A stretch of 23,285 bases of DNA from a virus (lineage: Duplodnaviria; Heunggongvirae; Uroviricota; Caudoviricetes), in IMG/VR virus record IMGVR_UViG_2563366962_000008. The stretch is one strand, 5' to 3'. Each line of letters starts with the position of its first letter. Position 1 is the stretch's first letter. Shown here one piece after another: positions 1 through 23,285 of the stretch. Both the position numbers and the translations under genes were made by a program. The notes under the pieces were generated by a model, which was not told the origin of the DNA, did not search any database, and saw nothing but the letters and a program-made list of their open reading frames with translations.

Positions 1-243
1 GCGGAAGAGCTTGTGGAGAAGTGGGAAAAAGGAAAGATGCGTCTGCTGTGGGATAACAAAAAGCGGCGTAACGAAGCGCTGGACTGCCTGGTGTATGCCT
101 ACGCGGCATTACGTGTGTCCGTGCAACGCTGGCAGCTTGATCTGGCTGTACTGGCAAAATCCCGGGAAGAAGAGACGACCCGGCCAACCCTTAAAGAACT
201 GGCAGCGAAGCTGTCCGGAGGAGTGAATGGTTACAGTCGCTGA
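1..243 (+). CDS. A: Terminase large subunit (gpA-like), C-terminal fragment; 5' end lies outside the window
   Basis: Open frame from position 1 to a TGA at 241-243; translation ...EKGKMRLLWDNKKRRNEALDCLVYAYAALRVSVQRWQLDL... resembles the lambda gpA C-terminus as recalled; located immediately upstream of W-B as in lambda. Confidence 0.8.
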   Translation, partial: AEELVEKWEKGKMRLLWDNKKRRNEALDCLVYAYAALRVSVQRWQLDLAVLAKSREEETTRPTLKELAAKLSGGVNGYSR

Positions 244-433
244 ACTGCAGGCGCTGCGTCAGGCGCGCCTTGATTTATTAACCGGTAAACGGGTGGTGTC
301 TGTCCAGAAAGATGGTCGCAGAATTGAATATACGGCAGCTTCTCTGGATGAGCTTAACCGGGCGATCAATGATGCGGAGTCGGTACTGGGGACAACCCGC
401 CGTCGCCGTCGTCCGCTGGGAGTGAGGTTATGA
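227..433 (+). CDS. W: Head completion / head-tail joining protein gpW
   Basis: 68-aa ORF (lambda W is 68 aa); motif LLTGKRVVSVQKDGRRIEYTAAS resembles lambda W; its stop overlaps the B start as ATGA at 430-433. Confidence 0.85.
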   Translation: MVTVAELQALRQARLDLLTGKRVVSVQKDGRRIEYTAASLDELNRAINDAESVLGTTRRRRRPLGVRL

Positions 434-2022
434 AACGAACGCCTGTCCTGATTGATGTGAACGGCGTTCCGCTTCGGGAGAGCCTCAGCTACACCGGTGG
501 CGGTGCAGGATTTGGCGGGCAAATGGCAGAGTGGTTGCCACCGGCGCAGAGTGCCGATGCGGCCCTGCTGCCCGCGTTGCGTCTGGGGAATGCCCGTGCA
601 GATGATCTGGTGCGCAATAACGGAATAGCGGCCAATGCGGTGGCCCTGCATAAGGATCACATTGTCGGGCATATGTTTCTGATTAGCTACCGTCCGAACT
701 GGCGCTGGCTGGGGATGCGGGAGACCGCGGCAAAAAGTTTTGTCGATGAGGTGGAGGCGGCCTGGTCAGAATACGCAGAAGGGATGTTTGGTGAGATCGA
801 CGTGGAAGGGAAACGCACGTTTACGGAATTTATCCGTGAAGGTGTGGGCGTTCATGCGTTTAACGGCGAAATCTTTGTGCAGCCGGTCTGGGATACGGAG
901 AGTACGCAACTGTTTCGTACGCGTTTTAAAGCCGTGAGTCCGAAACGGGTGGACACGCCAGGACACGGTATCGGGAACCGTTTTCTGCGGGCCGGTGTGG
1001 AGGTTGATCGATATGGCCGTGCCGTTGCGTACCATATCTGTGAGGATGATTTTCCTCGCTCCGGGAGTGGACGATGGGAACGGATCCCGCGTGAACTACC
1101 CACCGGGCGTCCGGCCATGCTGCATATTTTCGAGCCGGTGGAGGACGGGCAGACCCGTGGAGCCAATCAGTTTTACAGCGTTATGGAACGGCTGAAGATG
1201 CTGGATTCCCTGCAGGCAACACAGCTTCAGTCGGCCATAGTGAAGGCGATGTATGCAGCGACGATTGAAAGTGACCTTGATACCGAAAAGGCCTTTGAAT
1301 ATATCGCCGGTGCGCCGCAGGGGCAGAAGGATAATCCGCTTATTAATATTCTGGATAAGTTCTCCACCTGGTATGACACGAATAGCGTGACGCTGGGCGG
1401 TGTCAAAATTCCGCACCTTTTCCCCGGTGATGATCTGAAACTTCAGACCGCGCAGGATTCAGACAATGGATTTTCGGCGCTTGAACAGGCGCTGCTGCGG
1501 TATATCGCCGCCGGTCTTGGCGTTTCCTACGAACAGTTGTCCCGTGATTACTCGAAGGTCAGTTACTCAAGTGCCCGCGCATCCGCCAATGAGTCGTGGC
1601 GCTATTTTATGGGGCGGCGAAAATTTATTGCGTCCCGGCTGGCCACGCAGATGTTTTCCTGCTGGCTGGAAGAGGCACTTCTTCGGGGGATTATTCGTCC
1701 GCCACGGGCACGGTTTGATTTTTATCAGGCGCGATCAGCCTGGTCACGGGCTGAGTGGATTGGAGCCGGAAGAATGGCCATTGACGGGCTCAAGGAGGTT
1801 CAGGAATCAGTGATGCGCATTGAGGCCGGACTGAGCACGTATGAGAAAGAGCTGGCGCTGATGGGCGAGGATTATCAGGACATTTTCCGCCAGCAGGTCA
1901 GGGAATCTGCAGAGCGGGAAAAAGCCGGACTCTCACGTCCGGTGTGGATAGCGCAGGCGTATCAGCAGCAGATAGCGGAGAGTCGCAGGCCGGAAGAGGA
2001 GACAACACCACGTGAGACGTAA
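430..2022 (+). CDS. B: Portal protein gpB
   Basis: 530-aa ORF; N-terminus MKRTPVLIDVNGVPLRESLSY... matches lambda portal B (533 aa) as recalled; position after W. Confidence 0.95.
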   Translation: MKRTPVLIDVNGVPLRESLSYTGGGAGFGGQMAEWLPPAQSADAALLPALRLGNARADDLVRNNGIAANAVALHKDHIVGHMFLISYRPNWRWLGMRETAAKSFVDEVEAAWSEYAEGMFGEIDVEGKRTFTEFIREGVGVHAFNGEIFVQPVWDTESTQLFRTRFKAVSPKRVDTPGHGIGNRFLRAGVEVDRYGRAVAYHICEDDFPRSGSGRWERIPRELPTGRPAMLHIFEPVEDGQTRGANQFYSVMERLKMLDSLQATQLQSAIVKAMYAATIESDLDTEKAFEYIAGAPQGQKDNPLINILDKFSTWYDTNSVTLGGVKIPHLFPGDDLKLQTAQDSDNGFSALEQALLRYIAAGLGVSYEQLSRDYSKVSYSSARASANESWRYFMGRRKFIASRLATQMFSCWLEEALLRGIIRPPRARFDFYQARSAWSRAEWIGAGRMAIDGLKEVQESVMRIEAGLSTYEKELALMGEDYQDIFRQQVRESAEREKAGLSRPVWIAQAYQQQIAESRRPEEETTPRET

Positions 2023-3517
2023 TCTTTCACACATTATTGCAGCAGCATTCAATGAACCGCTGCTTCTGGAGCCCGCCTATGCGCGGGTTTTCTTTTGCGC
2101 GCTGGGGCGCGAGATGGGGGCAGCAAGTCTTTCGGTACCGCAACAGCAGGTACAGCTTGATGCTCCCGGGATGCTGGCTGAAACGGACGAGTACATGGCC
2201 GGAGGTAAACGACCGGCCCGTGTTTACCGGGTGGTGAACGGTATTGCGGTACTGCCGGTGACCGGCACGCTGGTGCACCGGCTGGGGGGGATGCGGCCAT
2301 TTTCCGGAATGACTGGCTATGACGGCATTGTCGCCTGTCTTCAGCAGGCAATGGCAGATAGCCAGGTGCGGGGCATACTGCTGGACATTGACAGTCCGGG
2401 CGGGCAGGCCGCCGGCGCGTTTGACTGCGCTGACATGATTTACCGCCTCCGGCAGCAGAAGCCGGTCTGGGCACTGTGTAATGACACGGCCTGTTCTGCG
2501 GCCATGCTGCTGGCGTCGGCCTGCTCCCGACGGCTGGTTACCCAGACATCCCGTATCGGTTCCATTGGCGTGATGATGAGCCATGTCAGCTATGCCGGTC
2601 ATCTGGCGCAGGCCGGTGTGGATATCACGCTGATTTACTCAGGGGCGCACAAGGTGGATGGCAATCAGTTTGAAGCGTTGCCGGCAGAGGTTCGCCAGGA
2701 CATGCAGCAGCGGATTGATGCGGCGCGCCGGATGTTTGCCGAAAAAGTGGCGATGTTTACCGGTCTGTCTGTTGATGCAGTCACGGGAACAGAGGCCGCT
2801 GTTTTTGAAGGTCAGTCCGGCATTGAGGCCGGGCTGGCGGATGAATTAATCAATGCGTCGGATGCCATCAGTGTGATGGCCACGGCGCTGAACAGTAATG
2901 TCAGAGGAGGCACTATGCCGCAATTAACTGCAACGGAAGCCGCCGTGCAGGAGAACCAGCGAGTGATGGGGATCCTGACATGCCAGGAAGCGAAAGGACG
3001 TGAACAGCTTGCCACGATGCTGGCAGGGCAACAGGGCATGAGCGTTGAACAGGCCCGGGCGATTCTGGCCGCGGCGGCACCGCAGCAGCCGGTGGCATCC
3101 GCGCAGAGTGAAGCCGATCGCATTATGGCGTGTGAAGAAGCGAACGGTCGTGAACAACTGGCGGCAACGCTGGCGGCGATGCCGGAGATGACGGTGGAAA
3201 AAGCCCGCCCGATCCTGGCGGCTGCACCACTGGCGGATGCCGGGCCCTCGCTTCGTGATCAGATCATGGCCCTGGATGAGGCAAAAGGGGCAGAAGCGCA
3301 GGCTGAAAAACTGGCGGCCTGCCCGGGAATGACCGTGGAGAACGCCCGGGCTGTGCTGGCTGCGGGATCAGGTAAGGCCGAACCGGTCTCTGCATCCACA
3401 ACCGCCATGTTTGAACATTTCATGGCGAACCATTCACCGGCAGCGGTACAGGGTGGCGTGGCACAGACGTCAGCAGACGGTGATGCGGACGTGAAAATGC
3501 TCATGGCCATGCCATGA
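2012..3517 (+). CDS. C: Prohead protease/scaffold gpC (S49 peptidase family) with Nu3-like scaffolding C-terminal part; probable GTG start
   Basis: 501-aa ORF overlapping the B stop; AFNEPLLLEPAYARVFFCAL and PVWALCNDTACSAAMLLASACSRRLVTQTSRIGSIGVMM resemble lambda gpC; first codon at 2012 is GTG; C-terminal third is Ala-rich with three diverged tandem modules. Confidence 0.9.
   Translation: MRRNLSHIIAAAFNEPLLLEPAYARVFFCALGREMGAASLSVPQQQVQLDAPGMLAETDEYMAGGKRPARVYRVVNGIAVLPVTGTLVHRLGGMRPFSGMTGYDGIVACLQQAMADSQVRGILLDIDSPGGQAAGAFDCADMIYRLRQQKPVWALCNDTACSAAMLLASACSRRLVTQTSRIGSIGVMMSHVSYAGHLAQAGVDITLIYSGAHKVDGNQFEALPAEVRQDMQQRIDAARRMFAEKVAMFTGLSVDAVTGTEAAVFEGQSGIEAGLADELINASDAISVMATALNSNVRGGTMPQLTATEAAVQENQRVMGILTCQEAKGREQLATMLAGQQGMSVEQARAILAAAAPQQPVASAQSEADRIMACEEANGREQLAATLAAMPEMTVEKARPILAAAPLADAGPSLRDQIMALDEAKGAEAQAEKLAACPGMTVENARAVLAAGSGKAEPVSASTTAMFEHFMANHSPAAVQGGVAQTSADGDADVKMLMAMP
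2702..3517 (+). CDS. nu3: Possible Nu3-like scaffolding protein from an in-frame internal start within C
   Basis: Inference by analogy to lambda, where Nu3 is the in-frame C-terminal product of C; in-frame ATG at 2702 (alternative 2732); Shine-Dalgarno spacing is poor so the start is uncertain. Confidence 0.3.
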   Translation: MQQRIDAARRMFAEKVAMFTGLSVDAVTGTEAAVFEGQSGIEAGLADELINASDAISVMATALNSNVRGGTMPQLTATEAAVQENQRVMGILTCQEAKGREQLATMLAGQQGMSVEQARAILAAAAPQQPVASAQSEADRIMACEEANGREQLAATLAAMPEMTVEKARPILAAAPLADAGPSLRDQIMALDEAKGAEAQAEKLAACPGMTVENARAVLAAGSGKAEPVSASTTAMFEHFMANHSPAAVQGGVAQTSADGDADVKMLMAMP

Positions 3518-3553
3518 AGTCAGTGCTGACCATCAATAGGAGGTTTTTACAAT

Positions 3554-3901
3554 ATGGTGACGAAAACCATCACTGAACAGCGTGCGGAAGTACGTATTTT
3601 TGCCGGTAATGATCCGGCTCATACCGCCACAGGCAGCAGCGGGATTTCCTCGCCAACACCGGCTCTGACGCCCCTGATGCTGGATGAAGCCACCGGGAAA
3701 CTGGTGGTCTGGGATGGACAGAAAGCCGGTAGTGCGGTTGGCATACTGGTACTGCCGCTTGAAGGCACAGAGACGGTGCTGACCTATTACAAGTCGGGGA
3801 CCTTTGCGACGGAGGCAATCCGCTGGCCTGACAGTGTGGATGAACACAAAAAGGCAAATGCCTTTGCCGGCACAGCCCTGAGTCACGCGGCTCTGCCGTA
3901 A
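3554..3901 (+). CDS. D: Head decoration protein gpD
   Basis: 115-aa ORF with RBS TAGGAGG at 3537-3543; motifs DPAHTAT, TPLMLD, WDG, YKSGTF and AFAGTA match lambda gpD (110 aa). Confidence 0.9.
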   Translation: MVTKTITEQRAEVRIFAGNDPAHTATGSSGISSPTPALTPLMLDEATGKLVVWDGQKAGSAVGILVLPLEGTETVLTYYKSGTFATEAIRWPDSVDEHKKANAFAGTALSHAALP

Positions 3902-3958
3902 CACGTTATCAGGCCACCATGGTGACCTGACTGATTTCTGAATGAAAGGAACTGATTT

Positions 3959-4987
3959 ATGGGATTGTTTACGACCCGCCAGTTACTCGGTTATACCGAA
4001 CAAAAAGTGAAATTCCGTGCGCTGTTTCTGGAGCTGTTTTTCCGCCGTACGGTGAATTTCCACACCGAAGAGGTGATGCTGGACAAAATTACCGGAAAAA
4101 CGCCGGTGGCGGCCTATGTCTCCCCGATCGTTGAAGGAAAAGTGCTTCGCCATCGCGGTGGTGAAACCCGCGTGTTGCGTCCGGGCTACGTCAAGCCGAA
4201 ACACGAATTTAATTACCAGCAGGCGGTTGAGCGCCTTCCTGGTGAAGATCCGGCTCAGCTGAACGACCCGGCCTACCGTCGTCTGCGTATCATTACCGAT
4301 AACCTCAAACAGGAAGAGCACGCGATTGTCCAGGTGGAAGAAATGCAGGCGGTAAATGCTGTGTTGTATGGCAAATACACCATGGAAGGGGATCAGTTTG
4401 ATACTGTCGAGGTGGATTTCGGGCGCTCTGAAGGAAATAACATTGAGCAGGCTGACGGTAAAAAATGGTCTGAGCAGGACCGTGATACGTTTGATCCGAC
4501 GCATGATATTGACCTCTACTGCGATCAGGCCAGCGGCCTTGTGAATATCGCCATTATGGACGGTACGGTCTGGCGTCTGCTGAATGGCTTTAAGCTGTTC
4601 CGCGAAAAACTGGATACCCGTCGCGGCTCAAATTCACAACTCGAAACGGCAGTGAAAGATCTGGGCGCAGTGGTGTCCTTCAAGGGGTATTACGGCGATC
4701 TGGCCATTGTGGTGGCGAAAACGTCTTATGTGGCAGAGGACGGTACCGAAAAACGTTATCTGCCGGAGGGCATGCTGGTGTTGGGGAATACGGCGGCAGA
4801 GGGGATTCGTTGCTATGGTGCCATTAAGGATGCACAGGCGTTGTCTGAAGGAGTGGTGGCTTCTTCCCGTTACCCGAAACACTGGCTGACCGTGGGCGAT
4901 CCGTCCTGTGAATTCACCATGACGCAGTCCGCTCCGCTGATGGTGCTGCCGGATCCGGATGAGTTTGTGGTGGTACAGGTGAAATAA
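3959..4987 (+). CDS. E: Major capsid protein gpE
   Basis: 342-aa ORF (lambda E is 341 aa); YVSPIV, PGYVKPKH, DPAYRR, IVQVEEMQAV, KLDTRRGSNS.LETAVKDLG and SAPLM match lambda gpE as recalled. Confidence 0.95.
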   Translation: MGLFTTRQLLGYTEQKVKFRALFLELFFRRTVNFHTEEVMLDKITGKTPVAAYVSPIVEGKVLRHRGGETRVLRPGYVKPKHEFNYQQAVERLPGEDPAQLNDPAYRRLRIITDNLKQEEHAIVQVEEMQAVNAVLYGKYTMEGDQFDTVEVDFGRSEGNNIEQADGKKWSEQDRDTFDPTHDIDLYCDQASGLVNIAIMDGTVWRLLNGFKLFREKLDTRRGSNSQLETAVKDLGAVVSFKGYYGDLAIVVAKTSYVAEDGTEKRYLPEGMLVLGNTAAEGIRCYGAIKDAQALSEGVVASSRYPKHWLTVGDPSCEFTMTQSAPLMVLPDPDEFVVVQVK

Positions 4988-4994
4988 TCCGTGA

Positions 4995-5024
4995 GCGGGG
5001 GCGAAATGCCCCCGTGTCTTTTTT
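4995..5024 (+). terminator. GC-rich hairpin followed by a T-run between E and FI (possible attenuator/terminator)
   Basis: GGGGGC (4997-5002), loop GAAAT, GCCCCC (5008-5013), then GTGTCTTTTTT; sits 8 nt after the E stop and just before the FI RBS. Confidence 0.4.
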
Positions 5025-5038
5025 CACAGGAGGCTGAG

Positions 5039-5422
5039 ATGGCAACAAAAGAAGAAAATCTGAATCGTCTTCGTCAACTGGCTGACCTGCTGGGGCGCGA
5101 GGCGGATATGTCGGGGAGTGCTGCGGATATTGCTCAACGTGTGTCTGAGTGGGAAGAGGAGCTTGCTGTTTCCCCGGAGGGCATTATGCACTCTGATGAG
5201 AGCGGGGCTGATCAAAATCACACAGACGATGGTGAGCAGTTGAACAACACGGATGCTCCGGATGATGTTAAAGCCGTCCGGGTACGGAAGTGCCTGCAAG
5301 TAATGGGGTATTGCCCGGAGACAGGTCGTCCCGTTGAGCTGGCGTTACGGGGTATGCGTGTTCTGGTGCCATCATCACTGGCAACGGCCATGATACAGCA
5401 CGGAACGGCTGAATATGCGTGA
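5039..5422 (+). CDS. FI: DNA packaging protein FI-like
   Basis: In-frame ATG at 5039 preceded by AGGAGG (5029-5034); 127 aa, acidic central region; size and position match lambda FI (132 aa), sequence only loosely similar. The ORF-track start at 4991 lacks an RBS. Confidence 0.7.
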   Translation: MATKEENLNRLRQLADLLGREADMSGSAADIAQRVSEWEEELAVSPEGIMHSDESGADQNHTDDGEQLNNTDAPDDVKAVRVRKCLQVMGYCPETGRPVELALRGMRVLVPSSLATAMIQHGTAEYA

Positions 5423-5768
5423 TTTTCAGAATGCCTTTGATGCTGCCCTCGCCGGGGTAGACAGTACGATCGTTGAAGTGATGGGGCTCTGTGCGCAGTT
5501 CACCTCGGGGGCACAGTGTGGCAGCGAAGTTCAGGGGGTTTTTGATGATCCGGAGTCGCTGGGGTTTGCCGGTGGCGGGGTCCGTATTGAAGGAAGCAGC
5601 CCGTCATTATTTGTGCGGACGGATACGGTTCGTGCCGTGCGGCGTGGTGACACGCTGACCATTAATGGTGAGATATTCTGGGTGGATCGTGTTTCTCCGG
5701 ATGACGGGGGCAGCTGTTATCTCTGGCTCAACCGTGGTCAACCACCCGCAGTTAACCGGCGACGATAA
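5415..5768 (+). CDS. FII: Head-tail connector protein FII
   Basis: 117-aa ORF (lambda FII is 117 aa); GVFDDPE, GSSPSLFVRTD, RRGDTLTI and FWVDRVSPDDGGSC match lambda FII as recalled. Confidence 0.9.
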   Translation: MRDFQNAFDAALAGVDSTIVEVMGLCAQFTSGAQCGSEVQGVFDDPESLGFAGGGVRIEGSSPSLFVRTDTVRAVRRGDTLTINGEIFWVDRVSPDDGGSCYLWLNRGQPPAVNRRR

Positions 5769-5783
5769 ACGCAGGGTGAAATT

Positions 5784-6317
5784 ATGGCGATAAAAGGGCT
5801 TGATCAGGCGATTGACAATCTGAGCCGGGTTCGTAAAAACGCCATTCCGGCGGCTTCAGCAATGGCCATTAACCGCGTGGCCACAACGGCGATTAATCAG
5901 TCTTCATCACAGGTTGCCCGGGAGACAAAGGTTCGCCGGAAACTGGTTAAGGAACGGTCCAGACTGAAACGGGCGACGGTCAGAAATCCGAATGCCAGAA
6001 TTATCGTTAACCGCGGTGATCTCCCTGTGATTAAGCTGGGGATCAGGATGCTGGGGCGTCGCCCGAACAGCATACTTAAAGCCGGTCAGCATCGGTATCA
6101 GCGGGCATTTATTCAGAGATTAAAAAATGGTCGCTGGCATGTCATGCAGCGTGTGGCCGGGAAAAACCGTTACCCCATTGATGTGGTGAAAATCCCGATG
6201 GCGGCCCCACTGAAACAGGCATTTGATGAGAATGTTGACCGTATCCGGCGTGAACGCCTGCCTAAAGAACTGGCATACGCGCTGAAACAACAACTGAGGA
6301 TTGCAATAAAACGATGA
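5784..6317 (+). CDS. Z: Tail completion protein gpZ
   Basis: 177-aa ORF; MAIKGL, SSQVARETKVRRKLVKER and FIQRLKNGRWHVMQRVAGKNRYPIDVVKIPMA match lambda Z (192 aa), with a shorter, different basic segment mid-protein; stop overlaps the U start as ATGA. Confidence 0.85.
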   Translation: MAIKGLDQAIDNLSRVRKNAIPAASAMAINRVATTAINQSSSQVARETKVRRKLVKERSRLKRATVRNPNARIIVNRGDLPVIKLGIRMLGRRPNSILKAGQHRYQRAFIQRLKNGRWHVMQRVAGKNRYPIDVVKIPMAAPLKQAFDENVDRIRRERLPKELAYALKQQLRIAIKR

Positions 6318-6709
6318 AACACACTGACATTCGTGCCGCAGTGCTGGATGCACTCGAGCAGCATGAACACGGGGCGACGCTGTTTGATGGTCGCCCCGTT
6401 GTTTTTGACGAAGAGGATTTTCCTGCGATCGCGGTTTATCTGACGGATGCAGAGTATACCGGTGAAGAGCTGGATGCAGATACCTGGCGGGCCACGCTGC
6501 ATATTGAGGTGTTTTTACCGGCACAGGTACCGGATTCAGAGCTTGATCAGTGGATGGAAAGCCGGATTTACCCGGCGATGACCGCGATCCCGGCACTGGC
6601 AGGACTGATTACCACGATGGTTACGCAGGGCTATGAGTATCGTCGTGATGACGATATGGCGTTATGGAGTTCTGCAGATCTGACTTATTCCATTACATAC
6701 GAGATGTGA
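6314..6709 (+). CDS. U: Tail terminator protein gpU
   Basis: 131-aa ORF (lambda U is 131 aa); [15 protein letters not shown]...[17 protein letters not shown]...[13 protein letters not shown] matches lambda U. Confidence 0.9.
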
Positions 6710-6716
6710 GGACGAT

Positions 6717-7469
6717 ATGGCAACACCAAATCCCCTTGAGCCGGTAAAAGGTGCCGGTACCACTCTGTGGGTTTACAACGGCAAGGGTGATGCTTATGCA
6801 AACCCGTTGTCAGACGATGACTGGCAGCGACTGGCTAAGGTGAAGGATCTGACGCCGGGCGAGATGACGGCAGAATCCTACGATGATAACTACCTGGATG
6901 ATGAAGACGCGGACTGGACCGCGACCGGGCAGGGGCAGAAATCTGCAGGTGATACCAGTTTTACGCTGGCCTGGAAACCGGGAGAGGAAGGCCAGAAAGG
7001 GCTTATAGGCTGGTTTGAAAGCGGCGATGTCCGGGCCTATAAAATCCGTTTTCCGAATGGCACGGTGGATGTGTTTCGTGGCTGGGTCAGCAGTATCGGT
7101 AAGGCCGTGACGGCGAAAGAAGTGATCACCCGCACGGTGAAAGTCACTAACGTGGGTAAACCTTCTGTAGCGGAAGAACGCAGCAAAATTACGCCGGTCA
7201 GTGCGATTAAGGTGACGCCGACATCCGGTACGGTGGCAAAAGGGAAAACAACCACCCTGACGGTTTCTTTTGAGCCGGAAAGTGCAACCGACAAGACGTT
7301 CAGAGCGGTTTCCGCCGATCCGTCGAAAGCCACCATTAGTGTGAAAGATATGACAATTACGGTAAACGGCGTGGCGACAGGTAAGGTGCAGATCCCTGTG
7401 GTGAGCGGAAATGGTCAGTTCGCCGCAGTGGCTGAAGTCACCGTTACTGAAGCGGGCGCTGCAGGGTAA
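6717..7469 (+). CDS. V: Major tail tube protein gpV with C-terminal Ig-like (Big_2-type) domain
   Basis: 250-aa ORF (lambda V is 246 aa); [50 protein letters not shown] and C-terminal ITVNGVA...[11 protein letters not shown] match lambda V. Confidence 0.95.
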
Positions 7470-7482
7470 ACGGAGGTAATAC

Positions 7483-7914
7483 ATGTTTCTGAAAACAGAA
7501 CAATTTGAATATAACGGTGTGTCTGTCACGCTTTCCGAATTGTCTGCGCTGCAGCGTATCGAGCATCTTGCCCTCCTGAAACGGCGTGCAGAACAGGCAG
7601 AATCCTGCGGCAACCTGCAGGTAAGCGTGGAAGATCTCGTCAGAACCGGCGCGTTTCTGGTGGCGATGTCCCTGTGGCATAACCATCCACAGAAAACGCA
7701 GTCACCGTCAATGAATGAGGCCGTGATGAAGATAGAGCAGGAAGTGCTCACCACCTGGCCTGCCGATGCCATTGCCCGGGCGGAAGACGTGGTGTTGTGC
7801 CTGTCCGGGATGATCGAAGCTGTTCGTCCGGATACTGATATTACTGAAGTGGCGAAAAATAACACGCTGACTGATGATGATTTTTCTGCGGGAAAGTCTT
7901 CGACGGCGAGCTGA
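7483..7914 (+). CDS. G: Tail assembly chaperone gpG
   Basis: 143-aa ORF (lambda G is 140 aa); MFLKTE.FE.NGV.VTLSELSALQRIEHLAL and AMSLWHNHPQKTQ.PSMNEAV match lambda G; RBS GGAGG at 7472-7476. Confidence 0.9.
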   Translation: MFLKTEQFEYNGVSVTLSELSALQRIEHLALLKRRAEQAESCGNLQVSVEDLVRTGAFLVAMSLWHNHPQKTQSPSMNEAVMKIEQEVLTTWPADAIARAEDVVLCLSGMIEAVRPDTDITEVAKNNTLTDDDFSAGKSSTAS

Positions 7915-8354
7915 ACTTTGCCCTCAGACTGGCGCGTGAGATGGGGAGACCCGACTGGCGCGCCATGCTTGCCGGGATGACATCCACCGAATATGCCGAC
8001 TGGCACCGTTTTTACCGCACGCATTATTTTCAGGATACCCAGCTGGATATGCATTTTTCCGGGCTGACGTACGCTGTACTCAGCCTGTTTTTTTGCGATC
8101 CGGATATGCATCCCTCTGATTTCAGTCTGCTTGTCCCCCGGCATGAGGAAGAGCAGGTGGAGAGGCCGGATGAGGACAAAATGCTGATGCAGAAAGCGGC
8201 AGGACTTGCCGGAGGCGTCCGGTTCGGTGGGGACGGAGGGCGCGATATTTTATCGTCTGCGGATGTGGCGGATGTCATGGTGGATGATGCCGCATTAATG
8301 ATGGCTTCAGCGGGGATTCCGGGAGGTGTGAGATATGTCCCAGCCGGTTGGTGA
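7483..8354 (+). CDS. T: Tail assembly chaperone gpGT fusion made by -1 frameshifting at 7890-7896; T moiety about 7896-8354
   Basis: -1 frame ORF (track 7941-8354) reads MGRPDWRAMLAGM.STEYADWHRFY.THYF...DMHFSGLTY.VLSLFF.DPDMHP.DFSLL, matching lambda T as recalled; there is no independent RBS for T. Confidence 0.8.
7890..7896 (+). promoter_or_regulatory. Programmed -1 ribosomal frameshift slippery heptamer GGGAAAG (G to G-T)
   Basis: GGGAAAG sits 16 nt upstream of the G stop; the -1 frame is open from here to 8354 and encodes the T-like sequence; same heptamer and position as the lambda G|T shift. Confidence 0.7.
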
Positions 8355-10908
8355 TCTTGTTATTGACCTGAGTCTGGATGCTGTCCGTTTCGATGAGCAG
8401 ATGAGCCGGGTAAGGCGTCATTTTTCAGGTCTGGATACCGACGCCAGAAAAACCGCCAGTGCTGTTGAACAGGGCCTGAGCCGCCAGGCGCTGGCTGCAC
8501 AAAAAGCCGGGATTTCCGTCGGGCAGTATAAAGCGGCCATGCGAACCCTGCCCGCACAGTTTACGGATATCGCCACGCAGCTTGCCGGTGGTCAGAATCC
8601 CTGGTTGATCCTGCTGCAACAGGGCGGTCAGGTGAAGGACTCCTTCGGCGGGATGATCCCCATGTTCAGGGGGCTTGCCGGTGCGATCACCCTGCCGATG
8701 GTCGGGGTCACCTCGCTGGCGGTGGCGACAGGTGCGCTGGCGTACGCCTGGTACCAGGGCGACGCCACGCTTTCAGAATTTAATAAAACGCTGGTCCTTT
8801 CCGGCAATCAGGCCGGACTGACTGCCGATCGTATGCTGACGCTCTCAAGAGCCGGGCAGGCAGCAGGGCTGACGTTTAACCAGGCGAGAGAGTCACTGGC
8901 AGCCTTGGTGAATGCCGGTGTGCGTGGTGGTGAACAGTTTGATGCCATCAACCAGAGTGTCGCGCGTTTTGCGTCTGCATCCGGTGTGGAGGTGGATAAA
9001 GTCGCTGAAGCCTTCGGGAAGCTGACCACTGACCCGACGTCGGGACTGATGGCGATGGCGCGCCAGTTCCGTAACGTGACGGCAGAGCAGATTGCGTATG
9101 TTGCACAGCTGCAGCGTTCCGGAGACGAGGCCGGGGCATTGCAGGCGGCGAACGATATCGCCACGAAAGGCTTTGATGAGCAGACCCGTCGCCTGAAAGA
9201 AAACATGGGAACACTGGAGACCTGGGCGGATAAAACAGGGAAGGCATTCAAATCGATGTGGGATGCCATTCTGGATATCGGTCGTCCGGAATCCTCAGCG
9301 GATATGCTCGCCAGTGCGCAGAAGGCATTTGATGAGGCGGATAAAAAATGGCAGTGGTACCAGAGCCGGAGCCAGCGCCGGGGAAAGACCTCCTCTTTTC
9401 GTGCGAACCTTCAGGGGGCATGGGATGACCGGGAAAATGCCCGTCTGGGTCTGGCAGCGGCCACGCTGCAGTCGGATATGGAAAAAGCCGGTGAACTGGC
9501 GGCAAGGGACAGGGCTGAGCGTGAGTCGTCACAGCTGAAGTATACCGGAGAGGCGCAGAAGGCGTATGAGCGCCTGCAGACGCCGCTGGATAAATATACC
9601 GCCCGTCAGAAAGAGCTGAATAAGGCCCTGAAAGACGGAAAAATCCTGCAGGCGGATTACAACACGCTGATGGCGTCGGCAAAAAAGGATTATGAATCGA
9701 CGCTGAAAAAGCCGTCAGGTGTGAAGGTGTCTGCCGGTGAGCGCCAGGAAGACCGGGCGCATGCAGCCCTGCTGGCGCTTGAAACCGAGCTCAGGACGCT
9801 GGAAAAACACAGCGGTGTGAATGAGAAAATCAGCCAGCAGCGCCGGGATTTATGGGAAGCGGAAAGTCAGTATGTGGTCCTGAAAGAGGCCGCCACGAAA
9901 CGGCAGTTATCTGAGCAGGAAAAATCCCTGCTGGCTCATGAGAAAGAGACGCTGGAGTACAAACGCCAGCTGGCTGAGCTGGGAGACAAGATTGAACACC
10001 AGAAGCGGCTGAATGAGCTGGCACAGCAGGCGGCGCGGTTTGAACAGCAGCAAAGCGCGAAGCAGGCGGCAATCAGCGCAAAAGCCCGCGGCCTCACCGA
10101 CCGTCAGGCGCAGCGGGAGTCGGAAGAGCAGCGCCTTCGTGAGGTGTACGGTGATAATCCGGCTGCGCTGGCGAAGGCCACATCGGCACTGAAGAACACC
10201 TGGTCTGCGGAGGAGCAGCTTCGTGGAAGCTGGATGGCCGGGATGAAGTCCGGCTGGGGAGAGTGGGCGGAAAGTGCGACGGACAGTTTTTCGCAGGTTA
10301 AAAGTGTGGCCACGCAGACCTTTGACGGTATTGCACAGAATATGGCGGCGATGCTGACCGGCAGCGAACAGAACTGGCGGGGATTCACCCGTTCCGTGCT
10401 GTCCATGATGACAGAAATTCTGCTTAAGCAGGCAATGGTGGGGATTGTCGGGAGTATCGGCAGCGCCATTGGCGGGGCTGTTGGTGGCGGCGCATCCGCG
10501 TCAGGCGGTACAGCCATTCAGGCCGCTGCGGCGAAATTCCATTTTGCAACCGGAGGATTTACGGGAACCGGCGGCAAATATGAGCCAGCGGGGATTGTTC
10601 ACCGTGGTGAGTTTGTCTTCACGAAGGAGGCAACCAGCCGGATTGGCGTGGGGAATCTCTATCGGCTGATGCGCGGCTATGCCACCGGTGGTTATGTCGG
10701 TACACCGGGCAGTCTGGCTGACAGCCGGTCGCAGGCGTCCGGGACGTTTGAGCAGAATAACCATGTGGTGATTAACAACGACGGCACGAACGGGCAGATA
10801 GGTCCGGCTGCTCTGAAGGCGGTGTATGACATGGCCCGCAAGGGTGCCCGTGATGAAATCCAGGCACAGATGCGCGATGGTGGTCTGTTCTCCGGAGGTG
10901 GACGATGA
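8335..10908 (+). CDS. H: Tail tape measure protein gpH
   Basis: 857-aa ORF (lambda H is 853 aa) between G-T and M; long coiled-coil-like E/K/Q/A-rich centre and Gly-rich C-terminus; stop overlaps the M start as ATGA. Confidence 0.95.
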   Translation: MSQPVGDLVIDLSLDAVRFDEQMSRVRRHFSGLDTDARKTASAVEQGLSRQALAAQKAGISVGQYKAAMRTLPAQFTDIATQLAGGQNPWLILLQQGGQVKDSFGGMIPMFRGLAGAITLPMVGVTSLAVATGALAYAWYQGDATLSEFNKTLVLSGNQAGLTADRMLTLSRAGQAAGLTFNQARESLAALVNAGVRGGEQFDAINQSVARFASASGVEVDKVAEAFGKLTTDPTSGLMAMARQFRNVTAEQIAYVAQLQRSGDEAGALQAANDIATKGFDEQTRRLKENMGTLETWADKTGKAFKSMWDAILDIGRPESSADMLASAQKAFDEADKKWQWYQSRSQRRGKTSSFRANLQGAWDDRENARLGLAAATLQSDMEKAGELAARDRAERESSQLKYTGEAQKAYERLQTPLDKYTARQKELNKALKDGKILQADYNTLMASAKKDYESTLKKPSGVKVSAGERQEDRAHAALLALETELRTLEKHSGVNEKISQQRRDLWEAESQYVVLKEAATKRQLSEQEKSLLAHEKETLEYKRQLAELGDKIEHQKRLNELAQQAARFEQQQSAKQAAISAKARGLTDRQAQRESEEQRLREVYGDNPAALAKATSALKNTWSAEEQLRGSWMAGMKSGWGEWAESATDSFSQVKSVATQTFDGIAQNMAAMLTGSEQNWRGFTRSVLSMMTEILLKQAMVGIVGSIGSAIGGAVGGGASASGGTAIQAAAAKFHFATGGFTGTGGKYEPAGIVHRGEFVFTKEATSRIGVGNLYRLMRGYATGGYVGTPGSLADSRSQASGTFEQNNHVVINNDGTNGQIGPAALKAVYDMARKGARDEIQAQMRDGGLFSGGGR

Positions 10909-11234
10909 AAACCTTCCGCTGGAAAGTGAAACCCGGGATGGATGTGACATCGGCTCCTTCCGTCAGGGAGGTGCGCTTTGGTGATGGCTATTCCCAGCGT
11001 GCGCCTGCCGGGCTGAACGCTGACCTGAAAACGTACAGCGTGACGCTGTCTGTCTCCCGTGAGGAGGCCACGGCGCTGGAGTCGTTTCTGGCTGAGCACG
11101 GGGGCTGGAAGGCCTTTCTGTGGACGCCGCCTTATGGTTACAGGCAGATAAAGGTGACCTGCGCAAAATGGTCGTCGCGGGTCAGTATGCTGCGTGTTGA
11201 GTTCAGCGCAGAGTTTGAACAGGTGGTGAACTGA
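10905..11234 (+). CDS. M: Tail tip assembly protein gpM
   Basis: 109-aa ORF, near-identical over its length to lambda M as recalled (MKTFRWKVKPGMDV...RVEFSAEFEQVVN). Confidence 0.9.
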   Translation: MKTFRWKVKPGMDVTSAPSVREVRFGDGYSQRAPAGLNADLKTYSVTLSVSREEATALESFLAEHGGWKAFLWTPPYGYRQIKVTCAKWSSRVSMLRVEFSAEFEQVVN

Positions 11235-11932
11235 TGCAGGATATCCGGCAGGAAACACTGAATGAATGCACCCGTGCGGAGCAGTCGGCCAGCGTGGTGC
11301 TCTGGGAAATCGATCTGACAGAGGTCGGTGGAGAACGTTATTTTTTCTGTAATGAGCAGAACGAAAAAGGTGAGCCGGTCACCTGGCAGGGGAGGCAGTA
11401 TCAGGCGTATCCCATTCAGGGGAGCGGTTTTGAACTGAATGGCAAAGGCACCAGTACGCGGCCCACGCTGGCAGTCTCTAACCTGTACGGCATGGTCACC
11501 GGTATGGTGGAAGATATGCAGAGTCTGGTCGGCGGAACGGTGGTCCGGCGTAAGGTTTACGCCCGTTTTCTGGATGCGGTGAACTTCGTCAACGGAAACA
11601 GAGACGCCGATCCGGAGCAGGAGGTGATCAGCCGCTGGCGCATCGAGCAGTGCAGCGAACTGAGCGCGGTGAGTGCCTCCTTTGTACTGTCCACGCCGAC
11701 GGAAACGGATGGCGCTGTTTTTCCGGGGCGTATCATGCTGGCCAACACCTGCACCTGGACCTATCGCGGTGATGAGTGCGGTTATCACGGTCCGGCAGTC
11801 GCGGATGAATATGACCAGCCGACGTCCGATATCACGAAGGATAAATGCAGCAAATGCCTGAGCGGCTGTAAGTTTCGCAATAACGTCGGCAACTTTGGCG
11901 GCTTCCTTTCCATTAACAAACTTTCGCAGTAA
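11234..11932 (+). CDS. L: Tail tip protein gpL
   Basis: 232-aa ORF (lambda L is 232 aa), near-identical to lambda L as recalled; Cys-rich C-terminus CTWTYRGDECGY...CSKCLSGC; TGATG overlap with M. Confidence 0.95.
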   Translation: MQDIRQETLNECTRAEQSASVVLWEIDLTEVGGERYFFCNEQNEKGEPVTWQGRQYQAYPIQGSGFELNGKGTSTRPTLAVSNLYGMVTGMVEDMQSLVGGTVVRRKVYARFLDAVNFVNGNRDADPEQEVISRWRIEQCSELSAVSASFVLSTPTETDGAVFPGRIMLANTCTWTYRGDECGYHGPAVADEYDQPTSDITKDKCSKCLSGCKFRNNVGNFGGFLSINKLSQ

Positions 11933-11936
11933 TCCC

Positions 11937-12680
11937 ATGACAGAGACAGAATCAGCGATTCTGGCGCACGCCCGGCGATGTGCGCCAGCGGAGTCGTGCG
12001 GCTTCGTGGTAAGCACGCCGGAGGGGGAAAGATATTTCCCCTGCGTGAATATCTCCGGTGAGCCGGAGGCGTATTTCCGGATGGCTCCGGAGGACTGGCT
12101 GCAGGCAGAGATGCAGGGTGAGATTGTGGCGCTGGTCCACAGCCACCCCGGTGGTCTGCCCTGGCTGAGTGAGGCTGACCGGCGGCTGCAGGTGCAGAGC
12201 GATTTGCCGTGGTGGCTGGTCTGCCGGGGGGCGATTCACAAGTTCCGCTGTGTGCCGCATCTCACCGGGCGGCGCTTTGAGTACGGGGTGACAGACTGTT
12301 ACACACTGTTCCGGGATGCTTACCATCTGGCGGGGATTGAGATGCCGGATTTTCATCGCGGGGATGACTGGTGGCGTCACGGTCAGAATCTCTATCTTGA
12401 CAATATGGAGGCTACTGGTTTTTACCGTGTCGCACTGACAGAGGCGCAGCCGGGCGATGTGCTGCTGTGCTGTTTTGGTTCATCGGTGCCGAATCACGCC
12501 GCCATTTACTGCGGCGACGGTGAGCTGCTGCACCATATTCCTGAACAACTGAGTAAACGAGAGAGGTATACCGACAAATGGCAGCGACGCACACACTCCC
12601 TCTGGCGTCACCGGGAATGGCACGCATCTGCCTTTACGGGGATTTGCAACGATTTGGCCGCCGCATCGACCTTCGTGTGA
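11937..12680 (+). CDS. K: Tail tip assembly protein gpK (JAMM/MPN-like plus NlpC/P60-like motifs)
   Basis: ATG at 11937, 5 nt after the L stop (MTETESAILAHARRC...); JAMM-type motif HSHPGG...SEAD; downstream Cys (VTDCYTLF) and His (VPNHAAIY) fit an NlpC/P60 fold. The ORF-track start at 11895 lies inside L. Confidence 0.85.
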   Translation: MTETESAILAHARRCAPAESCGFVVSTPEGERYFPCVNISGEPEAYFRMAPEDWLQAEMQGEIVALVHSHPGGLPWLSEADRRLQVQSDLPWWLVCRGAIHKFRCVPHLTGRRFEYGVTDCYTLFRDAYHLAGIEMPDFHRGDDWWRHGQNLYLDNMEATGFYRVALTEAQPGDVLLCCFGSSVPNHAAIYCGDGELLHHIPEQLSKRERYTDKWQRRTHSLWRHREWHASAFTGICNDLAAASTFV

Positions 12681-13219
12681 AAACGGGGGCTGAAGCCATC
12701 CGGGCACTGGCCACACAGCTCCCGGCGTTTCGTCAGAAACTGAGCGATGGCTGGTATCAGGTACGGATTGCCGGGCGGGATGCAGGAGAAACCGAATTAT
12801 CATCCCGTCTTAATGAGCCGCTGGCAAATGGTGCCGTGATCCACATCGTGCCGCGTCTTGCGGGAGCAAAAAGTGGCGGTGTGTTTCAGGCGGTGCTGGG
12901 TGCGGCGTTGATTGCTACGGCAATCTGGATGCCGGGGATCAGTATCGCTTTCAGTGACATTCTCTTTTCAATGGGTGCGGCGATGACGCTTGGTGGTGTG
13001 GCGCAGATGCTGGCACCGAAAGCCAGAACTCCCCGTACACAGACAACGGATAACGGCAAACAGAACACCTATTTCTCCTCACTGGATAACATGGTTGCCC
13101 AGGGCAATGTCCTGCCTGTTCTGTACGGTGAAATGCGCGTGGGGTCACGTGTGGCATCTCAGGAGATCAGCACGGCAGATGAAGGGGATGGTGGTCAGGT
13201 TGTGGTAATTGGGCGGTAA
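12578..13219 (+). CDS. I: Tail tip assembly protein gpI
   Basis: 213-aa ORF overlapping the 3' end of K as in lambda; MAATHTLPLASPGMARICLYGDLQRFGRRIDLRVKTGAEAIRALATQLPAFRQKL and C-terminal LAPKARTPR.QTTDNGKQNTYFSSLDNMVAQGNVLPVLYGEMRVGSRV match lambda I. Confidence 0.9.
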   Translation: MAATHTLPLASPGMARICLYGDLQRFGRRIDLRVKTGAEAIRALATQLPAFRQKLSDGWYQVRIAGRDAGETELSSRLNEPLANGAVIHIVPRLAGAKSGGVFQAVLGAALIATAIWMPGISIAFSDILFSMGAAMTLGGVAQMLAPKARTPRTQTTDNGKQNTYFSSLDNMVAQGNVLPVLYGEMRVGSRVASQEISTADEGDGGQVVVIGR

Positions 13220-13292
13220 TATTATTTTACTCATGTTCTAACTAATTTAATATTTATATCGAACACTGATAATTATTCTATTGGTTAGCTAT
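13220..13292 (+). promoter_or_regulatory. AT-rich leader of the lipoprotein cassette; possible autonomous promoter, hexamers not confidently assigned
   Basis: About 80% A+T block immediately after the I stop, unlike the flanking GC-rich phage DNA; contains a GATAAT-like -10 candidate at 13268-13273. Confidence 0.2.
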
Positions 13293-13631
13293 ATGAACAA
13301 AACGATTTTATTCTGCACGATTATTGCCTTAACAGGATGTAAATCTTTGGATTACGTAAAATCCGGAAAACCTGTAATGGAAGGTAATTCATTAAAAAAT
13401 ATTGATGAATTGTCAGGCTGCATATCCAGACAATGGGCTGGTAATGGAACACCTATAACATCCCTTCCTATTGAGAATGGGGTAAGCCTTTTAGTTCCAC
13501 AGGCTATGGGGGGATATGATGTTGTGCTTGATATCAAAAAAGCAGGAAATGGCAGTAGTTTTACTCTTTATGAACGTGTACCAGCATTAACGCCAAAAAT
13601 TTTTGCTGATAGTGTTAATGCATGTAAATAA
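13293..13631 (+). CDS. Small secreted lipoprotein of unknown function (moron inserted between I and J)
   Basis: 112-aa ORF from ATG 13293 (track start 13281 is TTG); N-terminus MNKTILFCTIIALTGC is a signal peptide with lipobox L-T-G-C; mature part has two further Cys; gene is visibly AT-rich versus its neighbours; followed by its own terminator. Confidence 0.7.
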   Translation: MNKTILFCTIIALTGCKSLDYVKSGKPVMEGNSLKNIDELSGCISRQWAGNGTPITSLPIENGVSLLVPQAMGGYDVVLDIKKAGNGSSFTLYERVPALTPKIFADSVNACK

Positions 13632-13655
13632 TAGTTAATCCTGTCGTAACTCATG

Positions 13656-13684
13656 AGCCGCCTTTTGGGCGGCTTTGTTGTTTA
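13656..13684 (+). terminator. Rho-independent terminator after the lipoprotein gene
   Basis: AGCCGCC (13656-13662), loop TTTTG, GGCGGCT (13668-13674), then TTGTTGTTTAT; 25 nt after the stop and 14 nt before the J start. Confidence 0.55.
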
Positions 13685-13697
13685 TGGAGTGTGAGGA

Positions 13698-16600
13698 ATG
13701 GGTAAAGGAAGCAGTAAGGGGCATACCCCGCGCGAAGCGAGGGACAACCTGAAGTCCACGCAGCTGCTGAGTGTGATCGATGCCATCAGCGAAGGGCCGG
13801 TTGAAGGTCCGGTGGACGGATTAAAAAGCGTGCTGCTGAACAGTACGCCGGTGCTGGACAGTGAGGGGAATACCAATATATCCGGTGTCACGGTGGTGTT
13901 CCGGGCAGGTGAGCAGGAGCAGACACCGCCGGAGGGATTTGAATCCTCCGGCTCCGAGACGGTGCTGGGTACGGAAGTGAAATATGACACGCCGATCACC
14001 CGGACCATCACGTCGGCAAACATCGACCGTCTGCGCTTTACCTTCGGTGTGCAGGCACTGGTGGAAACCACCTCAAAGGGGGACAGGAATCCGTCGGAAG
14101 TCCGCCTGCTGGTTCAGATCCAGCGTAACGGTGGCTGGGTGACGGAAAAAGACATCACCATTAAGGGCAAAACCACCTCGCAGTATCTGGCCTCGGTGGT
14201 GGTGGATAACCTGCCGCCGCGCCCGTTTAATATCCGGATGCGCAGGATGACGCCGGACAGCACCACAGACCAGCTGCAGAACAAAACGCTCTGGTCGTCA
14301 TACACCGAAATCATCGATGTGAAACAGTGCTACCCGAACACGGCACTGGTCGGCGTGCAGGTGGACTCGGAGCAGTTCGGCAGCCAGCAGGTGAGCCGTA
14401 ATTATCATCTTCGCGGGCGCATTCTGCAGGTGCCGTCGAACTATAACCCGCAGACGCGGCAATACAGCGGTATCTGGGACGGAACGTTTAAACCGGCATA
14501 CAGCAACAACATGGCCTGGTGTCTGTGGGATATGCTGACCCATCCGCGCTACGGCATGGGGAAGCGTCTCGGTGCGGCGGATGTGGACAAATGGGCGCTG
14601 TATGTCATCGGCCAGAATTGCGACCAGTCGGTGCCGGATGGCTTTGGTGGCACGGAGCCGCGCATCACCTGTAATGCCTACCTGACCACACAGCGCAAGG
14701 CGTGGGATGTGCTCAGTGATTTCTGCTCGGCGATGCGCTGTATGCCGGTATGGAACGGGCAGACGCTGACGTTCGTGCAGGACCGACCGTCGGATAAGGT
14801 GTGGACCTATAACCGCAGTAATGTGGTGATGCCGGATGATGGCGCGCCGTTCCGCTACAGCTTCAGCGCCCTGAAAGACCGCCATAATGCCGTTGAGGTG
14901 AACTGGATTGACCCGGATAACGGCTGGGAGACGGCGACAGAGCTTGTGGAGGACACGCAGGCCATTGCCCGTTACGGTCGTAACGTCACGAAGATGGATG
15001 CCTTTGGCTGTACCAGCCGGGGGCAGGCACACCGCGCCGGGCTGTGGCTGATTAAAACGGAACTGCTGGAGACGCAGACCGTGGATTTCAGCGTGGGTGC
15101 TGAAGGGCTTCGCCATGTACCGGGCGATGTCATTGAAATCTGCGATGATGACTATGCCGGTATCAGCACCGGTGGTCGCGTGCTGGCGGTGAACAGCCAG
15201 ACCCGGACGCTGACGCTCGACCGTGAAATCACGCTGCCATCCTCCGGTACCACGCTGATAAGCCTGGTTGACGGTCAGGGTAATCCGGTCAGCGTGGAGG
15301 TCCAGTCCGTCACCGACGGCGTGAAGGTGAAAGTGAGCCGTGTTCCTGACGGCGTTGCAGAATACAGCGTGTGGGGGCTGAAGCTGCCGACGCTGCGCCA
15401 GCGCCTGTTCCGCTGCGTGAGTATCCGTGAGAACGATGACGGCACGTATGCCATCACCGCCGTGCAGCATGTACCGGAGAAAGAAGCCATCGTGGATAAC
15501 GGGGCGCACTTTGACGGTGACCAGAGCGGCACGGTGAATGGTGTCACGCCGCCAGCAGTGCAGCACCTGACCGCCGAAGTCACTGCAGACAGCGGGGAAT
15601 ATCAGGTGCTGGCGCGATGGGACACACCGAAGGTGGTGAAGGGCGTGAGCTTCCTGCTCCGTCTGACCGTAACAGCGGACGACGGCAGTGAGCGACTGGT
15701 CAGCACGGCCCGGACGACGGAAACCACATACCGCTTCACGCAACTGGCGCTGGGGAACTACAGGCTGACAGTCCGGGCGGTAAATGCCCGGGGGCAGCAG
15801 GGCGATCCGGCGTCGGTATCGTTCCGGATTGCCGCACCGGCAGCACCGTCGAGGATTGAGCTGACGCCGGGCTATTTTCAGATAACCGCCACGCCGCATC
15901 TTGCTGTTTATGACCCGACGGTACAGTTTGAGTTCTGGTTCTCGGAAAAGCGGATTACCGATATCAGGCAGGTTGAAACCACAGCCCGCTATCTTGGTAC
16001 GGCGCTGTACTGGATAGCCGCCAGTATCAATATCAAACCGGGCCATGATTATTATTTTTACGTTCGCAGTGTGAACACCGTTGGCAAATCGGCATTCGTG
16101 GAGGCTGTCGGTCGGGCGAGCGATGATGCGGAAGGTTACCTGGATTTTTTCAAAGGAGAAATCGGGAAAACACATCTGGCCCAGGAGTTGTGGACGCAGA
16201 TTGATAACGGTCAGCTTGCGCCGGACCTGGCTGAAATCAGGACGTCCATTACGAATGTCAGCAATGAAATCACGCAGACCGTCAATAAAAAACTGGAAGA
16301 CCAGAGTGCGGCAATCCAGCAGATACAGAAAGTTCAGGTTGATACAAATAATAACCTGAACAGCATGTGGGCCGTGAAACTGCAGCAGATGAAGGACGGA
16401 CGCCTTTATATTGCGGGTATCGGAGCCGGTATTGAGAATACGCCAGCAGGTATGCAGAGTCAGGTGCTTCTGGCTGCTGACCGGATTGCGATGATTAATC
16501 CTGCGAATGGCAACACAAAGCCGATGTTTGTTGGTCAGGGCGATCAGATATTCATGAACGACGTGTTCCTGAAACGCCTGACGGCTCCGACCATTACCAG

Positions 16601-17177
16601 CGGCGGTAATCCTCCGGCATTTTCCCTGACACCGGACGGGCGGCTGACGGCGAAAAATGCCGATATCAGCGGTAACGTGAATGCGAACTCCGGGACGCTC
16701 AACAACGTCACGATTAACGAGAACTGTCGGGTTCTGGGAAAATTGTCCGCCAACCAGATTGAAGGCGATCTCGTTAAAACAGTGGGCAAAGCTTTCCCCC
16801 GGGACTCCCGTGCACCGGAACGGTGGCCATCAGGGACCATCACCGTCAGGGTTTATGACGATCAGCCGTTTGACCGGCAGATTGTTATTCCGGCGGTGGC
16901 ATTCAGCGGCGCTAAACATGAGCGGGAGAATAACGATATTTATTCGTCATGCCGCCTGATAGTACGGAAAAACGGTGCTGAAATTTATAACCGTACCGCG
17001 CTGGATAATACGCTGATTTACAGTGGTGTTATTGATATGCCAGCTGGTCGCGGCCACATGACGCTGGAGTTTTCGGTGTCAGCATGGCTGGTGAATAACT
17101 GGTATCCCACAGCAAGTATCAGCGATTTGCTGGTTGTGGTGATGAAGAAAGCCACCGCAGGCATCAGTATCAGCTGA
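13698..17177 (+). CDS. J: Central tail fibre / tail tip host-specificity protein gpJ
   Basis: 1159-aa ORF (lambda J is 1132 aa); the first ~800 aa look near-identical to lambda J as recalled ([33 protein letters not shown]...); the C-terminal ~340 aa are mosaic, with the last ~150 aa divergent. Confidence 0.95.
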
Positions 17178-17194
17178 ATTTTATAACCCATATA

Positions 17195-17222
17195 CGGGCG
17201 CCAGAAATGGCGCCTTTTTTAT
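17195..17222 (+). terminator. Rho-independent terminator after J
   Basis: GGCGCC (17197-17202), loop AGAAAT, GGCGCC (17209-17214), followed by TTTTTTATT. Confidence 0.6.
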
Positions 17223-17244
17223 TGCAGAAAAGCGAGAGGTAATT

Positions 17245-17844
17245 ATGCGTAAAGTTTGTGCAGTCATTTTGTCCGCAGCCATCTGTCTGTCCGTATCCGG
17301 TGCGCCTGCATGGGCGTCTGAACATCAGTCCACACTGAGCGCGGGGTATCTTCATGCCCGTACGAACGCTCCCGGCAGCGATAATCTGAACGGGATTAAC
17401 GTGAAATACCGTTATGAGTTTACGGACGCGCTGGGGCTGATTACGTCCTTCAGTTATGCCAATGCTGAGGATGAGCAAAAAACGCACTACAGCGATACCC
17501 GCTGGCATGAAGATTCCGTGCGTAACCGCTGGTTCAGCGTGATGGCGGGGCCGTCTGTACGCGTGAATGAATGGTTCAGCGCGTATTCGATGGCGGGTGT
17601 GGCTTACAGCCGTGTGTCGACTTTCTCCGGGGATTATCTCCGCGTAACTGACAACAAGGGGAAAACGCACGATGTGCTGACCGGAAGTGATGACGGTCGC
17701 CACAGCAACACGTCTCTGGCGTGGGGGGCTGGCGTGCAGTTTAACCCGACCGAATCCGTGACCATTGACCTTGCTTATGAAGGTTCCGGTAGTGGCGACT
17801 GGCGAACGGATGCATTTATTGTTGGTATCGGATACCGTTTCTGA
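17245..17844 (+). CDS. lom: Outer-membrane beta-barrel protein Lom (Ail/Lom family moron)
   Basis: 199-aa ORF with signal peptide MRKVCAVILSAAICLSVSGAPAWA; LKGINVKYRYE, SVMAGP, AYEGSGSGDWRTD.FIVG.GY.F match lambda Lom as recalled; RBS GAGAGG; same position as lom in lambda. Confidence 0.9.
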   Translation: MRKVCAVILSAAICLSVSGAPAWASEHQSTLSAGYLHARTNAPGSDNLNGINVKYRYEFTDALGLITSFSYANAEDEQKTHYSDTRWHEDSVRNRWFSVMAGPSVRVNEWFSAYSMAGVAYSRVSTFSGDYLRVTDNKGKTHDVLTGSDDGRHSNTSLAWGAGVQFNPTESVTIDLAYEGSGSGDWRTDAFIVGIGYRF

Positions 17845-17948
17845 CAACAGACGCCGATTTATCTTCTGTAAATATTGTTATGATACGCAGGTTCATCCAC
17901 TTTATGGGGTGAACTGCGTTTGAGGAAACGTAAAGTTACACTGTCCTG

Positions 17949-17982
17949 AAGCCCGTGGCGTCACTGCTGCGGGCTTTTTTTA
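17949..17982 (+). terminator. Terminator-like hairpin plus T-run between lom and stf
   Basis: GCCCG (17951-17955) ... CGGGC (17970-17974) followed by TTTTTTT (17975-17981). Confidence 0.45.
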
Positions 17983-17995
17983 TTGGTGGAAAAGT

Positions 17996-20900
17996 ATGAC
18001 AGTAAAAATTTCTGGCGTGCTTAAAGATGGCACAGGAAAACCAGTACAGAACTGCACCATTGTGCTGAAGGCCAGACGAACCAGCAGCACGGTGGTGGTG
18101 AACACGGTGGCCTCTGAAAATCCGGATGAAGCCGGACGTTACAGCATGGATGTTGAGCATGGTCAGTACAGCGTCACCCTGCTGGTTGAAGGTTTTCCGC
18201 CTTCACATGCCGGGACCATTACCGTCTATGAAGGTTCCAGACCAGGTACGCTGAATGATTTTCTCGGTGCCATGACGGAGGATGATGTCCGACCGGAGGC
18301 ACTGCGCCGCTTTGAGCAGATGGTGGAAGAGGTGTCACGTAACGCCTCCGCGGTTGCACAGAATACGGCAGCCGCGAAAAAATCAGCCAGCGATGCCAGT
18401 GCATCAGCCAGCGAGGCGGCAACTCATGCAACCGATGCTGCAGCCTCAGCACGTGCCGCCAGCACGTCAGCCGGACAGGCCGCGTCGTCGGCTCAGTCAG
18501 CGTCTTCCAGCGCAGGAACGGCATCGACAAAGGCCCGTGAAGCAGCAAAAAGTGCTGCTGCTGCAGAGTCATCAAAAAGCGCGGCAGCTACCAGCGCCAG
18601 TGCCGCGAAAACGTCAGAAACGAATGCCGCAGCGTCACAACAATCAGCAGCCACTTCTGCATCCACCGCGACCACGAAAGCGTCAGAAGCAGCCACTTCA
18701 GCACGGGATGCGTCGGCTTCAAAAGAGGCGGCAAAATCATCAGAAACGAACGCAGCCTCGAGCGCCAGCAGCGCAGCTTCCTCGGCAACGGCGGCAGCAA
18801 ATTCTGCGAAGGCGGCAAAAACGTCCGAGACGAACGCCAGGTCTTCTGAAACGGCAGCGGGACAGAGCGCCTCAGCTGCGGCAGACTCAAAAACAGCGGC
18901 TGCATTATCTGCCAGTGCCGCGTCAACAAGTGCCGGGCAGGCCTCAGCCAGTGCCACCGCCGCCGGAAAATCGGCAGAAAGTGCTGCATCGTCTGCTTCA
19001 ACAGCCACAACGAAGGCTGGCGAAGCCGCTGTACAGGCCAGCGCAGCAGCGAGGTCTGCTTCCGCAGCGAAGACATCCAAGACGAACGCGAAAGCGTCGG
19101 AAACCAGCGCAGAATCCTCAAAAACGGCTGCCGCATCGTCCGCCAGTTCGGCGGCGTCATCGGCATCATCTGCGTCTGCTTCAAAAGATGAGGCGACCAG
19201 ACAGGCGTCAGCAGCAAAGGGCAGCGCCACGACGGCATCCACGAAGGCGACAGAGGCAGCTGGCAGTGCGACGGCGGCAGCTCAGAGCAAAAGTACGGCG
19301 GAATCCGCGGCAACGCGCGCTGAGACAGCGGCAAAACGGGCAGAGGATATTGCATCCGCCGTGGCGCTTGAGGATGCGAGCACGACGAAAAAGGGGATAG
19401 TACAGCTCAGCAGTGCGACTAACAGCACTTCCGAGTCACTGGCGGCAACGCCAAAAGCCGTTAAGGCCGCGTATGAGCTGGCTAACGGGAAATACACCGC
19501 ACAGGATGCAACGACAGCACAGAAAGGGATAGTTCAGCTTAGCAACGCGACCAACAGCACATCTGAAATGCTGGCGGCAACGCCAAAGTCGGTAAAGGCA
19601 GCCTATGACCTTGCTAACGGGAAATATACTGCTCAGGACGCTACGACAGCACAAAAAGGAATTGTCCAGCTCAGTAGTGCAACCAACAGCACATCTGAAA
19701 TGCTGGCGGCAACGCCAAAGTCGGTAAAGGCAGCCTATGACCTTGCTAACGGGAAATATACTGCTCAGGACGCTACGACAGCACAAAAAGGAATTGTCCA
19801 GCTCAGTAGTGCAACCAACAGCACATCTGAAATGCTGGCGGCAACGCCAAAGTCGGTAAAGGCAGCCTATGACCTTGCTAACGGGAAATATACTGCTCAG
19901 GACGCTACGACAGCACAAAAAGGAATTGTCCAGCTCAGTAGTGCAACCAACAGCACATCTGAAATGCTGGCGGCAACGCCAAAGTCGGTAAAGGCAGCCT
20001 ATGACCTTGCTAACGGGAAATATACTGCTCAGGACGCTACGACAGCACAAAAAGGAATTGTCCAGCTCAGTAGTGCAACCAACAGCGCATCTGAAACGCT
20101 TGCCGCGACACCGAAAGCAGTGAAAGCAGCTAATAATAATGCGAATGGTCGGGTACCTTCTGCCCGTAAGGTGAATGGTAAGGCGCTTTCAGCGGATATA
20201 ACACTGACGCCGAAAGATATTGGTACGCTTAACTCAACAACAATGTCATTCAGCGGTGGTGCTGGTTGGTTCAAATTAGCAACGGTAACCATGCCACAGG
20301 CGAGTTCTGTTGTTTCAATTACGTTGATTGGTGGTGCGGGATTTAACGTGGGGTCACCTCAACAGGCAGGTATATCTGAACTTGTTTTGCGTGCAGGTAA
20401 TGGTAATCCGAAGGGGATTACTGGTGCTTTATGGCAGCGCACATCGACAGGGTTTACAAATTTTGCCTGGGTCAATACATCTGGTGATACTTACGATATT
20501 TACGTTGCAATCGGAAATTATGCGACTGGTGTAAATATTCAATGGGATTATACCAGTAATGCCAGCGTGACGATTCATACGTCACCAGCATATTCTGCTA
20601 ATAAGCCGGAAGGGTTAACGGACGGTACAGTTTATTCACTCTATACGCCATCAGAGCAGTTTTATCCGCCTGGCGCACCAATCCCGTGGCCATCAGATAC
20701 CGTTCCGTCTGGCTATGCCCTGATGCAGGGGCAGACTTTTGACAAATCTGCATACCCGAAACTTGCAGCCGCTTATCCGTCAGGCGTGATCCCTGATATG
20801 CGTGGCTGGACGATTAAGGGCAAACCCGCCAGTGGTCGTGCCGTATTGTCTCAGGAACAGGACGGCATTAAATCGCACACCCACAGCGCCAGCGCATCCA

Positions 20901-21367
20901 GTACGGATTTGGGGACGAAAAACACATCGTCGTTTGATTACGGAACCAAATCCACGAATAACACCGGGGCGCATACGCACAGTCTGAGTGGCTCTACGGG
21001 GTCTGCCGGTGATCATACTCATGGTAATGGTATTCGTTGGCCAGGAGGCGGCGGTTCTGCGTTAGCATTTTATGATGGCGGTGGGTTCACTTATGTCCAG
21101 GATTCACAGTATCAAGTAAGCCCGGGGACTTCTTCCCGTAGATCGTATTATCAACGTATTCAGACACAGTCAGCAGGTGCTCATACCCACTCGCTGTCTG
21201 GTACTGCAGCAAGTTCTGGCGCACATGCACATACTGTAGGTATTGGTGCGCATACGCACTCCGTTGCGATTGGTTCACATGGACACACCATCACCGTTAA
21301 CGCTGCTGGTAACGCGGAAAACACCGTCAAAAACATCGCATTTAACTATATTGTGAGGCTTGCATAA
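17996..21367 (+). CDS. stf: Side tail fibre protein Stf, intact, with Ala/Ser/Thr-rich shaft, internal 44-aa tandem repeats and His-rich C-terminal tip
   Basis: 1123-aa ORF; N-terminus [26 protein letters not shown]...[38 protein letters not shown] and C-terminus ...[31 protein letters not shown] match lambda Stf as recalled; TAATG overlap with tfa. Confidence 0.9.
19373..20131 (+). repeat. In-frame tandem array of 132-bp (44-codon) units inside stf, about 5.7 copies
   Basis: Units begin at 19373, 19505, 19637, 19769, 19901 and 20033 (partial); units 3-5 are identical at nucleotide level, units 1, 2 and 6 diverged; each encodes [44 protein letters not shown]. Confidence 0.85.
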
Positions 21368-21951
21368 TGGCATTCAGAATGAGTGAACAAGCACGGACCA
21401 TAAAAATTTATAATCTGCTGGCCGGAACTAATGAATTTATTGGTGAAGGTGACGCATATATTCCGCCTCATACAGGTCTGCCAGCAAACAGTACCGATAT
21501 TGCACCACCAGATATTCCTGCTGGCTTTGTGGCTGTTTTCAACAGTGATGAGGCATCGTGGCATCTCGTTGAAGACCATCGGGGTAAAACGGTTTATGAC
21601 GTAGCGTCAGGGGACGAGTTATTTATTTCTGAACTCGGTCCGTTACCGGAAAATGTTACCTGGTTATCGCCGGAAGGGGAGTTTCAGAAGTGGAACGGCA
21701 CAGCCTGGGTGAAGGATACGGAAGCAGAAAAAATGTTCCGGATCCGGGAGGCGGAAGAAACAAAAAACAACCTGATGCAGGTAGCCAGTGAGCATATTGC
21801 GCCGCTTCAGGATGCTGCAGATCTGGAAATTGCAACGGAGGAAGAAACCTCATTGCTGGAAGCCTGGAAAAAGTATCGGGTGTTGCTGAACCGTGTTGAT
21901 ACATCAACTGCACCTGATATTGAGTGGCCTACGAACCCTGTCAGGGAGTAA
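21367..21951 (+). CDS. tfa: Tail fibre assembly protein Tfa
   Basis: 194-aa ORF (lambda Tfa is 194 aa); [58 protein letters not shown] matches lambda Tfa as recalled. Confidence 0.9.
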
Positions 21952-22000
21952 TCATTGGGATTATGCCGCAGCACGTCTTAAGCAAGAACGTGCTGCGGTT
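21787..22000 (+). repeat. Direct repeat copy 1: tfa 3' end plus ~50 bp downstream
   Basis: ~215-bp segment (...catattgcgccgcttcaggatgctgcagatctggaaattgcaacggaggaag...cctgtcagggagtaatcattgggattatgccgcag...acgtgctgcggtt) recurs at 22836-23050 in the same orientation, roughly 85-90% identical by eye. Confidence 0.75.
21966..21998. terminator. Perfect 11-bp inverted repeat (stem-loop) between convergent tfa and the methyltransferase gene; possible bidirectional terminator or recombination site
   Basis: CCGCAGCACGT (21966-21976), 11-nt loop, ACGTGCTGCGG (21988-21998); T-run at 22008-22014; the element is conserved, with a 1-nt insertion, at 23015-23048. Confidence 0.4.
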
Positions 22001-22005
22001 GGATG

Positions 22006-22674
22006 CTATTTTTTCCCTGAAGCGGAAAACATTACTACAGTACCTTTAACCTTGGTTTTAACATTCTCGAAATGCTCTGAGAGTATATGTGTTAAGCCTT
22101 CTTCGGAATCTTTTGTGTTTGAAAAGATGCCTTTTTGATTGTAAATGCGCATCAGTTTTTGACCGAAGCTATTGTGCACAACGCCGTCACCAAGAATTGT
22201 GGCTCCGTATAGAGTTCCATCGTCAGTTAAGGCCTGCGCCGCATTGCGTATTACACAGCTTTTTGTAGATATATTTCCAGGCAGGCAGTGAAGAAGGTAA
22301 AACATGGAAATGGAATCAAATTGACCATGTAACGCCGCGGGATAAGGTTCAAAAACATCATGGCTAATTTTATGTTTAATTTTTGATTCCCCAGCCCTTG
22401 TCGATGCCGCGTTCAGGCTAGCTTCGTTCAAATCCATTAAAGATATCAGACTACTCTCAGGTACGTGAGTAAGGTAAAACCCAGTTCCAACACCAATATC
22501 CAGATGGTTGTTACCTACATGTTCCAGAAAGTGTGGAAGAAGGTGTTCCTTTGTAGGACATCCCCATGCAAGCCGATTTGATACTCCCAAAACCCACCAG
22601 TCATAAAGCTTTAGGGTAAGTGGTGTGTAAATTTTAGCCCCATCATCTGTGTTTTTTTTCATTAATTTCACCAT
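22006..22674 (-). CDS. Class I SAM-dependent methyltransferase (Rossmann-fold), substrate unknown; AT-rich moron
   Basis: 222-aa minus-strand ORF; motif I LDIGVGTGFY (D-x-G-x-G-x-G); acidic residue after beta-2 (LMDLNE); alternative start at 22662 (MKKNTDD) preceded by GGTGA; composition much more AT-rich than the phage genes. Confidence 0.65.
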   Translation of the reverse strand: MVKLMKKNTDDGAKIYTPLTLKLYDWWVLGVSNRLAWGCPTKEHLLPHFLEHVGNNHLDIGVGTGFYLTHVPESSLISLMDLNEASLNAASTRAGESKIKHKISHDVFEPYPAALHGQFDSISMFYLLHCLPGNISTKSCVIRNAAQALTDDGTLYGATILGDGVVHNSFGQKLMRIYNQKGIFSNTKDSEEGLTHILSEHFENVKTKVKGTVVMFSASGKK

Positions 22675-22730
22675 GTTATAGTTTTATTTGTGAATTAAAT
22701 CAATTATGGCGATGAATTACAAGGGGTTAA

Positions 22731-23000
22731 ATGCTGCCGCAGCATAGCGATATTGAAATAGCCTGGTATGCTTCGATACAGCAGGAGCCGAATGGCTGGA
22801 AGACCGTCACCACACAGTTCTACATCCAGGAATTCAGTGAGTATATTGCGCCACTGCAGGATGCTGTAGATCTGGAAATCGCAACGGAGGAAGAAAGATC
22901 GTTGCTGGAGGCATGGAATAAATATCGGGTATTGTTGAATCGTGTTGATACATCAACTGCACCTGATATTGAGTGGCCTGCAAATCCTGTCAGGGAGTAA
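22731..23000 (+). CDS. Tfa C-terminal-domain paralogue fragment (89 aa); either a remnant or a short expressed product
   Basis: ATG at 22731 preceded by AAGGGG; the C-terminal 52 aa ([52 protein letters not shown]) closely match the Tfa C-terminus at 21367-21951; the N-terminal 37 aa are unrelated. Confidence 0.5.
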
Positions 23001-23050
23001 TCATTGGGATTATGCCGCAGACACGTCGTATGCAGGAACGTGCTGCGGTT
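22836..23050 (+). repeat. Direct repeat copy 2: tfa-like 3' end plus conserved downstream stem-loop
   Basis: Matches 21787-22000; includes the inverted repeat CCGCAGACACGT ... ACGTGCTGCGG at 23015-23048. Confidence 0.75.
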
Positions 23051-23114
23051 AGTTTGTGAGCTTTCGATAGTGGTTGTTATTTTTGCCCTTATTTGTTCCG
23101 GAGGCCATGGTTCA

Positions 23115-23285
23115 ATGGTCCGTCTGCCCCCTGTGGTGATGTCAGCAAAATCAGCCACTGCGCGAACCACAATAGCCCGGGAAGATGCTGAAGATCACCA
23201 GGTAAAGCTATCAGCGCAGAAACTGGAAGAACTGCTCGCATCAATGGTTAAGGATGAGGTTGATCGCAATGATGGGATTTATTGA
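23115..23285 (+). CDS. Small hypothetical protein (about 56 aa), function unknown
   Basis: ATG at 23115 with GGAGG 10 nt upstream (23100-23104); ORF ends at a TGA at the window edge; translation MVRLPPVVMSAKSATARTTIAREDAEDHQVKLSAQKLEELLASMVKDEVDRNDGIY; the track ORF start at 23004 is TTG inside the repeat and is unlikely. Confidence 0.3.
   Translation: MVRLPPVVMSAKSATARTTIAREDAEDHQVKLSAQKLEELLASMVKDEVDRNDGIY

Follow-up and report, generated by a model that had tools for sequence, protein, structure and literature searches.

A DNA insert of approximately 430 bp separates tail genes I and J in the window, i.e., the whole 23,285-nucleotide stretch of viral DNA analysed here. The insert is best read as a moron. 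Such a horizontally mobile accessory gene would have entered a standard slot of lambda-like tail operons, immediately 5' of the hairpin preceding J, and what it encodes is very probably an outer-membrane lipoprotein. We propose that the lipoprotein acts in a generic exclusion of incoming phages. The explanation as a whole, a moron-encoded outer-membrane lipoprotein acting in generic exclusion, is given a probability of slightly less than 0.4.

The tail assembly gene I occupied positions 12578–13219 of the + strand (open reading frame list; RefSeq "tail assembly protein" in the identical UTI89 prophage) and ended with a TAA stop codon at 13217–13219. The tail tip/host-specificity gene J, encoding 1159 aa, followed on the same strand at 13698–17177 (open reading frame list, RefSeq, and comparison with lambda J). 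The I–J spacer thus measured 478 bp (13220–13697), compared to 60 bp in lambda, where the last position of I is 15444 and the first of J is 15505. The coordinates in both genomes confirmed the enlarged gap reported in the preliminary description. In the alignment, homology to lambda, mEp332, and cdtI, whose I–J spacers are approximately 60–70 nt long and free of insert, ended at the stop codon of gene I, and the insert started directly 3' of this codon. The segment absent from these three phages (13220–13650, + strand, approximately 430 bp) substituted for approximately 10–15 nt of their spacer. The GC fraction was 0.285 between 13200 and 13399 and 0.36 in the lipoprotein open reading frame, compared to 0.56–0.60 on either side (approximately 0.58 for the flanks), and the contrast in composition with the surrounding phage DNA seen previously was therefore real. 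Morons have been defined as extra DNA between genes that adjoin in relatives, with a divergent base composition, a promoter and a terminator of their own, and expression from the repressed prophage (PMC3594210, citing Juhala et al. 2000). The extra DNA and the divergent composition were both seen in the insert, and its promoter and terminator are considered below. The presence of a lipoprotein gene within DNA that is additional with respect to lambda, mEp332, and cdtI and foreign in composition constitutes the moron signature which had been suspected from the letters. Possible target-site duplications, TTGGGCGG (13209 and 13665) and ACTCATG (13229 and 13649), were discarded as their length was like that of other chance repeats in the same 511 nt. 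The sole open reading frame on the opposite strand of the insert (61 aa, TTG start, 13352–13537) was not retained as a gene, and neither was a small RNA, the match to GcvB in the region being sub-threshold (19.6 bits for a gathering score of 42).

The lipoprotein gene (13293–13631, + strand, ATG at 13293; WP_001332187.1) encodes 112 aa starting with MNKTILFCTIIALTGC, 97 of which make up the mature domain. Lipoproteins were recognised by a positively charged n-region, a hydrophobic h-region free of charges, a lipobox [LVI][ASTVI][GAS]C, and a Cys within the first 15–35 residues. In the translation, the signal peptide MNKTILFCTIIALTG (residues 1–15, 13293–13337, + strand) carried Lys3 in the n-region and no charge in the h-region, and ended with L-T-G before Cys16 (codon 13338–13340), with a Lys at +2. 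This LTGC pattern is that of a signal peptidase II substrate, and the signal peptide and lipobox previously described in the open reading frame were thus found again. The lipobox–Cys pattern was shared by 103 of 108 family representatives, Cys16 being nearly invariant, and none of these 103 had an Asp at +2. According to the Lol rule, an Asp at this position retains lipoproteins in the inner membrane, so its absence predicts sorting to the outer membrane. A disulfide between Cys43 and Cys111, both invariant in the 108 representatives, is probable and suggests that the domain is periplasmic. Among the E. coli alleles, 4–6 synonymous coding changes were found for 0–1 non-synonymous ones, and the protein of strain CE10 was identical to that of the window although the DNA of the two differed in this stretch by 6 coding and 4 non-coding changes. 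This pattern of substitutions indicates that the gene is real and under purifying selection.

The fold predicted by AF2 (pLDDT 88.9) was beta-alpha-beta4-alpha, and the nearest solved structure in fold searches was Flpp3, a Francisella outer-membrane lipoprotein (DUF3568), with an identity of 6–12%. As this fold recurs in numerous unrelated proteins (DUF302, KA1 domains, Bet v 1), the model is that of a generic alpha/beta domain and carries no functional assignment. Pfam and NCBIfam searches of the lipoprotein gave nothing useful, the NCBIfam match to VirB7 (E 0.08) covering the signal peptide only. Two family profiles searched against PDB sequences matched there at the signal peptide only, and five family members had no match in PADLOC-DB at E values up to 1. 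A spanin, either Rz1-like or unimolecular, was rejected in view of the folded 97-aa domain and of the absence of a proline-rich stretch and of a C-terminal membrane segment.

The gene is preceded by an AT-rich leader of 73 nt (13220–13292, + strand) with a poor Shine–Dalgarno sequence and weak sigma-70-like hexamer pairs, TTTACT-16-TAATAT (13226–13253) and TTTAAT-16-GATAAT (13246–13273). The consensus scan detected no + strand promoter in the leader at its threshold. In a scan at a lower threshold, hexamer pairs separated by 16–18 nt matched at best 8 of 12 positions, in DNA that is AT-rich. The promoter formerly envisaged within 13220–13292 was therefore not recovered as a consensus site. The candidate hexamers were identical across all 27 alleles. 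No consensus promoter was found upstream of the relatives located in the Klebsiella and Enterobacter slots. On the 3' side, the terminator scan revealed a GC-rich hairpin with a T-rich tail (13655–13684, + strand). The hairpin itself, at 13655–13675, has nine pairs including six G-C, the tail extends to approximately 13684, and TTTATGGAG, the ribosome-binding region of J, comes next. The segment 13655–13684 aligned base for base with the lipoprotein-less I–J spacers of lambda, mEp332, and cdtI. The succession hairpin/T-run/TATGG was shared by six other I–J spacers and preceded J in tail modules of Klebsiella, Kluyvera, Enterobacter, Fraca, Atlantibacter, and HK97, and a "putative terminator" is annotated before J in the phiKO2 and HK97 records. 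As a homologue of the hairpin was present in the I–J spacer of lambda and of every lambda-like tail module checked, it was probably not brought by the cassette, and the alignments mark it as ancestral to the I–J junction, a feature of the slot. The "own terminator" of the preliminary description thus exists as a hairpin and T-run, but it is probably not cassette-borne. It could serve as the terminator of the lipoprotein transcript, and a terminator-like hairpin was located 3' of the lipoprotein gene in 129 of 132 family loci.

The window protein matched the profile phrog_914 (function unknown) from end to end (E 7.3e-33, residues 1–112 of 112, profile positions 1–118 of 118) and showed 26% identity to phiKO2 gp19 in BLASTP (E 1e-7). 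The full-length match, the lipobox Cys, and the two further Cys place it in the same family. The depositors of phiKO2, whose genome paper is reportedly that of Casjens et al. 2004, annotated gp19 as [quoted passage not shown]. Searches of the literature by accession, PHROG identifier, locus tags and XCC2962, and tail-gene or lipoprotein keywords returned no published study of the family. The family comprised 416 clusters at 50% identity and extended to phages of Klebsiella, Enterobacter, Kluyvera, Citrobacter, Atlantibacter, and Serratia. Two repetitive proteins (P0087 and P0172) were dismissed as relatives because they showed summed weak repeat matches only. Of 5426 complete E. coli genomes, 337 (approximately 6%) carried the stretch 13220–13650 with 97.4–100% identity, and 4086 had the I and J flanks, approximately 3700 of these without the insert. 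Among the top matches listed, many carriers were extra-intestinal pathogenic strains (UTI89, S88, APEC O1, IHE3034, CE10, and NU14), and O104:H4 was also a carrier.

The relatives, always on the strand of the tail genes, occupied three slots: K–I, which was the commonest, T–tape measure, and I–J, the latter in E. coli only. The Fraca-type sister subfamily was located between K and I in 79 of 80 loci, as were the Klebsiella and Kluyvera loci examined, whereas the Enterobacter relatives lay between T and the tape-measure gene. The position beside J, taken at first as a clue to function, consequently loses this value. Inside phages, 141 of the 142 family loci with classified neighbours belonged to tail modules. 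The GC content of family loci was on average 13 points under that of the flanks, and the difference exceeded 5 points in 131 of 132. Most K–I members were separated from K by approximately 33 nt, and these relatives had good Shine–Dalgarno sites and no recognisable promoter. The lipoproteins of E. coli and of Klebsiella/Kluyvera were 50–54% identical, compared to 30–37% for the adjoining tail proteins, which suggests either a recent exchange or a constraint imposed by a conserved host partner. Distant relatives were ordinary chromosomal, non-phage genes in Pseudomonas, and the ancestral role would then be a host function unrelated to phages. Lambda-like tail operons thus possess three recurrent cargo slots (T–tape measure, K–I, and I–J), each just 5' of a hairpin/T-run/TATGG, a pattern which provides annotators with a practical rule.

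The product of J was approximately 98% identical to lambda J over residues 1–800, divergent with 28 extra residues between 800 and 950, and approximately 45% identical over the last 160 aa, in agreement with the earlier remark that its C-terminus differs from that of lambda. Lom, a moron of the same kind, is annotated by RefSeq just downstream of J in the window. Lipoprotein copies at least 99% identical accompanied at least four J C-terminal types, including some that were 57–74% identical or unalignable to that of the window, and near-identical copies occurred with at least three tape-measure types. The J C-terminal type of the window was its commonest partner, in 24 of the 31 lipoprotein-positive loci besides the window. 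This type was found in approximately 3350 of the 5426 E. coli genomes and the lipoprotein in 337. The idea that lipoprotein and receptor specificity were acquired together is not supported by these comparisons. The matching of alleles to the phage's own receptor-binding domain, which is a trait of the Cor/Llp/Rtp45 class, was not observed, and the association of one lipoprotein with several J and tape-measure types argues that its target is not one of the variable parts of the phage.

We propose the following model. The lipoprotein gene would be part of the late transcript that covers the tail genes, as it is on the same strand and inside the late operon. In a lysogen, transcription may also start from a weak promoter in the leader, the I–J hairpin stopping read-through into J. 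After processing by signal peptidase II, the protein would be carried by Lol to the inner side of the outer membrane, with its 97-residue, disulfide-stabilised alpha/beta domain facing the periplasm. From this side, it would bind a conserved envelope component and protect the cell against incoming phages, and perhaps against colicins or tailocins as well. Exclusion would then be generic or heterotypic instead of a masking matched to the receptor-binding domain of its own J. With HK97 gp15, Cor, Llp, and Rtp45 as precedents, the lipoprotein may have a role in superinfection exclusion, and the generic, envelope-level form put forward here is tentative. Several observations were counted against exclusion: nothing but the signal peptide resembled Cor, Llp, or Rtp45 in sequence or fold, the PADLOC result was negative, the fold was generic, and distant relatives are chromosomal genes in Pseudomonas. 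Given the missing consensus promoter, here as in the Klebsiella and Enterobacter slots, and the gap of approximately 33 nt in most K–I members, expression in the lysogen is putative. A bolder form, in which the protein would represent a new class of outer-membrane lipoproteins excluding broadly, independently of the receptor, at a conserved step after receptor binding, is unlikely. It would explain the location in the tail operon by K, I, or J without a match to any J or tape-measure allele. Such a protein could neutralise the K peptidase (JAB plus NlpC/P60) of the incoming tail tip, as MliC-/PliC-type lipoproteins neutralise lysozymes, or it could lock a conserved machine of the outer membrane.

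The same observations bear on other roles. A lipoprotein of the Cor/Llp/Rtp45 type would bind, from the periplasm, the outer-membrane receptor recognised by the C-terminus of its own J, and stop re-adsorption to lysogens, infected cells, and lysis debris, as envisaged in the preliminary description. The gene is directly 5' of J, its siting in the late operon means that its product would accompany the formation of progeny, the window type of J C-terminus is its most frequent partner, and a small outer-membrane lipoprotein with a disulfide, both predicted here, resembles Llp and Rtp45 (PMC9586334, PMC12685063). This receptor-matched role is nevertheless improbable, given that nearly identical copies lie beside very different J C-termini, that the J type of the window exists in roughly ten times more genomes than the lipoprotein, that most family members do not adjoin J, that Fraca has a separate cor as well, and that homology and fold matches are lacking for a mature protein of 97 aa compared to approximately 60 aa. 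A late accessory of the lytic cycle, made only with the tail genes, without a role in the prophage and acting in the periplasm of the dying cell, seems equally improbable. It might neutralise a host envelope factor that inactivates new tails, inhibit the K peptidase until release, or aid envelope disruption. The common strand, the packing of most relatives against K with a good Shine–Dalgarno site and no recognisable promoter, and the position of K as the commonest neighbour would all suit such an accessory. It is, however, dispensable for lambda-type tails, as the I and J flanks of lambda, mEp332, cdtI, and approximately 3700 E. coli genomes are devoid of the gene. It is not spanin-like, and it moves between slots independently of K. 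A hairpin such as that found 3' of nearly all copies chiefly affects transcripts lacking anti-termination, that is, those of the prophage state.

A lysogenic-conversion factor serving the host (envelope robustness, resistance to serum or antimicrobials, colonisation), comparable to lambda Bor/Iss or Lom, is rather unlikely. The matches listed include many extra-intestinal pathogenic strains and O104:H4, but this enrichment may reflect clonal sampling of ST95. Flpp3, the nearest solved fold and itself an outer-membrane lipoprotein of Francisella, is virulence-associated. The chromosomal homologues in Pseudomonas imply a role in host physiology for the fold, and the similar moron Lom lies just downstream of J. 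On the other side, there was no sequence similarity to Bor/Iss in the form of a Pfam or NCBIfam match, and the concentration of 141 of 142 classified phage loci in tail modules would be unexpected for a pure host-fitness gene. Functionless hitch-hiking DNA or a decaying gene is highly improbable: a few copies are frameshifted or truncated (L074–L076; P0002, P0003, and P0007), but the strong synonymous excess, the identity of the protein across diverged DNA alleles, and the invariant Cys pattern of 416 cluster representatives indicate the contrary.

The accessory genes by which prophages remodel the envelope determine the range of phages, and perhaps of colicins or host defences, that a lysogen withstands. 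The present family is common, being carried by approximately 6% of complete E. coli genomes, yet it has no assigned function or Pfam family, and no published study of it was found. If it is an exclusion factor, the lipoprotein would be a structurally new addition to the Cor/Llp/Rtp45 group, independent of a particular receptor, and would bear on the prediction of host range in phage therapy against pathogenic E. coli and Klebsiella.

Among known systems, phiKO2 gp19 and phrog_914 share with the window protein the size, the lipobox, the two conserved cysteines, the lambda-like tail operon, and the hairpin on the 3' side. phiKO2 gp19 differs by its location in the K–I slot, compared to I–J for the E. 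coli clade, and by an identity of only 26%. The leader of the E. coli clade is also longer (73 nt) and much more AT-rich than that of gp19 and most relatives. Flpp3/DUF3568 and helix-grip/TBP-like lipoprotein domains such as the N-domain of BamC are more distant, with 6–12% identity to the window protein, and none of the 108 family members matched DUF3568 in Pfam. Cor (PMC3594210), T5 Llp acting on FhuA (PMC9586334), and Rtp45 acting on LptD (PMC12685063) provide precedents for envelope-acting exclusion proteins encoded in or beside siphovirus tail genes, and superinfection exclusion by lipoproteins of this group works through a block of FhuA or LptD. Like the window protein, they are small phage lipoproteins with a disulfide (predicted here), encoded in or near siphovirus host-recognition genes, and their predicted place is at the outer membrane, turned towards the periplasm (PMC9586334, PMC12685063). 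Their mature domain is approximately 60 aa long, compared to approximately 97 aa in the window protein. The kinship with Cor or Llp evoked earlier did not hold beyond the signal peptides: with hhalign, the family profile aligned with Fraca Cor over residues 1–31 only, and Llp (PDB 8a60_B) matched residues 1–19 only (E 1.3). No fold similarity to Cor, Llp, or Rtp45 was detected, Llp and Cor being absent among the top fold matches. Fraca, one of the Cor-encoding phages with phi80, N15, and HK022, carries both a family gene and a separate cor. The HK97 morons offer the same slots and architecture, with extra DNA of lower GC content just 5' of the hairpin/T-run before the next tail gene. The annotated morons gp22 and gp23 occupy the HK97 I–J slot, and an unannotated small open reading frame lies in its K–I gap. 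A family tblastn against the HK97 I–J and K–I sequences found nothing better than E 0.05; these sequences are thus unrelated to the family, and a decayed family gene in the K–I gap was rejected on this ground. In the T–tape measure slot, HK97 carries gp15, which is made by the prophage and has been proven to exclude superinfecting phages at the envelope (PMC3594210). Unlike the window protein, a predicted outer-membrane lipoprotein, gp15 resides in the inner membrane, and gp22 lacks a signal peptide.

The tail assembly gene I ended at position 13219 and the host-specificity gene J started at 13698, so that the two were separated by 478 bp, compared with 60 bp in lambda (I end 15444, J start 15505). 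The sole credible ORF of this gap, at 13293–13631, encoded 112 aa beginning with MNKTILFCTIIALTGC. Lys3, an uncharged hydrophobic core, a lipobox L-T-G-C at Cys16 and Lys at +2 make up a canonical lipoprotein signal. The GC content was 0.285 for 13200–13399 and 0.36 across the ORF, versus 0.56–0.60 in the flanks on either side. The lipoprotein ORF in an enlarged, low-GC gap is thus real and had been described correctly in the preliminary description. The window is a lambda-like prophage, and the identical sequence of this region was present in a prophage of E. coli UTI89, S88, APEC O1, IHE3034 and others, in which the ORF is annotated as a “hypothetical protein” (WP_001332187.1).

The 430 bp stretch 13221–13650 was found in 337 of the 5426 complete E. 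coli genomes, with 97.4–100% identity, and the adjoining ends of genes I and J in 4086. In lambda, mEp332 and cdtI the alignment to the window ran up to the I stop codon and resumed at about 13650, with nothing between: the cassette is a presence/absence polymorphism. Two direct repeats bracketed the insert, TTGGGCGG at 13209–13216 (end of I) and 13665–13672 (3′ arm of a hairpin), and ACTCATG at 13229–13235 and 13649–13655, just within both edges. They were similar in length to other chance repeats of the region and are probably not target-site duplications; a microhomology-mediated insertion is conceivable. The 62 loci gave 27 distinct alleles, of which the most diverged showed 4–6 synonymous and 0–1 non-synonymous changes; a few copies were frameshifted. 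The protein of CE10 was identical to that of the window although the DNA stretch differed at 6 coding and 4 non-coding sites. The ORF is a real gene under selection.

Searches of Pfam and PADLOC with the lipoprotein returned nothing, and NCBIfam only a VirB7 match at the signal-peptide level, while phrog_914 of PHROGs (function unknown) matched over the full length (E 7e-33). Homologues with 50–62% identity occurred in Klebsiella, Kluyvera, Enterobacter and Jejubacter. A sister, Fraca-type subfamily (~25–30% identity) was present in E. coli, Enterobacter, Citrobacter, Atlantibacter and Pantoea, and in phages Fraca, LMessi, phiKO2 and Serratia OS31. An exhaustive profile search collected 416 cluster representatives (E < 1e-3). 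Cys43 and Cys111 were invariant in the family and the lipobox Cys nearly so, and none of 103 recognisable lipoboxes was followed by Asp; the protein would be anchored in the outer membrane, facing the periplasm, with one disulfide. This widespread family is uncharacterised, with one member previously flagged: gp19 of phiKO2 (BLASTP E 1e-7) was annotated by its depositors as [quoted passage not shown] (AY374448.1), which sets a precedent for the moron reading within the family itself. The most distant members (15–23% identity) were Pseudomonas chromosomal genes (8001–8333 in locus L091, 8001–8330 in L094 and L089) in a conserved non-phage neighbourhood of ahpC/ahpF, DUF1652 and TauE, which suggests a host lipoprotein as the probable origin of the phage gene, in parallel with HK97 gp15 and host YebO (PMC3594210). 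One of these Pseudomonas genes adjoined a BamE-like gene. Another distant member lay in a phage-like region of Dyella, not in any tail module.

The neighbours of the family genes were classified by tblastn using the tail proteins of the window and of Fraca. All 57 loci of the E. coli clade (IMG/VR and RefSeq loci with at least 92% identity and a stretch including I) had the order I–lipoprotein–J. The Klebsiella and Kluyvera loci had K–lipoprotein–I, as did 79 of the 80 Fraca-type loci, mostly just ~33 nt past K, and in Enterobacter-type loci the gene lay between the tail chaperone gene T and the tape-measure gene. The I–J slot of HK97 held the unrelated gp22 and gp23, annotated “moron product” and “reverse moron product”, and the same kind of hairpin followed the HK97 cargo at I–J and at K–I. 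The I–J gap thus belongs to a set of three standard cargo slots and is the derived, minority position for this family, so that the adjacency to J loses the functional meaning first attached to it. The slot of the Enterobacter relatives is that of HK97 gp15, whose gene lies between those for the tail chaperone and the tape measure; gp15 was the first moron to be described, and its exclusion activity is proven (PMC3594210).

Other cargo was visible in these slots. The HK97 K–I gap (5014–5334 of locus L180) contained 320 bp without annotated gene, with a GC content of 0.42 versus 0.53–0.56, and a short ORF for a ~32-aa hydrophobic peptide, MYTVGFGWIFVGIFIGLILWFFINRASVRANR, ahead of the usual hairpin; this ORF resembles a further moron for a small membrane protein. 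In an IMG/VR prophage (L077, 4060–8910) the K–I slot was filled by a ~4.8-kb island. Judged by eye from the translations, it seems to encode a pair of antirepressor-like proteins, a helix-turn-helix regulator of small size and a ribbon-helix-helix-like protein, ahead of the family lipoprotein (7971–8312), which matched the Jejubacter calystegiae homologue P0006; an unrelated second lipoprotein of 149 aa followed directly (8406–8855). In part of the Fraca-type subfamily, a small exported-protein gene abutted or overlapped the lipoprotein gene on its 5′ side (L003 6647–6994, L090 7603–8001, L002 6725–6994). Its product was itself a lipoprotein in LMessi (MRKFLSILACSLIIVGC...), and in Atlantibacter it carried a signal peptide; the pair may form a two-gene envelope module. 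In the window itself, a 222-aa ORF on the minus strand (22006–22674), downstream of the tail-fibre assembly gene, matched by position and length a “class I SAM-dependent methyltransferase” of the UTI89 prophage and is likely a further cargo gene at the prophage end.

A terminator scan detected a hairpin of 9 pairs at 13655–13675 with a T-rich tail on its 3′ side, which had been taken as the cassette's own terminator. This attribution is not supported: the hairpin, T-run and TTTATGGAG before the J start codon were homologous (alignment A1) between the window and the spacers of lambda, mEp332 and cdtI, which lack the lipoprotein. The element thus predates the insert, which settled directly on its 5′ side. 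The GC-rich hairpin, T-run and TATGG also occurred in the I–J spacers of Klebsiella, Kluyvera, Enterobacter, Fraca and Atlantibacter tail modules regardless of cargo, and the depositors of phiKO2 and HK97 labelled it a putative terminator. With TATGG(A/G), and placed immediately 5′ of J, it was conserved in lambda-like tail modules of at least six genera (window 13655–13697; lambda, L088, 6446–6505; HK97, L180, 6608–6641; and loci L007 6990–7053, L014 6986–7036, L011 12285–12336, L002 7992–8044 and L090 8991–9048). The same element lay 3′ of the cargo gene in the K–I and T–tape measure slots. Of 132 family loci from all slots, 129 had a terminator-like hairpin after the lipoprotein gene, so the order “gene then hairpin” is general. 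In an anti-terminated late operon the element could be a terminator of prophage transcripts, an mRNA 3′-end stabiliser or a recombination boundary. An Rfam match to the GcvB sRNA at 13458–13683 (3′ part of the ORF and hairpin) was discarded (19.6 bits against a gathering score of 42, E 0.071), being most likely a chance match driven by the hairpin. No sigma-70 consensus promoter was found upstream of the gene in the window, Klebsiella or Enterobacter loci, the best leader candidates with a 16–18 nt spacer scoring 8/12. From its position and strand, we infer that the gene is transcribed with the late tail operon; its transcription in the prophage state is possible, and autonomous expression in lysogens plausible.

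Relative to lambda J, the window J had an identity of ~98% over aa 1–800, 30–60% over aa 800–950 (with 28 extra residues), 96% over aa 950–1000 and ~45% over the last 160 aa. Its C-terminus thus differs from lambda's, as initially noted, and J is mosaic relative to lambda J (aa 800–1159 at 16098–17177). Among 31 other lipoprotein-positive loci with a complete J, 24 had the window type, three a 57%-identical type, two a 74%-identical type and two a shorter J alignable for ~50 residues only; one additional locus had a truncated J. Tape-measure identity across lipoprotein-positive loci ranged from 27% to 100%. The last 600 nt of the window J (coverage at least 80%) were found in 3350 of the 5426 genomes, O157:H7 included, ten times the number of lipoprotein carriers. 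E. coli prophages carry this C-terminal type more often than any other. With several J types accompanying the lipoprotein and a J type tenfold commoner, the proposed joint acquisition with receptor specificity is not supported.

The gene is mobile, compositionally foreign, selectively maintained and located in a tail-operon cargo slot, which bears out the moron reading; that such a gene is neutral cargo is very improbable. We propose as a hypothesis that the lipoprotein would exclude incoming phages at the envelope, because family members occur almost exclusively in tail modules of temperate siphoviruses and because this mode of action is shared by the experimentally characterised cargo of these regions, gp15 and Cor, and by two analogous lipoproteins, Llp and Rtp45 (PMC3594210, PMC9586334, PMC12685063). 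Across genera the lipoprotein was 50–54% identical and the surrounding tail proteins 30–37%, and this higher conservation would fit a conserved host partner. A Bor-like role in host fitness is unlikely given the near confinement to tail modules. Masking of the phage's own receptor, as the position beside J had suggested, is rather doubtful: the lipoprotein does not track the alleles of J or of the tape measure, and a generic or heterotypic target would be favoured. A late-only lytic accessory role, perhaps tied to the neighbouring K peptidase, would suit the late-operon position and the K–I slot and is about as doubtful.

A confident AlphaFold2 model (58-sequence alignment, mean pLDDT 88.9) showed, past the signal helix, a strand, a helix, four strands and a C-terminal helix. 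Cys43 was placed in the helix after the first strand, and Cys111 at the end of the C-terminal helix. The top Foldseek match in the PDB was Flpp3 (E 0.01, TM 0.51) and, among BFVD viral models, an uncharacterised protein of Pseudomonas phage phiAH14a (25% identity, TM 0.70 on query and 0.83 on target). The predicted fold is of the common helix-grip/TBP-like kind, which assigns no function. Llp and Rtp45 were not found among the listed fold matches of the model. The resemblance to Cor and Llp initially put forward was reduced to the signal peptide, through which alone Llp (8a60_B) and the Cor of Fraca matched the lipoprotein, and Fraca carries a family lipoprotein gene alongside cor.

What the first reader, a model, noticed from the sequence alone, without database searches (positions are those of the whole stretch)
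16150..17177. Mosaic C-terminal region of J suggests a different primary receptor from lambda
The first ~800 residues of J look nearly identical to lambda J from memory, but from about residue 820 the sequence alternates between divergent and conserved blocks, and the last ~150 residues, the receptor-binding region in lambda J, differ substantially (ending ...[74 protein letters not shown]). That is the signature of receptor-domain swapping. Its adjacency to the inserted lipoprotein cassette is notable.
Basis: partly seen in the sequence, partly recalled or inferred. Interest (0 to 1): 0.45.

Follow-up and report, generated by a model that had tools for sequence, protein, structure and literature searches.

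The report
Prophage tail-tip protein with OmpC-type receptor domain

Summary
J (13698-17177, 1159 aa) is 98% identical to lambda J over aa 1-800. Identity then falls to 31% over aa 822-925 (with a 27-aa insertion), rises to 87% over 926-1010, and falls to 42% over 1011-1159.

Informative sites place one sharp recombination junction at nt 16079-16106 (aa ~795-803). Downstream of it the gene is 97-100% identical in protein to J of EHEC-type prophages such as PPompW_EH2246.

Residues 992-1159 match, at 163/168 positions, the natural C-terminus used to build the engineered lambda chimera "gpJ 1A2" (Brödel et al., Nature 2024). That chimera delivers DNA into lamB-deleted cells only if a suitable OmpC is present. 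A different receptor from lambda, most likely OmpC, is therefore well supported by homology but not shown for this protein.

None of this is new. Modular exchange of the J specificity region was described in 2018. This domain type occurs in 3,379 of 5,426 complete E. coli genomes, against 98 for lambda's own type. The window's J protein is identical to that of the ompW-integrated prophage of UTI89.

The upstream lipoprotein cassette is an independent insert with no specific link to this receptor domain.

The parts
13698..17177 (+). Gene J (central tail fibre / tip attachment protein), 1159 aa, intact ORF
   Evidence: ORF list and translation. NCBIfam lambda_TipJ NF049904 scores 2388 bits against a cut-off of 1950 over the full length. 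The protein is 100% identical to UTI89 WP_000515773.1.
13667..16079 (+). Lambda/434/phi21-like segment: hub domains and the two FNIII domains (J aa 1 to ~795)
   Evidence: 95.7% nt identity to lambda. Identity is 91-100% per 120-nt window to lambda, 434 and phi21, but only 57-88% to the Sakai/PPompW group up to aa 720. Informative sites are almost all lambda/434-type up to nt 16079.
16079..16106 (+). Recombination junction (J aa ~795-803), in the conserved [20 protein letters not shown] stretch
   Evidence: Informative-site runs switch from lambda/434-type (last at 16079) to Sakai/PPompW-type (first of 98 consecutive sites at 16106).
16161..16472 (+). Divergent block 1 (aa 822-925): long allele of the alpha-helical shaft and top of the fibre, with 27 extra residues relative to lambda
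   Evidence: 31% identity to lambda with 28 gap columns, and 98% to PPompW_EH2246. The same long allele is in phi21, mEp460_4F5 and 640R1; the short allele is in lambda, 434 and 2G7b. The domain assignment comes from lambda residues 809-861 forming the alpha-helical shaft (PMC11101478).
16473..16727 (+). Conserved block (aa 926-1010): beta-prism central straight fibre, Pfam Phage_Tail_Tip
   Evidence: 87% identity to lambda and 98% to PPompW. PF09327 hit at J aa 872-1000, E 1.3e-31.
16671..17174 (+). Specificity module (aa 992-1159), equivalent to the piece transplanted into lambda to make gpJ 1A2. It contains the Ig-like receptor-binding domain (Pfam Ig_GpJ_C, aa 1029-1159).
   Evidence: 152/163 scorable positions match the OCR-damaged 1A2 DNA in the paper's supplement. 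163/168 match PPompW_EH2246, which agrees with 1A2 at every position not hit by OCR errors. PF12421 E 3.7e-39. Best solved relative is 9wca 'A8 gpJ 713', E 1.5e-130. Identity to lambda is 47%.
16923..16934 (+). Polymorphic loop patch R1076-N1079 (HERENND here, HEKEHTD in 1A2/PPompW)
   Evidence: Variable among eight domains of this type. It aligns with lambda J 1048/1049, an indel hot spot tied to receptor specificity (PMC6646904).
13220..13666 (+). Inserted low-GC cassette between I and J, carrying a 112-aa lipoprotein gene (13293-13631; MNKTILFCTIIALTG|C lipobox). It is adjacent to the J receptor module but not part of it.
   Evidence: Sequence read. GC is 0.42 in 13001-13500. Lambda has only 60 nt between I and J. 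phrog_914, unknown function. Present in 337 of 5,426 E. coli genomes.
17196..17215 (+). Terminator-like hairpin after J
   Evidence: Pattern scan. This is a consensus match only.

Best explanation
This is the central tail fibre gene J of a lambdoid prophage; its J protein is identical to that of the ompW-integrated prophage of UTI89 and it matches the prophage of other ST95 strains at 99.9% nucleotide identity. It is a recombinant. Roughly the first 800 residues (tail-tip hub and two FNIII domains) come from the lambda/434/phi21 lineage. From a junction at nt 16079-16106 onward, the alpha-helical shaft (long allele, +27 aa), the beta-prism fibre and the Ig-like receptor-binding domain come from the lineage found in EHEC prophages (Sakai Sp, PPompW). 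The trimeric receptor-binding domain at the tip belongs to the type named '1A2' in the engineering literature. It most likely inserts its bottom loops into the trimeric porin OmpC rather than LamB. By analogy with lambda, that binding would trigger the twist of the fibre that opens the tail tip. Shown here: the mosaic structure, the junction, the identity to the 1A2/PPompW module, and the prevalence. Inferred: that this particular variant, which has 5 substitutions, binds OmpC, and which OmpC alleles it accepts.
For: Block identities to lambda and to PPompW_EH2246, sliding identities to 10 J genes and informative-site runs establish the mosaic and its junction. The supplement of Brödel et al. 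2024 prints gpJ 1A2. A frameshift-tolerant alignment gives 152/163 identical positions for aa 992-1159. PPompW_EH2246 matches 1A2 except at 6 positions that mismatch every natural sequence and sit next to OCR frameshifts, and the window differs from PPompW at 5 of 168 positions. The paper reports that 1A2 and A8 chimeras were selected on a lamB-deleted recipient and need OmpC supplied in a lamB/ompC double mutant. 1A2 works with EDL933 OmpC but not with MG1655 OmpC (source data). PDB 9wcb holds the A8 gpJ fragment together with OmpC chains, so this family of Ig-like domains docks on OmpC directly. Pfam Ig_GpJ_C and Phage_Tail_Tip hits and the NCBIfam lambda_TipJ hit confirm the architecture.
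Against: No experiment was done on this exact sequence. Three of the five differences from 1A2 (R1076K, N1078H, N1079T) lie in the loop that aligns with lambda's 1048/1049 specificity hot spot, and R1118 is unique among the eight domains of this type that I compared. Receptor class can change with few mutations in this family. Phage 21 uses LamB natively and gains OmpC with one mutation, yet its receptor-binding domain is about 80% identical to OmpC-using A8. The 1A2 sequence was read from an OCR-damaged PDF, so its exact residues are reconstructed.
Confidence: 0.8

Rival explanations
1. The receptor-binding domain still uses LamB, alone or alongside OmpC, despite its divergence from lambda, as phage 21 does with its own divergent domain.
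For: Phage 21's native receptor is LamB although its receptor-binding domain is only about 40-45% identical to lambda's, and it groups with OmpC-using A8 at roughly 80% identity. LamB, OmpC and OmpF are all trimeric porins, and single mutations switch or widen use.
Against: The window is 97% identical to the 1A2 module, far closer than phi21 is to A8. 1A2 particles work in a lamB deletion and do nothing in a lamB/ompC double mutant complemented with K-12 OmpC, so they have no detectable LamB-independent, OmpC-independent route. Whether 1A2 can also use LamB was not the design of that test.
Confidence: 0.08
2. The five substitutions retarget the domain to another outer-membrane protein (OmpF, another porin or a non-porin), so the OmpC inference from 1A2 does not transfer.
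For: The substitutions fall at positions homologous to lambda's specificity hot spots. Lambda reaches OmpF with four mutations.
Against: The same residues (HERENND) occur in 640R1 and the O104:H4 prophage, and variation at these positions is common within this type. That looks like allele tuning inside one type rather than a jump to a new receptor. There is no positive evidence for any other receptor.
Confidence: 0.07
3. The divergence reflects decay of a cryptic prophage gene, so no receptor inference should be drawn.
For: Many E. coli prophages are defective. The VT1-Sakai and 204576 copies of J carry frameshifts (39 and 41 stops when translated in one frame).
Against: The ORF here is intact over 1159 codons. 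The protein is identical in UTI89 and the locus is 99.9% identical across many ST95 genomes. The divergent blocks are 97-100% identical to intact J genes of isolated, plaque-forming phages such as 640R1 and PhiR55_1. The window's structural genes from the portal to the tail fibre assembly gene align with UTI89 at 99.6% and carry intact ORFs.
Confidence: 0.03

Closest known systems
gpJ 1A2 (Brödel et al., Nature 2024, PMC11338833): lambda J aa 1-964 fused to a natural prophage J C-terminus
   Same: Window aa 992-1159 is the same module: 163/168 identical to PPompW_EH2246, which reproduces 1A2 at all positions read reliably. The fusion point chosen by those authors lies in the same conserved fibre stretch that separates the natural modules here.
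   Different: There are five substitutions (R1076K, N1078H, N1079T, R1118H, S1157T). Here the module sits on the long shaft allele, not on lambda's short one. It is natural, not engineered. The OmpC-allele range is untested.
J of EHEC lambdoid prophages (PPompW_EH2246, VT1-Sakai/Sp15)
   Same: 97-100% protein identity from aa 801 to the end and 92-99% nt identity. Both the UTI89-type prophage and PPompW are integrated at ompW.
   Different: The first 800 aa are only 76% identical. The window carries the lambda-lineage hub and FNIII part instead.
Lambda J (LamB-binding; PDB 8XCJ/8XCK, Ge and Wang 2024)
   Same: Same architecture and 98% identity over aa 1-800. The same Pfam domains are present, including the Ig-like receptor-binding domain fold family.
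   Different: The shaft is 27 aa longer. The receptor-binding domain is 42% identical, with different loop sequences at the positions of lambda 1012, 1048/49 and 1107. The receptor is inferred to be OmpC, not LamB.
A8 gpJ (OmpC-binding; PDB 9wca/9wcb) and phage 21 J
   Same: Same long shaft allele in phage 21 (96% over aa 822-925). Same receptor-binding domain fold family, and A8 is solved together with OmpC.
   Different: The receptor-binding domain is only about 64-66% identical, with indels in two loops. A8 accepts K-12 OmpC whereas 1A2 does not. Phage 21 itself uses LamB.
Phage 434 J (OmpC-binding)
   Same: The hub and FNIII part is 99% identical. It also uses OmpC.
   Different: A different receptor-binding domain type (41% identity, 16 gap columns) on the short shaft allele. 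OmpC use by the two types is therefore not explained by close sequence relationship.

Membership tests
Lambda-type tip attachment protein J (NCBIfam NF049904 lambda_TipJ) | Full-length match above the curated cut-off | tested here: met
   2388.5 bits against a cut-off of 1950, residues 1-1159 on profile positions 1-1163.
Lambda-type tip attachment protein J (NCBIfam NF049904 lambda_TipJ) | Position in the tail gene cluster after K and I and before lom and stf | tested here: met
   ORF order in the window and the UTI89 annotation of the 99.6-99.9% identical locus.
Lambda-type tip attachment protein J (NCBIfam NF049904 lambda_TipJ) | C-terminal tail-tip fibre domain followed by the Ig-like receptor-binding domain | tested here: met
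   PF09327 E 1.3e-31 and PF12421 E 3.7e-39. PDB sequence matches to 9wca, 8xcj and 8iyk.
LamB-binding receptor domain of lambda J | Close sequence identity to lambda J specificity region (aa 960-1132) | tested here: not met
   47% over window aa 992-1159 and 42% over 1011-1159. No nucleotide alignment after window 16727.
LamB-binding receptor domain of lambda J | LamB-dependent adsorption | not testable with these tools
   Needs adsorption or plating on lamB mutants.
1A2-type OmpC-dependent J receptor domain (Brödel 2024) | Near-identity over the transplanted segment (lambda aa 964 to end) | tested here: met
   152/163 scorable positions against the OCR text. 163/168 against PPompW_EH2246, which matches 1A2 at all reliable positions.
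1A2-type OmpC-dependent J receptor domain (Brödel 2024) | DNA delivery independent of LamB and dependent on a compatible OmpC allele | not testable with these tools
   Shown for 1A2 in the paper, not for this variant.
A8 / phage 21-type J receptor domain (PDB 9wcb complex with OmpC) | Same sequence type, including loop lengths | tested here: not met
   About 64-66% identity, with a 4-residue gap and a 5-residue gap relative to A8/phi21. Same fold family but a different type.
434-type OmpC-binding J receptor domain | Same sequence type | tested here: not met
   41% identity with 16 gap columns over aa 1011-1159.
Receptor-masking superinfection-exclusion lipoproteins (Cor, Llp), considered for the adjacent cassette | Sequence or fold similarity to a known exclusion lipoprotein | tested here: not met
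   No Pfam, NCBIfam or PADLOC family. Only phrog_914, of unknown function. Best PDB fold match is Flpp3, with TMq 0.52 and E 6e-3.
Receptor-masking superinfection-exclusion lipoproteins (Cor, Llp), considered for the adjacent cassette | Consistent linkage to one receptor-binding module | tested here: not met
   Found with 1A2-type (5 loci), phi21/A8-like (1) and 434-type (1) J genes. Homologues lie between K and I in Klebsiella prophages with J proteins over 3,100 aa, and between T and the tape measure gene in Enterobacter. The sample is small.

The most novel reading that the evidence does not exclude
The 112-aa lipoprotein inserted between I and J could be a prophage-expressed superinfection-exclusion factor that masks a porin receptor such as OmpC, the porin counterpart of Cor/Llp masking FhuA. 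In that case its position beside J would be functional. All seven E. coli loci I inspected pair it with J receptor domains of types that include experimentally shown OmpC users (1A2, A8, 434). A second, more modest possibility is that the five hot-spot substitutions tune this J to the OmpC allele of B2/ST95 strains.
Probability: 0.1. Interest if true: 0.5.

Novelty: already known. Interest (0 to 1): 0.13.

Why it matters
It matters little as a discovery. That the C-terminal specificity region of J circulates as an independent module was published in 2018 (PMC6646904). The receptor of this module type was determined and exploited for DNA delivery in 2024 (PMC11338833). The gene itself is annotated in hundreds of genomes. 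The useful points are practical. Lambda's LamB-binding domain is a rarity largely confined to laboratory lysogens. The commonest J receptor domain in E. coli is the type seen here, so annotation by analogy with lambda ('J binds LamB') is wrong for most prophages. Variation within the type concentrates at the same loop positions that control receptor choice in lambda, which would be a reasonable starting point for predicting OmpC-allele host range.

Tried and rejected
1. I searched the supplement of Brödel 2024 for the protein's C-terminal peptide and found nothing, because the supplement gives DNA and 1A2 is recoded. A DNA string search found only A8. I then read the OCR text and aligned it with a frameshift-tolerant script, because ordinary tblastn broke at OCR frameshifts.

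2. A related-loci scan of genome contigs with the lipoprotein returned only a spurious 25-residue match in a Clostridia MAG.

3. A tblastn search of the lipoprotein against the phage collection gave only two ~30% hits.

4. PADLOC, Pfam and NCBIfam gave nothing for the lipoprotein. Fold search gave only a weak Flpp3-like match.

5. I looked for receptor typing of the PhiR phages, which carry the same J type. The paper that uses them addresses tape-measure/ManYZ dependence, not J receptors.

6. I considered predicting the structure of the J C-terminus and decided against it. Sequence matches to solved structures (E 1e-130) already settle the fold, and a monomer model of an intertwined trimer would add little.

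7. I rejected the idea that the receptor domain and the lipoprotein cassette were acquired together. The cassette lies at the left end of the lambda-like segment, 2.4 kb from the junction that brought in the receptor domain.
Full report
**What is there.** The finding lies in the 3' third of a 3,480-nt ORF (13698-17177, + strand, 1159 aa). This ORF matches NCBIfam lambda_TipJ over its full length (2388 bits against a cut-off of 1950). Its C-terminal part carries Pfam Phage_Tail_Tip (aa 872-1000) and Ig_GpJ_C, 'C-terminal receptor binding domain' (aa 1029-1159). It sits in a complete lambda-like head and tail gene cluster, followed by lom (17245-17844), a side tail fibre gene (17996-21367) and a tail fibre assembly gene. 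Window 12500-18000 is 99.9% identical to a prophage of UTI89, IHE3034, NU14 and other ST95 strains, which in UTI89 is integrated at ompW. The J protein is 100% identical to UTI89 WP_000515773.1.

**Checking the observation.** Protein identity to lambda by block:

| Window J residues | Identity to lambda |
|---|---|
| 1-800 | 98% |
| 801-821 | 95% |
| 822-925 | 31%, with a 27-residue insertion in the window |
| 926-1010 | 87% |
| 1011-1159 | 42% |

At the DNA level, 13667-16194 matches lambda at 95.7% and 16364-16727 at 76%. Nothing aligns beyond 16727. The description is therefore correct in every respect, including the quoted C-terminal peptide.

**Anatomy of the mosaic.** I aligned the gene with ten other J genes: lambda, 434, 21, mEp460_4F5, 2G7b, vB_EcoS-640R1, PhiR55_1, VT1-Sakai, PPompW_EH2246 and 204576.
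- Up to about aa 720 the window groups with lambda, 434 and 21 (91-100% nt identity) and is far from the EHEC prophage group (57-88%).
- From aa 801 onward it is 92-99% identical to VT1-Sakai and PPompW, and 100% identical to phage 204576 over the last 480 nt.
- Sites that distinguish lambda/434 from Sakai/PPompW are almost all lambda-type up to nt 16079. From nt 16106 they are Sakai-type for 98 consecutive sites. There is thus one sharp junction at J aa ~795-803, inside a conserved stretch at the end of the second FNIII domain.

The other phages show that the pieces downstream also move separately. 2G7b has lambda's short shaft allele with the window's receptor domain. Phage 21 and mEp460_4F5 have the window's long shaft allele with a different receptor domain.

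Mapped onto the lambda structure (Ge and Wang 2024; alpha-helical shaft = lambda 809-861):
- Divergent block 1 is the helical shaft and the top of the fibre.
- The conserved block is the beta-prism fibre.
- Divergent block 2 is the Ig-like receptor-binding domain.

That the 27 extra residues lengthen the shaft is an inference from position, not a tested structure.

**Which receptor.** The best solved relative is PDB 9wca, 'A8 gpJ 713' (E 1.5e-130), ahead of lambda J itself. A8 and a second construct, 1A2, are lambda J chimeras made by Brödel et al. (Nature 2024), who fused natural prophage J C-termini at lambda residue 964. Both were selected on a lamB-deleted recipient and require OmpC supplied in a lamB/ompC double mutant. 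1A2 works with EDL933 OmpC but not with K-12 OmpC, whereas A8 works with both (source data).

The paper's supplement prints the 1A2 DNA, recoded and damaged by OCR. A frameshift-tolerant alignment gives 152 identical of 163 scorable residues for window aa 992-1159, against 105 of 162 for A8. The natural sequence PPompW_EH2246 matches 1A2 everywhere except six positions that mismatch every natural sequence and sit at OCR frameshifts. I therefore take 1A2 to be that type.

The window differs from it at five of 168 residues: R1076K, N1078H, N1079T, R1118H and S1157T. PDB 9wcb contains the A8 fragment together with three OmpC chains, so direct docking of this domain family on OmpC has been solved structurally. 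The inference that the window's J uses OmpC rather than LamB is therefore strong, but it rests on homology.

**Caveats.** Receptor class is labile in this family. Phage 21 uses LamB natively and gains OmpC with a single mutation, although its receptor domain is about 80% identical to OmpC-using A8. Lambda reaches OmpF with four mutations, the critical ones at residues 1012 and 1107, and natural homologues have indels at 1012, 1048/49, 1077/78 and 1107. In my alignment lambda 1048/1049 corresponds to window 1076/1077 and lambda 1107 to window 1135. The positions that vary among eight domains of the window's type (1076, 1078, 1079, 1118, 1134 and a few others) therefore include these hot spots. 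Three of the five differences from 1A2 are in that loop. I read this as tuning of OmpC-allele range within one type, and I give about 0.15 in total to LamB or another receptor.

**How common it is.** I ran megablast with the last 438 nt of J against 5,426 complete E. coli genomes:

| Receptor-domain type | Genomes with a match |
|---|---|
| Window / 1A2 type | 3,379 (median two copies per genome) |
| 434 type | 2,110 |
| Phage 21 type | 2,429, of which about 1,090 at 90% identity or more |
| Lambda type | 98, all at 99% or more, with DE3 and K-12 laboratory lysogens as the top hits |

The NCBIfam profile for this family is 1,163 positions long, which fits the long form being the norm. Seen this way, lambda is the outlier and the window carries the standard E. 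coli form.

**Prior knowledge.** Maddamsetti et al. [quoted passage not shown] Together with the 2024 receptor work, this means both the phenomenon and this particular module are already described.

**The lipoprotein cassette.** Between I (ends 13219) and J lies a 447-nt low-GC insert, where lambda has 60 nt. It encodes a 112-aa protein with a classical lipobox (LTG|C).
- It belongs to phrog_914, of unknown function, and has no Pfam, NCBIfam or PADLOC match.
- It is in 337 of 5,426 E. coli genomes.
- In seven loci I inspected it always lies between I and J. The J next to it carries the 1A2 type in five loci, a phi21/A8-like type in one and the 434 type in one.
- Homologues at about 30-62% identity occur only in Enterobacteriaceae. 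They occupy other slots of tail clusters: between K and I in phage Fraca and in Klebsiella prophages whose J proteins exceed 3,100 aa, and between T and the tape measure gene in Enterobacter.
- An AlphaFold model (pLDDT 84) resembles the Francisella lipoprotein Flpp3 only weakly (TMq 0.52, E 6e-3).

The cassette is therefore an independent accessory-gene insert (a 'moron') of siphophage tail clusters. It is 2.4 kb from the junction that brought in the receptor domain. It does coincide with the left end of the lambda-like patch: tail genes upstream are about 82% identical to lambda, while J from 13667 onward is 95.7% identical. A receptor-masking role cannot be excluded, but nothing here supports it.

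**Verdict.** The most likely receptor is OmpC (confidence about 0.8). Novelty: already known. Interest: low.

Noticed in passing
window 13220-13666 (ORF 13293-13631): A low-GC cassette between I and J encodes a 112-aa lipoprotein (phrog_914, function unknown). It is in 337 of 5,426 E. coli genomes. Homologues sit in other intergenic slots of tail clusters in Klebsiella, Enterobacter and phage Fraca. The AlphaFold model has pLDDT 84 and resembles Flpp3 only weakly.
   Followed up: yes
window 5535-13215 versus 13667-16194: Tail genes Z to I are only about 82% identical to lambda, whereas the first 2.5 kb of J is 95.7% identical. The lambda-like part of J is therefore itself a patch, and its left edge coincides with the lipoprotein cassette.
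   Followed up: partly
window 19389-20100 (inside the side tail fibre gene 17996-21367): A 132-nt (44-aa) tandem repeat is present in 5.4 copies at 93% match. The window's Stf is 1123 aa against 1035 aa in UTI89, which is two extra repeat units. This is the main difference from UTI89 in an otherwise 99.6% identical 20 kb.
   Followed up: partly
window 22006-22674, minus strand: A 222-aa ORF lies in a low-GC region (0.41-0.43) downstream of the tail fibre assembly gene. The equivalent UTI89 gene is annotated as a class I SAM-dependent methyltransferase, so it is probably another accessory gene near the prophage end.
   Followed up: no
L010 (VT1-Sakai) and L009 (phage 204576) J genes: Both J copies carry frameshifts (39 and 41 stops when translated in one frame; VT1-Sakai is annotated as two truncated CDS). 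Yet 204576 is 100% identical in nucleotide sequence to the window over the last 480 nt.
   Followed up: no
L015 (E. coli NDM1 prophage) J, 1232 aa: This J carries the same receptor-domain type (94% over the last 150 aa) but is 73 aa longer, with a different and apparently repeated helical-shaft segment. It is a third shaft allele.
   Followed up: no

Follow-up and report, generated by a model that had tools for sequence, protein, structure and literature searches.

Lambdoid phage genomes reportedly evolve by modular exchange and illegitimate recombination, and in the picture associated with Hendrix, Casjens and colleagues they are said to contain mosaic joints and partial-gene relics. At such joints, partial genes lie at module boundaries in the non-essential region by the attachment site, and a cargo gene ('moron') of low GC content and with its own orientation stands between the partial genes. 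The same arrangement exists in the window, i.e., the whole stretch of 23,285 nucleotides from the virus record IMGVR_UViG_2563366962_000008 (Caudoviricetes) that was analysed here. It has no difference of substance from the lambdoid joints and is notable only for its two nested relics, which belong to two chaperone families.

Both families are found among the described tail-fibre assembly proteins. Proteins of the Tfa type (Caudo_TAP, PF02413), such as lambda Tfa, Mu U/TfaMu and P2 G, possess two domains and approximately 175–195 residues in total. According to PMC9608196, which summarises North et al. 2019, fibre binding is the task of the variable N-domain, and oligomerisation is ascribed to the conserved, helical C-terminal domain. 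Proteins with DUF4376 are experimentally defined tail-fibre chaperones in the Alteromonas phage V22 (gp27; PMC7289586, PMC10579305). In the case of E. coli K-12, the cryptic prophage DLP12 contains tfaD (b0561), ybcY (b0562) and a tfa fragment, which has been named tfaX (b0563, formerly ylcE) for decades. The papers found on tfaX cover only the intergenic promoter island between tfaX and appY in K-12, not the fragment itself.

The last segment of the window (22731–23285) is very probably made up of two stacked, dead gene remnants that stayed behind when the tail-fibre module at the right end of a lambda-like prophage was replaced more than once. The features around it are as follows.

17996–21367: stf, the side tail fibre gene, directly before tfa
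21367–21951, + strand: tfa, an intact tail-fibre assembly gene of 194 aa (Caudo_TAP, E = 1.3e-44, residues 72–191)
21775–22000, + strand: first repeat copy (direct repeat families D1 and D2), covering the final 59 codons of tfa and the next 50 nt downstream, with a hairpin at ~21965–21999
22006–22674, − strand: class I SAM-dependent methyltransferase, homolog of K-12 ybcY (Pfam Methyltransf_12/23/25/11)
22675–22730, − strand: spacer of 56 nt with 27% GC between the divergent methyltransferase and 89-aa ORF
22731–23000, + strand: 89-aa ORF, homolog of DLP12 tfaX, from ATG 22731 to TAA 23000
22731–22823, + strand: codons 1–31 of the 89-aa ORF, without detectable relatives outside the tfaX cassette
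22824–23000, + strand: codons 32–89 of the 89-aa ORF, the 3' end of a tfa allele
22824–23050, + strand: second repeat copy, the tfa 3' remnant plus a hairpin (~23014–23049)
23097–23285, + strand: 3' remnant of a DUF4376-type tail-fibre chaperone gene, about residues 103–163 of the intact 187–192-aa proteins
23115–23285, + strand: 56-aa ORF, from ATG 23115 to TGA 23283–23285

In the 89-aa ORF, residues 31–86 match only positions 75–130 of the 131 positions in the Caudo_TAP profile (E = 6e-25; 88.3 bits against a cut-off of 22.1), and residues 32–86 align with the Mu TfaMu chain 5YVQ_B (E = 1.8e-9). The original prediction of a Tfa C-terminus behind an unrelated N-terminus is borne out, with the last ~59 residues following 31 unrelated ones that match no Pfam family. 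Compared with Tfa proteins, residues 32–89 form a bona fide C-terminal domain, but the ORF has nothing of the N-terminal, fibre-binding domain and is undergoing decay across the population. It is also not situated after a fibre gene: the position right after the cognate fibre gene is held by the real tfa at 21367, and the ORF is preceded by the oppositely oriented methyltransferase. Its Shine-Dalgarno sequence, previously called good, is present but moderate (AAGGGG, separated from the ATG by 4 nt), and the promoter scan gives no convincing plus-strand promoter for the ORF. Both small ORFs are already marked as pseudogenes by NCBI PGAP, which labels 22824–23000 'tail fiber assembly protein; incomplete; missing N-terminus'.

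By sequence comparison, the 89-aa ORF is a homolog of K-12 tfaX and as such is already known, so that it carries little weight as a discovery and is real but ordinary. The order tfa, ybcY, tfaX is common to the window, K-12 DLP12, PhiR26_1 and 2G7b, and their DNA is nearly identical across the initial ~200 nt of the ORF; for K-12, the near-identity runs from the methyltransferase start. The four-way alignment hardly varies within its first ~260 columns, and K-12 tfaX has the same start codon and the same 31 N-terminal codons. The K-12 locus also differs from the window. K-12 tfaX carries TGG>TGA at codon 62, inside the domain, and ends at 61 aa, whereas the frame in the window reaches 89 aa. 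The 3' end of K-12 tfaX is also different and is followed by appY-ompT, whereas the DUF4376 stub and the ompW attachment site follow in the window. Meanwhile, ybcY is a pseudogene in K-12, and the methyltransferase in the window is intact. The tfaX-specific junction (22675–22835) is widespread: it is found at a coverage of at least 80% in 3437 of 5426 complete E. coli genomes (63%), with up to four copies per genome. Altogether, 3821 E. coli genomes contain the junction, in ~4800 copies.

Along the two tfa 3' ends, a DNA repeat is formed that includes both stem-loops. The local alignment of 21775–22000 with 22824–23050 spans 227 columns at 88.5% identity and extends 50 nt past both stop codons. 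The stem-loop that the original prediction placed after the 89-aa ORF therefore lies within this repeat. The first hairpin has a folding energy of −28.5 kcal/mol (z −4.8), and the second, with one extra bulged A, has −24.1 kcal/mol (z −2.7). The codon differences between the two tfa 3' ends comprise 11 synonymous and 7 non-synonymous changes. Since the 11.5% divergence is mostly synonymous, the two ends appear to be different alleles joined by recombination rather than a duplication made by the insertion. The nucleotide alignment, proposed earlier as a means of dating a duplication, thus modifies the reading of the fragment as the relic of a second tfa displaced by a cargo insertion: the relic stands, as a decaying tfaX homolog, but the displacement is only loosely right, since two alleles have recombined. 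For the intact copy, the counterpart in the related phage PhiR26_1 carries the annotation Tfa, and the one in E. coli ATCC 11775 is listed as a tail fiber assembly protein.

The decay of the 89-aa ORF is evident from 117 sampled copies, which were drawn with a neutral 35-nt DNA anchor to avoid a bias towards intact methyltransferases. The 86–89-aa frame is kept in 76 copies (65%). A non-Tfa C-terminus, giving 101 or 110 aa and lacking the conserved C-terminal 14 residues, is present in 17 (15%). The remaining 24 (20%) are truncated or frameshifted, with 11, 28, 32, 61, 66, 68 or 106 aa, representing at least seven independent events. Such lesions in related genomes had been named beforehand as a sign of neutral decay, and they include the K-12 nonsense codon and a 7-bp deletion in the 2G7b counterpart; in one further copy, a deletion joins codon 16 to the DUF4376 stub. 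At the same loci, the methyltransferase, which is 2.5-fold longer, is intact in 105 of 112 cases. Furthermore, ORF codons 1–35 contain 3 synonymous, 7 non-synonymous and 1 stop segregating sites (10.5% of sites, pN/pS 0.61), compared with 14 synonymous and 6 non-synonymous in the methyltransferase (3% of sites, pN/pS 0.12; by Fisher test, the class ratio gives p = 0.03 and the site density p = 0.001), a count that leaves out copies misaligned through indels. The polymorphism of the 89-aa ORF looks near neutral, with no detectable purifying selection, in tests whose power is limited by few sites in sequences mostly at least 97% similar and by copies that are not phylogenetically independent. 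Both this result and the missing fibre-binding domain speak against the previously suggested alternative chaperone module.

One argument against a dead remnant comes from the same sample: two thirds of the copies keep the 86–89-aa frame, in which the C-terminal Tfa domain is complete, the start usable and the Shine-Dalgarno sequence moderate; the ORF may yield a dispensable but real 89-aa product. In addition, lambdoid late transcription is antiterminated by Q and could read through the hairpin, and both stubs may well be transcribed. Such a product could be a detached C-terminal domain that oligomerises with full-length Tfa proteins, either aiding assembly of the phage's own fibre or interfering, as a dominant-negative decoy, with the Tfa that superinfecting phages bring. 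The retained part corresponds to the conserved helical domain described in PMC9608196 and is matched by 5YVQ_B, the ORF has its own PHROG family (phrog_2341, matched across the full length), and the K-12 annotation lists tfaX as a CDS and not a pseudogene. A working protein of this kind is nevertheless very unlikely, considering the at least seven independent truncating lesions, the 15% of copies without the conserved C-terminal residues, the K-12 stop inside the domain, the pN/pS of ~0.6 against 0.12 in the neighbouring gene and the PGAP label of an incomplete pseudogene. The lack of a convincing plus-strand promoter points the same way, as does PADLOC, whose defence-system models match neither the 89-aa ORF nor the 56-aa ORF nor the methyltransferase.

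The second remnant is derived from a different chaperone family. In tblastn, the remnant aligns with phiP27 L57, Rac-SA53 tail4 and SerU-LTIIb stf2 at 55–63% identity over 86–89 residues (E down to 1e-24). These intact relatives match PF14301 (DUF4376), whereas the PF14301 profile gives no hit with the 56-aa fragment alone. The likeness to the DUF4376 chaperones covers their C-terminal ~89 residues when the 56-aa ORF is read through its stop, and, as in the intact 187–192-aa genes, which stand immediately behind tail-fibre genes with no further gene before attR, the remnant is the last coding sequence before attR. Unlike them, it lacks the N-terminal ~100 residues, contains an in-frame TGA and has no fibre gene upstream, so that only the last ~90 codons of a complete ~190-aa ORF are left. 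The TGA (23283–23285) is located where the intact relatives carry Gln or Arg, the homology continues for 27 codons past it, and it is present in all 42 copies examined. The corresponding PGAP label is 'DUF4376 domain-containing protein; internal stop; missing N-terminus'. The small ORF of unknown kind with a GGAGG ribosome-binding site, as originally described, does exist, with GGAGG at 23100–23104, 10 nt upstream of the ATG, but it is a DUF4376 stub. Both protein and DNA alignments start at ~23097, before the ATG, which indicates that GGAGG represents ancestral Ser-Gly-Gly codons rather than a dedicated ribosome-binding site. An ATG nearer to the motif, at 23107, opens a frame of 10 codons only.

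The window edge does not conceal a continuation of the locus. Beyond 23285, only 81 nt of the DUF4376 pseudogene and ~220 nt of an AT-rich attachment arm are found before the attachment site inside ompW, so that the prophage ends ~300 nt past the window, and the flank towards the attachment site is common to the window's prophage and SerU-LTIIb. A multi-gene accessory locus extending past the edge, which had been proposed together with the methyltransferase, is thereby contradicted, in agreement with the PADLOC result. The 56-aa ORF does end exactly at the window edge, as was noted at the outset, but approximately 27 of the 42 related copies, all of them IMG/VR provirus contigs, break off exactly at the same TGA. 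This suggests an artefact of contig cutting, probably because the contigs are trimmed at the last called gene. At the ends of provirus contigs, small ORFs with plausible ribosome-binding sites can be pseudogene stubs, and the edge itself a result of trimming.

The order of blocks leftwards from the ompW attachment site is consistent with serial replacement. First come the last ~90 codons of a DUF4376-type chaperone gene with its in-frame TGA. They are followed by 59 terminal codons from an older allele of tfa, with the hairpin at their end, by the methyltransferase cargo gene on the opposite strand, and finally by the stf-tfa pair now in use, which is intact and has a hairpin copy of its own. 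Each remnant would mark a joint at which incoming DNA with a new fibre module was joined to the resident chaperone gene at an internal point, presumably by non-homologous or short-homology recombination; this history is what we infer from the block structure. The 3' stubs would never have been removed because the area is non-essential. On the same reading, the 89-aa ORF would owe its existence to an ATG on the flank of the methyltransferase cassette that by chance shares the frame of the tfa stub, and the 56-aa ORF to a Met codon inside the DUF4376 stub, ahead of the nonsense mutation; neither would need to be translated for any role. The window would thus be a textbook-type example of how serial tail-fibre swaps leave nested chaperone 3' stubs beside an attachment site.

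The tfa stub also still takes part in exchange. At least three Tfa-type C-terminal variants (ANPVRE, EEPDTM and TSPAE) occur at the stub, and about ten or more different downstream contexts are situated behind it. Such a variety of C-terminal alleles and downstream neighbours indicates that other tfa genes continue to recombine with the stub through homology. In 2G7b and Ayreon, with different fibre genes, the left flank of the cassette is another tfa 3' stub. The segment might instead act as DNA and not as protein, with the two direct copies of the tfa 3' end and hairpin serving as portable homology arms, through which any phage with a related tfa could gain the methyltransferase cassette or loop it out. 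The bracketing of the cassette by tfa 3' ends in the window, and in 2G7b and Ayreon even without a full tfa, would fit such a role, as would the repeated homologous exchange at the right-hand stub and the presence of the junction, up to four times per genome, in 63% of complete E. coli genomes. This reading is nonetheless very unlikely: the same pattern is expected of any conserved repeat and does not in itself show selection for it; the loci L089, L091 and L092 lack any tfa sequence to the left, even though both the methyltransferase and the right-hand stub are there; and the one methyltransferase deletion seen (Ayreon) lay inside the cassette and not between the repeats, leaving both flanks.

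The two ideas can be joined, such that a free Tfa C-domain of the tfaX type, made late and encoded in ~63% of E. coli genomes, would co-oligomerise with the Tfa of co-resident or superinfecting phages, while the tfa 3' ends would spread the cassette. The combination is just as doubtful as the homology-arm role, but if true, the tfaX-type product would either poison the fibre assembly of rivals, a cheap form of inter-phage competition, or cross-chaperone their fibres. A small RNA encoded by the segment, either Rfam IS009 (RF02111; end-to-end at 22754–22957, + strand, 112.5 bits, E = 4.5e-27) or a CssrB-like RNA that has the hairpin at its end, is highly improbable, because the IS009 score is below the gathering score of 117 and rises to 223.8 bits on the coding 3' part of intact tfa (21710–21908), so that IS009 is in effect a model of tfa coding sequence, and because the weak matches of the hairpins to the CssrB 3' end reach 32–36 bits, far below the gathering score of 76. 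In PMC5331693, IS009 was left out of the ncRNA analysis, among Rfam hits expected to carry ribosome footprints.

In the dead-remnant reading, the 31 N-terminal codons of the 89-aa ORF would belong to the flank of the methyltransferase cassette. In a sensitive blastn search against 50,697 phage records, they were found in tfaX contexts only (15 records), the most divergent copy being that of Ayreon (90.6%), which is itself a 32-codon stub followed by unrelated DNA. A Tfa-derived origin of these codons is unsupported, as only one of the six reading frames is faintly Tfa-like. An older context was also sought in Enterobacter methyltransferase homologs of 61–65% identity, which have neither tfa flanks nor upstream DNA similarity.

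The methyltransferase itself is an AT-rich cargo gene (41% GC) that is convergent with tfa. The ORF comprises 222 aa, with the true start likely at Met5 (22662); phrog_2132 covers residues 5–222, and related records annotate the protein as 'YbcY' or class I SAM-dependent methyltransferase. The 5' part of the segment likely has only one working role, as the upstream (promoter) region of this divergent gene. On the minus strand, the spacer contains one sigma-70-like site, with a −35 element TTAACC (22730–22725) and a −10 element CATAAT (22708–22703), which overlaps the Shine-Dalgarno sequence of the 89-aa ORF; it is a consensus match only, not enriched over shuffles in the promoter scan. The spacer is identical in 57 of 80 copies, and the others form six variants that differ by one or two bases.

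The window comes from a lambda-like prophage and represents its structural (late) arm. At the right end of the window, three chaperone-gene 3' ends stand in a row, namely those of the intact tfa, a tfa stub and a DUF4376 stub, with a methyltransferase gene between the first two, and both stubs are decaying.

Features of the late arm (gene names as in related annotated records)
J-like ORF, 1159 aa
lom-like ORF, 199 aa
17996-21367, stf, side tail fibre gene, 1123 aa
21367-21951, tfa, 194 aa
~21965-21999, hairpin 1, after tfa, -28.5 kcal/mol, z -4.8
22006-22674, minus strand, class I SAM-dependent methyltransferase, 222 aa (Pfam Methyltransf_12/23/25)
22731-23000, plus strand, 89-aa ORF
~23014-23049, hairpin 2, second copy
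23115-23285, plus strand, 56-aa ORF, whose TGA is the final triplet of the window

Within stf, a 132-nt (44-aa) unit is tandemly repeated at 19389-20100 (5.4 copies, 93% identity). The copy number of this unit probably varies between phages, because stf is shorter in related records (3078 nt in PhiR26_1 and 3108 nt in ATCC 11775, against 3372 nt in the window).

The original prediction described 22731-23285 accurately: the ORFs, the Tfa C-domain, the repeat, the hairpin and the stop at the window edge are confirmed, and the 89-aa ORF, suspected to be the relic of a second tfa, is a tfaX-type stub. The ORF matches Pfam Caudo_TAP (E = 6e-25) at residues 31-86, which cover only profile positions 75-130 of 131, and the solved Mu Tfa chain 5YVQ_B aligns to residues 32-86; residues 1-31 have no match in the Pfam search. 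The cryptic prophage DLP12 of E. coli K-12 MG1655 carries tfaD, ybcY and tfaX in the same order as the window, the methyltransferase is named 'YbcY' in the PhiR26_1 record, and the 89-aa ORF is tfaX. In a four-way DNA alignment of the window, K-12, PhiR26_1 and 2G7b, the stretch from the methyltransferase start to the first ~200 nt of the ORF is almost invariant, and the copies diverge beyond it. K-12 tfaX is only 61 aa long because codon 62 is changed from TGG to TGA, the ORF of 2G7b has a 7-bp deletion, and that of PhiR26_1 consists of unrelated sequence from 14 codons before its end. Of 5426 complete E. coli genomes, 3437 contain the tfaX-specific junction (22675-22835) at >=80% coverage, and single genomes have as many as four copies. 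For E. coli strain ATCC 11775, the NCBI annotation (PGAP) labels the equivalent of 22824-23000 'tail fiber assembly protein; incomplete; missing N-terminus'. The region is not new: it has been described as tfaX/ybcY of DLP12 and annotated as pseudogenes by PGAP.

For the frame of the 89-aa ORF, 120 IMG/VR contigs were fetched by a 35-nt exact anchor across the start codon, which makes the sampling independent of the intactness of both adjoining ORFs, and 117 copies were assessable. An 86-89-aa frame with a Tfa-type C-terminus is found in 76 copies (65%), a 101- or 110-aa frame with an end that is not Tfa-like in 17 (15%), and a truncated or frameshifted ORF of 11, 28, 32, 61, 66, 68 or 106 aa in 24 (20%). 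The broken copies stem from at least seven different lesions, an outcome that the original prediction itself had counted as a refutation of a functional gene. The methyltransferase, 2.5-fold longer, is intact in 105/112 of the same loci. The unique first 35 codons of the ORF contain 3 synonymous, 7 non-synonymous and 1 nonsense segregating sites (10.5% of positions, pN/pS 0.61), compared with 14 synonymous and 6 non-synonymous sites in the methyltransferase (3.0% of positions, pN/pS 0.12). By Fisher's exact test, the two differ in class ratio (p = 0.03) and site density (p = 0.001), with few sites and non-independent copies in these comparisons. Although the numbers are small, all tests agree in showing constraint on the methyltransferase and none on the 89-aa ORF.

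A working 'mini-Tfa' would accord with the intact majority of copies and with the correspondence of the stub to the conserved Tfa C-terminal domain, which is described as the oligomerisation module, the N-domain binding the fibre (PMC9608196). However, such a product is unlikely given the range of lesions, the position of the K-12 stop within the domain and polymorphism that is near neutral, and the difference in constraint leaves the earlier idea of an alternative chaperone module unsupported. In an extra copy from an earlier sample (L009-L088), a deletion fuses tfaX-type codon 16 in frame to the DUF4376 stub, giving a 40-aa frame whose part beyond the joint is SAQKLEELLASMVKDEVDRNDGIY; this fusion, too, indicates that arbitrary rearrangements are tolerated in the region.

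The two tfa 3' ends form a direct repeat (21775-22000 and 22824-23050; 227 columns, 88.5% DNA identity), which reaches 50 nt beyond both stop codons and includes the hairpin. They differ at 25 positions and one indel, with 11 synonymous and 7 non-synonymous codon differences among the 58 common codons, a pattern that would be expected of two alleles that separated when both still functioned as genes. A duplication made by cargo insertion, the displacement proposed earlier, would not be expected to give it, and the stub would be no recent duplication. Across the loci, the stub ends in at least three Tfa-type C-termini (…ANPVRE, …EEPDTM and …TSPAE) and about ten or more different sequences lie downstream of it; therefore, the stub still recombines with other tfa genes. 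Phages 2G7b and Ayreon have other fibre genes without a complete tfa, and a further tfa 3' stub and hairpin lie left of their cassette. The data would also fit duplicated ends that serve the cassette as homology arms, but they give no evidence of selection, and such a role is considered highly improbable. A small RNA at 22754-22957 is rejected, since the Rfam IS009 alignment there (112.5 bits) lies below the threshold of 117 and the same model (RF02111) reaches 223.8 bits in the intact tfa, over the 3' part of its coding sequence (21710-21908). IS009 is classed as an RNA gene; what it models appears to be tfa coding sequence and not an independent RNA. It was left out of an ncRNA analysis, in an Rfam group expected to carry ribosome footprints (PMC5331693); its coincidence with tfa coding sequence is an observation of the present analysis, not of that study.

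The 56-aa ORF, previously a small unknown ORF, was translated through its TGA and searched against phage genomes. In three phage proteins, phiP27 L57 (188 aa), Rac-SA53 tail4 (187 aa) and SerU-LTIIb stf2 (192 aa), the C-terminal ~89 residues are 55-63% identical to the read-through peptide (E values down to 1e-24). All three match Pfam DUF4376; their genes directly adjoin or overlap the end of a tail-fibre gene, and no more than one annotated gene separates any of them from attR. In Alteromonas phage V22, DUF4376 proteins are tail-fibre chaperones (PMC7289586; also PMC10579305). A Gln or Arg codon of the relatives is replaced by the TGA, which is present in 42/42 copies examined, and the homology runs 27 codons past it and on into the flank towards the attachment site, a flank that SerU-LTIIb also has. 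PGAP annotates the equivalent of 23097-23366 as 'DUF4376 domain-containing protein; internal stop; incomplete; missing N-terminus'. Judged by this homology, the 56-aa ORF is the stub of a chaperone gene other than tfa. Both predicted ribosome-binding motifs exist, but the AAGGGG of the 89-aa ORF has a short 4-nt spacing to its ATG, and the GGAGG, 10 nt before the ATG of the 56-aa ORF and 2 nt before another ATG that opens only ten codons, represents old Ser-Gly-Gly codons, because the alignment to the relatives begins upstream of the ATG (SGGHGSMVRL against NAGPDSLARL).

Past the window equivalent, ATCC 11775 contains 81 nt of pseudogene, ~220 nt of A-rich DNA and a truncated ompW at the ~23589 equivalent, followed by yciE, yciF and the trp operon. 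In the phage 204576 record, the same DNA is followed by a surrogate 3' end of ompW, carried by the phage, and next by the integrase on the minus strand. Therefore, the window ends ~300 nt short of the attachment site, and the suggested accessory locus does not continue past it. The surrogate (~120 nt, ~80% identical to the host copy) lies beside attP (8300-8420 in locus L003 against 7990-8115 in L004), so that integration should regenerate the complete ompW reading frame. Because ~27/42 related copies (all IMG/VR provirus contigs) stop at the base equivalent to 23285, the shared end of ORF and window is probably due to trimming of the contigs after the last gene called.

The ompW prophage would once have ended in a fibre gene, a DUF4376 chaperone gene and attR, an ending still present in Rac-SA53 and SerU-LTIIb. 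A crossover within the DUF4376 gene may have replaced all DNA to its left by a stf-tfa module, and a later crossover within that older tfa may have introduced the present stf-tfa and the methyltransferase cassette. The stubs presumably persist because the region is dispensable. Both ORFs would be by-products, the 89-aa ORF of an ATG in the cassette flank in frame with the stub, and the 56-aa ORF of an internal Met ahead of a nonsense codon.

The methyltransferase has 41% GC, against 55% for the whole window. The PHROG profile and Enterobacter homologs begin at the second in-frame ATG (Met5, 22662), which is probably the true start; the upstream ATG is missing in 13/112 sampled copies, with the 218-aa frame still kept. 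A sigma-70-like site, TTAACC-16-CATAAT, on the minus strand at 22730-22703 overlaps the Shine-Dalgarno sequence of the 89-aa ORF and is a consensus match only, no better than shuffled sequence in the promoter scan. As a working role of the segment's 5' part, we would propose only that of methyltransferase upstream region. In Ayreon (L103, 3232-3960), the methyltransferase ORF is deleted, and its last ~12 codons and upstream region remain, together with a tfa 3' stub, the hairpin and a decayed 32-codon tfaX start, which is direct evidence that the cargo gene can go while the flanks stay. Chromosomal Enterobacter homologs (61-65% identity, match at 2501-3157 of L096, L098, L099 and L100) have tfa sequence on neither side and show no DNA similarity upstream; the E. 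coli phage pool may have acquired the gene from a non-phage context.

The hairpins match Rfam CssrB weakly and below threshold (32-36 bits against a gathering score of 76). The hairpin after tfa (21965-21999, 23014-23049) also occurs in Rac-SA53 (L007, ~3775-3815), behind a DUF4376 chaperone gene that is unrelated to tfa. There, it has a near-identical loop and inner stem, ACGTCGTATGCAAGAACGT, and an outer pair with changes at both positions, A-T to G-C. The hairpin has the look of a conserved element at the end of the late operon, shared between chaperone families.
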